Positions 1-64,000 are shown, numbered from the stretch's first letter. The stretch: 64,000 nucleotides of DNA from an uncultured Gemmatimonadaceae bacterium (GCA_963790305.1 CAWBOC010000007.1:128001-192000), one strand, 5' to 3'. Translations and numbers: made by a program. The notes: generated by a model from the letters alone, not told the origin.

Positions 1-139
1 CGCGGCGATTCGGCGCCCTGCGCACGACCCTCCGGAGCGCGGCGGGAATGACCTCGCTCAACGACGAATGGCGCCTCCCGCGAAGGAACCGCTTCGAGAC
101 GCCCTCGAAGGCAACGAGCGCGCTCGCGGTCGAGGTCAT
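1..139 (-). CDS. ABC transporter ATP-binding subunit (Wzt-like), N-terminus only, runs off window
   Basis: ATG at 139 overlaps the upstream stop (ATGA); translates MTSTASALVAFEGVSKRFLRGRRHSSLSE..., typical Wzt start; same operon as the ABC-2 permease. Confidence 0.7.
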   Translation of the reverse strand, partial: MTSTASALVAFEGVSKRFLRGRRHSSLSEVIPAALRRVVRRAPNRR

Positions 140-1329
140 CGACGTAGGCGCATCGCGCGAAGAACGCCGCCGAGCGGTCGACGAATCACGGCCATGCCGG
201 CACGAACCCGGCTGCGGCGGCGCGTGCGAGCGAACGAGCGATCGATGGCGCGCGCGGCGTCGACACGCCCCTTCGCGAGCGCGAGCTTCCGTATGTCCTG
301 AAGCTCGCGGTGGTCGAAAGGATGCGAGCAGTCGAACCGCGCCACCTGACGGAGGTCGATCGTCTTTCGCGGAAAGGCATCGCATCGGGCGAGCGCGCCG
401 CAGATGTCGAGCGCCAGCATCGTCCTCAGACACTTGTTGCACGCACCGCAATTCTCGTCCGACTCCGATTCGTAGCAGACGTGCAATGCGCGGAGCGCCG
501 GATCGCACCCGGCCAGACTCTCGATCTTCTCCGTGCGAAGATAGGCGATCGCATCGTAGACGATCGCGGTCCGGGACGTGGAGAAGAGTGGGTCGGTCGC
601 GGGATGCGATCCCCAGGAGTGGAGATCCCGATACGCGACGCTACCCGCGATGTAGGCAGTGTGGAAGCGCTGCTCCAGGAAGAGCGCAATGCACGCGAGG
701 CCCGCGCCATGCGCGAGGTACGACCACTGTGCTTCCCGCCATCGCGTCGAGCGGAGGTTCGTCGCCACGTCGATCAAGTGCTTGCCGAGCTCGTATGCCG
801 CGACTCGGTGCCGGTCGCGCAATCGCGCGAACGCATCGGCACGCTCGAGCGGCACGTCGAACCCCCATACCGTGATCAGATCGTCGACCGGTGCCCGCTC
901 GGCGGGCGCGGCCAGCGGACGAGACCGAACGGCGGTGAAGAACGAGTCCACTCCGCCGGAAAAGAACGCCGCCGCCTTCGCCGGTCGCATATCGGATGAG
1001 TCGGGGGTCGTCGGCGCCTCGATGGGTACGACCGAAACGCCGGGATACCACGCCGACCAAATGCGCATCAGCCGCTCGGCATTCGCCAGGAGCGGTGCGT
1101 CGACGGGAAGTGGAACGCGCAGCCTCTCGCCCGTATGCGCCGCCAGCGGGAGCAGGCACGCAAGCCAGGGATTGCCCGACGTCGAGAGATCGGCAGCGTG
1201 CTCCTTCGGAATGTCCAGCCAATACTCCTCGCCCGCGACCGATCCGGCGTCATATCGAACTTCGGCGCGGATTCTCGTGCGATCGGCGCCCCGTGGCGAC
1301 GCAACCAGGTCGATGTCGCGGACTTCCAT
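136..1329 (-). CDS. PP-loop (QueC-like) nucleotide-binding protein with Cys cluster, glycan-locus associated
   Basis: FFSGGVDS PP-loop and C-terminal C..NCGACNKC motif; lies between wzm and wzt. Confidence 0.7.
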   Translation of the reverse strand: MEVRDIDLVASPRGADRTRIRAEVRYDAGSVAGEEYWLDIPKEHAADLSTSGNPWLACLLPLAAHTGERLRVPLPVDAPLLANAERLMRIWSAWYPGVSVVPIEAPTTPDSSDMRPAKAAAFFSGGVDSFFTAVRSRPLAAPAERAPVDDLITVWGFDVPLERADAFARLRDRHRVAAYELGKHLIDVATNLRSTRWREAQWSYLAHGAGLACIALFLEQRFHTAYIAGSVAYRDLHSWGSHPATDPLFSTSRTAIVYDAIAYLRTEKIESLAGCDPALRALHVCYESESDENCGACNKCLRTMLALDICGALARCDAFPRKTIDLRQVARFDCSHPFDHRELQDIRKLALAKGRVDAARAIDRSFARTRRRSRVRAGMAVIRRPLGGVLRAMRLRR

Positions 1330-1332
1330 CGC

Positions 1333-2193
1333 TCAGATTTCCTCGGCGAAGCGGAATTCCGCGCGATGAAAGAGGATCCAGCTCGAGACAAACGTCAGGA
1401 CGGCGATCACAGCCGCGGCGGCGAACGGTCCGGCCTCCGGAAGGGTGCCGCGAAGCAGCACGTCCCGATACGCATCGATGATTGGCGTCATCGGGTTCAG
1501 CTGGAGCACGCGACCGAGCGTGCCGCCAATGCGCTCGACCGGGTACAGGACTGCTGTCGCGAACATCCACACCGTGAGTACCAGCTCGAAGATGTGCTTC
1601 ACGTCGGTGTAGAACAGATGAGCCATCGAGACCAGAAGAGCGAGTCCCGCCGTGAACGCGAGCTGTACGAGAACGATGACCGGGATGAATGTGATGCTCC
1701 AACCAACGTCGATGCCGTAGTACCACATCAGCAGAGCCAGCACGGTCGACGCGACGACGAAATCGAACAGAGAGACGAGAACGGCGGAGAACGGGAGGAC
1801 CTCGCGCGGAAAATAGACCTTCGTGACGAGATTGGGATTCGCGGTGAGCGAGGTGCCGGCGAACCGCAGCGACGCCGCGAACAGATTCCACGACCAGAGC
1901 CCGACGTACGCGTACACCGGATACGGGCTGCCGGTGTCGAGCGGGACGACGCGCGTGAAGACGACCGAGAAGATGAGCATCTGGAGAAGCGGCGCGAATA
2001 CCGCCCATCCAAATCCCATGACCGAGTTCTGGTAGCGGAGACTCAGATCGCGGCGCACGAGAGCATGGAGCAGCTCGACGTACTCGCGCTGCTCGCGAAC
2101 CATCTCGGCGACTTCGGCCATGACGGACCAGGACGTCGCCGACCCACGCCTTTCCTCGCTACGGAGTAGCGACGTGTCGGGCCCGTCGGTCAT
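1333..2193 (-). CDS. wzm: ABC-2 type polysaccharide export permease (Wzm-like)
   Basis: RDLSLRYQNSVMGFGW, LVTKVYFPRE, LNPMTPIIDAYR and FAEEI motifs; about six TM segments. Confidence 0.9.
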   Translation of the reverse strand: MTDGPDTSLLRSEERRGSATSWSVMAEVAEMVREQREYVELLHALVRRDLSLRYQNSVMGFGWAVFAPLLQMLIFSVVFTRVVPLDTGSPYPVYAYVGLWSWNLFAASLRFAGTSLTANPNLVTKVYFPREVLPFSAVLVSLFDFVVASTVLALLMWYYGIDVGWSITFIPVIVLVQLAFTAGLALLVSMAHLFYTDVKHIFELVLTVWMFATAVLYPVERIGGTLGRVLQLNPMTPIIDAYRDVLLRGTLPEAGPFAAAAVIAVLTFVSSWILFHRAEFRFAEEI

Positions 2194-2429
2194 CAGGGTG
2201 GGTTCCGGAAGGGTCGCGCGTTAGGCGGGGCGCGCGTCTGGAAAAGAAAAGTCGGGCAGCTCGCATGAATCACGATCCGCCCGACTTTATCGATCGATCC
2301 AACTTAAGAGAGAGTGCCGCCCGACATGTGAGCCTCCTGAGGACGTGGATTTGCCATTCTGTTCACGCCTCCCCTTGCTCGCTAAACTATGCGCCCCCGG
2401 CGATCCGTCAATGGTATCCCTCCGAGGCA

Positions 2430-4220
2430 ATGGCGAATTTTCTGGTGATCGTCGACCCGGATACCGCCCGGCGACACGCGTTCATCCGGCGGGCAGAGTC
2501 GCGGCTGGCGCTGGTCGACGGGCTTTCGGTAGCCCGCCTCGATCACGGCGACTTCAGCGCCCTTTGGGCGGCCAGCCCGCGCGCGCCGACAAGCCAACAT
2601 GCCGGTTCGGACTCCGCGGCGCTCGTGTGGGGGCACGCGCTCCAGCCGAATGGGCCGATCACCGCCGAGCAGGTGGCGAAGCAGTGGACCGGATCGGCCG
2701 CCGCTCCGCCGCCCGCATTCGATGGGTATTTCGCGGCCGCCGCCTTTTGCCGCGATGGCGGCCTCGTCGTGGGAGCGGACCTCCTCGGCCTCTTCCCCGT
2801 CTACTATGCCGCGATCGACGACGTGTGCATCGCGAGCGCGACGCCCGAGCCGTTTCGGTTCCACCCGTACTTTCCCACGGCGGTCGATCACGAAGGACTG
2901 GTGGGCCTGCTGATCGTGCGAGCCCCGCTTGGCGGCAGGACCCTCCTTCGAGGGGTCTCGCGATTGTCGGCCGCTCATGCGCTGGTGTGGAAGCGGGGAG
3001 CCCCGCCGAAGGAGGTTCGTCAGTATCGAATTCCCGTAACAGAACCCACTGATCGCGCCAACTTCTCCGACCACGTCGCGGCACTCGATGACGCGCTCGC
3101 GGGGGCTGTGAAGCGACACGCCGCCTCAGCGGCCGCGCGGGGGATTCTCCTTTCCGGCGGTCGGGATTCGCGCATGTGGGCCGGCTATCTCGCTGAGGAG
3201 AACTCTCCCCTCCACGCCCTTACGCTGGGCGAGCGCGGCGACTTCGAGGTCGAATGCGCTGCTCCGGTCGCGGCGGCGTTAGGTACGATGCACGACATTG
3301 CGTCAGTCGATGACGCCGCGTACCCGTGGGCTGCGAACATTCAGGCGAACCAGGAGCATCTCATTGGCGGCTTCGGCAACGTCTTCATGTGGGGGCTCAT
3401 GGAGCCCCTTCGGCGGCTGCCGCCAACCGTTGTCACCGGCTATCTCACCGACTCCATCATCACCGGAAAGAGCATTACGCCCGGGCTCCAGGACTTCGAT
3501 ATCGTGTTGCCGAGGCTCGTACACCTGGCGCTCGCTCCCGAACAGCTCGCGCGCCTGTTGCGCCCCGACGTCTTCGGATCAGTGATCGAGGAGACTGTCG
3601 AGCGTCTTCGCGTGGCCTGGAACGACACCGCACCTCCGGAGCAGCAGCGCGCGTGGCGATTCCAGATCGCGCATTCGGAGCGGTGCCACGTCGGAGCGAT
3701 CCCGTGGCGACTCTCCTTCGGCGCGTGGCCCATACTTCCCGTGCTCGACCGGCGCGTGCTCGACACCGTTGGCGCTCTTCCCGCACCGAGCCTCGCCAAC
3801 CGAAGGGCGCAGGACGCGATCCTGCGGGCCCGTTTTCCGCGTTTGGCACGCCTTCCGCACGTGGCAGCGAACGGCGACGTCGTGGATCCGCTTCTCCCAT
3901 CCTTCCGCGCGCGCGTCGCGCGCACCGTGAGTCGCCTAACGCGCGGACGGTGGCGGCCGAACAGGGCCCCGTCCGCTGGCGAGCGGGATCGGAGGTTCAA
4001 CTACCGGATGTACGATTTCAACTCTCCCGGCTGGCGCGGCATCCGACAGCGGGCCGAGCCGGAACGCGAGCGCCTGGCGAGCCTGTTCAACATGGACGAG
4101 CTTCGAGCGTTCATTCCTCCTCCCGACGCGACGCTCGCCGTCAAGCATGGGATCTTCGACACCGTGGGCCGTAAGCTCCTTCTGGGCCTCATGCTGTGGG
4201 CGCGGGAGCATCTCCCCTGA
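2430..4220 (+). CDS. Asparagine synthetase-like (Ntn + PP-loop) protein
   Basis: DLLGLFPVYY, LLSGGRDS and PVLDRRV motifs; GAGG before ATG 2430; no N-terminal Cys. Confidence 0.8.
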   Translation: MANFLVIVDPDTARRHAFIRRAESRLALVDGLSVARLDHGDFSALWAASPRAPTSQHAGSDSAALVWGHALQPNGPITAEQVAKQWTGSAAAPPPAFDGYFAAAAFCRDGGLVVGADLLGLFPVYYAAIDDVCIASATPEPFRFHPYFPTAVDHEGLVGLLIVRAPLGGRTLLRGVSRLSAAHALVWKRGAPPKEVRQYRIPVTEPTDRANFSDHVAALDDALAGAVKRHAASAAARGILLSGGRDSRMWAGYLAEENSPLHALTLGERGDFEVECAAPVAAALGTMHDIASVDDAAYPWAANIQANQEHLIGGFGNVFMWGLMEPLRRLPPTVVTGYLTDSIITGKSITPGLQDFDIVLPRLVHLALAPEQLARLLRPDVFGSVIEETVERLRVAWNDTAPPEQQRAWRFQIAHSERCHVGAIPWRLSFGAWPILPVLDRRVLDTVGALPAPSLANRRAQDAILRARFPRLARLPHVAANGDVVDPLLPSFRARVARTVSRLTRGRWRPNRAPSAGERDRRFNYRMYDFNSPGWRGIRQRAEPERERLASLFNMDELRAFIPPPDATLAVKHGIFDTVGRKLLLGLMLWAREHLP

Positions 4221-5449
4221 CTCACCCTCTCGCCACCCCCGCACTGCCGCACGTCCTTTTCCTGATCAACGATTTGCGCATGGGTGGCGCAGAACGGTCT
4301 CTCGTCAATTTCGTCAATCACGTCCACCGCATTCGGCCTTCGGTCGTGCTCATCGAGACCGCCGCCGATTTGCTCGCCGAGCTCCCCGGTGAGCTGAACG
4401 TCTACTCGCTCGAGACGCGTGAGCCGGTTCCGCTGTCCGGAGATGAGCTTCAGTCGGCCCGTATCGCGGCAGCAGCCGCGCGCGGAGGTCGCCCGCCTGG
4501 TCAGACGGCGCTCGAGCTGCCGGAGCTGCTTCGCAAGGCGGTATTGCTCGCGCGTCTCGCGCGCGCGACGAACGCGGCGGTGGTCTCGACATTTCTCAAT
4601 CGGTCACATACGATCGCGATCCTCGCGAAAGCGCTGTTCGCGCCGCGACTCCGCATCGTGATCAACGTTCACGAGATGCTGTCGGATCATCTGAACCGTT
4701 TCTTTTCTCCAATGGAACGGCGATTCATGCGGGCCTTCATCCGGCATGGCTTTCCGCGCGCGGAGGCGATCGTCGCGGTCTCCGATGGGGTGAAGCAGGA
4801 TCTGGTCAGGCACTTCTCCATAGCGCCCGATCGGATCACGGTGGTACCCAATCCCGTCAACATCGAGCGAATCCGACATCTCGGCGCCGACGCGCTCGAC
4901 ATCGAGCACGCCTCCGCGCTGGTTGTAGCCGTGGGACGACTGGTGCACCTCAAGGGCTTCGACCTCTTGATTCGTGCGTTCGCCAAGCTTCGGCTCTCGC
5001 CTCCCCCCAGGCTGATCATCATCGGCGAGGGCGACCAGCGCGCGACGCTCGAGACGCTGATCGCCGAGCTGCGCCTCGGCGATCGCGTCACCCTGCTCGG
5101 CAGGCAGGCGAATCCGTGGAGGGTCATGGCGCGAGCCGACGTCGTAGCGCTGGCATCGCGATCGGAGGCATTTCCGAACGTCATCGGCGAAGCGCTCGCG
5201 CTCGGTCGTCCGGTGATCGCCACCGAGTGCTCGCCCGGCATCGCTGAGTATCTGGATCATGGACGGTACGGCGTGCTCGTCCCCCCTGAGGATGTGGACG
5301 CGCTCGCGGCCGGCCTCGAGCGAATGCTCACCGACGAGGATCTACGGCGCGAGCTCACCACGCATGGGGTGAGGCGCGTCGAGGCGTTCGCCCTTCAGCC
5401 GGTCGTCGAGCGCTACGAAACCACCCTCCTCGCCGGCACGCGGGCGTGA
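4196..5449 (+). CDS. Glycosyltransferase family 4 (GT-B); start uncertain
   Basis: GGAER, VGRLVHLKG and EAFPNVIGEA motifs. Confidence 0.9.
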   Translation: MGAGASPLTHPLATPALPHVLFLINDLRMGGAERSLVNFVNHVHRIRPSVVLIETAADLLAELPGELNVYSLETREPVPLSGDELQSARIAAAAARGGRPPGQTALELPELLRKAVLLARLARATNAAVVSTFLNRSHTIAILAKALFAPRLRIVINVHEMLSDHLNRFFSPMERRFMRAFIRHGFPRAEAIVAVSDGVKQDLVRHFSIAPDRITVVPNPVNIERIRHLGADALDIEHASALVVAVGRLVHLKGFDLLIRAFAKLRLSPPPRLIIIGEGDQRATLETLIAELRLGDRVTLLGRQANPWRVMARADVVALASRSEAFPNVIGEALALGRPVIATECSPGIAEYLDHGRYGVLVPPEDVDALAAGLERMLTDEDLRRELTTHGVRRVEAFALQPVVERYETTLLAGTRA

Positions 5450-6531
5450 GCCGCATCGTCACCGTGTACAGCGGTTCGCTGCGACCAGCGCGCCAGGTCG
5501 AAATGGGATTCATCCGGTGGTTCCGGGTGTCCGCCGCGCTCGCCGCGCTGGGACATAGCGTCGACATCGCGAGCGCCGAGCTTCGGCGTCGCTTGTTCCG
5601 AAGCGTCGAGACGATCGAGCCGAACCTGCGCATCGTGCCCATCTCCCGCGTGCGGTGGCGCGACTACGATGTCGTGAAGACGCTCTTTCACAGCGGGTTC
5701 GAGACACTCGAGCGATACGGAGGCGCAGACCATCCCTTCATCATCGCGAAGCTGGGCTCGGTCGTGGGCCCGACGGATATGGAAGGTGTCTTTTTCTATG
5801 GCAAGCAGCGAGAGGACATGTTCCGCATCCAGGAACGGATTGCCCGTGTCGCCCGCTACGTCACACTGCTGAGCGAGCCCGCCGTCGATCTGTGGCGCAG
5901 CGCCCACGGCCCGGGTACCCGGGTGCTCGTCGTTCCAGGCGCGGCCAGCGCGGTGATTCCGCCTCCGACGCGCAGCCCATATCCCCGCGACGGACGAGCC
6001 CCGGTGGTCTTTGCGGGCAACTTCTACAGCCAGCATCGCGGGAGCCAGCCCGAGGCACACCGGACGCTCGCGAGCAAGCTCAATCGGCTCGGTGCCTTGC
6101 TTCACGAGCGCGCGGCGCGTCTGTATGTGGTGGGCACCGGCGATCGGCACAGCCTCGATGCGCACCACGTCAGCTATTGCGGCGAGGTGCCTTACGACGA
6201 CTCCTGGGACTACATGTACTTTGCCGCAGTGGGAATCGTCGTCACCGCCGGCGGTCGCATGCACAACAACGAGAGCACGAAGATCTACCACTATCTGCGC
6301 GCGGGGCTCCCCGTGGTCAGCGAGGCCGGTTTTCCGAACGATCACGTGGTCACCGAATCGGGTCTCGGGCACGTCGTCGAGAACGGCGACCTTGAAGCGA
6401 TGGCGCACCGCATCGAGGAATCGCTGCACACCCGGTGGGACCGAGAGCGCGCCGTCCGCTACATCCTCGACCAGCACACCTGGGAGAAGAGAGCGGAGAT
6501 TTACGACCACGTGCTTCGCGGCACTGAATGA
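5446..6531 (+). CDS. GT-B fold glycosyltransferase
   Basis: KIYHYLRAGLPVVS and HTWEKRA; overlaps neighbouring genes. Confidence 0.8.
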   Translation: MSRIVTVYSGSLRPARQVEMGFIRWFRVSAALAALGHSVDIASAELRRRLFRSVETIEPNLRIVPISRVRWRDYDVVKTLFHSGFETLERYGGADHPFIIAKLGSVVGPTDMEGVFFYGKQREDMFRIQERIARVARYVTLLSEPAVDLWRSAHGPGTRVLVVPGAASAVIPPPTRSPYPRDGRAPVVFAGNFYSQHRGSQPEAHRTLASKLNRLGALLHERAARLYVVGTGDRHSLDAHHVSYCGEVPYDDSWDYMYFAAVGIVVTAGGRMHNNESTKIYHYLRAGLPVVSEAGFPNDHVVTESGLGHVVENGDLEAMAHRIEESLHTRWDRERAVRYILDQHTWEKRAEIYDHVLRGTE

Positions 6532-8099
6532 CTGCGCCGCAGCCGACAGCTACCGGCTACTTCCGCACGAGCGCCGGCCAGTGGACCATCGCGGCGGCTT
6601 TCCTGGTCGTGTTCGTCGCGCTCTCCTGGCTGCAGCGCGTTCCCTCGCTGACGACTGCCAACGACGACGCGACGTATGTCCTGCTTTCGCGATCCCTTCG
6701 CGATGGCGGGTACAACTCGATCCATCTCGTGGGCGCCCCTGTCCACACGAAGTATCCGCCGGTGTTTCCCGTGTTGCTCGCGGGTGTGTCCGCCGTTGCC
6801 GGGGAGTCGATCGACGCCTTCCTGGCGGTGAACATCGCTCTGTCGGTCGCGGCGCTGGCCCTCATCTTCGCAGTCACCAGGCGCCTTTTCCCGCCGGTCG
6901 TCGCGTTCGGCGCCCTCGCGATGGCCGCGTCCAACCCATCCCTCCACGGCACATCCGGCACGGTGATGAGCGAGCCCGCGTTCCTCGCTCTCATCGCGTT
7001 GACGGTCTGGATGCTCTCACGAGTGCCGCTGACGACGCGAAGCATCGCGCTGGCCTGTGCGTGCGCGACGCTCGCGGCGCTCGCTCGGACCGTCGGCGCG
7101 ACCCTCGTTCTGGCGGTGCTCGCCTTCCTCCTGCTCGAGCGACGGTGGCGCTCGGCCGCCGTGTACGCAGGTGTCATTGCGCTGGCGGTGGTCGGTGCGT
7201 CGCTCTGGCTGCGGTCCCGCGCGATGCCGGAGCTCGCGGCCGATTACATCACTGACGCGCTCACGACAGGAACCCAGACATCACCGAATCCAGTCACGCT
7301 CCTCGCCGGGCGCGTTGTCGCGAACGCTCCGCAGTATGCCGCCACGCTCCTCTCGGTGTTCTCGTTTCCGACGATCGGTGGGACGATCATCGACAACCTG
7401 CTGTGGCTGGCGATCACGTGCGTGGGACTGGCAGCTGGTCTCCTTCTCCTCTGGCGACGCTGGAGAATCGTTCCCCTCTTCGCGCTCATCTATGGCGCGC
7501 TACTCCTTGCCTGGCCGTGGGTGATTGGGCGCTTCGTCGTGCCGTTGCTTCCACTCCTCGCTGTCGCGTTCGTCGCCGGAACCTACGCGCTGCTCGAGCG
7601 ATGGGGCTCCCGGCCCGCGTTCGCGGTCGTGATGGCGCTCGTGGCGATCATTACGATCACGGGATTCACCCGAGCCGCGTTGCGGGTGGCGACGAGATCG
7701 CAATGCGAGCGCGAGCAGGCGATGCTCGCTCCCTCGTGCTTCAACGCCGATCAGCTGAGCTTCTTCGCCGCCGCGCGATACGTCGGGGACCACACACCAT
7801 CCTCGGCCATCGTGATGAGCGCGTATGAGGGGACGTTCTTCTATCTCGCGAACCGCCGCCTGGTGCCGGTCGATTCGATCAACGCACTCCCACCGGAGGA
7901 TGCCGCGGCATTTCTGCGGCGTGAGAACGTCTCTTACGCAGTGGTGAATCACGTGGCCTTCGCTGCCCTTCCCTTCTCGGAACGCTTGCTGAGCGCATGC
8001 AATTACCTGGAGCCGGTCGCCGAGTTTCCGCCACGAACGACGGTCTTCCGAGTGCTCCCGAGCGCAGCACGGGATGCAGCGGGCGTGCGGAATGCTTGA
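6528..8099 (+). CDS. Polytopic membrane glycosyltransferase (ArnT/PMT, GT-C-like)
   Basis: DD..Y early motif, YPPVFP, MSEP; many TM helices. Confidence 0.75.
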   Translation: MTAPQPTATGYFRTSAGQWTIAAAFLVVFVALSWLQRVPSLTTANDDATYVLLSRSLRDGGYNSIHLVGAPVHTKYPPVFPVLLAGVSAVAGESIDAFLAVNIALSVAALALIFAVTRRLFPPVVAFGALAMAASNPSLHGTSGTVMSEPAFLALIALTVWMLSRVPLTTRSIALACACATLAALARTVGATLVLAVLAFLLLERRWRSAAVYAGVIALAVVGASLWLRSRAMPELAADYITDALTTGTQTSPNPVTLLAGRVVANAPQYAATLLSVFSFPTIGGTIIDNLLWLAITCVGLAAGLLLLWRRWRIVPLFALIYGALLLAWPWVIGRFVVPLLPLLAVAFVAGTYALLERWGSRPAFAVVMALVAIITITGFTRAALRVATRSQCEREQAMLAPSCFNADQLSFFAAARYVGDHTPSSAIVMSAYEGTFFYLANRRLVPVDSINALPPEDAAAFLRRENVSYAVVNHVAFAALPFSERLLSACNYLEPVAEFPPRTTVFRVLPSAARDAAGVRNA

Positions 8100-8167
8100 G
8101 GCATTCCGCCGCGGGGCCGGGGAGTTTCTGCCGCAGATTTTCTAGGAGTCCGCGCAAGTGCCGTAGT

Positions 8168-8262
8168 GCATCACCACAGAGGCACGGAGGACACGGAGAC
8201 GGCCAACTGCAGGGCGTTTGCAGTTGACCGTCTCCGTGTCCTCCGTGCCTCTGTGGTGATGC
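8168..8262. repeat. 44-bp-arm inverted repeat built from CACRGAG-type short tandem units
   Basis: gcatcaccacagaggcacggaggacacggagacggccaactgca (8168-8211), 7-nt loop, reverse complement at 8219-8262 with one mismatch. Confidence 0.95.
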
Positions 8263-8551
8263 GGTTGGCTAGTTGCGCGATGTGCCCGGCGGCGATCTGC
8301 CCTTGGACTGTTGCAGGCGAGCATCAGCGCGTGTTTCCGGCGCGACGTAGGGAGTCACAAAGCCAAAGGCGACCGCGGCATCGCCGGCTTGGATTCGAAT
8401 ACTTAACTCTCGCCCCACGAAGCTCTTAAGGCTCGCCTCGGCCACTCGAGCGGCCGCCCGCAATTTCCCTGGGCCCGGGCCGGGAAAATGCTCTCCCCGC
8501 AACGCCGCACGCACGGATCCCCGCCGCTGCCCCACCCGTATCGGAGTTTGC

Positions 8552-10141
8552 GTGAGACAGGGAACACGGCCGCTCCCCGAGGTGGCCGAGACGAGTGAAA
8601 TCGACGCCGAACACTCGCCTTGCCGTAGAGTAGATCGCCTCCGCTCCGAGGATCACGTCGTCATCGCCGGAGCGGGGCCCGCCGGGCTGACCGCTGCGTA
8701 TCTCCTGGCCAAGGAGGGAGCGCGCGTCACCGTGCTGGAAGCCGATGACGTCGTGGGTGGAATCGCGCGAACGGTCGAGTACCGGGGATACCGATTCGAT
8801 ATCGGCGGCCATCGCTTCTTCACCAAGATCGCGCCCGTCGAGGCCTTGTGGCGCGAGCTACTCGCCGACGACCTCATCAAGGTCCCGCGACTCTCTCGCA
8901 TTCACTATGACGGGCGGTACTTCGACTATCCGCTCAAGGCGACCAACGCCCTTCGCGGGCTCGGCTTCTTCAACACGCTTCGGGTCCTGGCGAGCTACAT
9001 CCGGGCGCACCTCTGGCCGAGCAAGGTCGAGGACACGTTCGAGCAGTGGGTGACCAACCGGTTCGGCCGTCGCCTCTACGAGATCTTCTTCAAGACGTAC
9101 ACCGAGAAGGTGTGGGGTATTCCCTGCTCCGAGATCCGGGCCGAGTGGGCCGCGCAGCGCATTCAGGGCCTGTCGCTATGGAAGGCGATGTGGTCGGCGA
9201 CCGCCCTGCAGCGGCGGTCCGACAGCATCAAGACGCTCATTCATGAGTTCGACTACCCGCGCCTCGGTCCCGGACAGATGTGGGAGCGTGCGCGCGATCG
9301 CGTGATCGAGATGGGCGGGGACGTGCGCACGAACCATCGCGTGGTCAAGCTCGAGCGTCGCGATGGTCGCGTGATCGCGGTGCGAGCGCGCACACCGCAC
9401 GGCGAAGTGCGAATTCCGACCGACCATTTCATCAGCACCATGCCGGTGGGAGAGCTCGTGCACGCGTGCACGCCGGAAGCGCCGCGGGCGGTACAGCGCG
9501 CAGGTGATGGATTGAATTACCGCGACCTGCTCGTCGTCGCGCTCATCGTGCGCCAGCCCGATCTGTTCCCGGACAACTGGATCTACATCCACACGCCGGG
9601 CGTACGCGTCGGTCGCATTCAGAATCTGAGTAACTGGAGCCGCGCGATGGTTCCCGACCCGGCGACGAGCTGCGTCGAGATGGAGTACTTCTGCTTCGAG
9701 GGCGACGAGCTGTGGACCCGTCGCGACGAAGACCTCATTGCGCTCGCGCAGCGTGAGCTCGCGCAACTTGGACTGGCGGACGCATCGCTCGTCGTTGACG
9801 GCACCGTGGTGCGCACGCCGAAAGCGTATCCCGTCTACGACTCGACGTACCGCTCACACCTCGATGTCGTGCGCCGCTGGCTGGATGGCATCCCGAACCT
9901 GCACACCATTGGGCGCAATGGGATGCACAAGTACAACAACCAGGACCACTCGATGCTCACGGCCATGCTCGCGCTCGACAACATGCATGGCGCCGCGCAC
10001 GACCTGTGGGAAGTGAACACCGACTACGAGTATCACGAGCATCAGCGTGTGACCGAGCCCGTCATCCGCCCCGCTCGCCGCGGGGCGCGATCCCGATCGC
10101 TCGGGCGCCGGTGGCTCACGCCGCAACCGGAAGTCACGTGA
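8552..10141 (+). CDS. FAD-dependent oxidoreductase (UDP-galactopyranose mutase/protoporphyrinogen oxidase-like); true start may be downstream
   Basis: GAGPAG Rossmann motif, FDIGGHRFF, AYPVY, GRNGMHKYNNQDH. Confidence 0.85.
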   Translation: MRQGTRPLPEVAETSEIDAEHSPCRRVDRLRSEDHVVIAGAGPAGLTAAYLLAKEGARVTVLEADDVVGGIARTVEYRGYRFDIGGHRFFTKIAPVEALWRELLADDLIKVPRLSRIHYDGRYFDYPLKATNALRGLGFFNTLRVLASYIRAHLWPSKVEDTFEQWVTNRFGRRLYEIFFKTYTEKVWGIPCSEIRAEWAAQRIQGLSLWKAMWSATALQRRSDSIKTLIHEFDYPRLGPGQMWERARDRVIEMGGDVRTNHRVVKLERRDGRVIAVRARTPHGEVRIPTDHFISTMPVGELVHACTPEAPRAVQRAGDGLNYRDLLVVALIVRQPDLFPDNWIYIHTPGVRVGRIQNLSNWSRAMVPDPATSCVEMEYFCFEGDELWTRRDEDLIALAQRELAQLGLADASLVVDGTVVRTPKAYPVYDSTYRSHLDVVRRWLDGIPNLHTIGRNGMHKYNNQDHSMLTAMLALDNMHGAAHDLWEVNTDYEYHEHQRVTEPVIRPARRGARSRSLGRRWLTPQPEVT

Positions 10142-11262
10142 TCGCACGCCCACTCGCGCTGTCGGTCATCATTCCCGCCAGGAACGTGGCTGAGACGCTG
10201 ACGACGTCTCTGTCCGCCCTCCTGCAGAGCGACCTGCCGCGAGACCAATGGGAGCTCATCGTCGTCGACGACGCGAGCACCGACGCGACGGTCCAGGTCG
10301 CGAGACGTTATGCAGACGCGGTGGTCGAGCTACCCGGCCCACGTCCCTTTGGCCCTGCATACGCACGGAACCGAGGCTGCGACATCGCGCGCGGCAGCGT
10401 CATCGTGTTCGTGGATGCGGACGTGTGCGTTCACTCCGACACCCTGCGGAAATTCGCCGAGCTGTTCGGCGCCGACGCGAGCATTGGCGCCGCGTTCGGA
10501 TCGTACGATGCCAGCCCCGCTGCACCAGGGCTGGTCTCGCAATATCGCAATCTTCTCCATTACCACGTGCATCAGCGGAACGGCGGCGATGCCGAGACGT
10601 TTTGGGCGGGGTGTGGCGCGGTGCGACGGACCGTGTTCGTCGACGCAGACATGTTCGACGAGTGGCATTATCCCCGACCGCAGATCGAGGATGTCGAGCT
10701 GGGTGCGCGGATTCGCGCCCTCGGCCATCGCATCCTCCTTCGTCCCGACATTCAGGCGACGCATCTCAAACGGTGGACCTTCGCGGGCGTCCTCCGCGCT
10801 GACCTGCTGGACCGCGGCGTTCCCTGGACGCGGCTGCTCGTGCAGCAAGGAACGGCGACCCGTGTCGCCACGCTCAACCTCAAGCGCTGGGAGAAGGTAA
10901 AGACCGTGATGGTCGGGGTTGCCCTGGCGTGTGCCGCGTTGGCCTGGCCAACGAGCGACGCACGCTGGCTGGCCGCTGCCGGCACATCACTGCTACTCGT
11001 GATCGCCAGCAGTGCTGACCTGTACGCGTGCTTCGCGCGCGTGCGGGGGGTGCCGTTCGCGCTGGCGGCGATTCCCCTTCACCTGCTGTACTACCTCACC
11101 AACGGGCTGTCCGTGTTTCTCGGATGGCTCATGCATCACGCGGTTGGGGAGCCTCGGCCCGACCCGGTGGTCGAAGCCTACGCGGAGGTCGGAGTGAAGC
11201 GGGATCCACCGCTGCCCTCTCGCCGGCGCGGGGGACCCTGGGCGGAATCGGTCACCCGCTGA
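10138..11262 (+). CDS. Glycosyltransferase family 2
   Basis: SVIIPARN, VVDDAS, FVDAD, IEDVE; GTGA overlap with upstream stop. Confidence 0.9.
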   Translation: MIARPLALSVIIPARNVAETLTTSLSALLQSDLPRDQWELIVVDDASTDATVQVARRYADAVVELPGPRPFGPAYARNRGCDIARGSVIVFVDADVCVHSDTLRKFAELFGADASIGAAFGSYDASPAAPGLVSQYRNLLHYHVHQRNGGDAETFWAGCGAVRRTVFVDADMFDEWHYPRPQIEDVELGARIRALGHRILLRPDIQATHLKRWTFAGVLRADLLDRGVPWTRLLVQQGTATRVATLNLKRWEKVKTVMVGVALACAALAWPTSDARWLAAAGTSLLLVIASSADLYACFARVRGVPFALAAIPLHLLYYLTNGLSVFLGWLMHHAVGEPRPDPVVEAYAEVGVKRDPPLPSRRRGGPWAESVTR

Positions 11263-11319
11263 GGAAGAGCCCTGCACCGCTGAGCGATGCAGGGCTCCCT
11301 TGCGTTCGCGGCCCAGAGG

Positions 11320-11808
11320 TCACGCCATCGTGCGGAGGTACTCGGCGAGACGCTCGTAGCTGACGTCCATTCCCTCCTTCATTCCCGTCTTGAGCGCTGC
11401 ATCCCGCGCTTCCTTCGAAGGATAGAGTATCGTCAGCGTGATCGTTGTCTTTCCGCCTTTTTCCGAGAACACGAGCGTGTTGATGGTCTCCGGCCACTCC
11501 GGTCCCCATCGCTCGGTATTGACGAGGCGTTCCGGGGGAACCACCTCCTTATAGATCCCGGTCATCCCCATCTCGGCGCCGTCGGACTTTCGCCAGACGA
11601 AGTGCCACTGGCCGCCCGGGCGCAAATCGATCTCGCACACCGGCAGCGTCCATCCCTCCCAGCCGGTCAACCAGTTCTTCACGTGATTGGGCTTCGTCCA
11701 CGCATCCCACACGCGCTTGCGTGGCGCGTCGACGACGCGAGTGATCACGACCTCGCGATCCGATGGCGTCGTGAGCTTCGTGACACCCACCTTGTCCGTT
11801 GCATTCAT
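11320..11808 (-). CDS. SRPBCC/AHSA1 family protein
   Basis: REVVITRVVDAPRKRVWDAWT, DLRPGG, VPPERLV. Confidence 0.9.
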   Translation of the reverse strand: MNATDKVGVTKLTTPSDREVVITRVVDAPRKRVWDAWTKPNHVKNWLTGWEGWTLPVCEIDLRPGGQWHFVWRKSDGAEMGMTGIYKEVVPPERLVNTERWGPEWPETINTLVFSEKGGKTTITLTILYPSKEARDAALKTGMKEGMDVSYERLAEYLRTMA

Positions 11809-11881
11809 GATTTCTTCCTCTCTTCCAGGTAGTCGAATGGTCAGCGGCCCGTTCGGTCGCGCGACGCTGTGACTGCGATGG

Positions 11882-12220
11882 TCACCGGTCTTCCTCCTCT
11901 GCTTTCATGTGTTGTAGGTAGCTGTCCAGGCGAGCGTAGCTCGCGTCCCAGAAGCGCCGGTACCTCTCCGCCCAGTCGGCGACCTCCTTGAGCGGAGCCG
12001 CGTCCAGTCGTCGGGGTCGCCACTGCGCCTCGCGACCGCGCGCGACGAGCCCGGCGCGCTCGAGGACCCGCAGGTGCTTGGAGACGGCGGGCCCGCTCAT
12101 GTCGAAGGGCGCCGACAGCTCCTTGACCGTGGCCGCGCCCGAGGCGAGCCGGGCGAGGATCGCCCGGCGTGTCGGGTCGGCGAGGGCGGCGAAGGTGGCG
12201 CTAAGCCTGTCAGAGGGCAT
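11882..12220 (-). CDS. ArsR/SmtB family transcriptional regulator
   Basis: FAALADPTRRAIL...AVSKHLRVLERAGL. Confidence 0.92.
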   Translation of the reverse strand: MPSDRLSATFAALADPTRRAILARLASGAATVKELSAPFDMSGPAVSKHLRVLERAGLVARGREAQWRPRRLDAAPLKEVADWAERYRRFWDASYARLDSYLQHMKAEEEDR

Positions 12221-12226
12221 TGTATC

Positions 12227-12283
12227 TAACCGTTGGGTTAGCTAACTGATCGGTTATATACAACCCCCCTCGCGAGCCGTCAA
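12227..12283 (-). promoter_or_regulatory. sigma70 promoter with two tandem palindromic operators for the ArsR operon
   Basis: TAACCGTTGGGTTA (12227-12240) and TAACTGATCGGTTA (12243-12256); minus-strand TTGACG-17-TATATA (12283-12255). Confidence 0.75.
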
Positions 12284-12362
12284 GAGCAGACAGACGACCG
12301 AGGCATTGCGTCTTCGCGCTCCCGGCCATTCATTGCCCGACCTACCCGGTTCGGAGGACTAC

Positions 12363-13073
12363 ATGCGTGGCGCCTACATCCGCATCTGCGCGCTAGCCGC
12401 CGTCGTGCTCGCGGGCCAGACAGAGCTGGCTCAGGCTCAAGAAATGGAGACGTCTCGCGCCGCCAAGGACGGCGGCATCTCGGTCGCTGGCTGGTCGGGA
12501 AAGATCGACGCCAGGGAGGCGGCGGCTGGGCAAGTCCTCAACAATGCGAAGCTCGCCAAGCACGGCGACGACCTCCACGTCACGACCGGACCGGCCGTGA
12601 CCTATTGGAATCCCGCCAACAAGGCGACCGGCGACTACACGGTGAAGGCGACGTTCACTGAGCCCAAGTACATGGCTCTGAACAACCACCCGCACCCCTA
12701 CGGCATCGTGATTGCCGGGAATGACATGGGAACGGATCAGCAGAGCTATCTGTACTGCGCCGCGTATGGGAATGGGAACTTCATCGTCCGCGGCTTTGGT
12801 CCCGAGCCCTTCCAGGCGAACGGACGGCGCGGCGAGGCACACCCCGCGGTGAATAAGGCGGCCGGCCCCGGTGAACCTGTCACTCAGGTAATCGCCGTCT
12901 CGGTGAAGGGCGACAAGGTCGAGTGTGCGATCAACGGCACCGTCGTCGGCAGCTACGACAAGGCCGCGCTGGTGACCGCCGGCAAGCTCAAGTCCACCGA
13001 CGGCGTCTACGGAATTCGCTTCGCGCACAATACGGAAGCCACCGTGTCCGGCCTCACGGTCACGAAGCCGTAA
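12363..13073 (+). CDS. Secreted hypothetical protein (possible beta-sandwich)
   Basis: GGAGG RBS, signal peptide ending AQA, typical codon bias. Confidence 0.75.
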   Translation: MRGAYIRICALAAVVLAGQTELAQAQEMETSRAAKDGGISVAGWSGKIDAREAAAGQVLNNAKLAKHGDDLHVTTGPAVTYWNPANKATGDYTVKATFTEPKYMALNNHPHPYGIVIAGNDMGTDQQSYLYCAAYGNGNFIVRGFGPEPFQANGRRGEAHPAVNKAAGPGEPVTQVIAVSVKGDKVECAINGTVVGSYDKAALVTAGKLKSTDGVYGIRFAHNTEATVSGLTVTKP

Positions 13074-13099
13074 CGCGCTCCTTCCGTCAACAACGCGTA

Positions 13100-13145
13100 A
13101 CACGCAAGACCCCCGCGCCGGTAATGGCGCGGGGGTTTTGCGTGT
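13100..13145. terminator. Hairpin terminator between convergent genes
   Basis: acacgcaagacccccgcgcc-ggtaat-ggcgcgggggttttgcgtgt. Confidence 0.8.
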
Positions 13146-13208
13146 GCGGGCTATCGACTTGTTAGGCTTTCACCCACAACGATCCGAAGCGATGCGGCGT
13201 GCGGCGAT

Positions 13209-13724
13209 CTACCGCACCGCTGTCGGCTCTCCCTCGTATGCCCGCTTCAGCTCCGCGATGTCGAGCTTCTTCATGTGCAGCAACGCCTCGAAGGCGCGTT
13301 GCGACGCCTCCGACGTTTCGTCGGTGAGCATTTCCGTCAACTCCGTCGGCACGACCTGCCACGACAGGCCGAACTTGTCCTTCAGCCAGCCGCATTGCTG
13401 CGCGTTGGGATCGCCGCCCGCCGTCAGCTTCTCCCAGTAGTAGTCGATCTCCTCTTGCGTCTCGCAGTGGATCTCGAACGACACGGCTTCGTTGAACTTG
13501 AAGTTCGGGCCGCCATTCAGCGCAGTGAACTTCTGCCCGTCGAGCTCGAACTCCACCGTCAATACCGAGCCTTCCGGCTTGCCGTGGATCTCATGCCCGA
13601 CCTTCGGATATCGAGTGGTCCTGGAGATGCGCGACTTCCTGAAGATGCCGACGTAATACTGCGCCGCCTCTTCGGCCTCGGTGTCGAACCAGAGACACGG
13701 CTGGATTCGCTGTGTGACGGTCAT
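13209..13724 (-). CDS. VOC family protein (PhnB/3-demethylubiquinone methyltransferase-like)
   Basis: IQPCLWFD, LNGGP, CGWLKDKFGLSWQV. Confidence 0.9.
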   Translation of the reverse strand: MTVTQRIQPCLWFDTEAEEAAQYYVGIFRKSRISRTTRYPKVGHEIHGKPEGSVLTVEFELDGQKFTALNGGPNFKFNEAVSFEIHCETQEEIDYYWEKLTAGGDPNAQQCGWLKDKFGLSWQVVPTELTEMLTDETSEASQRAFEALLHMKKLDIAELKRAYEGEPTAVR

Positions 13725-13793
13725 GACGTACCTCGATGGTAGTGGCGGAAGGGGCACCAGCCAATTCCATGCCCAGAAAGCGAGCGATTGCAC

Positions 13794-13850
13794 TCCCATT
13801 GACATTCGATGGGACAGGCGACATCCTGCTCCCATCGACACTCGATGGGA
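13794..13850 (+). promoter_or_regulatory. Two 21-bp palindromic operators upstream of PadR
   Basis: TCCCATTGACATTCGATGGGA (13794-13814, contains TTGACA) and TCCCATCGACACTCGATGGGA (13830-13850). Confidence 0.8.
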
Positions 13851-13853
13851 CTC

Positions 13854-14201
13854 ATGGCCCGACCTTCGAACCTGGACCTGCTGCAGGGCACGCTCGACCT
13901 CCTCGTTCTGAAAACGCTGACGTGGGGGCCGGCGCACGGCTACACCGTCGCGTACTGGATTCAACAGCTCACCGACGACGTCCTTCAGGTCGGCGAAGGA
14001 TCGCTCTATCCCGCCCTGCACCGGCTCGAGGAGCGTGGTTGGGTCGAAAGTGAGTGGCGCCGATCGGAGAACAACCGGAAGGCCAAGTTCTACCAATTGA
14101 CCGCGGCGGGACGCGCGCAGTTGCGCGCCGAATCGCAAACCTGGACGAGGTTCGCGTCCGCAATCGGAAAAGTGCTCCAGGCGACGGAGCAGCCTGGATG
14201 A
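13854..14201 (+). CDS. PadR family regulator (acidobacterial type)
   Basis: LLQGTLDLLVLK, HGY, EGSLYPALHRLE, NNRKAKFY. Confidence 0.92.
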   Translation: MARPSNLDLLQGTLDLLVLKTLTWGPAHGYTVAYWIQQLTDDVLQVGEGSLYPALHRLEERGWVESEWRRSENNRKAKFYQLTAAGRAQLRAESQTWTRFASAIGKVLQATEQPG

Positions 14202-16900
14202 GCTGGACTCGTCTGCCGCGGATCTTCCGCCCCACGGAACGTGCCGAGGTCGCGGATGAGCTGCGCTTCCACGTCGAGGAACGCGCTCGCGAGCTGATCG
14301 AAAGGGGCATGGACCCCGAACGCGCACGCGAGCAAGCGGAACGGCGCTTCGGCCCCGTCCGCCCCATCGAGGACGAGCTCGTCGACAGCACGCGACGCCG
14401 GCGCCAGCGCGAAGATCGCGCAGAGAGGCTCATGAATCTGCGGAAGGATTTGCGGTATACCCTTCGCTCGCTGCGCAAGAATCCGGGATTCGCCGCGGCG
14501 GCCGTCGGGACGCTGGCGCTCGGCGTGGGTGCCGCGCTCGCCGTGTTCACCGTCGTGAACGGCGTGCTCCTGCGGCCGTTGCCGTACAAGGATCCCGAAC
14601 GGATCACCATGATCTGGACGTGGATGCCGGAAGGCTACGGGCTGCCGCTGTCCAGCGGCACGTTCAATCTGCTGTCCGAACAGCAGACCCGTTTCGATGC
14701 CGTCGCGGCGTTTCGCGCCTGGCCATACGGATTCGCGACACCAGGCTCGACAGAGTCCGAGCGCATCGCTGGCGCCCGCGTGACACCGTCGCTGTTCGAC
14801 GTGCTGGGCGTCCGACCGATCGCGGGGCGGGCGTTCACGAACGACGAGGCGGTTCCGGGCGGACCGAACGTCGTCGTCGTCAGCCATGATCTTTGGCAAC
14901 GACGCTTCGGGGGCGATCGGTCAGCGATCGGCAGACAAATCGAGCTGAGCGGCCAATCGTTCACGCTTATCGGCGTGATGCCGCCCGGGTTTTCGTTCCC
15001 GCGCGGCGCCGAGCTCCCCGCGCCGTTGCAGTTCGCCCGCCGCACGGACCTGTGGACGCCGCTCGTGTTCGACTCCGCGGCCGTCACGGATTTCGGCACC
15101 GAGAATCTCTCCGCGATCGGACGCTTGAAGGAATCGGATCCCCGGCCGGCGCAAGCGGAAGCCAGCGTCATCATGCGTCGCTTCCTCGATGCGAACGCGC
15201 CCAGTCTCAAGACGGACTTCAAGCTCGTATCGCTTGCGGATCAGGCGGGAAAGACCATCAAGGGCGGGCTGCTCATTCTGCTCGGGGCCGTCGTCATCGT
15301 CCTGCTGATAGCAAGCGCCAACGTCGCGAGCCTCCTGGTTGCGCGCGTCTCGCATCGCCAGCGGGAGCTGGCCGTCCGCGCAGCGATGGGAGCGGGTTGG
15401 GGACGCATTGCTCGCCAGCTCGTCACCGAGAACCTGGTGTTATCCACGTTGGGGTGCGCCCTCGCCGTGCTCATCGCGTTCTGGATGACGAAGGGCATGC
15501 TGGCCCTCGTGCCAGGTTCCTTGCCACGAGCGGACGACATCGGACTCGATTGGCGCGTCTTGTCAGTCGCCGCGCTGGTGGCGATCGCCGCTGGCGTCGC
15601 ATTCGGAGTCATCGTCGCCGGATCTGTCCGCTGGTCGCGTCTGGCGGAGACGTTGCACGCGGGTGACACGCGGTCCGCGGGGAGTGTCAGTCAGCGTTAT
15701 GGACGACGCGTGCTCGTGGCAGCCGAGGTTGCGCTGTCGCTCGTGCTCCTGATCGGCGCGGCGCTGCTGACACGGAGCTTCATCGAGCTGCAGCGCGTTC
15801 GGGCGGGGTTCAACCCGAGCAACGTTCTCACGGCCGGCGTGTCGATTCCAATCGCGGGGCGTTTCGATCCGTCCCTCGGTCCGATCTGGGCACAGCGGCT
15901 CAACGACGCCAGCGCCCGCCTGAACGCGACGCCGGGCGTCGTCGCGGCGGGCGCCATCAGCTCCTTGCCGCTAACGGGCGGCGTGGAGTACGGCGGCGTC
16001 CTCATCGCGGGTGATCCCACACCGCAGCCGGGTGAGATGCCCACGGCACAGTACAACGTCGTTACGGGACGGTACTTCGAAACGATGAGGATCGCGGTGC
16101 TTCATGGTCGGGCCTTCGATTCCCGCGATGACGCGCCGGGCGTGCGCACGATCGTCGTGAATCGCACCTTCGCCCGTCAGCGATTCACGTCGGAGGATGC
16201 CGCGGTCGGTCGGGCAGTTCGCGCGACGTTCGAGTTCACCCAGAATCCGGCGCCGCGCATGATCGTCGGTGTGGTGGATGACGTGAAGCAGTTCGCTCTC
16301 GACGACGAACCGACACCGCAGGTCTACCTGCCGCAGTCGCAGCATGCGTATCCCCGTCTGGCGTTCGTCGTGCGGACCGATGGCTCGCGACTCACGACAG
16401 TCGGCGCCGTGAACATCGTGCGCCGAGCGGTTCACGACGCGGACCGGGGCGCGCTGATCGCTGACGTGCGGACGATGGACGAGGTCGTCTCCCAGTCGCT
16501 GGCGCGGCAGCGGTTCAGCATGACGCTGATCGGCACGTTCGCGTTGCTCGCCGTGATTCTCACGATCGTAGGAATGTACGGCGTACTCTCGCTCGCCGTC
16601 CGGCAGCGACAGCGCGAGATCGGCGTGCGTCTCGCCCTCGGCGCCCAACCGGGCAACGTCGTCGCCATGGTGGTCGCCGACGGGGCACGCGTCACAGCGG
16701 TGGGGATTCTCGTGGGCATTGCGGGCGCCATCGCCGCAACGCGTGTTCTCGCCTCGCTGCTCTACGGCGTCAGTACGACGGATGCCATGACGTTCGTCGG
16801 CGCGGCGGCAGTCGTGGCCACCGTTGCGTTGACGGCGACGTACGTGCCAGCTCGACGAGCCGCGGCGGTGGATCCCAGGGAGGCTCTCACGGCCGACTAA
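14198..16900 (+). CDS. ADOP family duplicated ABC permease (MacB/FtsX-like)
   Basis: ELRFH prefix, DLRYTLRSLRKNPGF, two REL/REI-x-VR-x-ALGA motifs, PARRAAAVDP; ATGA-coupled to PadR. Confidence 0.92.
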   Translation: MSWTRLPRIFRPTERAEVADELRFHVEERARELIERGMDPERAREQAERRFGPVRPIEDELVDSTRRRRQREDRAERLMNLRKDLRYTLRSLRKNPGFAAAAVGTLALGVGAALAVFTVVNGVLLRPLPYKDPERITMIWTWMPEGYGLPLSSGTFNLLSEQQTRFDAVAAFRAWPYGFATPGSTESERIAGARVTPSLFDVLGVRPIAGRAFTNDEAVPGGPNVVVVSHDLWQRRFGGDRSAIGRQIELSGQSFTLIGVMPPGFSFPRGAELPAPLQFARRTDLWTPLVFDSAAVTDFGTENLSAIGRLKESDPRPAQAEASVIMRRFLDANAPSLKTDFKLVSLADQAGKTIKGGLLILLGAVVIVLLIASANVASLLVARVSHRQRELAVRAAMGAGWGRIARQLVTENLVLSTLGCALAVLIAFWMTKGMLALVPGSLPRADDIGLDWRVLSVAALVAIAAGVAFGVIVAGSVRWSRLAETLHAGDTRSAGSVSQRYGRRVLVAAEVALSLVLLIGAALLTRSFIELQRVRAGFNPSNVLTAGVSIPIAGRFDPSLGPIWAQRLNDASARLNATPGVVAAGAISSLPLTGGVEYGGVLIAGDPTPQPGEMPTAQYNVVTGRYFETMRIAVLHGRAFDSRDDAPGVRTIVVNRTFARQRFTSEDAAVGRAVRATFEFTQNPAPRMIVGVVDDVKQFALDDEPTPQVYLPQSQHAYPRLAFVVRTDGSRLTTVGAVNIVRRAVHDADRGALIADVRTMDEVVSQSLARQRFSMTLIGTFALLAVILTIVGMYGVLSLAVRQRQREIGVRLALGAQPGNVVAMVVADGARVTAVGILVGIAGAIAATRVLASLLYGVSTTDAMTFVGAAAVVATVALTATYVPARRAAAVDPREALTAD

Positions 16901-16924
16901 AAAGCGGGAGGCAATACCGTGACG

Positions 16925-17083
16925 ATGAATAGACGCGATCTGCTCGTCGCAAGTGGGTTGTTCTTGCTTGCGGGCCCGCGCGCTATCGGTCAGGGCACTG
17001 CGCCTGCACGTGCCCAGCCCCAACCTCGCGGTCCGCAAGGAAGCCTTCTCGACGCTCTTCAAAGCAACAGGCGTGCTGCATGA
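16925..17083 (+). CDS. 52-aa ORF with twin-arginine signal (small protein or gene remnant)
   Basis: GGGAGG upstream; MNRRDLLVASGLFLLAG...ARAQ...; too short for the supplied ORF track. Confidence 0.5.
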   Translation: MNRRDLLVASGLFLLAGPRAIGQGTAPARAQPQPRGPQGSLLDALQSNRRAA

Positions 17084-17171
17084 CCGGCGAGACTGGTTCG
17101 TGCTAGATGCCATCGAGCTGCTCGGCCGGGTGCGCCAGCGACAGCCTCGATGATCGAGACGACGGAGATCG

Positions 17172-17525
17172 TTAGGGACGTTTCTGCACCATATAGGTAC
17201 GCCCGCTGGATCCGAACGTAAGGATCATTTGCGTCCTCGACGTGAACCTTCCATCGAGCACTCCTCCATCGTCGAACGCGATCCGAAGGGTCGTGCCGGT
17301 GATTGTCGCACGCCCCTGGCGCTCTACGCCTGACAAGCGAAGCCGCGCACGAAGCTCGGATGCGTCCGACGTGAATACGAGGTTGATGGGCGGAAGAGAC
17401 TCTGTCGGCCGTTCCCACTCGCCCACGACCGTCTCCGGACTGGGCGTGTTGACTGGCTCGCAGGCAGGCATGGCGGCGATGAGTAGTGCAGTCACCGTGA
17501 CAACCGCGCAGCGACGCATGCTCAT
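17172..17525 (-). CDS. Hypothetical lipoprotein
   Basis: AGGAG RBS; hydrophobic signal ending MPAC. Confidence 0.65.
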   Translation of the reverse strand: MSMRRCAVVTVTALLIAAMPACEPVNTPSPETVVGEWERPTESLPPINLVFTSDASELRARLRLSGVERQGRATITGTTLRIAFDDGGVLDGRFTSRTQMILTFGSSGRTYMVQKRP

Positions 17526-17600
17526 GTTGTCGTTTCTCCTGTACCGCCCGTTGGCGGTGAGTCGACAGCGGGGTAGCCGCGCTCGGCGGCCCAGGACTCC

Positions 17601-20324
17601 TTACGGCCGCCGTAGCATCTTCTCCAACAGCTCCTGAGCCCGGGGATCGTCGCTCTCGCCGAGGCGCCGCAACGCCCGGATCCGCACCTCCCGATTGGGG
17701 TGCGAGCGCGCCGCCTCCATGAGCGCCGGGATGCCGGCGCCGTTGTCCAGCTCCTCCAACGACTGCAACACCTCATTGTAGACATCTTCCCCCACATCGC
17801 CGGCGAGGATCTCGGTCAGCAGCTTCACCGCGGCATTGGCGGGGGCGTTCTCGGCATACGTCTCGATCGCCTCGCGCTGCACGTCGGGATGCGCGTGACG
17901 CCGCGCGATGGCCGCAACCCGCTCGAGGCTACGCGCGTCGCCCATTTCGCCAAGCGTCTCGACCGCTTCCCGCGCCGCGTCCGGGTCGTCGCCGTCGCGC
18001 GTCAACTCGTCGAGGATGCCGATGACGCTGTCAGTCCCGCCACTTTCGCCCAGCGTTTCGATCGCTTCACGCCGCACGTCTCGGTCAGGGTGCGTCCTCG
18101 CAAACCTGGTGAGCACGGCCACCGCGCCCTCCGTCTTCACCTCACCGAGCGCCTCCACTGCCGCACGCTGCACATCGCTCTCCGCGTCGTTCGTCGCGAT
18201 CGCTTCGAGCAGAGTGACCGCCTCCGCGGCGGGGAGATGCTCGCCGAGCGATTCCACTGCCTCGCGCCGGATGTCGGGATGACCGTGCGTGCGCGCGAGG
18301 TCTCGGACCGCGGGGAGACCGCGGCCGTTCGGCATTTCCCCGAGCGCTTCTACCGCCTCCCGCTGTACGTCGACGTTCCGGTCATCCCGCGCGATCGCGA
18401 GGAGCGCGGCCAGCGCCCGATCGTTGTCTTTCTGTCCCAATCCCTCGACCGCCTCGCGCCGCACCTCCACGTCGTTCGCCGTGCGCGCGATCGCGATTGC
18501 CGAGTCGGTCGACGCGGGTGCGGCGCTGTCGCCAAGCGCCTCCGCAGCTTCGCGCCGCACCTCCCTCTCCGCGTCGCTCCGCGCCGCCCGACTCAGCGCA
18601 TTCACCGCCTCCGCGGTGGGATGGAACCCGAGCCACTCGGCCGCCTGCGCGCGAAAGTCGGCGCGCTCGCGGCCGGTGAGCCAGCCTATCAGAATCGGGA
18701 CTGCGAGATCGCTCGAGCCGTGAATGGCCACGGCCCCGACCATGTCTTCGCGGAGACGGGGGTCCTGCGTGGCGGAGAGCAGTCCCGCGGCGAGCGGGAC
18801 GCTCTCCGCGTCCGCGGCGTCCCCCAGCCAGAACAGGGTGCGATTGGCGAGGTCGACGGGGAGATGGAAGCTGGCGATGTGCACACGCACGAGACGCGAG
18901 CCGTCAAACCCGAATAGCATCGAGATGTCGTCGGAATCGCGGGTGCCGAGCAGCGGGGCCAGCCGCGAGCCGCGGAACTTTAGTCCCTCGAAGTCGCCGA
19001 ACATGCGGCCGCTGAGCGTGACGTTCCGACCGGTCACGCCGATCTCGCGATCGATGTAGACCGAATGCTCGAGCCAGGCCGGCCGCGGGATCCGATAGCC
19101 GATCCAGTACATCCGGCGGTCGAGCCGGCGCGCCTGCGCGTGGGCCCACTCCCAGCGCTGCGTGAGCGGCCGGCTGGGATCGGGGTGCTGGATGACGGTG
19201 TCGACCGCGGTCTGCGTCGTATCCGCGCGCTGTCCTTCCACGAGCGTGATCGGGGAGTTCAGTGAGGGTGCGGACGCGGCGGCGCGCGCGCCCCCCGCGC
19301 CGAGCAGCGCAACCGTGACGGCGATGACGCCGGCGATCCAGGGCGCGGAGATCTCCCGCCGAGTCGAGCCGGGGAGCACGAGCCGCTGCACGCAATGCAG
19401 GAGCGAGCCTCCGCTGGCCGCGAGCGCAAGGTTCGGCGGCTCGCTACGCAGCCGCTCCATGCCGACCAGCGCCGTCGCGTAGACATGCGCATCGCCCGCG
19501 ATCCGCACGACGAGATCGTCGCAGCAGTGCTCGCGCTCTTCGCGGATTCGCCGCGACACCCACCAGACGGCGGGATGGTAGAACAGGAGCGTCTCGACGA
19601 CCGACTGCGCCACGTTCACGAGATAGTCGTAGCGGCGCACGTGGGCCAGCTCGTGCGCGATCAGCAGCTCGAGCTGTTGCGGCGAGAGTCCGGTCAGTGC
19701 GCTTGCCGGCACGAGAATCACGGGACGCAGCCAGCCGACGACGGCGGGCACCTGGATCAGGGCGGACTCGAGCAGCGCGACTGGCCGGCGCACACGCAGC
19801 CGGGCCGTTAGGCGCTCGAGCATCGCGACGAGCGCGGCGGGCGCCGGCGTCGTGCCGTGCGTGCGCAGCGTGCGCGCCGCGGTCCACCCGCGCGCCAATC
19901 GGATCGAGAAGACGACGACGCCGACGACCCAGACGAGCACCAGCCACGGAAGCGCCGGATCGAGCAGCCTCCGAATCCCGGACAGGCGGGTTGCGATCGT
20001 CGCCACCCGAGTCACGGGGGCTGGGGCGGTCGTGACGGCAGCGGCATTGTCGGCCCCACTCTCATCGTCGCGCGTGGTGACGGGCGCTACGCCGGCGTCG
20101 GCCGCCGCGATCGCGACGGCCGGAGGCTGCGCCCGCTGCAAGCGCGCGGCGGTGACGATGGGCAGGACCAGCATCGCGGCGAGCGTCGCGAGGGAGAGCG
20201 CATACCGGGTTCGTGCGGCGGTTTGCCGGGTGACCGCGAGCGCGGCGGCAAGGAGGACGGCCAGCGCCGCGCCTTGCCACAGGAAGTGCACCAGCGCCCA
20301 GCCGAGGGCCTGTGTTGCGTTCAT
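17601..20324 (-). CDS. BlaR1-like M56 metallopeptidase fused to HEAT repeats
   Basis: LGWALVHFLWQG, HELAH, EREHCCD; about ten D-V-R-R-E-A-V-E-A-L-G-type repeats; ATGA-coupled to BlaI. Confidence 0.9.
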   Translation of the reverse strand: MNATQALGWALVHFLWQGAALAVLLAAALAVTRQTAARTRYALSLATLAAMLVLPIVTAARLQRAQPPAVAIAAADAGVAPVTTRDDESGADNAAAVTTAPAPVTRVATIATRLSGIRRLLDPALPWLVLVWVVGVVVFSIRLARGWTAARTLRTHGTTPAPAALVAMLERLTARLRVRRPVALLESALIQVPAVVGWLRPVILVPASALTGLSPQQLELLIAHELAHVRRYDYLVNVAQSVVETLLFYHPAVWWVSRRIREEREHCCDDLVVRIAGDAHVYATALVGMERLRSEPPNLALAASGGSLLHCVQRLVLPGSTRREISAPWIAGVIAVTVALLGAGGARAAASAPSLNSPITLVEGQRADTTQTAVDTVIQHPDPSRPLTQRWEWAHAQARRLDRRMYWIGYRIPRPAWLEHSVYIDREIGVTGRNVTLSGRMFGDFEGLKFRGSRLAPLLGTRDSDDISMLFGFDGSRLVRVHIASFHLPVDLANRTLFWLGDAADAESVPLAAGLLSATQDPRLREDMVGAVAIHGSSDLAVPILIGWLTGRERADFRAQAAEWLGFHPTAEAVNALSRAARSDAEREVRREAAEALGDSAAPASTDSAIAIARTANDVEVRREAVEGLGQKDNDRALAALLAIARDDRNVDVQREAVEALGEMPNGRGLPAVRDLARTHGHPDIRREAVESLGEHLPAAEAVTLLEAIATNDAESDVQRAAVEALGEVKTEGAVAVLTRFARTHPDRDVRREAIETLGESGGTDSVIGILDELTRDGDDPDAAREAVETLGEMGDARSLERVAAIARRHAHPDVQREAIETYAENAPANAAVKLLTEILAGDVGEDVYNEVLQSLEELDNGAGIPALMEAARSHPNREVRIRALRRLGESDDPRAQELLEKMLRRP

Positions 20325-20707
20325 CGCTTGTCTCCCTTGCGTTGATCGAGCAGTCGTCGGATCTGCTCGAGCTCGTCGCGGCTCGCGGGCGTGGTGGAGA
20401 GCGCCTGGAGGACCAGCGCCATGGACGATCCGCCGAAAGCACGGTCTACGAGATCCGACACGAGCTGTTCCTGGGTCATCGCTTCCGAGACGGCGGCCCG
20501 GTAGACGTGGGTGCGCGCGCGCTCGTCGCGCGTGACCAGGCCTTTGTCGGTCATGATCTGGAGCAGTTTGAGCACGGTGGTGTAGCCGACCGGCTCGCGC
20601 AGCGCTGCGTGCACGTCGCGCACGGTGCTGGGCCCGCGTCGCCACAGGATGCTGAGGATGGCGAGCTCGGCCTTGGTGGGACGCGGCGGCGCTTTGCGCT
20701 TGGGCAT
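20321..20707 (-). CDS. BlaI/MecI/CopY family repressor
   Basis: PTKAELAILSILW, GYTTVLKLLQIM, AFGGS. Confidence 0.92.
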   Translation of the reverse strand: MPKRKAPPRPTKAELAILSILWRRGPSTVRDVHAALREPVGYTTVLKLLQIMTDKGLVTRDERARTHVYRAAVSEAMTQEQLVSDLVDRAFGGSSMALVLQALSTTPASRDELEQIRRLLDQRKGDKR

Positions 20708-20714
20708 GGATGAG

Positions 20715-20767
20715 ACGTTATACGAAGGTCTTCGTGGTGTCAATACGAACGCCTTCGTAATACGAAC
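20715..20767 (-). promoter_or_regulatory. sigma70 promoter overlapped by TACGAA-N4-TTCGTA operators
   Basis: TTGACA (20743-20738)-17-TAACGT (20720-20715); palindromes at 20721-20736 and 20744-20759, half site at 20761. Confidence 0.8.
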
Positions 20768-20776
20768 GCTCTGAAT

Positions 20777-21484
20777 TCAGACGGGCGGAGGGCCCGGCAG
20801 ACCGCCCCGGGCCCCAGCGACCGCTGCGACCGCGTCGCAGAGCGCACGCGCGACCTGCCACCGAGACTCGACCTTCAACCGGGCGAAGATCTGCTCGGCG
20901 TGATTGCGGGCGGTGAATCGGCTGATGCCGAGCCGCCCAGCGATCTCCGGATTCGAGCGCCCCTCGGCAATCAGGAGCGCGACCTCCGCCTGTCGCAGGG
21001 TCAGTCCGCAGGCGCTCATGACCTGCTGAGGAGTGAGCAGCGAGGCGTCCGGCTCCGCGGCCGGGACCGGCGCGGCCGGCGCTGGCTGGACCGACGCCGC
21101 GGCCCGCTCCCGAACGACGCGCCGCCCCATCGCGTCCACCCGCGCCATCAGCTCCAGCGTGCGAAACGGCTTCGTGACGTAGTCGTCCGCTCCGAGGCGG
21201 AACCCCTCGACCTTGTCCGAGTCGGAGTCGCGCGCGGACAGAATGAGGACGGGGCACCAGTGCCCCTCGGCACGCAGACGTGACAGGAGCGCGAGCCCGT
21301 CGAGTCCCGGGATGCCGAGGTCGAGCACGACGATGTCGGGCGGATCGGCGCGCACCATCGCGAGCGCCTGTCGCCCGTCACTCGCGACGCTCGCCTGGTA
21401 TCCCTCGCTGCGGAGGTTCGCCCGGAGCGCGTCGGCGAGGTCGTCGTGGTCCTCGACGATCAGGATGCGCAGACTCAGGCTCAC
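20777..21484 (-). CDS. Response regulator (receiver + LuxR-type HTH); start uncertain (21484 or 21574)
   Basis: ILIVED, LDLGIP, GADDYVTKPF; LTLRQAEVA...GRSNPEIA. Confidence 0.88.
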   Translation of the reverse strand: MSLSLRILIVEDHDDLADALRANLRSEGYQASVASDGRQALAMVRADPPDIVVLDLGIPGLDGLALLSRLRAEGHWCPVLILSARDSDSDKVEGFRLGADDYVTKPFRTLELMARVDAMGRRVVRERAAASVQPAPAAPVPAAEPDASLLTPQQVMSACGLTLRQAEVALLIAEGRSNPEIAGRLGISRFTARNHAEQIFARLKVESRWQVARALCDAVAAVAGARGGLPGPPPV

Positions 21485-21582
21485 GTCGTGGACGGCGTTC
21501 GGGATGCTGGACAGGGCGGCGGCTGCGGCACGCGACGCAATCTGGCCGAGCCGCTCGACGCGGGCATAGGTCACTGACCCAT

Positions 21583-21781
21583 CGAGTGGAGAGCGGGAGT
21601 GCGAGAGTGGGGAGTACGGACCTTGCCTCTCCACTCGCCACTCTCCATTGGGTACGTGACCCATAGGATACTCGCCCGTGCCGGTGCACCTTGAAGGGCG
21701 AGTGGGGCGTGGGAGTGGGAGTGCGGAGTCGACTACTACCTTCCACTGTCCACTCGTCTGCGCCTCCACTCTCAGCCCACT
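21583..21781. repeat. Two degenerate GGRGAGT/ACTCYCC heptamer inverted elements
   Basis: gagtggagagcgggagtgcgagagtggggagt...ctctccactcgccactctcca and gagtggggcgtgggagtgggagtgcggagt...ccactgtccactc. Confidence 0.7.
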
Positions 21782-21813
21782 GCGACAGCTACACTCGCGA
21801 GTCCGCCACTCGT

Positions 21814-23607
21814 ATGCGCCGCGGCAGGGAGACGGTCGCCTGGCTCGCCATCGGCGGAACGCTGGCGGCGATGTTCCTCACGGCGCATCAGGTGCGTCAG
21901 GGCTGGGCGCAGCGGCGCCTCGCCGCGGAGCGCGCCGTACGCGACCACCTGACGACCGCCGCGGTGCTCATCGGCACCGAGGCGGCGAAGATGAGTGCGC
22001 TCGAGCTGCGGGCGCTCCTCTGGCCGGCGCTCGGCACGAACGGATCGGCGAACCCGCGCCCGCTCACGCTCGACGGGTTCGCCCGCGCCGGCGCGGGACA
22101 GTTCGCCGCCATGAGCGACGATCGCGGCGCCGCGCTGCCCGGCTACTTCCGCCTCGCGCGGCGCGGCCGCGGAGAGTGGACGGCCGAGCTGCGCGGCGCG
22201 CTCGCCACCGACTCCGTGTACGCGCGCGCGGTGCTCGACGAGGTCCGTCGCTGGACCGATCGCGTCGACGTCGACAGGCCCGGAGCTGGCATCGCCATCA
22301 TCCACCCGAACGTGCGGGGTGTGCCCTTCGTCGTCGGCATGGCGCCGGAGCGCGGGGCCGACGGGCGCGCCGTCGCCCTGTTCGGCGTCGCGTACGCGCG
22401 CACCGTGGCGCTCCGCACGCACGTCGGGCACGTGCTTCACGGGGTGTCGCTGCTGCCGGCGCCCGCGCGCGAACGGAGCGACAGCACGACGAGCGATGGC
22501 GCTAAGAGCGACGGCACCAAGGTGGACAACGCGGCCCTCGCCGTGCGTCTGCGGTACGCGACAGGGTTGCGAGACGCGGTCTCCCCCGCCGCGGCGGACG
22601 ACGCGGTCTGGCACTCCGGGTTCGTCGCCACGCGCGCCATCGAGGGCCGGGACGGAGGGTTCACGGTGGAGGTGGCCGTGCCGGAGCAGCGTCGGCCGGC
22701 GCTACGTGGAGGCCGCAACGCCGTTAGCGCAGCGAGCGGCTGATGCTCGGCGGCGTGCTGCTCCTCGGCCTCGGGTTCGCCGCGGCCGCGGCGCTCGGGC
22801 TGCGGCGACAGTACAAGCTCGCCGAGGCGCGCAGGACGTTCGTTGCCGCCGTGTCGCACGAGCTCCGCACGCCGCTCGCTCACGTGAACGCGCTGAGCGA
22901 GACGCTGCTGCTCGGGCGCGCGGAGTCGCCGGAGCAGGCGCAGCGCTGGCTCCGCGCGATCCACCGCGAGGGCCGGCGCCTCAGCGTGCTCACGGAGAAC
23001 GTCCTGCTGCACGCGCGCGGCGAGCGACGCGGCATCCGCGCGGCCCCACAGTGGACGGACGTCGGCGCGGTCGTCCACGACGCGGTCAGCCTCGTCGAGG
23101 CGCAGGCGCAGGCACGCTCGGCACGCATCGTCATCGCGCGGCACGGCGGTGGACGGCACGGTGGGCGGCGCCGGCGGCTGGGTCGACGCGGCCGCCGTGC
23201 GACAGATCGTCATCAACTTCATCGAGAACGCACTGAAGTTCGGCCCCGACGGCCAGACGGTGACGGTCACGCTCGACCTCGAGCGCCCGGCGTCCGGCGG
23301 CGCGGGGGGCCTGCTGCGTCTGAGCGTCGACGACGAAGGGCCAGGGGTCCCGCCCGCCGATCGCGACCGGATCTGGCAGCCGTTCGTGCGGCTCGCGGAG
23401 GGGGGAAGCGCGCCAGCAGGCACGGGCCTGGGCCTGAGCGTCGTGCGGCAGCTGGTCGCGGAGCTCGGCGGACGCTGGTCGGTGTGCGACGCGCCGGGGC
23501 GCGGCGCCCGATTCCGCGTCGAGCTGCCGCTCGCCGCGCCCGCGCCCCCGCCCCGTGTCGCGGAGCGCGTGGCGGAGCCTGCGACGTCGTCGCCAGCGCA
23601 GCGATAG
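21814..23607 (+). CDS. Sensor histidine kinase, frameshifted near 22700-22745 and 23145
   Basis: H-box VSHELRTPL, N-box NFIENALKF, DDEGPG and GTGLGL distributed over three consecutive ORFs. Confidence 0.85.
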
Positions 23608-23688
23608 AGCGTTTGCGCTCGACCGCGCGCTGAGCGCTCGGGGATGATGGGTCACTGCACCATGCCCGCGGTACCGCACGGGCGTAGG

Positions 23689-24196
23689 ATGTGGCTCCCT
23701 CAACCCTGGTGCGTGCCATGCCGCAGTCCCGCCATCTTCCTCGCGCTCCTCACGTTAGTCACGTACGGCTCCGCCGAGGCGCAGGGCCGCAGCCGCGTCC
23801 GACACGCCGCTGCACCTGCCGGCGAGCCGCTTCGAGTTCGTCGCGTCGGGCGACGCGCAACCGCCCGCGAAGCCGCTCCGCGTGCATAACGGCGGCACCG
23901 CGCGGTTCACCGACGTGCGGCTGACGCGGCTCGCGTACGCGGACTCGGCGCGCGGCGCCGCGTGGCTCGTCGCGCTGCCGCGTCAGTCCGCCGTCGCGCC
24001 TGACGAGCTCGCGACGGTCGGCACGCTCTGCGTCGACGCGGCCGGGCTGCCGGCGGGGACCTACCGCGCGACGGCCGCCGTCGCCGCGCGCGAGGTCCCG
24101 GAGCCGGTCGCGATCACGATCACACTCGTCGTGACGGACGCCGGCGCTCGCGCGCGCCACGCGGCCGCACGCTGCGGAACGGCCGTCACGAAGTAG
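23689..24196 (+). CDS. Secreted hypothetical protein (Ig/BACON-like), frameshifted
   Basis: Signal-like segment ending AEAQ in one frame; GLPAGTYRATAAV...ITITLVV in another. Confidence 0.45.
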
Positions 24197-24351
24197 CCTG
24201 AGCACTGGTGACGGGAGGATCGGTGATGAATCGGACGCGTGCGCCGCCTCGGGAAGCCGAGGTCCATCGAGCACCTCTACACCACCGACGCCGGTCGGTA
24301 TCGAGAACGACTTAGCGCACTGCGATCAACCACATGACACGGAGACTGATT

Positions 24352-25020
24352 ATGTCGAAGGTATCTCGTTCGAGCCTCATGGTCCTCTGCGCCGCGCTGG
24401 CGGCGTGCGCCGACAGCGACACGAATCGCACGGTGACTGCCCCGGACGTGCGGACCAGCGTTCAGCGAAGCGCTGGCTGACTCTCAGCGTCGGATACACC
24501 GTGGACGGACCGTTCGAGCTCGCCTTCGGAACCGAGGCCGCATCTACGCAGATGGCCGCTGCTGCGCAGGCCGCGACCGGTGGTCGCGCATCCGGTCACG
24601 TCGGGCTCAACCTCCCCGCCTCCCCTGGGGTCGTGAGCGAGAAGTACTCCTTCGTGGCGCTGAGCGCGGACCCTTCCACGCCATTCGCGGCGAAGGGGCA
24701 GTACGAGATGGAGCTGACGACCGCGACGGGAAGAACGAACAAGAGTCCACGGCGACGTGATCTGCATGGGCATCACCGGTAACACGGCGAGGATCGGCGG
24801 GCAGATCACGAAGCTTTGGGTCAACAACGTTCAGGTTCCGATCGCTGGTCCCACGCACAACATCTGGGTCGTGGTGGACAACGGTGAGGGCCAGGGGACG
24901 CCGGATCAGGTGTCGCTGATGCAGTACACGATCGCGCCGGGCGCGCAGACCCATTGCGCCACGGGCTTACCGTCTGTCGTGTTCTCCAACCAGGAAGGCG
25001 ACGTTCAGGTCAATCCCTGA
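24352..25020 (+). CDS. Hypothetical lipoprotein, frameshifted near 24470 and 24750
   Basis: GGAGA RBS; MSKVSRSSLMVLCAALAAC lipobox; continues KYSFVAL...VVDNGEG in other frames. Confidence 0.6.
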
Positions 25021-25050
25021 GTGGCGAGTGGGGAGTGGGGAGTGGGGAGA
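25019..25050. repeat. Single-arm GGGGAGT heptamer array directly at a stop codon
   Basis: gagtggcgagtggggagtggggagtggggaga. Confidence 0.85.
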
Positions 25051-25068
25051 CTCACACCGGCCAGGCGC

Positions 25069-28032
25069 TTACCCGCTCCCTGCTCGCAGCCGCGCGATCC
25101 GCCGGCGCACCTCCGCGACCCGCGGCTGCAGCTCTGGATCGGCGTCCTTCCACAGCGCGGCGAAGCGCTCGTAGCGCTCGAGCGCCTTCGCCGTGTTCCC
25201 CTTCGCCTCGTACAGCGCGCCGAGCTTCTCGAGCGCAATGGGTAGATAAATGTCGTCCGCCTCAGTGAGGCGGTAGTCGTACCGCTCCGCGAGAAAGCGC
25301 TCGAAGCTGTCGATCGCCGCGTCGGTGTGCCCCGCGGCGGCGTGGATGAAGCCGCGGTTGAAGTTCGCCCCGACGCCCGTGACCAGGGGCCCGCCATCCA
25401 CGTCTCGCGACGCGACCTCCGTCTCGCGCAGCGCGTCCTCCCAGCGCCGCTCGGCGGCGGCGACCCGCGCAAGCGCGGCCGCGCGTGCCGGGCCATCCTG
25501 CCGGCGGAGGCCAGCATCCGTCACCTCGGCGTCGTAGCGCGCGAGCCACCGCTTCGCTTCGGACACGTCCCCGGCCAGGGCGTACAGCCGCGCGAGCCGC
25601 AGGTACGGGCGGTCATCGAGTGACAGTCGTTCGACCGGCCACGACCGGAGCGCGGCTGCGAGCCGCCGCACGACACGCGTCGAGTCCTGCCGAACCCACA
25701 GGTCCTCAGTGGCCAGGTCGAGTGCGTGGAGGAGCGGTGCGCGCTCGTCGCCGGTGCGCGGCCGCACCGTGAGATCTTCCGTGGGGTTGCGTTGGTCGCG
25801 AGCGACGCGCTGGGCCGCCGCCAACCGACCGTGGAGGAGGTCGAGCGCGCGTAGGGAGCGCCGCCCGGTGAGAGCGATCTGGGGACGCGGGGACGACGCG
25901 GCCTCGCGCGCGAGCATCTCTGCGGAGTCGGTCCGCCCGCGCATGTACGCGGCCTGGATGCGGAGGGATGGGAGGAACGGGTAGTCGCCCATGCCCTTCG
26001 CGCGCATCGCCGTCAGCACCGAGTCCACGGCCAACCAGCGCTGCTGGTGCGCGAGGTTGCGGGCGAGCAAGGAGTTCACCATCGCCGCCCCCGGCTCCGC
26101 CGCGACCGCACGCCGGTACGCCGACTCGGCGCGTGTGAGATCTCCGCGACTCCGGTGCAGGTTGCCCAACTGCATCCAGAGGGCCGAGGACGGACTCATC
26201 GCCAGCAGCGACTCGACCGCCGCCTGCGACCGCGCGCGGTCGTAGCCGGGGCTCGCCGGAGCGCCGTGATACGCGGCGACGATCTCGAGCCGCTCGCGCT
26301 CGGGCACGCGGTCGCGGAGCGCGTAGGCGCGCGCGACCACGGCGGGCCCCCGCCGCGACTGGACGCCGGCGTAGGCGTACGTCTTCCACAGTCGCACGTA
26401 CGCGCCTGCGAAGTTGCTGTCGAGCGCGATCGCCCGCTCGAGGTGCGCGGCGGCCGTCGTCCAGTCGCCTCGTTCGAAGGGTCCGTAGCTCGCCGTGTAC
26501 TCGCGCAACGCGTCGAGTGACCCCGTCGTCATGCGGCTGAGCGGCTTTCCGGCGCGCACTGACTTTAGCGACTCACCCATCTTTCCGCGCAGCGCACGCG
26601 TGGCTCGGTCGATGGCCGGGATCAGATCGTCCGGCCCCTTTGCAGTCGCCTGCGCCGTCGCCAACTCGTCCTGCTTCGCCACATCCACCAGGCGCACGGT
26701 GAGGAAGTAAGCTCCGCCGAGCGTGGCGACATCTCCCATCACGACTGCCGCGACCCCCTCGCGCTGCGCGATCTCGCGCGCGACTTCACCGTCGACGCGT
26801 CCGCCGGCGGGACGGCGCATCCGCTGGAGCACGTCACTGACCGTGCCGGCGGAGAGCACGCGCACGGCTTTCGAGTCGCTGAGCCCCGCCCGCACCGCCT
26901 CGGCCACGACGCGGCCGAGCGCGGAGTCGGCACCCGGGACGGTGAAGTCTGCGACGAGGAGCTTCGCGCGCTCGTCGAGCTGTCCCGCGGCGACGAGCGA
27001 CGCCGCCGGGCCAACGCCGAGCTGACGCAGCACCGTGACGCCGACGACGACGGCGACGACGACGGCGAACACGACGAGCGTGTTCCGGAGCGTCCGCGAG
27101 CGAGGGAGCAGACGCGGGGGCCCCTCTTCCAACGCTGGCGCATGGCGCGAAGTCCGCGCGGCGATAGCGCCAGTCGCAATGCTCCCCGCGCCGTCGCCAG
27201 CGGACGGCGTCGCCGGGGGAGCGCTCACAGTCGGCGCCGGAGGGACCGCGTGTCGCATCCTCGCCGCCTCCCCACGTCGCACGCGCTCCGCCAGCGCGAC
27301 GGTCTCGCCCGACGGCTCCTCGTCCAGCTCGGCGGCCAACCGGCGCGCAACTTCCTCGTACGCGCGGACTGCGCCGAGCCGGTCGCCGGCGTCGTCGAGT
27401 AACGTCATCAGCCGGCGGAGCGCCGACTCGGTGCCGGGCTCGAGCTGCAGCACGGTGCGCAGCCGCTGCACGGCGAGCGCGTTGTGCCCCGCGCGCTCGG
27501 CCTCATCGGCCATGGAGGTCGCCGCGCGCACCGCCCGCGCCCGCAGGCGCGATCGCTCGCCCTCGAGCCACTGGTCGAACTCGGGGGCGACGCCAGCGGC
27601 GTGGAAGCCCTCCAGTAAGTGACCACGGTAGAGGTCGAGCGCTTCTTCGGGTCGGCCGACGTCGAGCGCACGGTCGAACTCACGCACGTCGCACCAGATG
27701 GCCGCGAAGTCCAGACCGACCTCATCGCCGCCGCGGATCGCCAGCAGGTCGCGGCCGAGCGTCTGTCGCAGGAAATGCAGCGCCTGGCGGAGCGACCGGC
27801 GCGCGTCCTCCTCGGTCGACTCCGGCCAGAAAAGCGCGAGTAGCGAGTCGCGACGATGGAGGCGCGGCGGGTTCGCGCAGATCAGGTAGGTGAAGAGCGC
27901 CAGCCGCTTGGGCTGCACGAGCAGCGCGCGCAGCTCATCGCCTCGCGCGTTGTGCAGGTCGAGCGACCCCAGAGCGCGGAAACGGATCACCGACCCGGCG
28001 ACAGGCGGAGCGAGCGGGGTGTTATCTGACAA
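25069..28032 (-). CDS. SARP/BTAD-domain transcriptional regulator with TM, TolB-like and TPR regions
   Basis: QPKRLAL, LFWPE, SLRQAL, ALDLYRG, FDQWLEGER; TTGSLDALREY; TPR-like helices. Confidence 0.88.
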   Translation of the reverse strand: MSDNTPLAPPVAGSVIRFRALGSLDLHNARGDELRALLVQPKRLALFTYLICANPPRLHRRDSLLALFWPESTEEDARRSLRQALHFLRQTLGRDLLAIRGGDEVGLDFAAIWCDVREFDRALDVGRPEEALDLYRGHLLEGFHAAGVAPEFDQWLEGERSRLRARAVRAATSMADEAERAGHNALAVQRLRTVLQLEPGTESALRRLMTLLDDAGDRLGAVRAYEEVARRLAAELDEEPSGETVALAERVRRGEAARMRHAVPPAPTVSAPPATPSAGDGAGSIATGAIAARTSRHAPALEEGPPRLLPRSRTLRNTLVVFAVVVAVVVGVTVLRQLGVGPAASLVAAGQLDERAKLLVADFTVPGADSALGRVVAEAVRAGLSDSKAVRVLSAGTVSDVLQRMRRPAGGRVDGEVAREIAQREGVAAVVMGDVATLGGAYFLTVRLVDVAKQDELATAQATAKGPDDLIPAIDRATRALRGKMGESLKSVRAGKPLSRMTTGSLDALREYTASYGPFERGDWTTAAAHLERAIALDSNFAGAYVRLWKTYAYAGVQSRRGPAVVARAYALRDRVPERERLEIVAAYHGAPASPGYDRARSQAAVESLLAMSPSSALWMQLGNLHRSRGDLTRAESAYRRAVAAEPGAAMVNSLLARNLAHQQRWLAVDSVLTAMRAKGMGDYPFLPSLRIQAAYMRGRTDSAEMLAREAASSPRPQIALTGRRSLRALDLLHGRLAAAQRVARDQRNPTEDLTVRPRTGDERAPLLHALDLATEDLWVRQDSTRVVRRLAAALRSWPVERLSLDDRPYLRLARLYALAGDVSEAKRWLARYDAEVTDAGLRRQDGPARAAALARVAAAERRWEDALRETEVASRDVDGGPLVTGVGANFNRGFIHAAAGHTDAAIDSFERFLAERYDYRLTEADDIYLPIALEKLGALYEAKGNTAKALERYERFAALWKDADPELQPRVAEVRRRIARLRAGSG

Positions 28033-28199
28033 TTAACGCTCCCTTGGCGCGGAGCTAACGCGGCGCGGCAGTTTCTCGCGGTGACTGGGACGTGTGGATG
28101 AAAAACGGAAGAATGGCAGACGATAGTGCCCGCGGGATGCCGAGGCAATCGCGCAGTCGGAGCGGGCTGGGCAGCTTCGTACCGAACAGGAGGTGGTCT

Positions 28200-29852
28200 G
28201 TGCGTTTCACTGTCGTGCGATCCCTTGGCCTTGTCGCCGTAGCCGGACTACTCAGCAGTTGCAATCCGGATCGGCCGTTCCCGACCGAAGGCGACCTCCC
28301 GGCATTGGCGTCGAGCAGCGCCGGCACTCCTGCGGCGCCATCCAGCCTCGCCGCGAGCGCCGTCTCGCCTGGCCAGATCGATCTCGCATGGCGTGATAAC
28401 TCGGCCAATGAATCCGGGTTTGAGGTTCGAGGCTCCTCGGATGGACCTAACGGCTCGTTCACGCTCTGGTCGACAACACCTGCGAACACCACCGCCACGA
28501 GCTTCGCCGGCCTCGGGCCCTCGGAGACGTATTGCTTCAAGGTTCGCGCGTTCGTCACGAAGGGGAAGCAGCTCCATTACTCCGCGTTCTCCAACGCTTC
28601 GTGTGCGACGCTCTCGCCCGCGCCGAGCGCTCCGTCGGGAACCGGGGCCAAGGCCGTCAACAGCACGTCGGTCGGAATCACCTGGACCGACAACTCGAGC
28701 AACGAGGAAGGCTTCCGCGTGGAGCGTGCCGCCGGTGGCTGCGCCGCGACATGGGTGACTGCAGGGGCGACCGGCGCGAACGTCACGTCGTTCATCGACG
28801 GGGGACGGGTCCCGGATCAGGTCGTCTGCTACCGTGTGCGAGCCTTCCATGGTTCGAGCTCCTCCGCGCCATCGATCGAGGCCACGACCGTGCCGCCGAC
28901 AGCGCCGACGAGTCTCACGGTCTCGCGAGCCAGTGCGATGCCTCACCGGGCGATCGACCTGAAGTGGCTCGATAACTCCAGCGCCGAGGACGTCTATCAG
29001 ATCCAACGCGCCCCGTCGGCCGGCGGCCCGTACGAGGCAGTGAGGTATGTCGAGGTCAACTCGACGACCTATCGCGACACCGGCCTCGTCAGCAACACCA
29101 CGTACTGGTATCGCGTGCGCGCCGGCCGAAATACGGGATTCTCAGACTTCTCGAACGAGGCGTCCGCGACCACGGATCCCGCGCCCGCTCCTGCAGTACC
29201 CGCGACGCCGGAAGCCGCCACGGCCGCACCGGCAGGCAGCGCAGTCGCGACCATCAGCTGGACCGACCCCTCCTGGGATGAGGACGGCTTCCGCGTCGAG
29301 CGCTCCCTCGACGGCGGCGCGAGTTGGAGCGTCGCCGGGTCGACCGCCATCGGCGTGACATCGCTGTATGACCATGGGCAACGGAGCGAGGTGGAGCTCT
29401 GTTATCGCGTGACCGCCTTCAACGCCCAGGGTGACTCGCCGCCATCGAACGTCGACTGCACGAGACTGCCCGCAGCGCCGAGTGATGCCAGGTTCACGAC
29501 CGCCAACTCGTTCTTCTGGAAGGACAACTCCGGCACCGAAACCGGTTACCAGATCTGGTACTGCAACGAGGCGATTGGTTGCGATCACCTCGTAAGCCTG
29601 CCGGCGAACTCGCAGAGCTACGAGCCATCGTCGGTCATCCCGAGCGGGTTCTACTACCTTTTCGCCACGTATGACGGGGGCATGTCTGACGAGGTGCTCT
29701 TCGTCGAGACGTCGGGCGAAGGCATTGCCTGGTCAGCGAGCACACGGACGAATCCGCATCGCGCAACCGACATCGCGCCACGTGTGTGTGTACGTCAGTC
29801 TGGCCGGGACAATGTCATTGTCTCTCTTCGGCGCGGAGGTGTGTCATGCTGA
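28200..29852 (+). CDS. Fibronectin type III repeat lipoprotein
   Basis: AGGAGG before GTG 28200; lipobox LLSSC; five W-x-D-N/P-S...Y-x-V repeats. Confidence 0.88.
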   Translation: MRFTVVRSLGLVAVAGLLSSCNPDRPFPTEGDLPALASSSAGTPAAPSSLAASAVSPGQIDLAWRDNSANESGFEVRGSSDGPNGSFTLWSTTPANTTATSFAGLGPSETYCFKVRAFVTKGKQLHYSAFSNASCATLSPAPSAPSGTGAKAVNSTSVGITWTDNSSNEEGFRVERAAGGCAATWVTAGATGANVTSFIDGGRVPDQVVCYRVRAFHGSSSSAPSIEATTVPPTAPTSLTVSRASAMPHRAIDLKWLDNSSAEDVYQIQRAPSAGGPYEAVRYVEVNSTTYRDTGLVSNTTYWYRVRAGRNTGFSDFSNEASATTDPAPAPAVPATPEAATAAPAGSAVATISWTDPSWDEDGFRVERSLDGGASWSVAGSTAIGVTSLYDHGQRSEVELCYRVTAFNAQGDSPPSNVDCTRLPAAPSDARFTTANSFFWKDNSGTETGYQIWYCNEAIGCDHLVSLPANSQSYEPSSVIPSGFYYLFATYDGGMSDEVLFVETSGEGIAWSASTRTNPHRATDIAPRVCVRQSGRDNVIVSLRRGGVSC

Positions 29853-30424
29853 CGCTCGCAAGACCGGTCGCGGTAGTCGGGCTGGTTGCGCTCCAAGCGT
29901 GCTTCGATGCCTCGCGCGATCCGGTGGCCACCGAACCGCCGGCGTTAGGCGGGGTAGCGCCGGCGTTCGCGATCGAGAACGGAGACCCCGGGCGGCGGAT
30001 CTTCCTGCGCGACCAGTGCGACCCGACGGACCCGACGTGGGCAGGTGGGTGCAGGCTGCCGAAGGGGAACGTCACTGTCGCCGAGTTCCAGGCGGCGTTC
30101 GCGGAGCACGGGGGGCATCCGCTGTGGCGGTTTTCTCCGATCGCGGCGGCCGTCGAGAGCGGGGAGACGCTCGAGATCGTGAACGTGGGCGGCAGGGTGC
30201 ACACCTTCACCCGCGTCGCCGCATTCGGCGGAGGGGCGGTCCCTGGGCTGAACAACGGTCAGCCGACGATCCCGGAGTGCCGAACTCCACCCCCGCTCGT
30301 GCGCGTCCTGCCGCAGGGCACGTCGTCGATCACCTTCACCGGTAGTGGGGAGCAGCTCTTCATGTGCTGTTTTCATCCGTGGATGCGGTCGATCATTCAC
30401 GTCAGGGAGCACCAAGGGAGCTGA
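29846..30424 (+). CDS. Cupredoxin-like lipoprotein
   Basis: Lipobox LQAC; HTFT and C-C-F-H-P-W-M copper-ligand pattern. Confidence 0.8.
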   Translation: MLTLARPVAVVGLVALQACFDASRDPVATEPPALGGVAPAFAIENGDPGRRIFLRDQCDPTDPTWAGGCRLPKGNVTVAEFQAAFAEHGGHPLWRFSPIAAAVESGETLEIVNVGGRVHTFTRVAAFGGGAVPGLNNGQPTIPECRTPPPLVRVLPQGTSSITFTGSGEQLFMCCFHPWMRSIIHVREHQGS

Positions 30425-30435
30425 AGCGGGCGTTC

Positions 30436-30507
30436 GAGTGGAGAGTGGAGAGTGGAGAGTGGAGAGTGGGGAGTGCACTCCCCACTCCCCACGCCCCACT
30501 CTCCACT
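30436..30507. repeat. Heptamer inverted-repeat element (GGAGAGT/GGGGAGT arms) between convergent genes
   Basis: (gagtgga)x4-gagtggg-gagtgcactc-cccactccccacgccccactctccact; abuts the TAG at 30506-30508. Confidence 0.95.
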
Positions 30508-32677
30508 ACCTGGCCAGCGGATCCGGCCGGAGCTGGAACCGGTACGCCTTGGGGGTGGTCCCCTTCCCCCCTCCATATGGAAGGGCGCGCGCGTGCTGAT
30601 GGTGGCCCAGAGACCCCGCCCCTTCCAGCCGGCGTCCGCATCGTCGATGCGGCCGTCGAGCCACTTGGTGTAGAACCCCATCGGATACGGCACACGAAGG
30701 ACGACGAACTTGCCGTCCTTCAGGACGAGAAGCCCTTCGGACTGGTTCCCTGTGTTGATCGGCACGTTCTCGCCGAGGCCGAGCGTGTTGAACTGGTCCA
30801 CCCAGGTGTAGTAGCTCCCTTCCCCACCACCCGGACTGGTGACGTTGCCGAGCTGCGGGAGAGGCTCGACGTAGAAGGTCCATCCCCTCCGGACAGTGCT
30901 GGCCCGTCGCGTTAGGCCCGTTGAGCGGTCCGCGGCACTTGCGCCGGTCGAAGCTGGCCATGTGTCCGCTCGCCAGCGCGGCCCAGTACACGCCGTTCCG
31001 ATCTACGTCACCGCCGCGCGGAGAGAAGCCCGCGTTCGCGACGGCCGGGTTGTTCCACGGTACCTCGAAGACCTCGGTGAGCGCGGTCTCGGACGGATTC
31101 GCGCCGGGGGTCATCCGGAATACCGCGCCGGGGAACCCGAACATCGTTCCCCACACCGATCCGTCCGGCGCCGGCGCCAGCGCGTACGGACCGCCGCCGT
31201 ACTGCCCCGGCTGAATGCGCTTGTCCTTGGTGGGATCGGCGGGCGCGTTAGGCTCGACGTACTCGTCGCGCCGACCGTTGCCGTTCATGTCCATGATCAG
31301 CGGGGTCCATCCCTGCGCCCTTTCCTCGTCGCCCGTCTCGTCCCACAGCCTGGTGTTCAACCACCCGATTACCTGCCCGCCACCGCTCGTCCACAGCGTT
31401 CGGTTGGCATCCTCGGCGAACATCAGGTGGTGCGTGCCGAAGCAGGTGCCGACGTGTTTCAGCTCCTTCGTCTTTGGATCGTACACGGCCAGGTGGCGGC
31501 CGGAGTTGTTGAGCGGGAAGACGCGAGCCGACGGATGGCTCGACCCCGCCTTGCAGAAGTCCGGGTTGTCGGGCGGACGAACCCTGGAGGTGATCCAGAC
31601 GCGCCCCGTCTCGTCGAACATCGGGTTGTGCACGTTCGCCTTGCTGGTCCAAATCGCCTCGGTGGACCAGTAGGGCGAGGGGCCAGCCACCTGCGGCGGC
31701 GCGGCCCGCGGAGTGTTGGGATCGCGCACCGTAACCGGCACTCGCGTCACCGTATGGGTCGTCGGGTCGAGCACCGGCATGTAGTCGGCGCTCGCCTCGA
31801 GCACGCCGTACACCAGACCGTTCGCGTTGACGGTGGGATTGCGGCGGTCGGTCGAGACCAGGTCGTGCATGTACGCTTTCGGGTCGGCCCAGTCCCACAT
31901 GGTGATGACGACGTTGCGCTCGATCCCCTGCGGGCGCGGCGGCGTGGGCGGGACCTCGCCCGACGCGATCCGGTCGGTCCAGTCGGCGAACATCCGCAGC
32001 GTGCGCGGGCCCATCTGCTGCACCGAGCCAAACATCGCCCCCCCTGCCTGGCCGGCCTTCAGCCGCTGCTCCCACGCCTTCACGGAGGACTCGAAGGTGC
32101 CGAGCGCGGGGTGCAGCTCGCGCGTCCCCTTGCTCCCCATCTGATGGCAGCCCAGGCAGGAGTTGTTCTTCACCAGCCGGACGAACTCTGCCTGGGTCCT
32201 GAAGTTCGGGTTGAGCCCATTCCCCTCGGGGCCGGTGCCGGGGAATTCGCTTTCAGCTGGGACTCGCATCAGCGAGTACCAGTACCCGGCCGGGTAAAAC
32301 TCCGCCGCGGCGCGCGGATTCGGCGCCGCGGTCGCGCGCAGATTCAGCGTCGTCCCGCGCTCCACCCGCTGCTTCGGCGAGTCGACCAGCCCGTACCCGC
32401 GCACCCAGACGTCGTACCTCGCCTCCGGGAGGTCGGGAACGAGGTAGCGCCCGTGATCGTCGGTCACGACGATTTTGGCGAACTTCGTCGGGAGGTCGGA
32501 GGTCTCGGCGATCACCCACACCCCGGCCTCGGGGCCGCTTGCCCCCGTCACCACCCCAGCGATGTCGTCGCGATCGATCGGCGTCCCGCCGCGGGCGGTG
32601 CGCGCGCTGCAGGCCGCCCAGAGCAGTGCGCAGGTGGCCACCGTCGCAACCGCGAAGAGTGCCTTCGTCACCTTCAT
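30506..32677 (-). CDS. Secreted carboxypeptidase-regulatory-like domain + CxxCH + propeller-like protein; compensating frameshifts near 30880 and 30565
   Basis: EAGVWVIAET, WVRGYGL, CLGCH; plausible C-terminal segment DQFNTLGLG...WKGRGLW lies in another frame. Confidence 0.8.
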   Translation of the reverse strand: MKVTKALFAVATVATCALLWAACSARTARGGTPIDRDDIAGVVTGASGPEAGVWVIAETSDLPTKFAKIVVTDDHGRYLVPDLPEARYDVWVRGYGLVDSPKQRVERGTTLNLRATAAPNPRAAAEFYPAGYWYSLMRVPAESEFPGTGPEGNGLNPNFRTQAEFVRLVKNNSCLGCHQMGSKGTRELHPALGTFESSVKAWEQRLKAGQAGGAMFGSVQQMGPRTLRMFADWTDRIASGEVPPTPPRPQGIERNVVITMWDWADPKAYMHDLVSTDRRNPTVNANGLVYGVLEASADYMPVLDPTTHTVTRVPVTVRDPNTPRAAPPQVAGPSPYWSTEAIWTSKANVHNPMFDETGRVWITSRVRPPDNPDFCKAGSSHPSARVFPLNNSGRHLAVYDPKTKELKHVGTCFGTHHLMFAEDANRTLWTSGGGQVIGWLNTRLWDETGDEERAQGWTPLIMDMNGNGRRDEYVEPNAPADPTKDKRIQPGQYGGGPYALAPAPDGSVWGTMFGFPGAVFRMTPGANPSETALTEVFEVPWNNPAVANAGFSPRGGDVDRNGVYWAALASGHMASFDRRKCRGPLNGPNATGQHCPEGMDLLRRASPAARQRHQSGWWGRELLHLGGPVQHARPRRERADQHREPVRRASRPEGRQVRRPSCAVSDGVLHQVARRPHRRCGRRLEGAGSLGHHQHARALPYGGGKGTTPKAYRFQLRPDPLAR

Positions 32678-32751
32678 CTGCCAGCTCCGTTGATGGTTCC
32701 GCCGGTTACGCCCGATCAGTCTCGCTCCGGCGATGTCGTGCGAAGACGAGT

Positions 32752-33824
32752 TCAGTTGGGGTGAGGCTGCTGCGCATAATGCTTCCTCAGCAGATCGCCT
32801 CCGAAGTCGTTCTCCAGGTCGCGCCACACCGTGTGGATGTGGTTCGCGCTGCCCTGTGAGTTGTCGTACTCGACCAGTACGGTAGGCCCGTGGATGCGGT
32901 AGTAGTGCGGGGTGCCGGGCTGGTGCGAGCCAGCCCAGGCGAAGTGGAGGCGCTCGAACCCGGCATCGTCGATACGCTGCAGTTGCCTATGTGCCGACGA
33001 GTCAGCCATCCGTCCGGCGTACAATTCGAGCAGCCGGCGCAGCTGCCGCTGCTGGGCGGTCGTCATCTCGGCCGCGGGCAGGCCGGCGAAGGTCATAGGT
33101 GTCACCGTCGGATCGTGCCCGTGACAATGTCCCCGAATGTCTGCGCGGCGATGCTGGCGCGGGCGCGTTGCTGAGGATCGAGCATCTGTAGCAGCTCGAA
33201 GGCGAGGTCCTCTTCCCCAGCGAGCAGTCGATGCCCTTCCTTGGGGCCGCTGGGGACGCGCGCCGGGTTGGCACCCATGAAGAGCGGTGCGACGATCTGT
33301 CCGTGAGGGCCGAGCTCCGTGACGTTCACGGAGAGGTGATGGCCCTCGAAGCGCCAGCCCCAGGGCTGCGTAGCGCCCGGCCCGACGAAGAGTGCGAAGT
33401 AGTAGAGCTCCGGATCGCGCCGAAGCATTACGCGACTCAACAGTCCTTCGAGTTCGCCGAGCGTGCCTTCGAGCTCGATGATGCCGCGCGCGAGCCCGGT
33501 GCCACGCTTACTCAAACCGGTGCCAAGCAGTCCGAACGCTGCTGCACGTTGTTCGGCCTCCATCGCCTTCAGAGGAATGCCGGCGCGCTTCTGCGGCACG
33601 TACGCCCACTTGGTGCGCTCCGGATCGTCGAAGGGAAACGAGGCGGCGGCCCGCTTCGAAGCGTTCAGCGTCGACAGAAACGTTCGTGCGGTCACGGGCA
33701 ATGCCGATGTGTCGAGGCCGCGTGCTCGGTCCGCGTTCCGGGGCGGTTGGGCACCGCAGCCAAGAAGCGCCACGGAGAGGATGGCGGGGAGCAAGCATGC
33801 CAATCTGAGTTGGATGCCCGTCAC
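32752..33824 (-). CDS. DUF3500 family protein, frameshifted near 33110
   Basis: WGWRFEGHHLS, PLFMGANP; then HYYRIHGP, EYDN, HIHTVWRD...DFG in the second ORF. Confidence 0.85.
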
Positions 33825-35107
33825 TCGCAGCTCACTGCCGGCTGGAAGACCTGGTTGAGCAAGCTGCCGTGGTTGCCGCCGATATGGATGCCGCCACCGG
33901 TGACCCAGATCAGGTCATTTACGAAGGCTGAGCCGTAGACGCCGTGAACGGGGATAGGCATGTCGCCCAGGCGTGACCATTGATCGGTCCGACGATCGTA
34001 GTAGTCATGGTCGGCGAACATGCCGGCCGGCCCCTCGCCGCCCCAGACGTGGAAGCAGCCCCGGGCCATGACCCCGTTCATGCCGCTGCGGGCGCGCAGC
34101 ATGGGGGCTGCGGTGGTCCAGGTCCGCGTCTGTGGGTCGAAGACCTCATGCGCGGTCGTCATCTGGGGCGACAATCCATGGCCGAGACGCCCTCCGACGA
34201 CGTGGATGCGGCCGTTGATAGCCGCGCCGGTAAGGTGGTTGCGCTGGGTGGGCAGGTTCGGCAGCACCTCCCAGGTATTGGTCGCAGGGTCGTAGACGGC
34301 GAAGTCGTTTCCGCGCGGCGGACGTCCACCGGCGACGTAGATTTTTCCGTCGAGCACGACGGCCACCCCGGCGCCGCGCGCCGTGGGCATCGGCGCCTTC
34401 GTGACCCATGCACCCGTGGCGGGATCCAGCTCGTAGACGGTGCTCTGGTAGCCCTGATCGGAGACATCCGAGGTCTGGCCGCCGATCAGGTAGATCTTTC
34501 CGTTGACGCTGGCCGCCATCCCGTGGTTGTTAGGCTGCGGGAGCGGCGGTCCGAGCTCCCAGCGGTCGCTCGCGATGTCGTAGATCTGGACCGTACGGGC
34601 GGTCTGCCGACTCGCAGGATAGCCGCCAAGGAGGTAGAGCTTGCCGTTCGACTCGGCGAGCGCCAGCTCGGAGTTCGGTTCGATCAATTCGCCCCGGAGC
34701 GCCCATTCGCCGCTCAGCGTCAGCTCGACGTCGTGGGTGTTGGTCCCCGCACTCAGACTGATGCTCTCCGACCGCGGAGCAAAGTCCGGAGCGCTGGTAA
34801 GTATCGTTGCGCTGCCGACCGGCAGATTCCGAAGCTCGAATCGTCCGTCAGCGCCGGTTGTCGCGGTTGCGCTTCCGATTTTCACCGATGCGCCTGCAAT
34901 GACACCTCCCGTGTCGGCTCCGACGACGCCGGACACGATCGCAGTCGCGGCCGGGTCGCCAGGGTTACTCCCCCCGCACGCGGCCACAGCAATCGGTGCT
35001 GCTAAAGCTATCGTGAGCGCAGAAATCAATGTCGAGACTCGCACGAGGATCGTCGCTCCTGTCCATGCACTCATGTGTCGATGTCCACCCATCTGCAGTA
35101 CATGCAT
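33821..35107 (-). CDS. Kelch-repeat lipoprotein with carboxypeptidase-regulatory-like domain; start uncertain
   Basis: Repeated GKIYxxGG...YD...W units; lipobox VAAC. Confidence 0.88.
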   Translation of the reverse strand: MHVLQMGGHRHMSAWTGATILVRVSTLISALTIALAAPIAVAACGGSNPGDPAATAIVSGVVGADTGGVIAGASVKIGSATATTGADGRFELRNLPVGSATILTSAPDFAPRSESISLSAGTNTHDVELTLSGEWALRGELIEPNSELALAESNGKLYLLGGYPASRQTARTVQIYDIASDRWELGPPLPQPNNHGMAASVNGKIYLIGGQTSDVSDQGYQSTVYELDPATGAWVTKAPMPTARGAGVAVVLDGKIYVAGGRPPRGNDFAVYDPATNTWEVLPNLPTQRNHLTGAAINGRIHVVGGRLGHGLSPQMTTAHEVFDPQTRTWTTAAPMLRARSGMNGVMARGCFHVWGGEGPAGMFADHDYYDRRTDQWSRLGDMPIPVHGVYGSAFVNDLIWVTGGGIHIGGNHGSLLNQVFQPAVSCE

Positions 35108-35119
35108 AACGATTCCCTT

Positions 35120-36064
35120 CTACCGGGGGTCGAGACCGACCTGTTCGTGCAGCCAGTCATGCCTATCGAACAAGGCCTGTTGATTGAGTCCGTGTCCCGC
35201 GGCATACCAGCGGATCGTCGTTAGGTCCGGCGCGGCTGCGTGCAACGCCTGCGCATCGGCCTCGGGTACCAGGTTGTCCAACTGTCCGTTCTGCAGCAAC
35301 AACGCAGTGGGCGACGCGTGGGGAATGAATCGAATCGGCTCTATCGGTGTCATGGCCCCGAGCCAGTCGACACGTGTCGCACAGGACAGACTGGCCATGA
35401 AGTTGGAATCTTCCGGGCCGGTGAAGTGCGAAACGAGGCCGCCGTCTCCTACCACGAGCACCGCGGCCTTGATGCGCCGTTCGACGCCGACGAACAGCGC
35501 ACCCATCGCCCCACCGTAACTGATGCCAAGGTAGGCAAGGCGCTCATCGTCGACGTTGGCCTGTGCGCGCAACACATCGACGGCGCGTTGCAGATCCTTG
35601 ATCAGCTGGATCTGCTCGGCCCGATCCTCAGTGCTGAACCGGACGGCCGGTCCGCTGCGGCGAGCAAACGGGGCATCGATCGCAATCACTACCGCGCCGA
35701 AATCCGCGAGCAGCTGGGCCTGAGTCGCCATGACGCGCGCGTTGCCGGGCATGCCGTGCATCAACACGATGCCGGGGCGCAGACTCGAGCGGGTGACCGG
35801 ATCGAACAGCAGTCCGGTGACACGTCCGCCGTCGGGACTGTTGAAGGAGATGCCGCTGACCTCCACGCCATTGCTCGTGGATTCCACCGCCTTTTGCAGG
35901 TTCAGTGGCGCATTGACGTCATAGGCGAACAGGTCTCGCTCTGGCGCGGTCGCCACGCCGAACTCCGGGCGTGCGACCGCACAGGAATCGACGGCGGGCA
36001 CCCCGGCCGTGGGCCCTGCGCAGGCGGACACGAACACGGCGGCAAGCGCTACTGTCGGCTTCAT
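35120..36064 (-). CDS. Alpha/beta hydrolase lipoprotein
   Basis: GISYG nucleophile elbow, D (QLDNLV), H (AGHGL); lipobox VSAC. Confidence 0.85.
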   Translation of the reverse strand: MKPTVALAAVFVSACAGPTAGVPAVDSCAVARPEFGVATAPERDLFAYDVNAPLNLQKAVESTSNGVEVSGISFNSPDGGRVTGLLFDPVTRSSLRPGIVLMHGMPGNARVMATQAQLLADFGAVVIAIDAPFARRSGPAVRFSTEDRAEQIQLIKDLQRAVDVLRAQANVDDERLAYLGISYGGAMGALFVGVERRIKAAVLVVGDGGLVSHFTGPEDSNFMASLSCATRVDWLGAMTPIEPIRFIPHASPTALLLQNGQLDNLVPEADAQALHAAAPDLTTIRWYAAGHGLNQQALFDRHDWLHEQVGLDPR

Positions 36065-36152
36065 CGACGCTCTCCAGCGAAGTTCATCGATATGTCGTCG
36101 GCCCTCACGCTGTCGTATAACACCCGATGACACACAGATAGCGTCACGTGGA

Positions 36153-36223
36153 CGAGTGGGGAGTGGAGAGTGGAGAGTGGGCGCTTCCCCACTCCCCACT
36201 CTCCACTCCCCACTCTCCACTCG
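36153..36223. repeat. Heptamer inverted-repeat element
   Basis: cgagtggggagtggagagtggagagtgg-gcgcttc-cccactccccactctccactccccactctccactcg; 4 nt from the stop at 36228. Confidence 0.95.
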
Positions 36224-36227
36224 CCGT

Positions 36228-36917
36228 TCAGTACTTGACTTCGCACCCATACGGCTGTGTTTGCGAGACCGCAATCGGCCGGCCTGCCAGTCCTGAGTCG
36301 AGCGCGGCGCGGACGTAGTTCGTGGCGCCCGCTATGTCCTTGGCGCTCGACGTCTGCCGGTTGTCGATCGCACCGCTGTAGCGAAGCACACCCTGGGGAT
36401 CGATGATCGCGTATTGCGGCGTGTTGCGCGCTCCGTAAAGCCGTCCCAGCACGCCCGCTGTGTCGCGGATAATGGCAGTCGGCGCCGCGCCTTTCTTGCG
36501 AGCCATGTCGTCGGCCTTCTCCGCTGACGCGTACCCCTGTCTTCCCGGACCCGACGATACGACCGAGAGCCAGATTACCCCGCGCTTCGTGTACTCCTGC
36601 TGCATCGCCTGCGAGTTCCCGATTCCGTTCACAAGGGCGTAGTGCTTCTTGGTGTACGGGCATCCGTGGTTGAACCACTCGAGGACGACCCATTTGCCGG
36701 CGTAGTCGGCGAGCGAGTGCGATCTGCCGCGTGTATCGGCGGCCGTGAATGCCGGCGCGGGGCCGCCGACCGCCAAGAGCTCCGGCAGGCTCTCCGGGTC
36801 CGCGCTGGCGGCGATCCGGCGTGCGGCGACGGCGCCGACGAGCAACAGTGCAACGACGACAATGGCGAAGATGCGCAGCTTGCGGGATCGGGGTTTTGGG
36901 GGGGTCGTGTCAGTCAT
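36228..36917 (-). CDS. Redoxin (AhpC/TSA-like thioredoxin fold) protein
   Basis: VVLEWFNHGCPY, YGARNTP, YSGAID, PYGC. Confidence 0.88.
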   Translation of the reverse strand: MTDTTPPKPRSRKLRIFAIVVVALLLVGAVAARRIAASADPESLPELLAVGGPAPAFTAADTRGRSHSLADYAGKWVVLEWFNHGCPYTKKHYALVNGIGNSQAMQQEYTKRGVIWLSVVSSGPGRQGYASAEKADDMARKKGAAPTAIIRDTAGVLGRLYGARNTPQYAIIDPQGVLRYSGAIDNRQTSSAKDIAGATNYVRAALDSGLAGRPIAVSQTQPYGCEVKY

Positions 36918-39181
36918 TGGGTTGTCTCTACGGAGGGTGACGATTCGATCCGGTCGCTCTTCGACGCGGCCAATGTTCGGACTCCGGACGGCAATGCCGC
37001 CGCGCGTTCGAGCGCGCCGATCACGATGCCGGAGGTAAGCAGTGTGGGCAGGATGATGGGCGCAGCATCTCGCGCTCGAGGGTAGATGACGACGAAGGGC
37101 ACACTGGTGCGCCCGAATGCGGCGAGCGCGCGCGTGACGACGGAGTCGCGGGTGGTCCAGTCGGCGCGCAGCAGCGCGACGTCGTGATCACGAAGTGCCG
37201 TGCGAACTGCTTTCAATGCGAAGGCGACGCGCTCGTTGACTTTGCACGTTAGGCACCAGTCCGCCGTAAAGTCGAGCAGGACGATCCGATTAGTGTCGCG
37301 CTGTGCGGCCAGCAGCTCCGCGCTGTACGGCCTCCATCCCAGCGCATCCTCGCCCGTGCCTGGCGACGTCTCCCTCCCCAACTGCACGACCCCCTGGTCC
37401 GATGCACTGTGCGCGCTCGCATTCGAAACGAGCGCAAGCGCGCCGACGGCCGACGCGAGCGCGAACAGTCGTGCGAGCCGACGGCGCCCCGTCGGCTCCG
37501 CGATGGTGCCGAACCGGCCGAGCGCCCATAGCCCGAATGCGAGCAGGGTGCACGCGGCGAGCAGGGCGACCAGCGCGCTCACGCCGGCCTGCCGGCCGAG
37601 CACCCAGGCAAGCCACACGACGGTTGCGAAGAGCGGGAAGGCAAGCACCTGGCGGAGCGTGACCATCCAGGCGCCCGGCTTCGGCAACCATGCACGCAGG
37701 CGTGGGACTGCTGCGACCAGTGCAAGCGGCCAGATAAGGCCGAGCCCCAGCGCGGTGAACACGACGAACGACTCGACCGCTCCTGTCGTGACCGCGTATG
37801 CGACCGCCGCCGCGAGGAATGGGGCGGAGCATGGCGTCGCCAGTGCAGTGACGAGCACGCCGCCCATGAATGCATCGACGCTGCGCGGTGCACGGCTCGC
37901 CGCGGTAGAGAGACTCCCCCCGACAGGCACGAGGTCGAACACGCCAGCCATGTTGAGTCCCGCCGCGAAGATGAGCAGTGCGAGCGCGCCCACGACTGTG
38001 GGACTCTGCAGCTGGTAGCCCCATCCGACTTGGGTGCCCGCCGCGCGGAGGGCGAGCAGCACACTCACGAGCACCCACATCGACACGAGCACGCCGCTCG
38101 CGAACAACAGCACGTGCTGCCGCGCTGCCCGCTCGTCGTGTGCGGCCGCCTGCGCAATCCCGAACGTCTTGATCGAGAGCACCGGCAGCACGCATGGCAT
38201 CAGGTTCAGAAGCGTCCCGCCGAGCAGGGCGAACAACGCAGCCGTCAGCAGCGCCCCCACGGAGATCGGGCTCGAGTCCACCGCGCTCAGACCAACCGCG
38301 CTGCGAGCGTCACCTAACGACGGTGCCACCGGTGCGACGATCTCGACTGCGCGATTCGCGCGAGCGCCGATGCTATCAGCGTTCCCGAAGACGACGACAC
38401 CCGACACACGACCGGGTGCGCCGTTCGCGTACTCGGACCGCCGGATGCGCAGCTCGACGAGCGAGTCGACCCAGCGGGCGCGGACCGGCGCGCCGTGATC
38501 GATCACGCCAGCACTGTCCACGAAGAAGTCGATCGCCGCGGTCCGGCTCGGCCGTGCTTCGGACGGCGGGCGCGCGTACAGGATAACGTCCGACGAGTCG
38601 ACTGCCGCGATCGTCGTCCAACCATCCTGGGGCCATGGCGTGCGCTGCCGTTCGGCAATGAGGGCGTTCATCACAGTCGAATCGACCGCCGCACGTACGG
38701 CCACCGGGCGGGCGATCGACAGATCGACGTCGTCCGCGATGCACTCCTCTGCGCAAACGACCCACGTGATTCGGCCCGCGATGCGAGCTGTCGACCCGAC
38801 CCGCGCACTTCGCGGCACCTCGATGGGCGCGGCGAGAAAGAGCTCACGCTCGTACCCATAGCTCGCGAGCGGCGGGGAAGAAATCCGGTGCGGAGCGGGC
38901 CACCTGAACGACCCCGCCTTCCATCCCGACGGAAGGTCCCACACGACGCTCGGCGCGCTGCCGACATCACCCGCGTAGCGCCAATAGGTATGCCATCCGT
39001 GGTTAGGCTCGAGCCGCACGGCAACCCATGTCGTCTCGCCGGGAACGACAGCACGGGCGGCGCTGACGAGCTCCACTTCGATGGGCCGTGCCTCGGTGGC
39101 AGGTACCATCGATGGGGCCTGCGCGTGCGCGCTTGCCGCGAAGAGGACGAGGAAAGCAGCTCGTCCCGCAGGGGATCTCAT
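36914..39181 (-). CDS. dsbD: Protein-disulfide reductase DsbD family
   Basis: GWHTYW, CAEEC, LNLMPCVLP, TPCSAP, DFTADWCLTC. Confidence 0.9.
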   Translation of the reverse strand: MRSPAGRAAFLVLFAASAHAQAPSMVPATEARPIEVELVSAARAVVPGETTWVAVRLEPNHGWHTYWRYAGDVGSAPSVVWDLPSGWKAGSFRWPAPHRISSPPLASYGYERELFLAAPIEVPRSARVGSTARIAGRITWVVCAEECIADDVDLSIARPVAVRAAVDSTVMNALIAERQRTPWPQDGWTTIAAVDSSDVILYARPPSEARPSRTAAIDFFVDSAGVIDHGAPVRARWVDSLVELRIRRSEYANGAPGRVSGVVVFGNADSIGARANRAVEIVAPVAPSLGDARSAVGLSAVDSSPISVGALLTAALFALLGGTLLNLMPCVLPVLSIKTFGIAQAAAHDERAARQHVLLFASGVLVSMWVLVSVLLALRAAGTQVGWGYQLQSPTVVGALALLIFAAGLNMAGVFDLVPVGGSLSTAASRAPRSVDAFMGGVLVTALATPCSAPFLAAAVAYAVTTGAVESFVVFTALGLGLIWPLALVAAVPRLRAWLPKPGAWMVTLRQVLAFPLFATVVWLAWVLGRQAGVSALVALLAACTLLAFGLWALGRFGTIAEPTGRRRLARLFALASAVGALALVSNASAHSASDQGVVQLGRETSPGTGEDALGWRPYSAELLAAQRDTNRIVLLDFTADWCLTCKVNERVAFALKAVRTALRDHDVALLRADWTTRDSVVTRALAAFGRTSVPFVVIYPRARDAAPIILPTLLTSGIVIGALERAAALPSGVRTLAASKSDRIESSPSVETTQ

Positions 39182-39305
39182 GTATTTGACAGACAGAAGG
39201 CGCAGCTGTTCACGTGGGACTCAAGCCTAATGCCGAGAGCAGCAAACAGGCGACGACGGAGCCGGTAGGCGGCCTGATTTGGCGACGAGCGGATCGTTCT
39301 GGCGA

Positions 39306-39372
39306 CGAGTGGCGAGTGGCGAGTGCCGAGTGGGGAGTGGGGAGTGGGGAGTGGGAGTGGGAGTGGGGAGTG
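39306..39372 (+). repeat. GAGTGGG heptamer array, left arm flanking the four-helix-bundle gene
   Basis: cgagtggcgagtggcgagtgccgagtggggagtggggagtggggagtgggagtgggagtggggagtg. Confidence 0.95.
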
Positions 39373-39456
39373 ATTCGGTACTGGTTGCAAGGCATTGACG
39401 GCAATGCGTGACGAGGGGCGGGCGACTCTACCGCATCAAATCCTTCTGCGGCTACA

Positions 39457-39852
39457 ATGAGAGTCCGGAGCTACCAAGATCTCGTGGTTTGGCAAAGAGC
39501 CGTCGATTTTGTCGCCGAGATTTACCGCATCAGCGCCAGATTTCCGCGTGAAGAGCAGTTCGGACTCACCGCGCAGGTGCGCAGGGCCAGCGTGTCCGTC
39601 TCCGCCAACATTGCAGAAGGCTCCGGTCGGGCAACGAGCCGCGATCTCTTGAACTTCCTAAGCCACGCCCGAGGCTCCTTGAAAGAGGCGGAGTCGATGG
39701 TGTTCGTTGCCCAACGCCTTGGGTTTGTGAGCGCTGCAGATTGCACCGAAGCCTTGCGCCTCGCCGACGAAACGAGCCGCATGCTAGCTCGACTGCGAGT
39801 CGGTATTGCGAGGCGCACTCCCCACTCCCCACTCCGCACTCCCCACTGGTGA
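39457..39852 (+). CDS. Four helix bundle protein (23S rRNA intervening-sequence protein / bAvd-like family)
   Basis: SYQDLVVWQRA, FPREEQFGLTAQVRRASVSVSANIAEG, ARGSLKE. Confidence 0.93.
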   Translation: MRVRSYQDLVVWQRAVDFVAEIYRISARFPREEQFGLTAQVRRASVSVSANIAEGSGRATSRDLLNFLSHARGSLKEAESMVFVAQRLGFVSAADCTEALRLADETSRMLARLRVGIARRTPHSPLRTPHW

Positions 39853-39870
39853 CGAGTGGGAGTGGGGAGT
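39816..39870 (-). repeat. Inverted heptamer array (right arm) overlapping the gene 3' end, plus a short outward arm
   Basis: cactccccactccccactccgcactccccact (39816-39847), then gagtgggagtggggagt (39854-39870). Confidence 0.95.
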
Positions 39871-39931
39871 CATCTTGGACAACCCACACACGGTCCTCCG
39901 CGCCTGGAGGCCGATCCTCCGAGGATGAGTA

Positions 39932-41914
39932 ATGAAAGCGTGCATGATGGGCGGTTTCGCGATCCTTCTGCTCTGCGTCGGCGTCGGCCACGCTCAACAA
40001 TCGTCTCAGCTACAGGTCGGAACGCCGGTACGCGCGACGCTGGCAGCGAACGACACGCTCCGATACGTGCTGAACTTGCCGAAGAAGCACTTCGTCGCCG
40101 GCCGAGTTGATCAGGACGGGGTGGACGCGACGGTGACGATCACGGGCCCGGCGGGCAGGCGGGTGCAGCGAGCGGCGCGCGTCGGGCGAGGCGGTCCGGA
40201 GACGTTTGCATTCGCGACGGACACGGCGGGGGGTGGCCGGTACGTGATCGAGGTGGCGCCAGCGACGACCGGGAAAGGGGGCGCCGTGCGCGTGCAGCTC
40301 ACGCGTTCCGGGCCGGTCGCGACCACACCTGAAGGCAAGGTGGACCAGGCCGCCGCACAATTGTACAAAGACACTCCAGGAGCCGTGGTAGGAGTGATCA
40401 AGGGTGGCAAGCTGGCATTCGTGAAGGGATATGGCGCCGCGGATCTGACGTACGGGATGCCCTTCACGGCAGAGACGCCGACGAACATCGGTTCCTCGTC
40501 GAAGCAGTTCACCGGGTTCGCACTCGCCCTGCTGGCATCGCGAGGCAAACTCTCTCTGGACAATGACGTGCGGAAGCACATTCCCGAGCTCAAAGACTTC
40601 GGCAAGAAGATCACCGTGCGTCATCTTCTCTCGCACACCACCGGCTACCGCGAGTTCATCAACACGCTGATCATCGACGGACGTCAGGTGCTGGAGGGGG
40701 ATTACATCGCTCCGGACGAAGCCATCAGGGTGATCAACCGGCAACCGACGCTGCAGAATGAGCCTGGCGCGGAGTTCAACTACAACAACTCGGCGTTCAG
40801 CCTGGCGACCATCGTGGTGGAGCGAGTCACCGGCCGCCCATTCGCGGAGTGGATGCGCGAAGAGGTCTTCCTGCCCCTGGGCATGACGAAGACGTGGGTG
40901 CGCGCGAATCCGGGGCAGATCATACCGAAGCGATCGATTGGCTACATCGCGGGCGACTTCGGTTTTCGCGAGGTGCGCGATCTCCACGGTTCCGCGGGCG
41001 CCGGCGGCATTTATACGACACCGGGCGACGTCGCAAAGTGGATGCACAATTTCAAGACCGGAGAGCTGGGGGGACCGGCGCTCATCAAGGAGATGACGAC
41101 GTCGTTCGTGCTGAACGACGGGAAGCCATCGAACTACGGTTACGGTGTGTTTCTCGACTCGACCCGCGGTGTGCGGCGGTGGCAGCACGGCGGCAACGAT
41201 ATCGCGCACAGTTCCACGTTCGTGTACTACCCCGACCTCGACGCCGGTTACGTCGTGTTCAGCAACTACCAGGGCGTGCCCGGCGGAATCGCGGGTGTCG
41301 TGGCCGACGCCTTCTTTGGTCAGCATATGAGGGCACCCCAACTCGCGAGCGCGACCTCGGGGGGAAGCGTCGACGTGCCTGCTTCTACCCTACGGCGCTA
41401 TGCCGGTAAATACGAGATGACGACACTCGGCGGCATGCTGCTCACTGTGGAACTGCAGGGCCGCGAGCTGCAGCTGCAGGTTCCGGGACAGCCGGCGCTC
41501 CCGCTGCGTCCGACGTCCATGACCTCGTTCGAAGTGGTCGGTGCGCCGGCGCGAATCACCTTCAACACGGCCGCGGACAGCGCAGTGGAGGGGATCACCT
41601 TCCAGCAAGGCGGGGAGCACCCCGGCCGACGCGTCGTAGAGAAACCGCCGGCGGACCTCAGCATCTTCGCTGGTCGCTATTTCAGCGAGGAGCTCGAGAC
41701 GTACTATGACTTGAGCGTCGAGGACGGGAAACTCGTCATCCGGCACCGTCGTTTCGGGCCGGTAACGCTGACGCACACCAGTGGGGATTCCTTCTCCGGA
41801 CCGTTGCCCGTGACGCAGGTCGCCTTCCGCCGCGATGCGGACGGCAATGTCACGGGATTTGACGCCGGCAACGGAAGGGCACGCGGGATCCTGTTCAAGA
41901 AAGTCAGCCGGTAG
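39932..41914 (+). CDS. Serine hydrolase (beta-lactamase/AmpC-like family), secreted
   Basis: SSSK (SxxK), LLSHTTG, FNYNN, HGG; signal peptide. Confidence 0.9.
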   Translation: MKACMMGGFAILLLCVGVGHAQQSSQLQVGTPVRATLAANDTLRYVLNLPKKHFVAGRVDQDGVDATVTITGPAGRRVQRAARVGRGGPETFAFATDTAGGGRYVIEVAPATTGKGGAVRVQLTRSGPVATTPEGKVDQAAAQLYKDTPGAVVGVIKGGKLAFVKGYGAADLTYGMPFTAETPTNIGSSSKQFTGFALALLASRGKLSLDNDVRKHIPELKDFGKKITVRHLLSHTTGYREFINTLIIDGRQVLEGDYIAPDEAIRVINRQPTLQNEPGAEFNYNNSAFSLATIVVERVTGRPFAEWMREEVFLPLGMTKTWVRANPGQIIPKRSIGYIAGDFGFREVRDLHGSAGAGGIYTTPGDVAKWMHNFKTGELGGPALIKEMTTSFVLNDGKPSNYGYGVFLDSTRGVRRWQHGGNDIAHSSTFVYYPDLDAGYVVFSNYQGVPGGIAGVVADAFFGQHMRAPQLASATSGGSVDVPASTLRRYAGKYEMTTLGGMLLTVELQGRELQLQVPGQPALPLRPTSMTSFEVVGAPARITFNTAADSAVEGITFQQGGEHPGRRVVEKPPADLSIFAGRYFSEELETYYDLSVEDGKLVIRHRRFGPVTLTHTSGDSFSGPLPVTQVAFRRDADGNVTGFDAGNGRARGILFKKVSR

Positions 41915-41941
41915 CGACAGAGAGTGAGGGTGAGCGGGGCG

Positions 41942-42672
41942 TCATCCAAACCTGTCCCTGAGCCGCGCCCCGAAACGACGGCTCATGGTCAGCGGCTCCG
42001 ACAGGCCGCGTAGGTACACGTGCTGGCTGGCGTGCGACCACGGCTCCAGTCGCTCGACGTACTCGAGGTTCACGATGGTGGAGCGGTGGATGCGCACGAA
42101 CTGCCGGTCGGGGAGGCGCTGCTCCCATTCCCGGAGCGACTTCGCCGACGGCTTGCGCGTTAGGTGCGGCGCCAGGAGCAGCTTGGAACCGTCGCCCTCC
42201 GCCTCGATCGCCGCGATGTCGCGCACCCGGACGAAGACACGCTCGTGGCCGAGGCGCAGGAGCAGGCGGTCGTCGTAGGTGAGCGACTCGAGGCGGGGCG
42301 CTGGCGGCTGCGCGGCCGCGAGTCGGCTCACCGTCACGGCGAGCCGCTCCGGCGCCACCGGCTTGAGCAGGTAATCGAGAGCGTTCACCTCGAAGGCGCG
42401 GAGGGTGTACTCGTCGTACGCGGTCACGAACACGACGTCCACATCCGCGCCCAGCAGCGGCAGCAGGTCCATCCCCGTCTCACCGGCGAGCTGGATGTCG
42501 AGGAACACCACGTCGGCATCCGTGGCGTGGACGAGCTCCGCTGCGCGGGCCACCGAGGCGGCCTCGCCCACGATGTGCACCTGCTCGGCGTGCGTCTCCT
42601 CGAGCAGCGTCCGCAGCTCGCGCCGGGCGAGCCGCTCATCGTCCACAAGGATAGCGTGACGCCGGCGTTGGC

Positions 42673-42676
<4 letters not shown>
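41942..42676 (-). CDS. LytTR family response regulator
   Basis: VDDE, FLDIQ, FVTAYDEY, DYLLKP, FVRIHRSTIVN. Confidence 0.93.
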
Positions 42677-43857
<1,181 letters not shown>

Positions 43858-43858
43858 C

Positions 43859-46489
43859 TTAGCCCGCCGACGAGGACGCCGGCCGCCTCGCCAACAGGGC
43901 CTGGAACCGCGGATCCCCCCGGAGCGGCGCCCAGGTCGGATCCACTCGCAGGTAAGCGGGCGTGTAGATCGACGGTGTCGCCAGCAGCTCGCCGAGCCAC
44001 GCCAGCGCCGCGTCGCGCTCGCCGGCCACGACCGCGGCCTCGGCCGCGAAGAACAGGATGTCCGGGAGGTTCCGTGAGACGCCGCCGCCGGCGAGCCGCC
44101 GCTCCGTCGCGATCGCGCGCCGCGCCAGGTCCAGGGCGGCCTTTCCGCGGCCGCGGAAGGCCTCGGCCGAGGCGAGGCCGCTCATCAGACGCGTGTCGTC
44201 CGGCACGTCCCGCAGCTCGAGTCGCCTCAGCCGCTGCGCAGAGTCCGCCCATTGGCGCATGCGCGCCGAGTCGCCCTCGAGGTAGTAGTGCCTTGCGCGC
44301 ACGAGCGCCATCCCGCTCGCACCGTCCGGGAACGCCTCGGGTCCGAGCGCCAGCAGCCGACGTAGGTCGGCGGCGGCGAGCACCCAGCTGACCGCGTTGC
44401 TCCCGAGGTCTCCCAGCACCTGGTCGGCCGGCAGGTCGCGCATCGCCTGCTCGGCGACGCGCCGGGCGGCCGCGGTGTCGCCCGCGGCGAGCTCGAAGCC
44501 GACGCGCGGGGCGGCCGCGCGGACGGCCGGCGACATGGTCCATGCCTGGCTCGCCAGCTCTCTCGCCTCCGAGATCCGGCCGAGCGCGCCGAGCACGTCG
44601 GCCAGCGCGCGCGACGGGAGCCGGGGGTCGAGCCGCCTCGCCTTGTCGAAGTACGGCAGCGCCTCCTCCAGGCGCCCGACATCGAACAGCGCAACGGCGA
44701 AGCTGGCGTTGGTCAACGCGTCGTTCGGGTTCGCGACCACCGCCCGCCGCAGCTCGCCGAGCGCTCGCACCTTGTCGCGCTCCACGAGGCGCAGGTACAG
44801 ACCGTTGGCCTCGGCGCCGGTCCCCCCAGCGGGATCGAGCGCGAGGGTCCGCAGCGCCGCCGTGCGCGCTCGCTCCGCCAGCACCCGCGTCGGGACACCG
44901 TTCGCGTACGCGAGCACAAGCGCGCTCGCGAGCCCGCCCCACGCTTCCACCATCGTGCTGTCGCGCGCGACGGCGGCCTCGTAGAGCGGGACGGCCGCAA
45001 GGTTGGAGGCGGCGTCGCTTCGCGCGCCCCAGTCCACCCGCGCCTGAGCCTTCAGGTACAGGTCATAGGCCGCCGGGTCGCGCACCGTGACCTCCGTCGC
45101 GCGCGACCGACTCTCCGCCGACGCCGGCAGCTCCATGGCGGAGACGACCCGACCTGCGATCTCTGACTGCATTCCGACGACGTCTCGGAACTCCGCCTCG
45201 AAGGGGGCCTGCCAGCGGCTCTGCGCGCGTCCATCGGCCCTCACCTCCACCAGCTCCGGGCGGACCACGACGCGCCGCTCGATGCCGCTCCCCAGCACGC
45301 GCACAGTGCCGGTGAGCAGATAGCGGACGCCCAGCTCCTCCGCGATCTCGGCCGGCGAGCTGCCGCCCCCCGCGTACCGGTTCGAGCTCGCGCGCGCGAT
45401 TACCATCAGCTCGCGCACGCGTGTGAGCCGGCCCCGGATTTCGTCGGTGATCCCGTCCGTCACGTACGCGTCGGCGCTGTCGCCCTGGTGCTCGAACGGA
45501 AGCACGGCGAGCCCGGGCGTCGCGTCCGCAGCGGGGGCGGGTGCACGGTTGGCGAGGTAGCCACCGAGCCCTACCAGCCCGGCGAGCATGGCGACTGCCG
45601 CGCCCGCGAGCCGCCGGCGCGGCGCCGCGCGCCCGCCCGACGGAATGGCATCGAGCGCCGCGAGCACCGCCGACGCATCTGCGGGACGCTCCGACGGGTC
45701 CTTGGCAAGGCACGCCATCACGAGCGCGCCGAGGCCCGGCGGGAGCCCAGGCTTCCGCTCGTCCAGCGGCGCCGGCGTCTCCGCCACCTGGGCTGCGACG
45801 AGCTGGCGCTGGGTCTTCTTCTCGCCGAACGGATGCGCGCCGGCGAGCAGCTCGTACGCCACCATCCCCCAGGCGTACAGGTCGGCGCGGTGGTTAGTGT
45901 GGTCGCCGACTGCCTGCTCCGGAGCCATGTACGCGGGGGTGCCGAGCGACGTGCCGACCAACGTGAGCGCCGCCGTGCCCGCGTCGGCGCGGGCGACGCT
46001 CATAGCCTTGGCGATCCCGAAATCGGCGACCACGGCGATGCGCCCGGCGAGGAGCACATTCTCCGGCTTGATGTCGCGGTGAACGACTCCGTGTGCGTGT
46101 GCGTACTCGAGCGCCTCCGCTACGTCGCGCAGAACGCGCAGCGCCTCGTCCAGAGGGAGCCGGGCCCGCTCCATCCGAGCCCGCAACGACTCCCCCGTGA
46201 CGAACGGCATGGTGTAGTACGGGAGCCCGTCGTCCGTCTGCGCCGCAGTGAGCACGGGGACGATGTGCGGGTGCTGCAGCGCGGCGGCCAGGCGGATCTC
46301 GCGCGTGAAGCGCTCGGCGCTCATCCCCTCGGCGGTCTCCGGGGAGAGCACCTTCACCACGACCTGGCGGCCGAGTGCCGGGTCGGTGGCGACGAACACG
46401 CGCGCCATGCCGCCGCCGCCTAGCTCGCGCTCGAGCGTGTAGGCGGCGCCCAGCGAGGACTGGAGCCGGTCGCGGAGCTGGTCGGGCAC
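43859..46489 (-). CDS. Ser/Thr protein kinase with TM, TolB-like and TPR regions
   Basis: GGGGMARV, VVVK, HRDIKPEN, DFG, GTPAYMAPE; LAVLPF; LRGDPRF. Confidence 0.93.
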   Translation of the reverse strand: MPDQLRDRLQSSLGAAYTLERELGGGGMARVFVATDPALGRQVVVKVLSPETAEGMSAERFTREIRLAAALQHPHIVPVLTAAQTDDGLPYYTMPFVTGESLRARMERARLPLDEALRVLRDVAEALEYAHAHGVVHRDIKPENVLLAGRIAVVADFGIAKAMSVARADAGTAALTLVGTSLGTPAYMAPEQAVGDHTNHRADLYAWGMVAYELLAGAHPFGEKKTQRQLVAAQVAETPAPLDERKPGLPPGLGALVMACLAKDPSERPADASAVLAALDAIPSGGRAAPRRRLAGAAVAMLAGLVGLGGYLANRAPAPAADATPGLAVLPFEHQGDSADAYVTDGITDEIRGRLTRVRELMVIARASSNRYAGGGSSPAEIAEELGVRYLLTGTVRVLGSGIERRVVVRPELVEVRADGRAQSRWQAPFEAEFRDVVGMQSEIAGRVVSAMELPASAESRSRATEVTVRDPAAYDLYLKAQARVDWGARSDAASNLAAVPLYEAAVARDSTMVEAWGGLASALVLAYANGVPTRVLAERARTAALRTLALDPAGGTGAEANGLYLRLVERDKVRALGELRRAVVANPNDALTNASFAVALFDVGRLEEALPYFDKARRLDPRLPSRALADVLGALGRISEARELASQAWTMSPAVRAAAPRVGFELAAGDTAAARRVAEQAMRDLPADQVLGDLGSNAVSWVLAAADLRRLLALGPEAFPDGASGMALVRARHYYLEGDSARMRQWADSAQRLRRLELRDVPDDTRLMSGLASAEAFRGRGKAALDLARRAIATERRLAGGGVSRNLPDILFFAAEAAVVAGERDAALAWLGELLATPSIYTPAYLRVDPTWAPLRGDPRFQALLARRPASSSAG

Positions 46490-46553
46490 GGGATCCTGGC
46501 GCGAGGTGACGAGCCGCGAATAATTAGGCTTCGCACTACAATCCGCAAACGAA

Positions 46554-46585
46554 TGGCCCCGCGTCACCGAAGTAACGCGGGGCCA
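46554..46585 (-). terminator. Hairpin downstream of tRNA-Gln
   Basis: tggccccgcgt-caccgaagta-acgcggggcca. Confidence 0.65.
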
Positions 46586-46597
46586 AGCGCTTGAAAG

Positions 46598-46670
46598 TTG
46601 CCCCTCCTGGGCTCGAACCAGGACTCTCCTGATCCAGAGTCAGGCGTGTTGCCAGTTACACCAAGGGGCA
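46598..46670 (-). tRNA. tRNA-Gln(CTG), CCA not encoded
   Basis: UGCCCCU/AGGGGCA acceptor stem, anticodon arm ctgactCTGgatcag, GGTTCGAG T-loop. Confidence 0.95.
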
Positions 46671-46693
46671 GAAGCAGTTTTGTGCGGACCCTA

Positions 46694-46722
46694 AACGTAT
46701 CCGCGGCAACCCCTTCGATCAA
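46694..46722 (-). promoter_or_regulatory. Putative sigma70 promoter for tRNA-Gln
   Basis: TTGATC-17-TACGTT. Confidence 0.6.
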
Positions 46723-46767
46723 CCCCGCCCGCCTTTCGCACCCCCGGTCCGCCGGAGACATTGCGGG

Positions 46768-48077
46768 GTGTTTTCGAGTCGCCCTGCGGCGTTGTCGCTG
46801 CTTCTTCTGCCCTTCGCGGTCGCGTGTCGTGAGGCTGTTCCTGCCCTGGGAACTACCCCAGATCGCGCGACTCGCCACGCCTCGATCATGCTCAACGCGC
46901 TCGCCGATCGCTTTGGTGTCGTCGAGCTCTCACCCGAAATCGCGACGACGCGCCCGCGGCTCGCCCGGTACAGCACCACTCCGTCGCGACTCGTCGACGA
47001 CACGGAGTCTATGGACGAGTCGTGGCGAGGATGATCGCACGATCGAGATCGCCGGTGCGCGACGCGCCGGGCGTTACACCCTCTTTCATCATCCAGGCGC
47101 GCCCCCGCCTCGCGATCCAGGGGAGGCGCGACATGTCATGCGTCTCCAGATCCTCGGCGACGACGAGTTCCGGTGGACGTCCGTCGACGAGGTCGCACTC
47201 GGAGCGATCACCATCGCCGACCTCGACCGCGCACTGACCGCCGATTCTTCTCGTCGCCGAGCAAGGTGATCCAGCAGCCGCGCGCGTCGCGACACGCATC
47301 GCTTTTCCACGAGCATCGGCGTCGTTGTCGCGCATGTTCGTCATCGATTCCGTTCGCGCGTCGCGCAGCGCCGATGGTGCGACATCGGTGGTTCTCGGTC
47401 TCGGGCTGAGGCCAGGTCAGGCGGAGCGGCACTTCCAGTCGCTGGGTCCCTACGCGCGCAAGTATTGGGTGCCGATTCGTTGGCGCATGAGTGTCGAGGA
47501 CTCACTCGGAACACGCTGGGGTGAGTTCACCAAGCGCGATTCCTCGATCGTTCTCCGGTTTCGAGTGCACGAGGGATCGCTGGCACCCTTTGGCGCGCCG
47601 CCGCGTCGCGTCGGGGCGCACCTGCGCCTAACTGCTGACGCGTCGGTGAAGGTGGGACCGTTCCGCGTGGGCGTACGCAATCTGGACGGGCGTGTGCTGC
47701 GGTTGGCCGACCGCGATCACCTCGCGATGGCTCTTCGCTTTTCCACCGAACCGGAATGGCAGCTGCCGCCACTAGTCGCACGACTGCTGCGCTCCCCGCT
47801 CCGCCGTCCCTTCGAGGGCGGGGGCGCCCTCATGCGCTATGGCGTGCGCACCGACGCGCAGCCGGACGATACGGTATCGACGGTATGGCGCGACATCAAT
47901 GTCACCGTGCGCGAAAGCGGAATCCTCCGCTTTTTCGGTCGCCTCGGCGGTACCGCACTCGGCGATTTTCGACAAGGCGCCGAGAAGGAGGCGGAGCAGT
48001 TGTGGGAGGAGTCGCTGCGAGGCCTGGCGGCCGACGTGGCCGGTCGCGAATGCGGAATTCGGAATGCGGAATGTTGA
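46768..48077 (+). CDS. Hypothetical lipoprotein, multiply frameshifted (about 47000-47330)
   Basis: Lipobox AVAC; protein-like pieces in successive frames; last codons run into a repeat. Confidence 0.55.
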
Positions 48078-48107
48078 TTCAAACACTTCCGGATTCCGCA
48101 TTCCGCC
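48046..48107. repeat. CGGAATG heptamer inverted-repeat element
   Basis: gcgaatgcggaattcggaatgcggaatg...ttccggattccgcattccgc. Confidence 0.85.
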
Positions 48108-48123
48108 TTCGACATGAGACCCG

Positions 48124-48157
48124 AAAAAGAAAACGCCGCGGATGTTGATCCGCGGCG
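48124..48157 (-). terminator. Rho-independent terminator of the tRNA-Ala transcript
   Basis: Minus strand CGCCGCGGAT-CAAC-ATCCGCGGCG followed by TTTTCTTTTT. Confidence 0.9.
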
Positions 48158-48180
48158 ATTGCCTCATTCGATCGAGCGAG

Positions 48181-48348
48181 GGGTATGCCTCGCGCGCCGT
48201 CATTGGAACTCTGCGTCCTACCGAGCGGCGGCGGGCAACCCATTCAAAGTGGGTTGACCGAATCTCTTCATTGGAACTCTACGTCCTACCGAAAGAGACC
48301 GGCAACCGAGTCGAGTGTCGGCGCAACCACTAATTCAGGTTGCATGCC
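48181..48348 (-). ncRNA. Putative structured RNA: two homologous hairpins plus a third GCAACC/GGTTGC hairpin in the tRNA-Ala trailer
   Basis: 25-nt repeat at 48200-48224 and 48268-48292 (24/25 identical) enclosed by different but pairing stems. Confidence 0.65.
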
Positions 48349-48354
48349 AGAAAA

Positions 48355-48427
48355 TGGAGCTGAGGGGGCTCGAACCCCTGACCTCCTGGGTGCGATCCAG
48401 GCGCTCTCCCAGCTGAGCTACAGCCCC
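48355..48427 (-). tRNA. tRNA-Ala(CGC), CCA not encoded
   Basis: GGGGCUG/CAGCUCC acceptor stem with G3-U70, anticodon arm ctggatCGCacccag, GGTTCGAG. Confidence 0.95.
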
Positions 48428-48526
48428 GCGCACGCGGGTACGGGAGAACCCACTAGATCCCTCGCACCCGGATCACCTGAAGACAACAGCCCCGCTACGT
48501 TCGCGGGGCCGCGTTCAAGCTGTTGG

Positions 48527-48555
48527 ATGATAACAGCTTTCGCGGGTCGCGTCAA
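48527..48555 (-). promoter_or_regulatory. sigma70 promoter for the tRNA-Ala transcript
   Basis: TTGACG (48555-48550)-17-TATCAT (48532-48527). Confidence 0.8.
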
Positions 48556-48888
48556 GCGAATGCCCTGCCTTCTCGATGGTCCGGGCCATCACCCATCACG
48601 CGTGATTGTACCAGCGATTCACGCGCGCTGTTCCGACGATTTTCAATACCTGCAAAGAAGAGCGATGGGGGGCGATCCCACGACTTTCGTCGTTTCCCAA
48701 ACTGCCCACACTCCCCCCGGAGTTGTCCCCCCACCGCTTCACCTGCCGCGCGCATGCAACGCGCGCGTGGGCGGAAAAGGCCCTGCTACGCACTAGACCG
48801 ATCAGCACCGTGTGGGGCAACATCTGGCGCGATCCAGATCACGATTCGGTGCTTGCGCGCACCGAACGGCGACCGTAGCGTCCGCGTC

Positions 48889-49851
48889 GTGTTCGCCGAC
48901 GTGACCGCCGACGATGTGCGACGCGCAGCGGAGCGCCTTCGCGACGTGGTTCGGCGAACCGAGCTCCGTCGCGCCCTCCGCCTGTCCGATCGCGTTCAGC
49001 GCGAGGTGTGGCTCAAGCTCGAGAACGCGCAGCTCACCGGCTCCTTCAAGATGCGCGGCGCATACAACGCCATCGCCTCGCTTCCACAATCCGAGAGAGG
49101 ACGCGGTGTGGTCACCGCGAGCGCGGGTAACCACGGCCGCGGCGTTGCGCTCGCCGCGCAACGATTCGGCATTCGCGCGTTGATCTTCGTGCCGCGAACG
49201 GCGCCGCGCGTGAAGATCGAAGGGATGCGAGAGTGCGGCGCGTCGATCGACGCGGACTCCGCGCATTACGATGAAGCGCACGCGCGCTCGGTGGCGTTCG
49301 CGAATGAGCACCACGCCGTCTACCTCGATCCATGCGTCGGCACCCCGCTCGTTGCCGGCCACGGTACGGTCGCTCTCGAGATCATCGATCAGCTGCCGAA
49401 CGTCGGCTCGGTCATCCTCCCAGTGGGCGGCGGTGGCCTGCTCGGGGGAATGGGCGCATTTCTCCGGGCGACGAAGCCCGAGGTGCGCATCGTCGGTGCG
49501 CAGAGCGTGAACACGAGCGCGATGGCGCGCTCGCTCGAAGCAGGACATCTCGTCGATGTCCCGGTGATGCCAACCCTCGCCGATGGCCTCGCGGGCGCGA
49601 TCGATGCGCACGGGCTCGACGTCGGCCGACACGCACTCGATAGAATGGTGGTGGTCGAGGAAGCAGACGTTGCCCGCGCGATCGCCTTTCTCGCCCGGGA
49701 AGAGGACGTCACGGCCGAGGGGTCCGGAGCGGTTGGAGTGGCTGCGCTACTTGCGGGGTTGGCGGACGACGTGGTCGATCCCGTCGTCGTGGTAATCAGC
49801 GGCGGGAACATCGACTCGGACGTCTTCGAGCGTGTCAAAGGGCAGCGGTAG
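48889..49851 (+). CDS. PLP-dependent threonine/serine dehydratase family
   Basis: KLENAQLTGSFKMRGA, SAGNHG, VGGGGL, SGGN. Confidence 0.92.
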   Translation: MFADVTADDVRRAAERLRDVVRRTELRRALRLSDRVQREVWLKLENAQLTGSFKMRGAYNAIASLPQSERGRGVVTASAGNHGRGVALAAQRFGIRALIFVPRTAPRVKIEGMRECGASIDADSAHYDEAHARSVAFANEHHAVYLDPCVGTPLVAGHGTVALEIIDQLPNVGSVILPVGGGGLLGGMGAFLRATKPEVRIVGAQSVNTSAMARSLEAGHLVDVPVMPTLADGLAGAIDAHGLDVGRHALDRMVVVEEADVARAIAFLAREEDVTAEGSGAVGVAALLAGLADDVVDPVVVVISGGNIDSDVFERVKGQR

Positions 49852-49930
49852 CCGAGGTCGTCAAGGTCGTCGAGGAGATCAAGGTGACTTCGCCTCGATC
49901 ACCTGGACCACTTCGACGACCTCGACTACC
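49847..49930. repeat. 9-mer (GTCGAGGTV-type) tandem inverted-repeat element
   Basis: ggtagccgaggtcgtcaaggtcgtcgaggagatcaagg...cctcgatcacctggaccacttcgacgacctcgactacc. Confidence 0.8.
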
Positions 49931-49946
49931 CCTGCATATTCCCTCC

Positions 49947-50912
49947 ATGTCCCTGAGCCTCCGTTTCCTCGGTACCTCCGCCGCTCGCCCCACCGTCGAG
50001 CGGAACGTCAGCTCGCTCGCGCTCATTCGCGAGGGAGAGACGATGCTGTTCGACTGCGGCGAGGGAACGCAGCGGCAGATGATGCGCTACGGCATCTCGT
50101 TCGTGCTGGAGGACATTTTTTTCACCCACCTGCACGCCGATCACGTCATCGGCGTCATTGGCCTCATGCGGACGATGGCCTTGCAGGGACGCACGGAAGC
50201 GCTTCGGCTGTGGGGACCCCGCGGATCGAGCCGCCATTTGCGCCGCGCTTCGGAGTTCGGCGTCGAGCGCGTGGGCTTCCGCGTCGACGTGATGGAGGTG
50301 CAGGCCGAAGAGACCATCAAGCGAAACGGATACGTGATCGAGCCGTTCGCCGCCGAGCACGGCGGGGGACCGTCGTTAGGTTTCGCGCTGGTGGAGGAGG
50401 AGCGTCGCGGACGGTTCAATCCCGATCTCGCTCGCGAGCTCGGCGTTCCCGAGGGCCCGATGTGGGGCAAGCTGCATTGCGGGGAAGCGGTGACGCTCGC
50501 CGACGGGCGCATCGTGGATCCCGTAGTCCTCGTCGGTCCGCGGCGGTCGGGGCGGAAGGTCGTGATCTCGGGCGATACCCGTCCCGCGCAGACCGTGATC
50601 GACGCGTCGCGGGGGGCCGACGTGCTGGTGCACGAAGCCACGTTCGCCGATGAGGAGGCCGATCGCGCCCGGGAGACCGGCCATTCGACGGCGCGCGAGG
50701 CCGCGACCGTGGCGGCGCGGGCAGGGGTTCGCCAGCTCGTGCTAACCCACTTTTCCGCCCGCTACTCGCGCGACGCCTCGGATCTGCTGAAGGAGGCCCG
50801 CGAGGAATTCGCCTTTACAACTCTGGCTCGCGACGGGATGGAAGTCGAAGTCCCGTATGAGGATGAAGGAGCTGCCGGGGTGATCGACCAAGAGGATGTC
50901 GAGAGGGGGTGA
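49947..50912 (+). CDS. rnz: Ribonuclease Z
   Basis: FLGTSAARP, FDCGEGTQ, THLHADH, GVPEGP exosite, SGDT, HEAT, THFSARY. Confidence 0.95.
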   Translation: MSLSLRFLGTSAARPTVERNVSSLALIREGETMLFDCGEGTQRQMMRYGISFVLEDIFFTHLHADHVIGVIGLMRTMALQGRTEALRLWGPRGSSRHLRRASEFGVERVGFRVDVMEVQAEETIKRNGYVIEPFAAEHGGGPSLGFALVEEERRGRFNPDLARELGVPEGPMWGKLHCGEAVTLADGRIVDPVVLVGPRRSGRKVVISGDTRPAQTVIDASRGADVLVHEATFADEEADRARETGHSTAREAATVAARAGVRQLVLTHFSARYSRDASDLLKEAREEFAFTTLARDGMEVEVPYEDEGAAGVIDQEDVERG

Positions 50913-51054
50913 CAAATGTTTCCATCGCCACTATGATTGGGGGCGACAAACATTTGGTCTGAGACAGCCGTGAATCCGGGGCACCTTCCCGGTTCACGGC
51001 TTCGTATTGCCACCCCGGCTGTAGCACCCCACGCCCCCTCGGAGGACGTCCTTG

Positions 51055-52581
51055 ATGCGCCGTTTCCTGCTCCTTTCAACCAGTTTTCTGGCTGTTGCGG
51101 GTTGTAGCGATTCTCTGCCTCTGGAGTCCGCAGCGCCCGCCCTCAACGTCGCATCCGCTCCCGCTTCATCCCGCTACGCCGTCCTTCTCAAGGGTGGCTC
51201 CGCCGCCGACTTCGCCCAACAGATCGCCGCGCTCGGTGGCACCGTCGAGCTCCTGCACGAGCGTGCTGGGGTCGCCGTTGTCGCCGGCCTTTCCGACGCC
51301 GCCGCTCTCTCGCTCGAGGGCAGTTCCAGCGTAGACCTCGTCATCGAGGACTTCGAGTATCAGGGCGCGTCGAACGTGATCGAGCCGATGGTCGAGATGG
51401 CGGCTGGCACCTCGGTCCTTGGCGACGCCCAGAGTCAGACCAATCCAGCCACGGCCGCGTTCTACGCCCGTCAGTGGCACCATTGAGTGATTGGCGCCAA
51501 CGTCGCCTGGGCGAACGGTCGCCTCGGTTCCCCGAGCGTGGACGTCTTCATTCTCGACAGCGGCATCGACGAGACCTACATCGACCTCGCTGGCCTGGTC
51601 GATATGTCCCGTGCGGTTTCCTACGTTCCGTCGGACAACGCCCTGATCACCCGGTTCTTCCCGGGCCGCGTGCCGACGAGCGACCTGAACGGCCACGGCT
51701 CGCACGTCGCTTCGACCGTGAGCAGCCGCGCGCTGGCCAACGCCGGGGTTACGTCGCGCGTGACGCTCGTTCCCGTGAAGGTCCTCGGAGCCACTGGATC
51801 CGGCTCCTTCACCGGCATCCTCAATGGAATTCTGTACGCGGCCGACGAGCAGGCCAATGTCATCAACGCCAGCGTTGGTGCTCTATTCCCTCGCCGGGGT
51901 AACAAGGACTTCACCAAGCTCCTCGATCAAGTCACGCGGTACGCCCGCAATGCCGGCGTCACGATGGTGATCGCCGCAGGCAACGACGCCGCTCCAATCC
52001 ACCCGAGCATGAACGCGCTGTACGGCGCCTTCTGCTCGACCAAGAACGTCATCTGCGTGTCCGCGACGGGCCCGAACGCGGGTCCGCTCAATGGCCCCTT
52101 CACAGGCATCGATCGGCCGGCGATCTACACGAACTACGGGCAGCAGCATGTCGATGTCGCCGCCCCCGGCGGCAACTGGGCGGAGAACGCCGCGGGCCAG
52201 ATCGTCTCGGCGATCGGCGTGTGGGCGGCGTGCTCGAAGACGACGTTGGTGTTCGACAAGACGCTGACCCCGCCAGGAGAAGCGGTGAAGGATCCACCGG
52301 CGGGGGATTGGAAGCTGCACCAGTGCGCCGCGCAGCCGCAATTCACTTTCACGCTCGGGAACCTGGGCACGAGCATGGCGTCGCCGCACGTAGCCGGCCT
52401 GGCCGCGCTACTCGTCGAGCAGTACGGCCGGAATCCAGGTGCCATCGAGGCCGCCATTCAGAACAGCGCCGATGATATCCTCCAATATCGCGCGGATGGC
52501 ACGCTCGAGTTCGGCAAGCCCGGCAAGGATGATTACTACGGGCACGGTCGGATCAACGTCGCTCGCGCGCTCGGCTTGTAA
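51055..52581 (+). CDS. S8 subtilase lipoprotein (copy 1) interrupted by an in-frame TGA at 51484-51486
   Basis: Lipobox VAGC; LDSG, HGSH, AAGN, GTSMASPH; frame continues unchanged past the TGA. Confidence 0.88.
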
Positions 52582-52726
52582 GGCAGGCGCAGTTCGATCG
52601 GTCATTTCGTCGGGGTGCGCAGTGATGCGCACCCCGACGCGCGTCTGTGGCACACGCGCCACTCTTGCGAGTAAACGCCCGACGCCGCACTGTTGGCGCC
52701 TCTCTCCTGCCCCGAGGATTGTGCCC

Positions 52727-54304
52727 ATGCGTCGTATCCTCCCGGTTCTTGCTGTCGCTGCATTCGCGGGTTGCTCGGACTCGCTCGTCGAGGTGACCCG
52801 CGCGCCCGCGCCAAGCCTCAGTGTCAGCTCGTCGTTGGCACCATCGAAGTACGTCATATTGTTCAGAGGTGGCGCCCCATCGGATTTCGAGAGCAGCGTC
52901 GCTGCTCGCGGCGGCACCGTCGAGCTGATGCACCACCGCTCGGGTATCGCGATCGTCGATGGTCTTTCGCCAGAGGGTGCGCGCGAGATCGAGGCGAATG
53001 TGAGCGTCGAGGCGATCATCCAGGATTTCGAGTACCAGGGTGTGTCGCACCAGGTGGAACCGATGGTCGAGGCGGCCGACGCGGGTATGCTCGACGCGGG
53101 AATGCAGTCGCAGGCCAATCCGGCGACGGCCTTCTTCTACCCTCGTCAGTGGCATCACCGCGCAATCGGGGCGAACGTCGCCTGGGCGGCCGTTCCCCCT
53201 CGTCTGGGCTCGCCTAACGTCGACGTCGCGATTCTCGATAGCGGTGTCGATCACCTGTATCCGGATCTCGTCGGTCTCGTCGACCAGGACCGCGCTCGGT
53301 CATTCGTCCCCGTGGGAAGCCTGACGGAGATCCCGACGAATGCTGCGCAGCAGACGGACAACCAGCTGATTCACCTCTGGTTCCCCGGCTCGAACCGCCC
53401 AGTCTGGAGCGATCTCAACGGCCACGGATCGCACGTTGCGTCCACCGTCAGCAGCCTCGCGATCGTCAGTGCGGGCGTGACGTCGAGGGTTACGATCATT
53501 CCGGTCAAGGTCCTGGCGGCGCGTGGATCGGGCTCCTTCAGCGGCATTCTGAACGGCATTCTCTACGCGACGGATGCTGGCGCCGAAGTGATCAACATGA
53601 GTCTCGGCGCGCTCTATCCGCGTGACGGCAATCGGGGCTTCAACAGACTGCTCGATGAAGCCACGAAGTATGCGCGGAGCAATGGCGTAACGATCGTCGT
53701 CGCAGCCGGAAATGACGCGGTACGGCTACACCCGAGCAATGGAGGGTTGTACGGCGCCTTCTGCTCGACGAAGAACGTCATCTGCGTGTCCGCGACGGGT
53801 CCGAACGCAGGGCCGACCAACGGACCGTGGACGCCAAGCGTCGATTTCCCTGCGATCTATACCAACTACGGCATCCAGTTCATCGATGTCGCGGCTCCCG
53901 GCGGGAACTGGGCCGAGAATGCGCAGGGGCAGATCGTCTCGGCGATCGGCGTGTGGGCCGCGTGCTCCAAGACCACTCTGCAGTACGTGGTGCCGACGGT
54001 GCCTGCGGGCTCGCCGCCGGGGACGCTGCCGGCGCCGCCGTTCTATCGGAAGCAGACGTGCTCGTTGAATCCCAATTCGACGTTCGCGTCAGGATTCATC
54101 GGGACGAGCATGGCATCGCCGCACGTTGCCGGCCTCGCCGCGCTGCTGGTCGAGAACGTCGGCCGCAGCCCCGAGCTGATCAAGTCGATCCTTGCCGAGA
54201 ATTCGGATGACATTCCGGTCTACGGGAAGCCTGGCAAGGATGACCTGTACGGGAACGGTCGGATCAACGTAGTGCGTGCCCTCACCGCCGCCGGCGGACT
54301 GTAA
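52727..54304 (+). CDS. S8 subtilase lipoprotein (copy 2)
   Basis: Lipobox FAGC; LDSG, HGSH, AAGN, GTSMASPH. Confidence 0.93.
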   Translation: MRRILPVLAVAAFAGCSDSLVEVTRAPAPSLSVSSSLAPSKYVILFRGGAPSDFESSVAARGGTVELMHHRSGIAIVDGLSPEGAREIEANVSVEAIIQDFEYQGVSHQVEPMVEAADAGMLDAGMQSQANPATAFFYPRQWHHRAIGANVAWAAVPPRLGSPNVDVAILDSGVDHLYPDLVGLVDQDRARSFVPVGSLTEIPTNAAQQTDNQLIHLWFPGSNRPVWSDLNGHGSHVASTVSSLAIVSAGVTSRVTIIPVKVLAARGSGSFSGILNGILYATDAGAEVINMSLGALYPRDGNRGFNRLLDEATKYARSNGVTIVVAAGNDAVRLHPSNGGLYGAFCSTKNVICVSATGPNAGPTNGPWTPSVDFPAIYTNYGIQFIDVAAPGGNWAENAQGQIVSAIGVWAACSKTTLQYVVPTVPAGSPPGTLPAPPFYRKQTCSLNPNSTFASGFIGTSMASPHVAGLAALLVENVGRSPELIKSILAENSDDIPVYGKPGKDDLYGNGRINVVRALTAAGGL

Positions 54305-54313
54305 TAACCAGGC

Positions 54314-54397
54314 GGTCGAGGTAGTCGAGGTCGTCCAGGTCAGCGAGGAAGTGCAGTTTCCTCGATCACCTGGACGACCTCGATCACATCGACTACC
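54314..54397. repeat. 9-mer tandem inverted-repeat element between convergent genes (same family as 49847)
   Basis: ggtcgaggtagtcgaggtcgtccaggtcagcgaggaa-gtgcagt-ttcctcgatcacctggacgacctcgatcacatcgactacc. Confidence 0.85.
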
Positions 54398-54690
54398 TAT
54401 CCGCCATGCGTCATTGGCGTGCCTAACGGATTATCCGCGGCGGCAATGCGCATCGACCGGCGGAAATGGAGCGCCAGGTCGCTCTCGGTGAGCTTCTGAA
54501 GGATCGTGTCCGTGTCGAGACGGGCGGTCACGTTCCGCGCCTCCGGACCATCGATGTTGCGCCACGCATAGCGGTCGAGCCGTGATGTGCGTCCGTTCGG
54601 ATGCCGAAAGACGATCATGGCGTGGCTGGCCCCCGGCAGCATGACCTCGACGCCCCATCGGACGCCGTCAGACGCCTGAAAGGTATTCAT
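54397..54690 (-). CDS. Hypothetical protein
   Basis: 97-aa ORF with protein-like composition, 2 nt from the upstream gene. Confidence 0.7.
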   Translation of the reverse strand: MNTFQASDGVRWGVEVMLPGASHAMIVFRHPNGRTSRLDRYAWRNIDGPEARNVTARLDTDTILQKLTESDLALHFRRSMRIAAADNPLGTPMTHGG

Positions 54691-54692
54691 CG

Positions 54693-55088
54693 TTAGGTCG
54701 TCGCGCTCGGTACCAGCGGGCGTCGGCTGTCGAAGCCGGCATCACGCTCATGCCAGTGTGCGACCGACGGCTCACCGAGACGCCAACACAGGTAGGCGGG
54801 GTGCCCATCCACCTCGCCTGGAAAGTCCACCAGGCCAATGTCCGGTCCCTTCATCTCGACGCCGAGGTCGTTGAGCTCGCGCACGAAGCCATCGATGGTC
54901 CGTGCGGCCGACTGAATGTCCCGCTGAAGGCGATCGATCTTGACGCTGTCGGGCGCAGGGCTCGCGGCCAGCACGTCCAGCGACTTCACCAGCTCCTGCC
55001 AGCTCCCGTAGTGGTCCACGATGTCCTGGACGATGCGGCGCACGAGCGGGAGGGTGCTGTTCGCCTGCTCGATAGTGAAGGTTTTCAT
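54693..55088 (-). CDS. DUF2203 family protein
   Basis: FTIEQANSTLPLV, GLVDFP, YLCWRLGE, HWH, GF..RRP. Confidence 0.88.
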   Translation of the reverse strand: MKTFTIEQANSTLPLVRRIVQDIVDHYGSWQELVKSLDVLAASPAPDSVKIDRLQRDIQSAARTIDGFVRELNDLGVEMKGPDIGLVDFPGEVDGHPAYLCWRLGEPSVAHWHERDAGFDSRRPLVPSATT

Positions 55089-55174
55089 GTGATGCACAGG
55101 GTGTGCACGCCCCATGCCCGGGTCAAGTCCGCTCGGGGGTGTGCGGCGCTGCGCCGCACGACGATATTCTCTCC

Positions 55175-56029
55175 ATGTCTCCCGCCGCCGATCGGATGAC
55201 CGCCGAGGACCTGACACGCGCCCGCGCGGTGCTCGGGTTGTCTCCGGGCGAGCTCGCCGCCGAAATCGGATTGACGGAACCGGTGGTGCGGGCCTGGGAA
55301 GACGGGTCGCTGCGAATTCCACAGCAGTACGCCATCCAGATCGTTTGGCGTGCCGCCGTCGCCGAGCGGCAGGCGGCGCTCGCGTCGAGCGGGCTTCCCG
55401 AGTGCACCTGGGTAACCCGGTGGATGGATTCCGCACCGCCCCCGGGAGCCGGCGCCCAGCGCGAGCACCTCGACGCCTTGCGACGTCACGCCGCGGTATG
55501 CCCGCACTGCACGGCGCGCGCGCGCTTCGTCGAGCAGAACTTCCCGCCGATGCCCGACCTCCCGATTCCCCCGGCGGTTCGCGCGCTGCGCACAGCCGGG
55601 ACCGCACTCAAGCGCCTACCGATCTGGCTCCGTGCAACAGTCGTGGGCGCGATCGCCGTGGGTGCGCTCACCGTCTTTCGAGTGGCAGGACTGGCGGTTG
55701 CTGGCGAAGGACCGTCCGCGTTGAACGCCCTTGGGCTCATCATCGGTTCGGTCATCCTCGGCGCCTATCAGGGGGCGGTCGCCGGGATCACCTACGCGAT
55801 CGTGCGTGACCCTCTGCGGAGAATCGGGCGCCTTGGCGATTACATCGCCGGAGTGCTGTGCGTCTGGGCGTATCTGCTGGCGTCCGTGCTGCCCTTGCAG
55901 CTTCTGCCGGAACGTCCCGAGTTCGCGCATCCGGACCGAGCGCCCGCGCTTGCGCTGGGTGGCGCCATCGTTGGCGTGATCATCGGCCACGTCTGGTTCC
56001 GGCGTCGCGGAACGCGGCACGGAGCATGA
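55175..56029 (+). CDS. XRE-type HTH + HxxxCxxC + multi-TM membrane protein
   Basis: ARAVLGLSPGELAAEIG...VRAWEDG; HAAVCPHC; four hydrophobic segments. Confidence 0.7.
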   Translation: MSPAADRMTAEDLTRARAVLGLSPGELAAEIGLTEPVVRAWEDGSLRIPQQYAIQIVWRAAVAERQAALASSGLPECTWVTRWMDSAPPPGAGAQREHLDALRRHAAVCPHCTARARFVEQNFPPMPDLPIPPAVRALRTAGTALKRLPIWLRATVVGAIAVGALTVFRVAGLAVAGEGPSALNALGLIIGSVILGAYQGAVAGITYAIVRDPLRRIGRLGDYIAGVLCVWAYLLASVLPLQLLPERPEFAHPDRAPALALGGAIVGVIIGHVWFRRRGTRHGA

Positions 56030-56075
56030 ATCAATGCACGAGTACCGATACGAGCCTTCGACCCGAGATGCACTC

Positions 56076-56345
56076 ATGACGACGAGCCGTGAAACGAACT
56101 GGATGAATCACCCCGTGCTCCGGAAGCTGGTGGAGGACGCGAACAAGCTGACGCTGGCCGAGCGCATCACGCTGGTGAAGGGATTGATCCCTGCGATCGC
56201 GAATCAGCTCAGTCCGCGTGAGTACGAAGGCTTCGTCGCCGAGATCCAGCTCAAGGGAGAGCGGTTCCACGAGGCGCAATCTCAGAAGGGCGAGGGAAGA
56301 GCGGCGAGGCAGGTGCCCGGAGAGAGAGACCTGGAGGGGAGGTAG
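56076..56345 (+). CDS. Hypothetical protein
   Basis: Helical 89-aa ORF with typical codon usage. Confidence 0.7.
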   Translation: MTTSRETNWMNHPVLRKLVEDANKLTLAERITLVKGLIPAIANQLSPREYEGFVAEIQLKGERFHEAQSQKGEGRAARQVPGERDLEGR

Positions 56346-56355
56346 ACCGCTCCCT

Positions 56356-56853
56356 TCAATTCTTGCGTTCGGCGGTCCTCTCCTCGAGCCTGCGCCGCCT
56401 TCGCTCCTGCGCTGCCTGGTAGCGCCGCTTCTCATCTTCCGTCTCCGGCACGATCGCCGGGATCTCCATGGGGCGATGGTTCTGGTCGATCGCCACGAAG
56501 GTGAGATAGCACGAGTTCGTGTGGCGTCGCGCGCCTGTCGAAAGAACTTCCGCTTCGACGCGAACGCCCACCTCCATTGAGGTGCGGCCCACGAAGTTCA
56601 CCGACGACTTCAGAATGACGAGATCGCCGAGGTGGATCGGCTCGCGGAAGTCGACGCGATCGACCGAGACGGTGACGCAGTTCTGCCTCGAGTGACGGAT
56701 GGCCGAGACGGCAGCCACGCGGTCGAGGAGCGAAAGAATGACGCCTCCAAAGACGTGTCCGAGATTGTTGGCGTGTTGCGGCATCATTATCTCGGAGCTT
56801 TCGTGACGCGATTCGCGCACGAATCGCGAGGGCCGCTTGGGTTGGGGACTCAC
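56356..56853 (-). CDS. Acyl-CoA thioesterase (hotdog fold)
   Basis: HANNLGHVFGG, VTVSVD, VGRTSMEV, TFVAID. Confidence 0.92.
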   Translation of the reverse strand: MSPQPKRPSRFVRESRHESSEIMMPQHANNLGHVFGGVILSLLDRVAAVSAIRHSRQNCVTVSVDRVDFREPIHLGDLVILKSSVNFVGRTSMEVGVRVEAEVLSTGARRHTNSCYLTFVAIDQNHRPMEIPAIVPETEDEKRRYQAAQERRRRRLEERTAERKN

Positions 56854-58028
56854 AGGCGTGGAGTGCGAGGTGAGCGCGGCAGCGCCGCCGCGAAGTGCGG
56901 AGCGCGCCTCGCGGGAGAATGGAACGCCGTCCGCGACTGCTCTGAATAGAGGGCGGCCTCGTCGAACGCGCGTGTAAGCGCGCGTCGCGTGGCGGGATCG
57001 AGCGACGGCTCATTCAGCCAGAGGAGTGAATACGCCGGCGCCGATATTCGCGCGACGGGCCACTCGCGTCCGGCCGAATCGACCATCACCAGCGTCGCGC
57101 GATCCCCCGTCGCATCGTACCGCGCTATCACGGAGAGCCCGCGGCGCTCCCAGCGGTCGAGGCTCGAGTCGAAAGGCGCGACGGAAAGTGTTCCTCTCAC
57201 CTCCGTCCACCAGGCGGCCGTCGAGTCGGCGGCAATCGGGGCAAGGCTGATCATCAGGCCTCCCGCGCGCGACCCGTGACCGGGAGCGAAGAACTGTACC
57301 GCCGGAACGCGCCCATTGCGCACGACGGCGAACGAGGACGGGTCGAAATCGAAGTCGGCAATCGCATCGGCAGCAGCGCGGGCACGCGCGTCGGGGGAGG
57401 CGAGCACGGAATCCAGCGCCAGCGAAAATCGGCGCCTGCCCTCGGCGACAATGCGCGTGGCGGCGGTGTCTCCGAACAGCGCTGCGATGCTCACCTGGTC
57501 GCCCTTTTCGAGATCGAGGACACCTCTCCGCGTCATATGCCATTCAGCGCCCCCCTGAATGAGCCCATCGGCGTGGTACTCGTATGACTGATAGGGTCCA
57601 AAGGCGTCGAGGAGCGCGATTTCGGCGGTCGCCTCGACGACCGGGTGCTCGCTCACGTCCTCTTCGGCGCCGACCCGAGGGTCAGTGGGATGCTCCTCGC
57701 GATACCACCGCTCGATCGATGCGGCGGTGGTGTCCTCGAAGATCGCGACCGAGTCCCCGGTCTTGAGGTCGCGCCGGAACACCCGCTGACCCACGATCAA
57801 CGCCTCGTAGTGGGAGCGGTCGTCATCGGCGACGTATATCTCGTGAAAGCGGCCACGAAGACGAGCCAGCTGCAGCGGCGCCGCGCGAACCTTCAGACGT
57901 CCGTTCTGGCTTCGGACCCAGAAGGTCGAGTCGCCGGCGGCGATGAGGAACTCCGCGCTCGGGGGGGCCACGCGCTCCGTTCGGCAGGCCACGAGCCCGA
58001 GGAGGAGGAGCGGTACGAAGCGCAGCAT
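56850..58028 (-). CDS. Hypothetical lipoprotein
   Basis: MLRFVPLLLLGLVAC lipobox; GTGA overlap with the thioesterase. Confidence 0.75.
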   Translation of the reverse strand: MLRFVPLLLLGLVACRTERVAPPSAEFLIAAGDSTFWVRSQNGRLKVRAAPLQLARLRGRFHEIYVADDDRSHYEALIVGQRVFRRDLKTGDSVAIFEDTTAASIERWYREEHPTDPRVGAEEDVSEHPVVEATAEIALLDAFGPYQSYEYHADGLIQGGAEWHMTRRGVLDLEKGDQVSIAALFGDTAATRIVAEGRRRFSLALDSVLASPDARARAAADAIADFDFDPSSFAVVRNGRVPAVQFFAPGHGSRAGGLMISLAPIAADSTAAWWTEVRGTLSVAPFDSSLDRWERRGLSVIARYDATGDRATLVMVDSAGREWPVARISAPAYSLLWLNEPSLDPATRRALTRAFDEAALYSEQSRTAFHSPARRAPHFAAALPRSPRTPRL

Positions 58029-58133
58029 GCTCCGCAAATATAGCGAACGGTGGTGCGGCTGGCCGAGCGATACGGATTGACCTGTCGATCGTTTACATTG
58101 CAACACTACCCCGTCGTCCCCGACTCCGCCCAC

Positions 58134-59372
58134 ATGCGCAGCATCCTCTTCGCCTCGCTCGCGGCACTCGCCTGCGAGCCAAACGCCAGCGCGCGCGCCT
58201 CGCAGCTCGCGACCGCCGGTTCCACCTCGCAGACCACCGCGCGGTCAGAGTCAGCCGCCCCGCAGAAACCGCAGATCCCGGATACCGCTCGGCGCGCAGA
58301 TAGCGCAATCGTGCGCGGTCTCTACGTGCTGCGCTGGGCGGCACAGAGCCCGGCCCGCATGCAGAAGCTGATCGCCATCGCCGATTCCACGGAGATCAAC
58401 GCGCTCGTCATCGACATCAAGGACGAGTTCGGTTTGAACTACCGGTCGTCGGACACGCTCGTCGCGCGCAACGCCGGCACGGCAGGGACGATTCCGAATC
58501 TTCGCGCGATGATCGATACGATGAAGGCGCACGGGATCACTCCGATCGCGCGCATTGTCGTCTTCAAGGATTCGGTCGCGGCGCGATTGAATCCGCAGCA
58601 TACGATCCGCAAGGCGGACGGCGGCGTCTGGCGCGACAAGGAAGGTCTCGCCTGGGTGAGCGCCTACGATCCGAAGATATGGGAGTACAACATTCGCGTC
58701 GCCGAGGACATGGCGCGTGCCGGGTTCGGGGAGGTTCAGTTCGACTACATCCGCTTCCCCGAGCCGTATCCCAGTCTGCCGAAGCAGGTCTTCCCGACGG
58801 CGAATGGTCGCAGCAAGCAACAGGCCCTCGCGGAGTTCCTTCGCACCGCATGCCCACGCGTGCGCGCCCTCGGCGCCAAGTGCACCATCGACGTATTCGG
58901 GCTGACGACGACCGTCCCCGGCGCGCTCGAGATCGGCCAGCACTGGGAATCCTTATCGCCGCACGTCGACGTCATGCTTCCAATGACGTATCCATCGCAC
59001 TATCCGCGTGGGGCCTTCGGCATCGCGCGGCCAAACGCCGAGCCCTACCGCGTGAACCACGTCGCGATCAAGCGCGCGCGTGAGCGTGACGAGAAGCTGG
59101 GCATCGACGATCCGGGTCACGTGCGTGCCTGGCTCCAGGCTTTCTCACTTCCGCGGATGGTGCCGAAGTATGGCGCGCGGGAGCTCGAGGAGCAGAAGCG
59201 CGCGATCTACGACGCGGGGTACGACTCGTGGATCCTGTGGAATCCGGGGTCACGCTACGAGTCGTTCATGCCCGCGTTCGAGAAGACGACGGAGTCGCGA
59301 CGCAAACGTGCCGACGTGCCGGCCGCACCGACGCCGGTGGTTGCGCCGGCGGCCGAGCCGAAGGGCTCCTGA
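58134..59372 (+). CDS. Putative glycoside hydrolase (DUF4015-like) lipoprotein
   Basis: INALVIDIKD, ARIVVFKD, VQFDYIRFP, PMTYPSHY, WLQAF, WNP. Confidence 0.85.
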   Translation: MRSILFASLAALACEPNASARASQLATAGSTSQTTARSESAAPQKPQIPDTARRADSAIVRGLYVLRWAAQSPARMQKLIAIADSTEINALVIDIKDEFGLNYRSSDTLVARNAGTAGTIPNLRAMIDTMKAHGITPIARIVVFKDSVAARLNPQHTIRKADGGVWRDKEGLAWVSAYDPKIWEYNIRVAEDMARAGFGEVQFDYIRFPEPYPSLPKQVFPTANGRSKQQALAEFLRTACPRVRALGAKCTIDVFGLTTTVPGALEIGQHWESLSPHVDVMLPMTYPSHYPRGAFGIARPNAEPYRVNHVAIKRARERDEKLGIDDPGHVRAWLQAFSLPRMVPKYGARELEEQKRAIYDAGYDSWILWNPGSRYESFMPAFEKTTESRRKRADVPAAPTPVVAPAAEPKGS

Positions 59373-59375
59373 CCG

Positions 59376-60605
59376 TCAGCGGGCTTTCGCGATGGCGCGG
59401 ACGCCCTCTACCAATCGATCGACGTCGCTTTCGGTGGTGTAGCAGGCGCACCCCGCGCGCACGAGCCCGTCGCGCGCGTGGCCGAGCCGGGCCGCAACCG
59501 TGGATGCATAGAAGTCCCCGTGCGTCGCGAATACCGCGCGGTCCGCCAGCTGCCTGACGACAGCCTCCGCCTGAACGCCCTCGACGACAAAGCAGGCGGT
59601 CGGCGTCCTGGGCGTGTCCGGTTGTGGGCCGTACAGTCGCACACCGGCTATCGATGATAGACCCTTCCATGCGCGGCTGAGCAGTGCATTCCCGCGCGTG
59701 TGGAGAGCATCGAACGACGCCTGGAGCCGCTGCCGACGTGGACCCGTTGTGCGCGCGAGCGAGGCCAGGAACTCAACCGCCGCCGCCGCGCCGGCGATGC
59801 CCTCATGATTCTGGGTTCCTGTCTCGAAGCGTTCCGGCGCCGTGTTCGGCGCGGGCGGGAGCTTGGGAACGTCGAGCGATGAAAGCAGGTCATGGCGGCC
59901 CCACATGACTCCCACGTGCGGACCGTAGAACTTGTAGGCCGAGCAGGCGAGGAAATCGCATCCAAGCGTGCGAACGTCGATCAGCATGTGGGGGGCGTAG
60001 TGCACTGCATCGCAAAAGGTGATCGCTCCAACTGCTCGCGCGAGCGGCACGACGCGGGCGACGTCGGTGATGGTCCCCAGCGCGTTCGATGCTGCGCCGA
60101 TTGCCACGACGCGCGTACGCGGTCCAATCAGCGCGGCAAGGGCATCGAGATCCAGCGTGCCGTCCTCGGTGCGCATCGGCGCGATCTTTACCGTCAGCGA
60201 GTTCTCTTTGGCGGCCTCCACCCACGGCGCCACGTTGGCCTGATGGTCGAGCTCGGTGACGATGAGCTCGTCGCCAGCGGTGAACGTTCGCGCCAGTGCG
60301 CGAGCGATGTGGAAGGTCAGCGTCGTCATGTTGGCGCCGAAGGCGATCTCCTCCGGCGCGCCACCGACGAAGTCGGCCAGCGTCGCTCGCGACGCCTCGA
60401 GCATTGCATCGGTCTCAGCGCTCGAGGGATAGTGCCAATACGTATTGGCGTTGTGCTCGAACAGATACTCGGTGATCGCATCGACCACCTCGAGCGGAAC
60501 CTGGGTACCGCCGGGGCCGTCGAAATACGCCACACGCTCGCCGGAGTGTAGCCGCGAGAGCGCCGGAAATCGCGCGCGAATCTCCTCGACGCTCGCGACG
60601 CTCAT
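59376..60605 (-). CDS. Cysteine desulfurase-like (class V PLP) protein
   Basis: YFDGPGGTQ, LDHQAN, DAVHYAPH, SAYKFYGPH, ETGT. Confidence 0.9.
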   Translation of the reverse strand: MSVASVEEIRARFPALSRLHSGERVAYFDGPGGTQVPLEVVDAITEYLFEHNANTYWHYPSSAETDAMLEASRATLADFVGGAPEEIAFGANMTTLTFHIARALARTFTAGDELIVTELDHQANVAPWVEAAKENSLTVKIAPMRTEDGTLDLDALAALIGPRTRVVAIGAASNALGTITDVARVVPLARAVGAITFCDAVHYAPHMLIDVRTLGCDFLACSAYKFYGPHVGVMWGRHDLLSSLDVPKLPPAPNTAPERFETGTQNHEGIAGAAAAVEFLASLARTTGPRRQRLQASFDALHTRGNALLSRAWKGLSSIAGVRLYGPQPDTPRTPTACFVVEGVQAEAVVRQLADRAVFATHGDFYASTVAARLGHARDGLVRAGCACYTTESDVDRLVEGVRAIAKAR

Positions 60606-61496
60606 GTGCCGATCTCGACGCCGGCGGTGCGCTCGATGACTCGCACGGCCTCGACGTGATCGGCCTCTTCGCCGAGCTCCGCGCGCGCGGCATGAAACAG
60701 CTCCGACGCGAGCTGCGTGAGCGGCGCCGGCAACGCCGGCCTCCCGGGCCATATCGGCGGCGATTCGAAGGTCCTTCTCGAGCAGCGCGAGACGGAAGGT
60801 GCGCGGAAACGCACGAGACAGCACACGCTCGGGGAACAGGTTCATGCTCGTGTTGGATCGTCCGCTCGAGGTGTTGATGACGTCGAGGGCGATGCGCGTA
60901 TCGACCCCGGCCTTCGCCAGCGTCGCCAGCCCTTCGCCTGTTGCCCAGATGTGGATGGCGAGCAGCGCCTGATTGACCGCCTTCACCATGTCCCCTGCCC
61001 CGACGTCCCCGCAGTGCACGATGTTCTTTCCGAACGAAGCGAGGATGGGGCGAATACGCTCGACGACGGCGACATCGCCTCCGCACATGACGGTGAGCGT
61101 CCCCTCCTCCGCGCCGCGCTTTCCGCCACTCACCGGCGCATCGACGAACGCGACGCCGCGCTCGAGAAGGCGTGACGCAATGCGACGTGACGTCACGGGA
61201 TCGCCGGAGGTGCAATCGACGAGCGTGGCGCCGCGGCGGAGTCCGGCGAGCAAGCCATCGTCACCATCGAGCAGGCCCTCGACCTCGCGCGACGTCGGCA
61301 GGCAGGTAATGACCACATCCGATTCACGCGCCGCGTCGGCAGGCGTCCGCGCGACGCGTGCGCGCACCGACTTCGCCAATCGATCGGCCCGCTCGCGCGT
61401 ACGGTTCCAGACGACGAGATCGAAACCGTGGGCCGGCAGGTGCTGAGCCATGGGCGCGCCGATGGCGCCGAGGCCGAGAAAGGCGATGGTGGGCAT
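60602..61496 (-). CDS. 3-hydroxyisobutyrate dehydrogenase-family NAD(P) oxidoreductase, frameshift near 60745
   Basis: FLGLGAIG, DAPVSGG, KAVNQ; expected C-terminus (ELFHAARAELGEEADH) in another frame ending at 60602. Confidence 0.88.
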
Positions 61497-61540
61497 GGGA
61501 GGCGGCAAGTTGGCGCATCGCGGGGTCGGGGGCCAGAGGC

Positions 61541-61580
61541 CGAATGCGGAAAGCGGAATGCGGAATGCGGAATGCGGATT
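61541..61580 (+). repeat. CGGAATG heptamer array (left arm)
   Basis: cgaatgcggaaagcggaatgcggaatgcggaatgcggatt. Confidence 0.9.
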
Positions 61581-61613
61581 GAAGGCGATCGCCCCTCAGG
61601 ACAACTTGCGCTC

Positions 61614-61849
61614 ATGCGGACGACGCTCCGTCTCGATCTTCCTTCCATCCACGCCGTGCGCGCGGTCTACACAGCGCTGCAAGGCATCGAGGGCATCGCG
61701 CGGGCCGACGTGTCACGGCGCGGGGCGACCATCGAGCATGATGGCGGAGCGACTGCGGAGCGGCTCCGCCATGCCGTCGCGCAACCGCTGGGTATGAGGT
61801 CCTCGAGATCCACGAGGAACGACGGCGACTGACCGTGAGAGACGACTAG
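61614..61849 (+). CDS. Small HMA-fold-like protein without CxxC, frameshift near 61780
   Basis: AVYTALQGIEGIARADV...LRHAV, then AGYEV...RRRL in a shifted frame. Confidence 0.6.
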
Positions 61850-61912
61850 ATGCGAAAATGCGGATCGCCGTTGTCGGCAATCCGCATTCCGCATTCCGCA
61901 TTCCGCATTCTC
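61850..61912 (-). repeat. Inverted CATTCCG heptamer array (right arm) with local hairpin
   Basis: atgcgaaaatgcggat...aatccgcattccgcattccgcattccgcattctcg. Confidence 0.9.
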
Positions 61913-61919
61913 GCGATCT

Positions 61920-62897
61920 CTAAGTCGCAAACCGCGTCAGCCCCTTCTTGTAGCTCTCGACCACGAGGGGGAGATACTTCGAGACCGGCGTGTATTGCAC
62001 TCCGAGCTCGTGCTGGGCGTGCGTCCCGTCGGCGCGGAAGCCGATCGAGGTGAAGCGCGCCTCATCGATCGACAAGACCGGACGCTTGCCTAACGCGAGC
62101 CCCAGGGCGGTCGCGATGTAGGCACTGGCCACGGCCAGCTTGCGCGGCAGCGGAAACGGCGGACGCTTTCCCGCCAGCCGCGCGACCTTCGCCAGGAACT
62201 GTCGGGGAGACATGGTCTCGCCGGAGAGGATGTAGCGCTCGCCGTCCTTCCCGCGCTCGAAGGCAAGGATGATCGCCTCGGCCGCATCGTAGGCCCAGAT
62301 CCACCCGACCGGCGCATTGCCCGCGAATCGGCGCTGACCGGTGAGCGTCTCGCTGATCATGCGGCCGCACCAGCCCGGATCGGCAGGGCTGACGATGATC
62401 CCCGGATTGACGACGATGACCTCGATGCCCTTCGCCCGGAGCTTCAGCGCCGTCTTCTCGGCCGCGACCTTGGTGCGCTCGAAGTGCGAGAGCGTCCACC
62501 CGCGGTGGTGCGTCCACTCGTTGCCGAGCTGGCCGGGAAACTCGCCAATCGTCACGCACGACGAGACGTACACGGCGCGCGGGACCTTGGCGACGACGGC
62601 AGCCGCCAGCGTGTTCTTCGTACCGTCGACGTTCACGGTATCGAACACGCCAGGCTTGCGGGCCCAGAGATCGAAGAAGTTCGCGACATGAAACACCACG
62701 TCGCATCCCTTCATGGCTTTCACGAGGACGTCGGGATTGGTGAGGTCGCCCACGACAGGCTGCGCCTTGAGGTTCTCCATCAAGGTGACGCCATTGCGGC
62801 GCCGGACCAACCCAACCACCCGATGCCCGCGGCGAGTGAGCGCGCTCACCAAGGCGCGTCCCAAGGGGCTCGCCGCCCCGGTCACAAACGCTCGCAT
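61920..62897 (-). CDS. NAD-dependent epimerase/dehydratase (dihydroflavonol reductase/HpnA-like)
   Basis: FVTGAASPLG, VFHVA, NVDGT, FERTK, GERYIL. Confidence 0.85.
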   Translation of the reverse strand: MRAFVTGAASPLGRALVSALTRRGHRVVGLVRRRNGVTLMENLKAQPVVGDLTNPDVLVKAMKGCDVVFHVANFFDLWARKPGVFDTVNVDGTKNTLAAAVVAKVPRAVYVSSCVTIGEFPGQLGNEWTHHRGWTLSHFERTKVAAEKTALKLRAKGIEVIVVNPGIIVSPADPGWCGRMISETLTGQRRFAGNAPVGWIWAYDAAEAIILAFERGKDGERYILSGETMSPRQFLAKVARLAGKRPPFPLPRKLAVASAYIATALGLALGKRPVLSIDEARFTSIGFRADGTHAQHELGVQYTPVSKYLPLVVESYKKGLTRFAT

Positions 62898-63111
62898 TGG
62901 CACCTCCAACCTATGGGAGGGACGCAGTAGAAACGCGCGCGTCACTCGTGGATCGACACCGTTGCACAATGCGCGAACGCTTGATTCGCGCATTGCCGCG
63001 CGGGTATCTTGACGCCCCCGAATCGCTCGCGCTTCCACATTCGGGCGCCCTCTGGGCAGGGTGCGCGCGCGAACCAGACCGAATCAGGCCGAAACGACGA
63101 GGTCCGTCGCG

Positions 63112-64000
63112 ATGGCATCCCCGAAGGAAGAGCGACCGGTCGCGGCGCTGCTCGCCCCCGACATCCTGGCGCTGCTCGATGAATCGCCGGCCGATGTCGC
63201 GGCCGAGACCGAAGAGCTGCATCCCGCCAATCTCGCCGACATCGCCGAGGCGCTGCCTCGCGAGCGCCTCGCGCAGCTCATGCGCGCGCTTCCCGCGGCG
63301 CGGGCGGCCGATGTGCTCGAGTATCTCGACGAGGAGCTGCGATCGGAGCTGCTCGAGGAGCTGAGCGCGCGGCAGGCGGCCGAGCTGGTGTCGCAGATGA
63401 CACCGGACGATCGTGCCGACGCACTCGAGGATCTCGAGGAGGGGCGCGCCGACGAGATCCTTTCGGAAATCGCCGGCGACGCGCGGGGGGAGACCGAGCG
63501 GCTGCTGGCGTACGAGCCGGACACTGCCGGTGGCCTGATGACGACGGAGGTCGTCGCGGTCCCGGACGCCGCCTCGGTCGACGCCGCGCTCGAGAGCGTT
63601 CGAGCCGCCGCCCGCGCGGGACGGAGGGAGGCGATGTACGCCATCTACGCACTCGATGCTACGGGTGTGCTCCGCGGTGTATTCTCGCTGCGCGAGCTGC
63701 TCGCCGCTCCACCGGGGTCGCGCGTGTCCGACATCTCGTGGCACGACGTCGTCAGCGTGCCCCCCAGCGCGGATCGCGAGGAGGTCGCGCGACTCACCTC
63801 GAAGTACGATCTCGTCGCCGTCCCTGTAGTCGACCCGAATGGTCGGTTGCTCGGCGCCGTTACCGTCGATGACGTCATCGACGCGATCGTCGAGGAGCAG
63901 ACGGAGGATGTGCAGCGACTCGGCGCCGTCGAGCCGCTCGAGGCGCCCTACTTTCAGGCGAGCTTCTGGAGCATCGCGCGCAAGCGGGCGGGGTGGCTGG
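63112..64000 (+). CDS. mgtE: Magnesium transporter MgtE, truncated by window end
   Basis: ELHPANLA, MTPDDRAD, TAGGLMTTE, CBS pair, VTVDDVID, EEQTED, KRAGWL. Confidence 0.92.
   Translation, partial: MASPKEERPVAALLAPDILALLDESPADVAAETEELHPANLADIAEALPRERLAQLMRALPAARAADVLEYLDEELRSELLEELSARQAAELVSQMTPDDRADALEDLEEGRADEILSEIAGDARGETERLLAYEPDTAGGLMTTEVVAVPDAASVDAALESVRAAARAGRREAMYAIYALDATGVLRGVFSLRELLAAPPGSRVSDISWHDVVSVPPSADREEVARLTSKYDLVAVPVVDPNGRLLGAVTVDDVIDAIVEEQTEDVQRLGAVEPLEAPYFQASFWSIARKRAGWL

Follow-up and report, generated by a model that had tools for sequence, protein, structure and literature searches.

The 3′ trailer of the tRNA-Ala(CGC) gene in an uncultured Gemmatimonadaceae bacterium (GCA_963790305.1) carries a real, sharply bounded RNA motif of this family, which is apparently undescribed. 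Among the genomes sampled, the element is restricted to Gemmatimonadaceae. It is a bulged hairpin whose stems drift in sequence and keep their pairing, and whose apical 23 nt are nearly invariant. The element was studied in a window of 64,000 nt (CAWBOC010000007.1:128001-192000) from a genome of 4.31 Mb in 13 contigs, 94% complete. Judged from its sequence and its relatives, there is about an even chance that it represents a new family-specific structured RNA that is released by RNase Z and acts in trans, the apical module being a docking site, likeliest for a protein.

The locus is read from the minus strand and contains the following features:

48527..48555, minus strand, sigma-70-like promoter TTGACG-17-TATCAT, with TG before the -10 hexamer (10/12 matches)
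48428..48526, minus strand, 5′ leader of about 100 nt with conserved elements (by eye)
48489-48510, minus strand, conserved leader hairpin GGCCCCGC...GCGGGGC
48456-48474, minus strand, leader hairpin CCGG-GUGCGA-GG; the leader also has a GCUGUU-type stretch
48355-48427, minus strand, tRNA-Ala(CGC), 63.3 bits, single copy in the genome
48319..48349, minus strand, genus-specific hairpin GCAACC/GGUUGC (fold), located between the tRNA and hairpin copy 1
48252..48307, minus strand, hairpin copy 1, tRNA-proximal, 70.6 bits, E 7.6e-14
48182..48241, minus strand, hairpin copy 2, terminator-proximal, in the family-consensus form, 81.8 bits, E 1.0e-16
48124..48157, minus strand, intrinsic terminator with a 10-pair stem (48157-48134), a 4-nt loop and a T-rich tail

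The promoter, tRNA-Ala(CGC), trailer and terminator had all been proposed in a first-pass annotation of the window, and each is where that annotation placed it. The promoter is the sole promoter-like site in 47900-48900 (the mean in shuffled sequence is 0.2), and TTGAC-type hexamers are seen by eye at comparable upstream distances in most related loci. The leader elements, namely the GC hairpin, the GCUGUU-type stretch and the GUGCGA-type hairpin, can also be picked out by eye in the majority of the 26 related leaders compared. In the same genome, GCTGTT... and GTGCGAGG are also present in the rRNA operon leader on C6, and GCTGTT... and GTGCGA in that on C1. This resemblance to rRNA leaders may be the mark of a stable-RNA transcription unit, with a role of the antitermination type. 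The idea of one bounded transcript shared with the tRNA can be kept in the sense that the layout implies co-transcription with tRNA-Ala(CGC) by design. The tRNA has no encoded CCA, its discriminator being followed by TTTT, and a gene for RNase Z lies 1.4 kb away (49884-50912; TIGR02651, 324.5 bits vs the cut-off of 292.95). Six metatranscriptome runs contain 0.23-0.40 of the words sampled from 48100-48560; these words may be the tRNA's own, and they are not counted as evidence here.

The 231-nt trailer is predicted to fold into the two conserved hairpins, the GCAACC/GGUUGC hairpin and the terminator, at -96.2 kcal/mol (z = -4.13), a stability equalled by 0/200 shuffles. The GCAACC/GGUUGC hairpin, the third one of the first-pass annotation, does fold as described there, with the refinement that it is confined to the window's own genus. 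The 25-mer core claimed for the other two was recovered by a search allowing up to 3 mismatches, which finds two minus-strand sites in the 64 kb (48200-48224 and 48268-48292), against an expectation of none from 100 shuffles. The pairing of the flanks, UCUCU with AGAGA and CGCCG with CGGCG, and the one-base bulge beside the core are likewise seen in both copies. The stems of copy 1 are unlike the family consensus, and its apical module (48269-48291) is identical to it; the apical module of copy 2 is at 48201-48223.

Comparison of related loci gives a detailed picture of the hairpin. It is a rod of about 60 nt, or about 75 nt if a further variable outer stem is counted. From base to tip, the variable outer stem is followed by two stems of 3 pairs, each topped by a single bulged nucleotide on the 3′ strand, then by 5 pairs, a 1-nt bulge on the 5′ strand and the apical module. 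The positions of the bulges are kept and their bases vary. Two alignments were used. The first is ungapped and contains 37 of 43 instances, six near-identical rows of the window's genus being left out; the second has 107 distinct rows. In the first, 96.6% of the cells are in standard pairs, as against 31-39% when the 3′ partners are slid by 1-3 columns. The second gives 98.9% vs 23-45%, with counts that lean towards structure because this alignment was fitted to the model. In both alignments alike, 12 of the 19 pairs show compensatory change, and the observed value is reached by 0/500 shuffles in each. The covariation claimed at the outset is thus well supported for the stems. Moreover, RNAalifold, run unaided, returns 17 pairs, all of them among the 19 and 11 with compensatory change, and the column pairs with the highest mutual information are the predicted pairs. 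The closing pair is formed in the folds of 187 of 189 distinct instances, with a median of 17 enclosing pairs and a span of 62 nt. The variable loop base covaries with no other column. Two G-U pairs of the core are possible on the minus strand only, in agreement with the strand specificity proposed earlier. The compensatory changes, the G-U intermediates and these two invariant G-U pairs together argue for a function at the RNA level on the minus strand.

The apical module begins with a covarying U-A pair, for which C-G, U-G and A-U variants are found. It continues, as drawn, with C-G, G-U, G.A, U-A and A.C, a 4-pair helix (G-C, G-U, A-U, C-G) and the loop. Across 112 rows, everything from the C-G pair through its partner is constant, the loop positions excepted. 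The loop had been assigned to the G-N-R-N-A type, and the assignment fits: positions 1, 3 and 5 are held, and positions 2 and 4 vary. In these 112 rows, position 1 is G in 111, position 2 is G in 48, T in 44 and C in 20 (never A), position 3 is A in 112, position 4 is G in 107 and T in 5, and position 5 is A in 112. The loci for this set and for the 22-mer set were picked by an exact 22-mer core, so the invariance of the core in them is partly built in, for at least one copy per locus. Fairer tests of invariance are provided by the secondary copies in those loci and by looser searches, and here rare variants do appear. Among the weakest matches of the covariance model, C occurs rarely at loop position 4, and A at position 1 and G at position 5 were each seen once. 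In one genome, the closing G-U wobble is changed on both sides together, to C and A. Independent duplicates with unrelated stems have the apical module unchanged. The adjacent tRNA is more variable than the module, with 54 of its 73 columns invariant, 17 distinct sequences and changes located in the stems. Since seven pairs within the module never vary, covariation neither supports nor refutes its fold as drawn; the four pairs beneath the loop are able to form in the fold and are invariant across the alignments. An alternative register, shifted by one base and with a bulged-G-like turn, is possible. A compact fold that binds a ligand or acts as a catalyst would equally account for the near-total invariance of the 23 nt.

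The distribution of the element is sharply delimited. In the window's own genome, the core is present in two copies, both at the tRNA-Ala(CGC) locus. A search with a 23-mer core and up to 3 mismatches found it in 33 of 36 other Gemmatimonadaceae genomes vs 0/24 in two sister families. This search gave 49 places: 39 have no mismatch and 7 differ at the last base alone. The remaining three are in one genome and have 2-3 mismatches, one of them, on another contig, being possibly a chance match. A covariance model, a check that the first-pass annotation had suggested, was built from 37 hairpins and run under Infernal's stricter filters on samples of genomes, so that a negative means not found in those searched. 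It matched 57 of 62 sampled Gemmatimonadaceae genomes vs 0/88 genomes of two sister families; the Gemmatimonadaceae genomes are kin, and the counts are not independent. In a second sample, the model matched 28/31 Gemmatimonadaceae genomes vs 0/119 genomes of 11 other families of the phylum. An exact 22-mer scan with one genome per species returned at least 119 stretches. Among the matches listed, 116 have titles that name Gemmatimonadaceae, Gemmatimonadales, Gemmatimonadota/-etes, Gemmatimonas or Roseisolibacter. Three listed MAG contigs, titled 'bacterium', Acidobacteriota and Beijerinckia sp., have the same tRNA-Ala(CGC) context. The hairpin is found in an isolate record under the title Roseisolibacter sp. 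H3M3-2 as well as in MAG records titled Gemmatimonas. No match was found in the viral contigs searched.

The association with tRNA-Ala(CGC), suggested earlier as a test of synteny, is very tight. The tRNA lies upstream on the same strand in 30/30 loci and, in a larger set, in 55/55 loci, 18-171 nt from the hairpin. Among the 22-mer matches listed, the same holds for 112 of 119; six of the other 7 have less than 185 nt before the contig end, and one has 299 nt without a tRNA. An encoded CCA follows tRNA-Ala(CGC) in 0/55 related loci. In the five family genomes without a hairpin match, tRNA-Ala(CGC) was likewise not found at E <= 1e-20, and the whole locus may be missing from these assemblies or may have been lost together. 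By a simple test, 38/55 related loci have a T-run no more than 200 nt beyond the last hairpin, and weaker T tracts are seen by eye in others.

The sister families may provide a clue to the origin of the element. At three loci of these families, tRNA-Ala(CGC) is followed by tRNA-Gln(CTG) within 7-71 nt; at a fourth, the contig breaks off. In Gemmatimonadaceae, hairpin and terminator stand between the two tRNAs, with tRNA-Gln 325 to about 1,530 nt beyond; in the set of 55 loci, it is present in 5, at a distance of 325-1430 nt, and within none of the other 50. Because the two tRNAs are adjacent in the sister families and the hairpin and terminator lie between them in Gemmatimonadaceae, the element looks like an innovation within an ancestral Ala-Gln tRNA operon.

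Most genomes have a single copy of the hairpin. Of 58 genomes matched by the model, 10 show two matches and the others one; likewise, two copies are present in 18 of the 119 listed 22-mer loci and one in the others. The description of the RNA as 'bivalent', made from the window, therefore does not hold for the family. The tandem pair in the window is a lineage-level duplication, in which the tRNA-proximal copy is the duplicate.

The element corresponds to no family in Rfam, and the earlier impression of an unfamiliar RNA was borne out. At the gathering thresholds of Rfam 15, only the two tRNAs pass in the 64-kb window. In a permissive search (901 nt, E up to 10), the trailer is touched only by tmRNA_permuted (14.6 vs 47) and ncS54 (13.8 vs 43), and these weak matches fall outside the hairpin cores. 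No description of the hairpin element was found in the abstracts covered by a literature search. Several known classes were also considered and rejected. The genome has its own SRP RNA on contig 9 (39.6 bits), with a different apical sequence. For Y RNA/YrlA, there is no TROVE match in the genome (control genomes did match), and the YrlA model scores 18.7 vs 69 bits over the tRNA and leader only. A dispersed repeat of the REP or miniature transposon type does not agree with two copies at one locus and one or two in the other matching genomes. Neither does a phage origin or a nut site fit: there are no viral-contig matches, and the hairpin lies after a tRNA, with a terminator and a convergent gene immediately beyond it. 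As for a riboswitch placed in a 5′ leader, nothing co-oriented precedes the terminator, and the next gene is convergent in 49/59 loci. A mimic of rRNA was sought by a sequence-level scan of the rRNA operon on contig 6 (6.2 kb), in which the best alignment to the core is weak and partial; this region contains no GTTCCAA and no CCAATG, and its sole hairpin with a G.A.A pentaloop is unrelated. In this 94%-complete genome, searches for Hfq, CsrA, ProQ, Ro/TROVE and RRM_1 found none of them.

The above observations are consistent with the following scheme. A strong promoter, followed by a leader that resembles those of the rRNA operons, would drive transcription of the single tRNA-Ala(CGC) gene together with its trailer. 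RNase Z cuts CCA-less tRNA precursors after the discriminator. With an RNase Z gene in the genome and no CCA encoded for this tRNA, such a cut should detach the trailer, and hairpin and terminator would be released as a separate small RNA. In this RNA, the stems would need pairing alone, and the near-invariant apical 23 nt would be the working surface, on which a conserved partner, most probably a protein, may dock by sequence and shape. Acting in trans, the RNA would bind or titrate this partner, and its synthesis would keep pace with that of the tRNA. Such a docking surface is suggested by the drift of the stems under a frozen tip, which includes non-canonical pairs and two G-U wobbles, and by a loop pattern known to present bases to proteins. 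It is also suggested by bulges that are fixed in place and not in identity, by independent duplications in several lineages that keep exactly the tip, and by the strong stable-RNA promoter that would drive the element. It is unlikely that the hairpin is a lineage-specific housekeeping RNA docking on a universally conserved machine or enzyme such as the ribosome, a translation factor, RNA polymerase or an enzyme that reads tRNA-Ala (by mimicry of the G-U acceptor helix). Docking on a universal machine would explain how an element only one family old can have a tip more constant than the tRNA, in independent duplicates as well. If this were true, the element would be part of a new regulatory ribonucleoprotein, dose-coupled to a tRNA gene.

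A cis-acting element for maturation or stability, with a hairpin that guides or blocks RNase III, RNase E or 3′ exonucleases, or aids folding of the precursor, and that has no life of its own after cleavage, has a rather small probability in our estimate. Theoretically, a long, bulged, double-stranded rod that is always in the tRNA's transcript would suit this role, and the five family genomes without a hairpin match also gave no tRNA-Ala(CGC) match at E <= 1e-20. However, tRNA-Ala(CGC) of the sister families does without the hairpin, having tRNA-Gln directly after it, and an entry site or barrier for nucleases leaves unexplained both the 23 near-invariant bases, including the loop, and the duplicates that keep the module while their stems drift. 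These bases would be less of a difficulty for a sensor RNA, i.e. a small-molecule aptamer or an RNA-docking element, that controls the terminator and thereby read-through to tRNA-Gln or antisense transcription of the convergent gene. Rod-like hairpin aptamers exist, and aptamer cores are similarly invariant. In 37 of the 38 loci with a T-run, the terminator is about 40-110 nt past the last core; its 5′ arm repeats, by eye, the CGCCG of the hairpin 5′ strand, so that the two could compete for pairing, and the ancestral layout had tRNA-Gln downstream. Yet there is no co-oriented gene next, the next gene being convergent in most genomes, tRNA-Gln is present in only 5/55 loci, and the candidate alternative pairing is short and GC-rich. 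Control of this kind is distinctly unlikely.

Somewhat fainter still is the prospect of a partial tRNA mimic, serving as a decoy or regulator of a tRNA-reading enzyme or toxin. The element is tied to tRNA-Ala(CGC) physically and evolutionarily, its 4-pair helix with a G-U wobble followed by A looks like the upper end of the acceptor stem in tRNA-Ala, and GTTCCA of the module is, by eye, one base apart from GCTCCA at the 3′ end of the adjacent tRNA-Ala, with the G-U in the matching place. Against this, the likenesses were picked by eye among several tRNA parts compared, without a statistic, and there is no free 3′ end; those to the tRNA-Glu D-loop region, a tRNA-Gln stretch and the T-loop, also seen by eye, have no statistical support and were set aside. 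In another drawing, 5 pairs and a 7-nt loop resemble an anticodon arm, but G takes the place of U33, positions 32 and 38 are a C and a G able to pair, and only the purine at 37 fits; a tRNA-Leu anticodon arm in particular was rejected, the genome's own tRNA-Leu arms being different. Base pairing rather than mimicry would be expected of a small RNA or sponge of the 3′-external-transcribed-spacer type. The 3′ETS of leuZ in an E. coli tRNA operon is reportedly such a trailer-derived sponge, which pairs as a single strand with small RNAs and depends on Hfq. Like it, the present hairpin lies in a tRNA 3′ trailer; it would be made along with the tRNA, in a transcript ending at the terminator of the operon, a hairpin with a U tail. 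In contrast, the Gemmatimonadaceae element is a closed hairpin in which the conserved bases are buried in the helix between covarying flanks and the exposed loop carries the variable ones; no second genomic site matches the core with up to 3 mismatches on either strand, and Hfq and ProQ were not found. A classical Hfq-dependent sponge is unlikely because the conserved bases are inside the helix and Hfq was not found in the genome, and base pairing in general we hold to be very improbable. The lowest standing of all goes to a function at the DNA level, either a site for protein binding or integration or a small ORF from the ATG in the core. This ATG is invariant in all instances seen except one genome (AAG), a G at the variable loop position creates GGAG 7 nt upstream of it, and the variable base is at a third codon position in one frame per strand. 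Nonetheless, every other third position is invariant, and in 170 instances the reading frames that start at the ATG have lengths of 1-84 codons (median 17.5) and show no conservation past the stem, so that the first-pass annotation was right to see no credible ORF. For a DNA site, the compensatory changes, the G-U intermediates and the two invariant G-U pairs fit RNA on the minus strand instead, and there is neither genomic dispersal nor a match in viral contigs.

Returning to the trans-acting docking RNA, several known systems show partial parallels. In a murine gammaherpesvirus, tRNA-like units are reportedly followed by one or two stem-loops that are freed by tRNase Z. The present locus similarly has a tRNA shape with one or two hairpins of about 60 nt behind it, which a cut by RNase Z is expected to release. 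However, the viral units feed a eukaryotic microRNA pathway, whereas here the tRNA is a true single-copy cellular gene and no such pathway is implied. G-N-R-N-A pentaloops are known as protein-docking sites from boxB in the nut sites of lambdoid phages. As in boxB, the loop has five bases, of which positions 1, 3 and 5 are fixed and 2 and 4 are free, and as drawn it is closed by C-G. Unlike boxB, it has no phage context, a terminator and a convergent gene come after the hairpin, and the conserved module is far larger than the loop. The bacterial SRP (4.5S) RNA, a stable RNA, is likewise a bulged rod with a highly conserved apical domain, which binds protein in that case; in contrast, the present hairpin is confined to one family, and the genome has a separate SRP RNA with another apical sequence. 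Finally, CsrB/RsmZ RNAs titrate a protein by means of many copies of a hairpin with GGA in the loop, and they need CsrA. Both have repeated hairpins with a common conserved motif, potentially able to sequester a protein, a pattern into which the lineages with tandem copies would fit. However, there are only one or two copies here, GGA is inside the helix, and CsrA was not found.

To our knowledge, the small RNAs of Gemmatimonadota, an abundant and little-studied soil phylum, are essentially uncharted. The element joins the few functional RNAs of bacteria that are carried in tRNA trailers, and it would differ in type from the known one, being structured and probably protein-docking. With a single locus, a clear boundary and strong stem covariation, it is well suited to direct testing, and the duplicates with unrelated stems and the same tip constitute a natural mutagenesis series. 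Identification of the partner might bring to light a previously unseen RNA-binding protein, or a new tie between a cellular process and tRNA output.

One neighbour deserves mention in this respect. Beyond the terminator lies a convergent gene (47325-48077, 250 aa), and a convergent gene is next to the hairpin in 49/59 loci, a few genomes being counted twice. Used as a single-sequence query, its product was found in 43 of 62 Gemmatimonadaceae genomes and in 0/88 genomes of the sister families. A profile built from 26 homologues found it in 0/5 good hairpin-bearing genomes; because it is missing from these five, the gene was rejected as an obligate partner of the hairpin. The protein has no Pfam or NCBIfam family and no atlas hit at or above 0.9, and its model has no match in PDB at E <= 0.001 (Foldseek). 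The model itself (pLDDT 81.8) is beta-rich and has a long C-terminal helix.

In the window, tRNA-Gln(CTG) lies about 1.5 kb downstream of tRNA-Ala(CGC), the tRNA whose 3' trailer carries the hairpin. At three loci from the sister families (L183-L185), tRNA-Gln(CTG) follows directly after tRNA-Ala(CGC), with a gap of only 7-71 nt. What looks like an ancestral tRNA pair is split by the hairpin and its terminator and, in many genomes, also by a convergent gene of 250 aa. Features in and around the tRNA-Ala unit include the following:

43859-46567, minus strand, serine/threonine protein kinase with TPR repeats (902 aa), adjoining tRNA-Gln
46597-46670, minus strand, tRNA-Gln(CTG)
47325-48077, plus strand, convergent gene (250 aa), beyond the hairpin's terminator
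48428-48526, minus strand, tRNA-Ala leader, with GCTGTT... and GTGCGA(GG) strings
48943-49851, plus strand, threonine/serine dehydratase-like PLP enzyme
49884-50912, plus strand, RNase Z (TIGR02651, 324.5 bits)

The last two genes are upstream of the tRNA-Ala unit and divergent from it.

With a single-sequence query, the convergent gene was found in 43 of the 62 family genomes, and the same query found it in none of the 88 sister-family genomes. It comes after the hairpin's terminator at 49 of 59 loci, a count in which a few genomes appear twice. Its product matched no family in Pfam or NCBIfam. Alignment of the proteins revealed conserved motifs including EP.W.LP, PLRRPF and VQESAI.RF. The AlphaFold model (pLDDT 81.8) predicts a beta-rich protein with a long C-terminal helix, and comparison of this model with the PDB gave no clear match.

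The stop of the convergent gene is overlapped by an inverted array of GGAATGC-type heptamers (48047-48115), the 25-nt arms of which are 88% complementary. Different heptamer arrays, for example of CGAACTG repeats, occupy the same place in relatives from the genus. Possibly the array terminates transcription of the convergent gene; in a permissive Rfam search, it was this array that drew weak matches to microRNA families.

In the leader of the tRNA-Ala unit, a GCTGTT... stretch is followed by GTGCGA(GG). By eye, the same arrangement is common to the leaders of both rRNA operons, one on contig 6 (at roughly 136480-136530) and the other on contig 1. These strings look like boxA/boxC-type antitermination signals.

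The near-invariant apical module of the hairpin is closed in part by a G-U pair. At L203, a locus in a relative (positions 236-303), this G-U is replaced by C and A, a change seen in that genome only among the genomes seen. Both sides changed at once. This suggests that wobble-like geometry, not a Watson-Crick pair, is selected at the closing position.

Finally, ARAGORN called three odd "tRNAs" of 88-92 nt in this genome, at about 391200-391291 on contig 6, 1001949-1002036 on contig 9 and 39756-39843 on contig 13. One of them has a four-base anticodon, and the other two are Val(gac). All three look like false positives.
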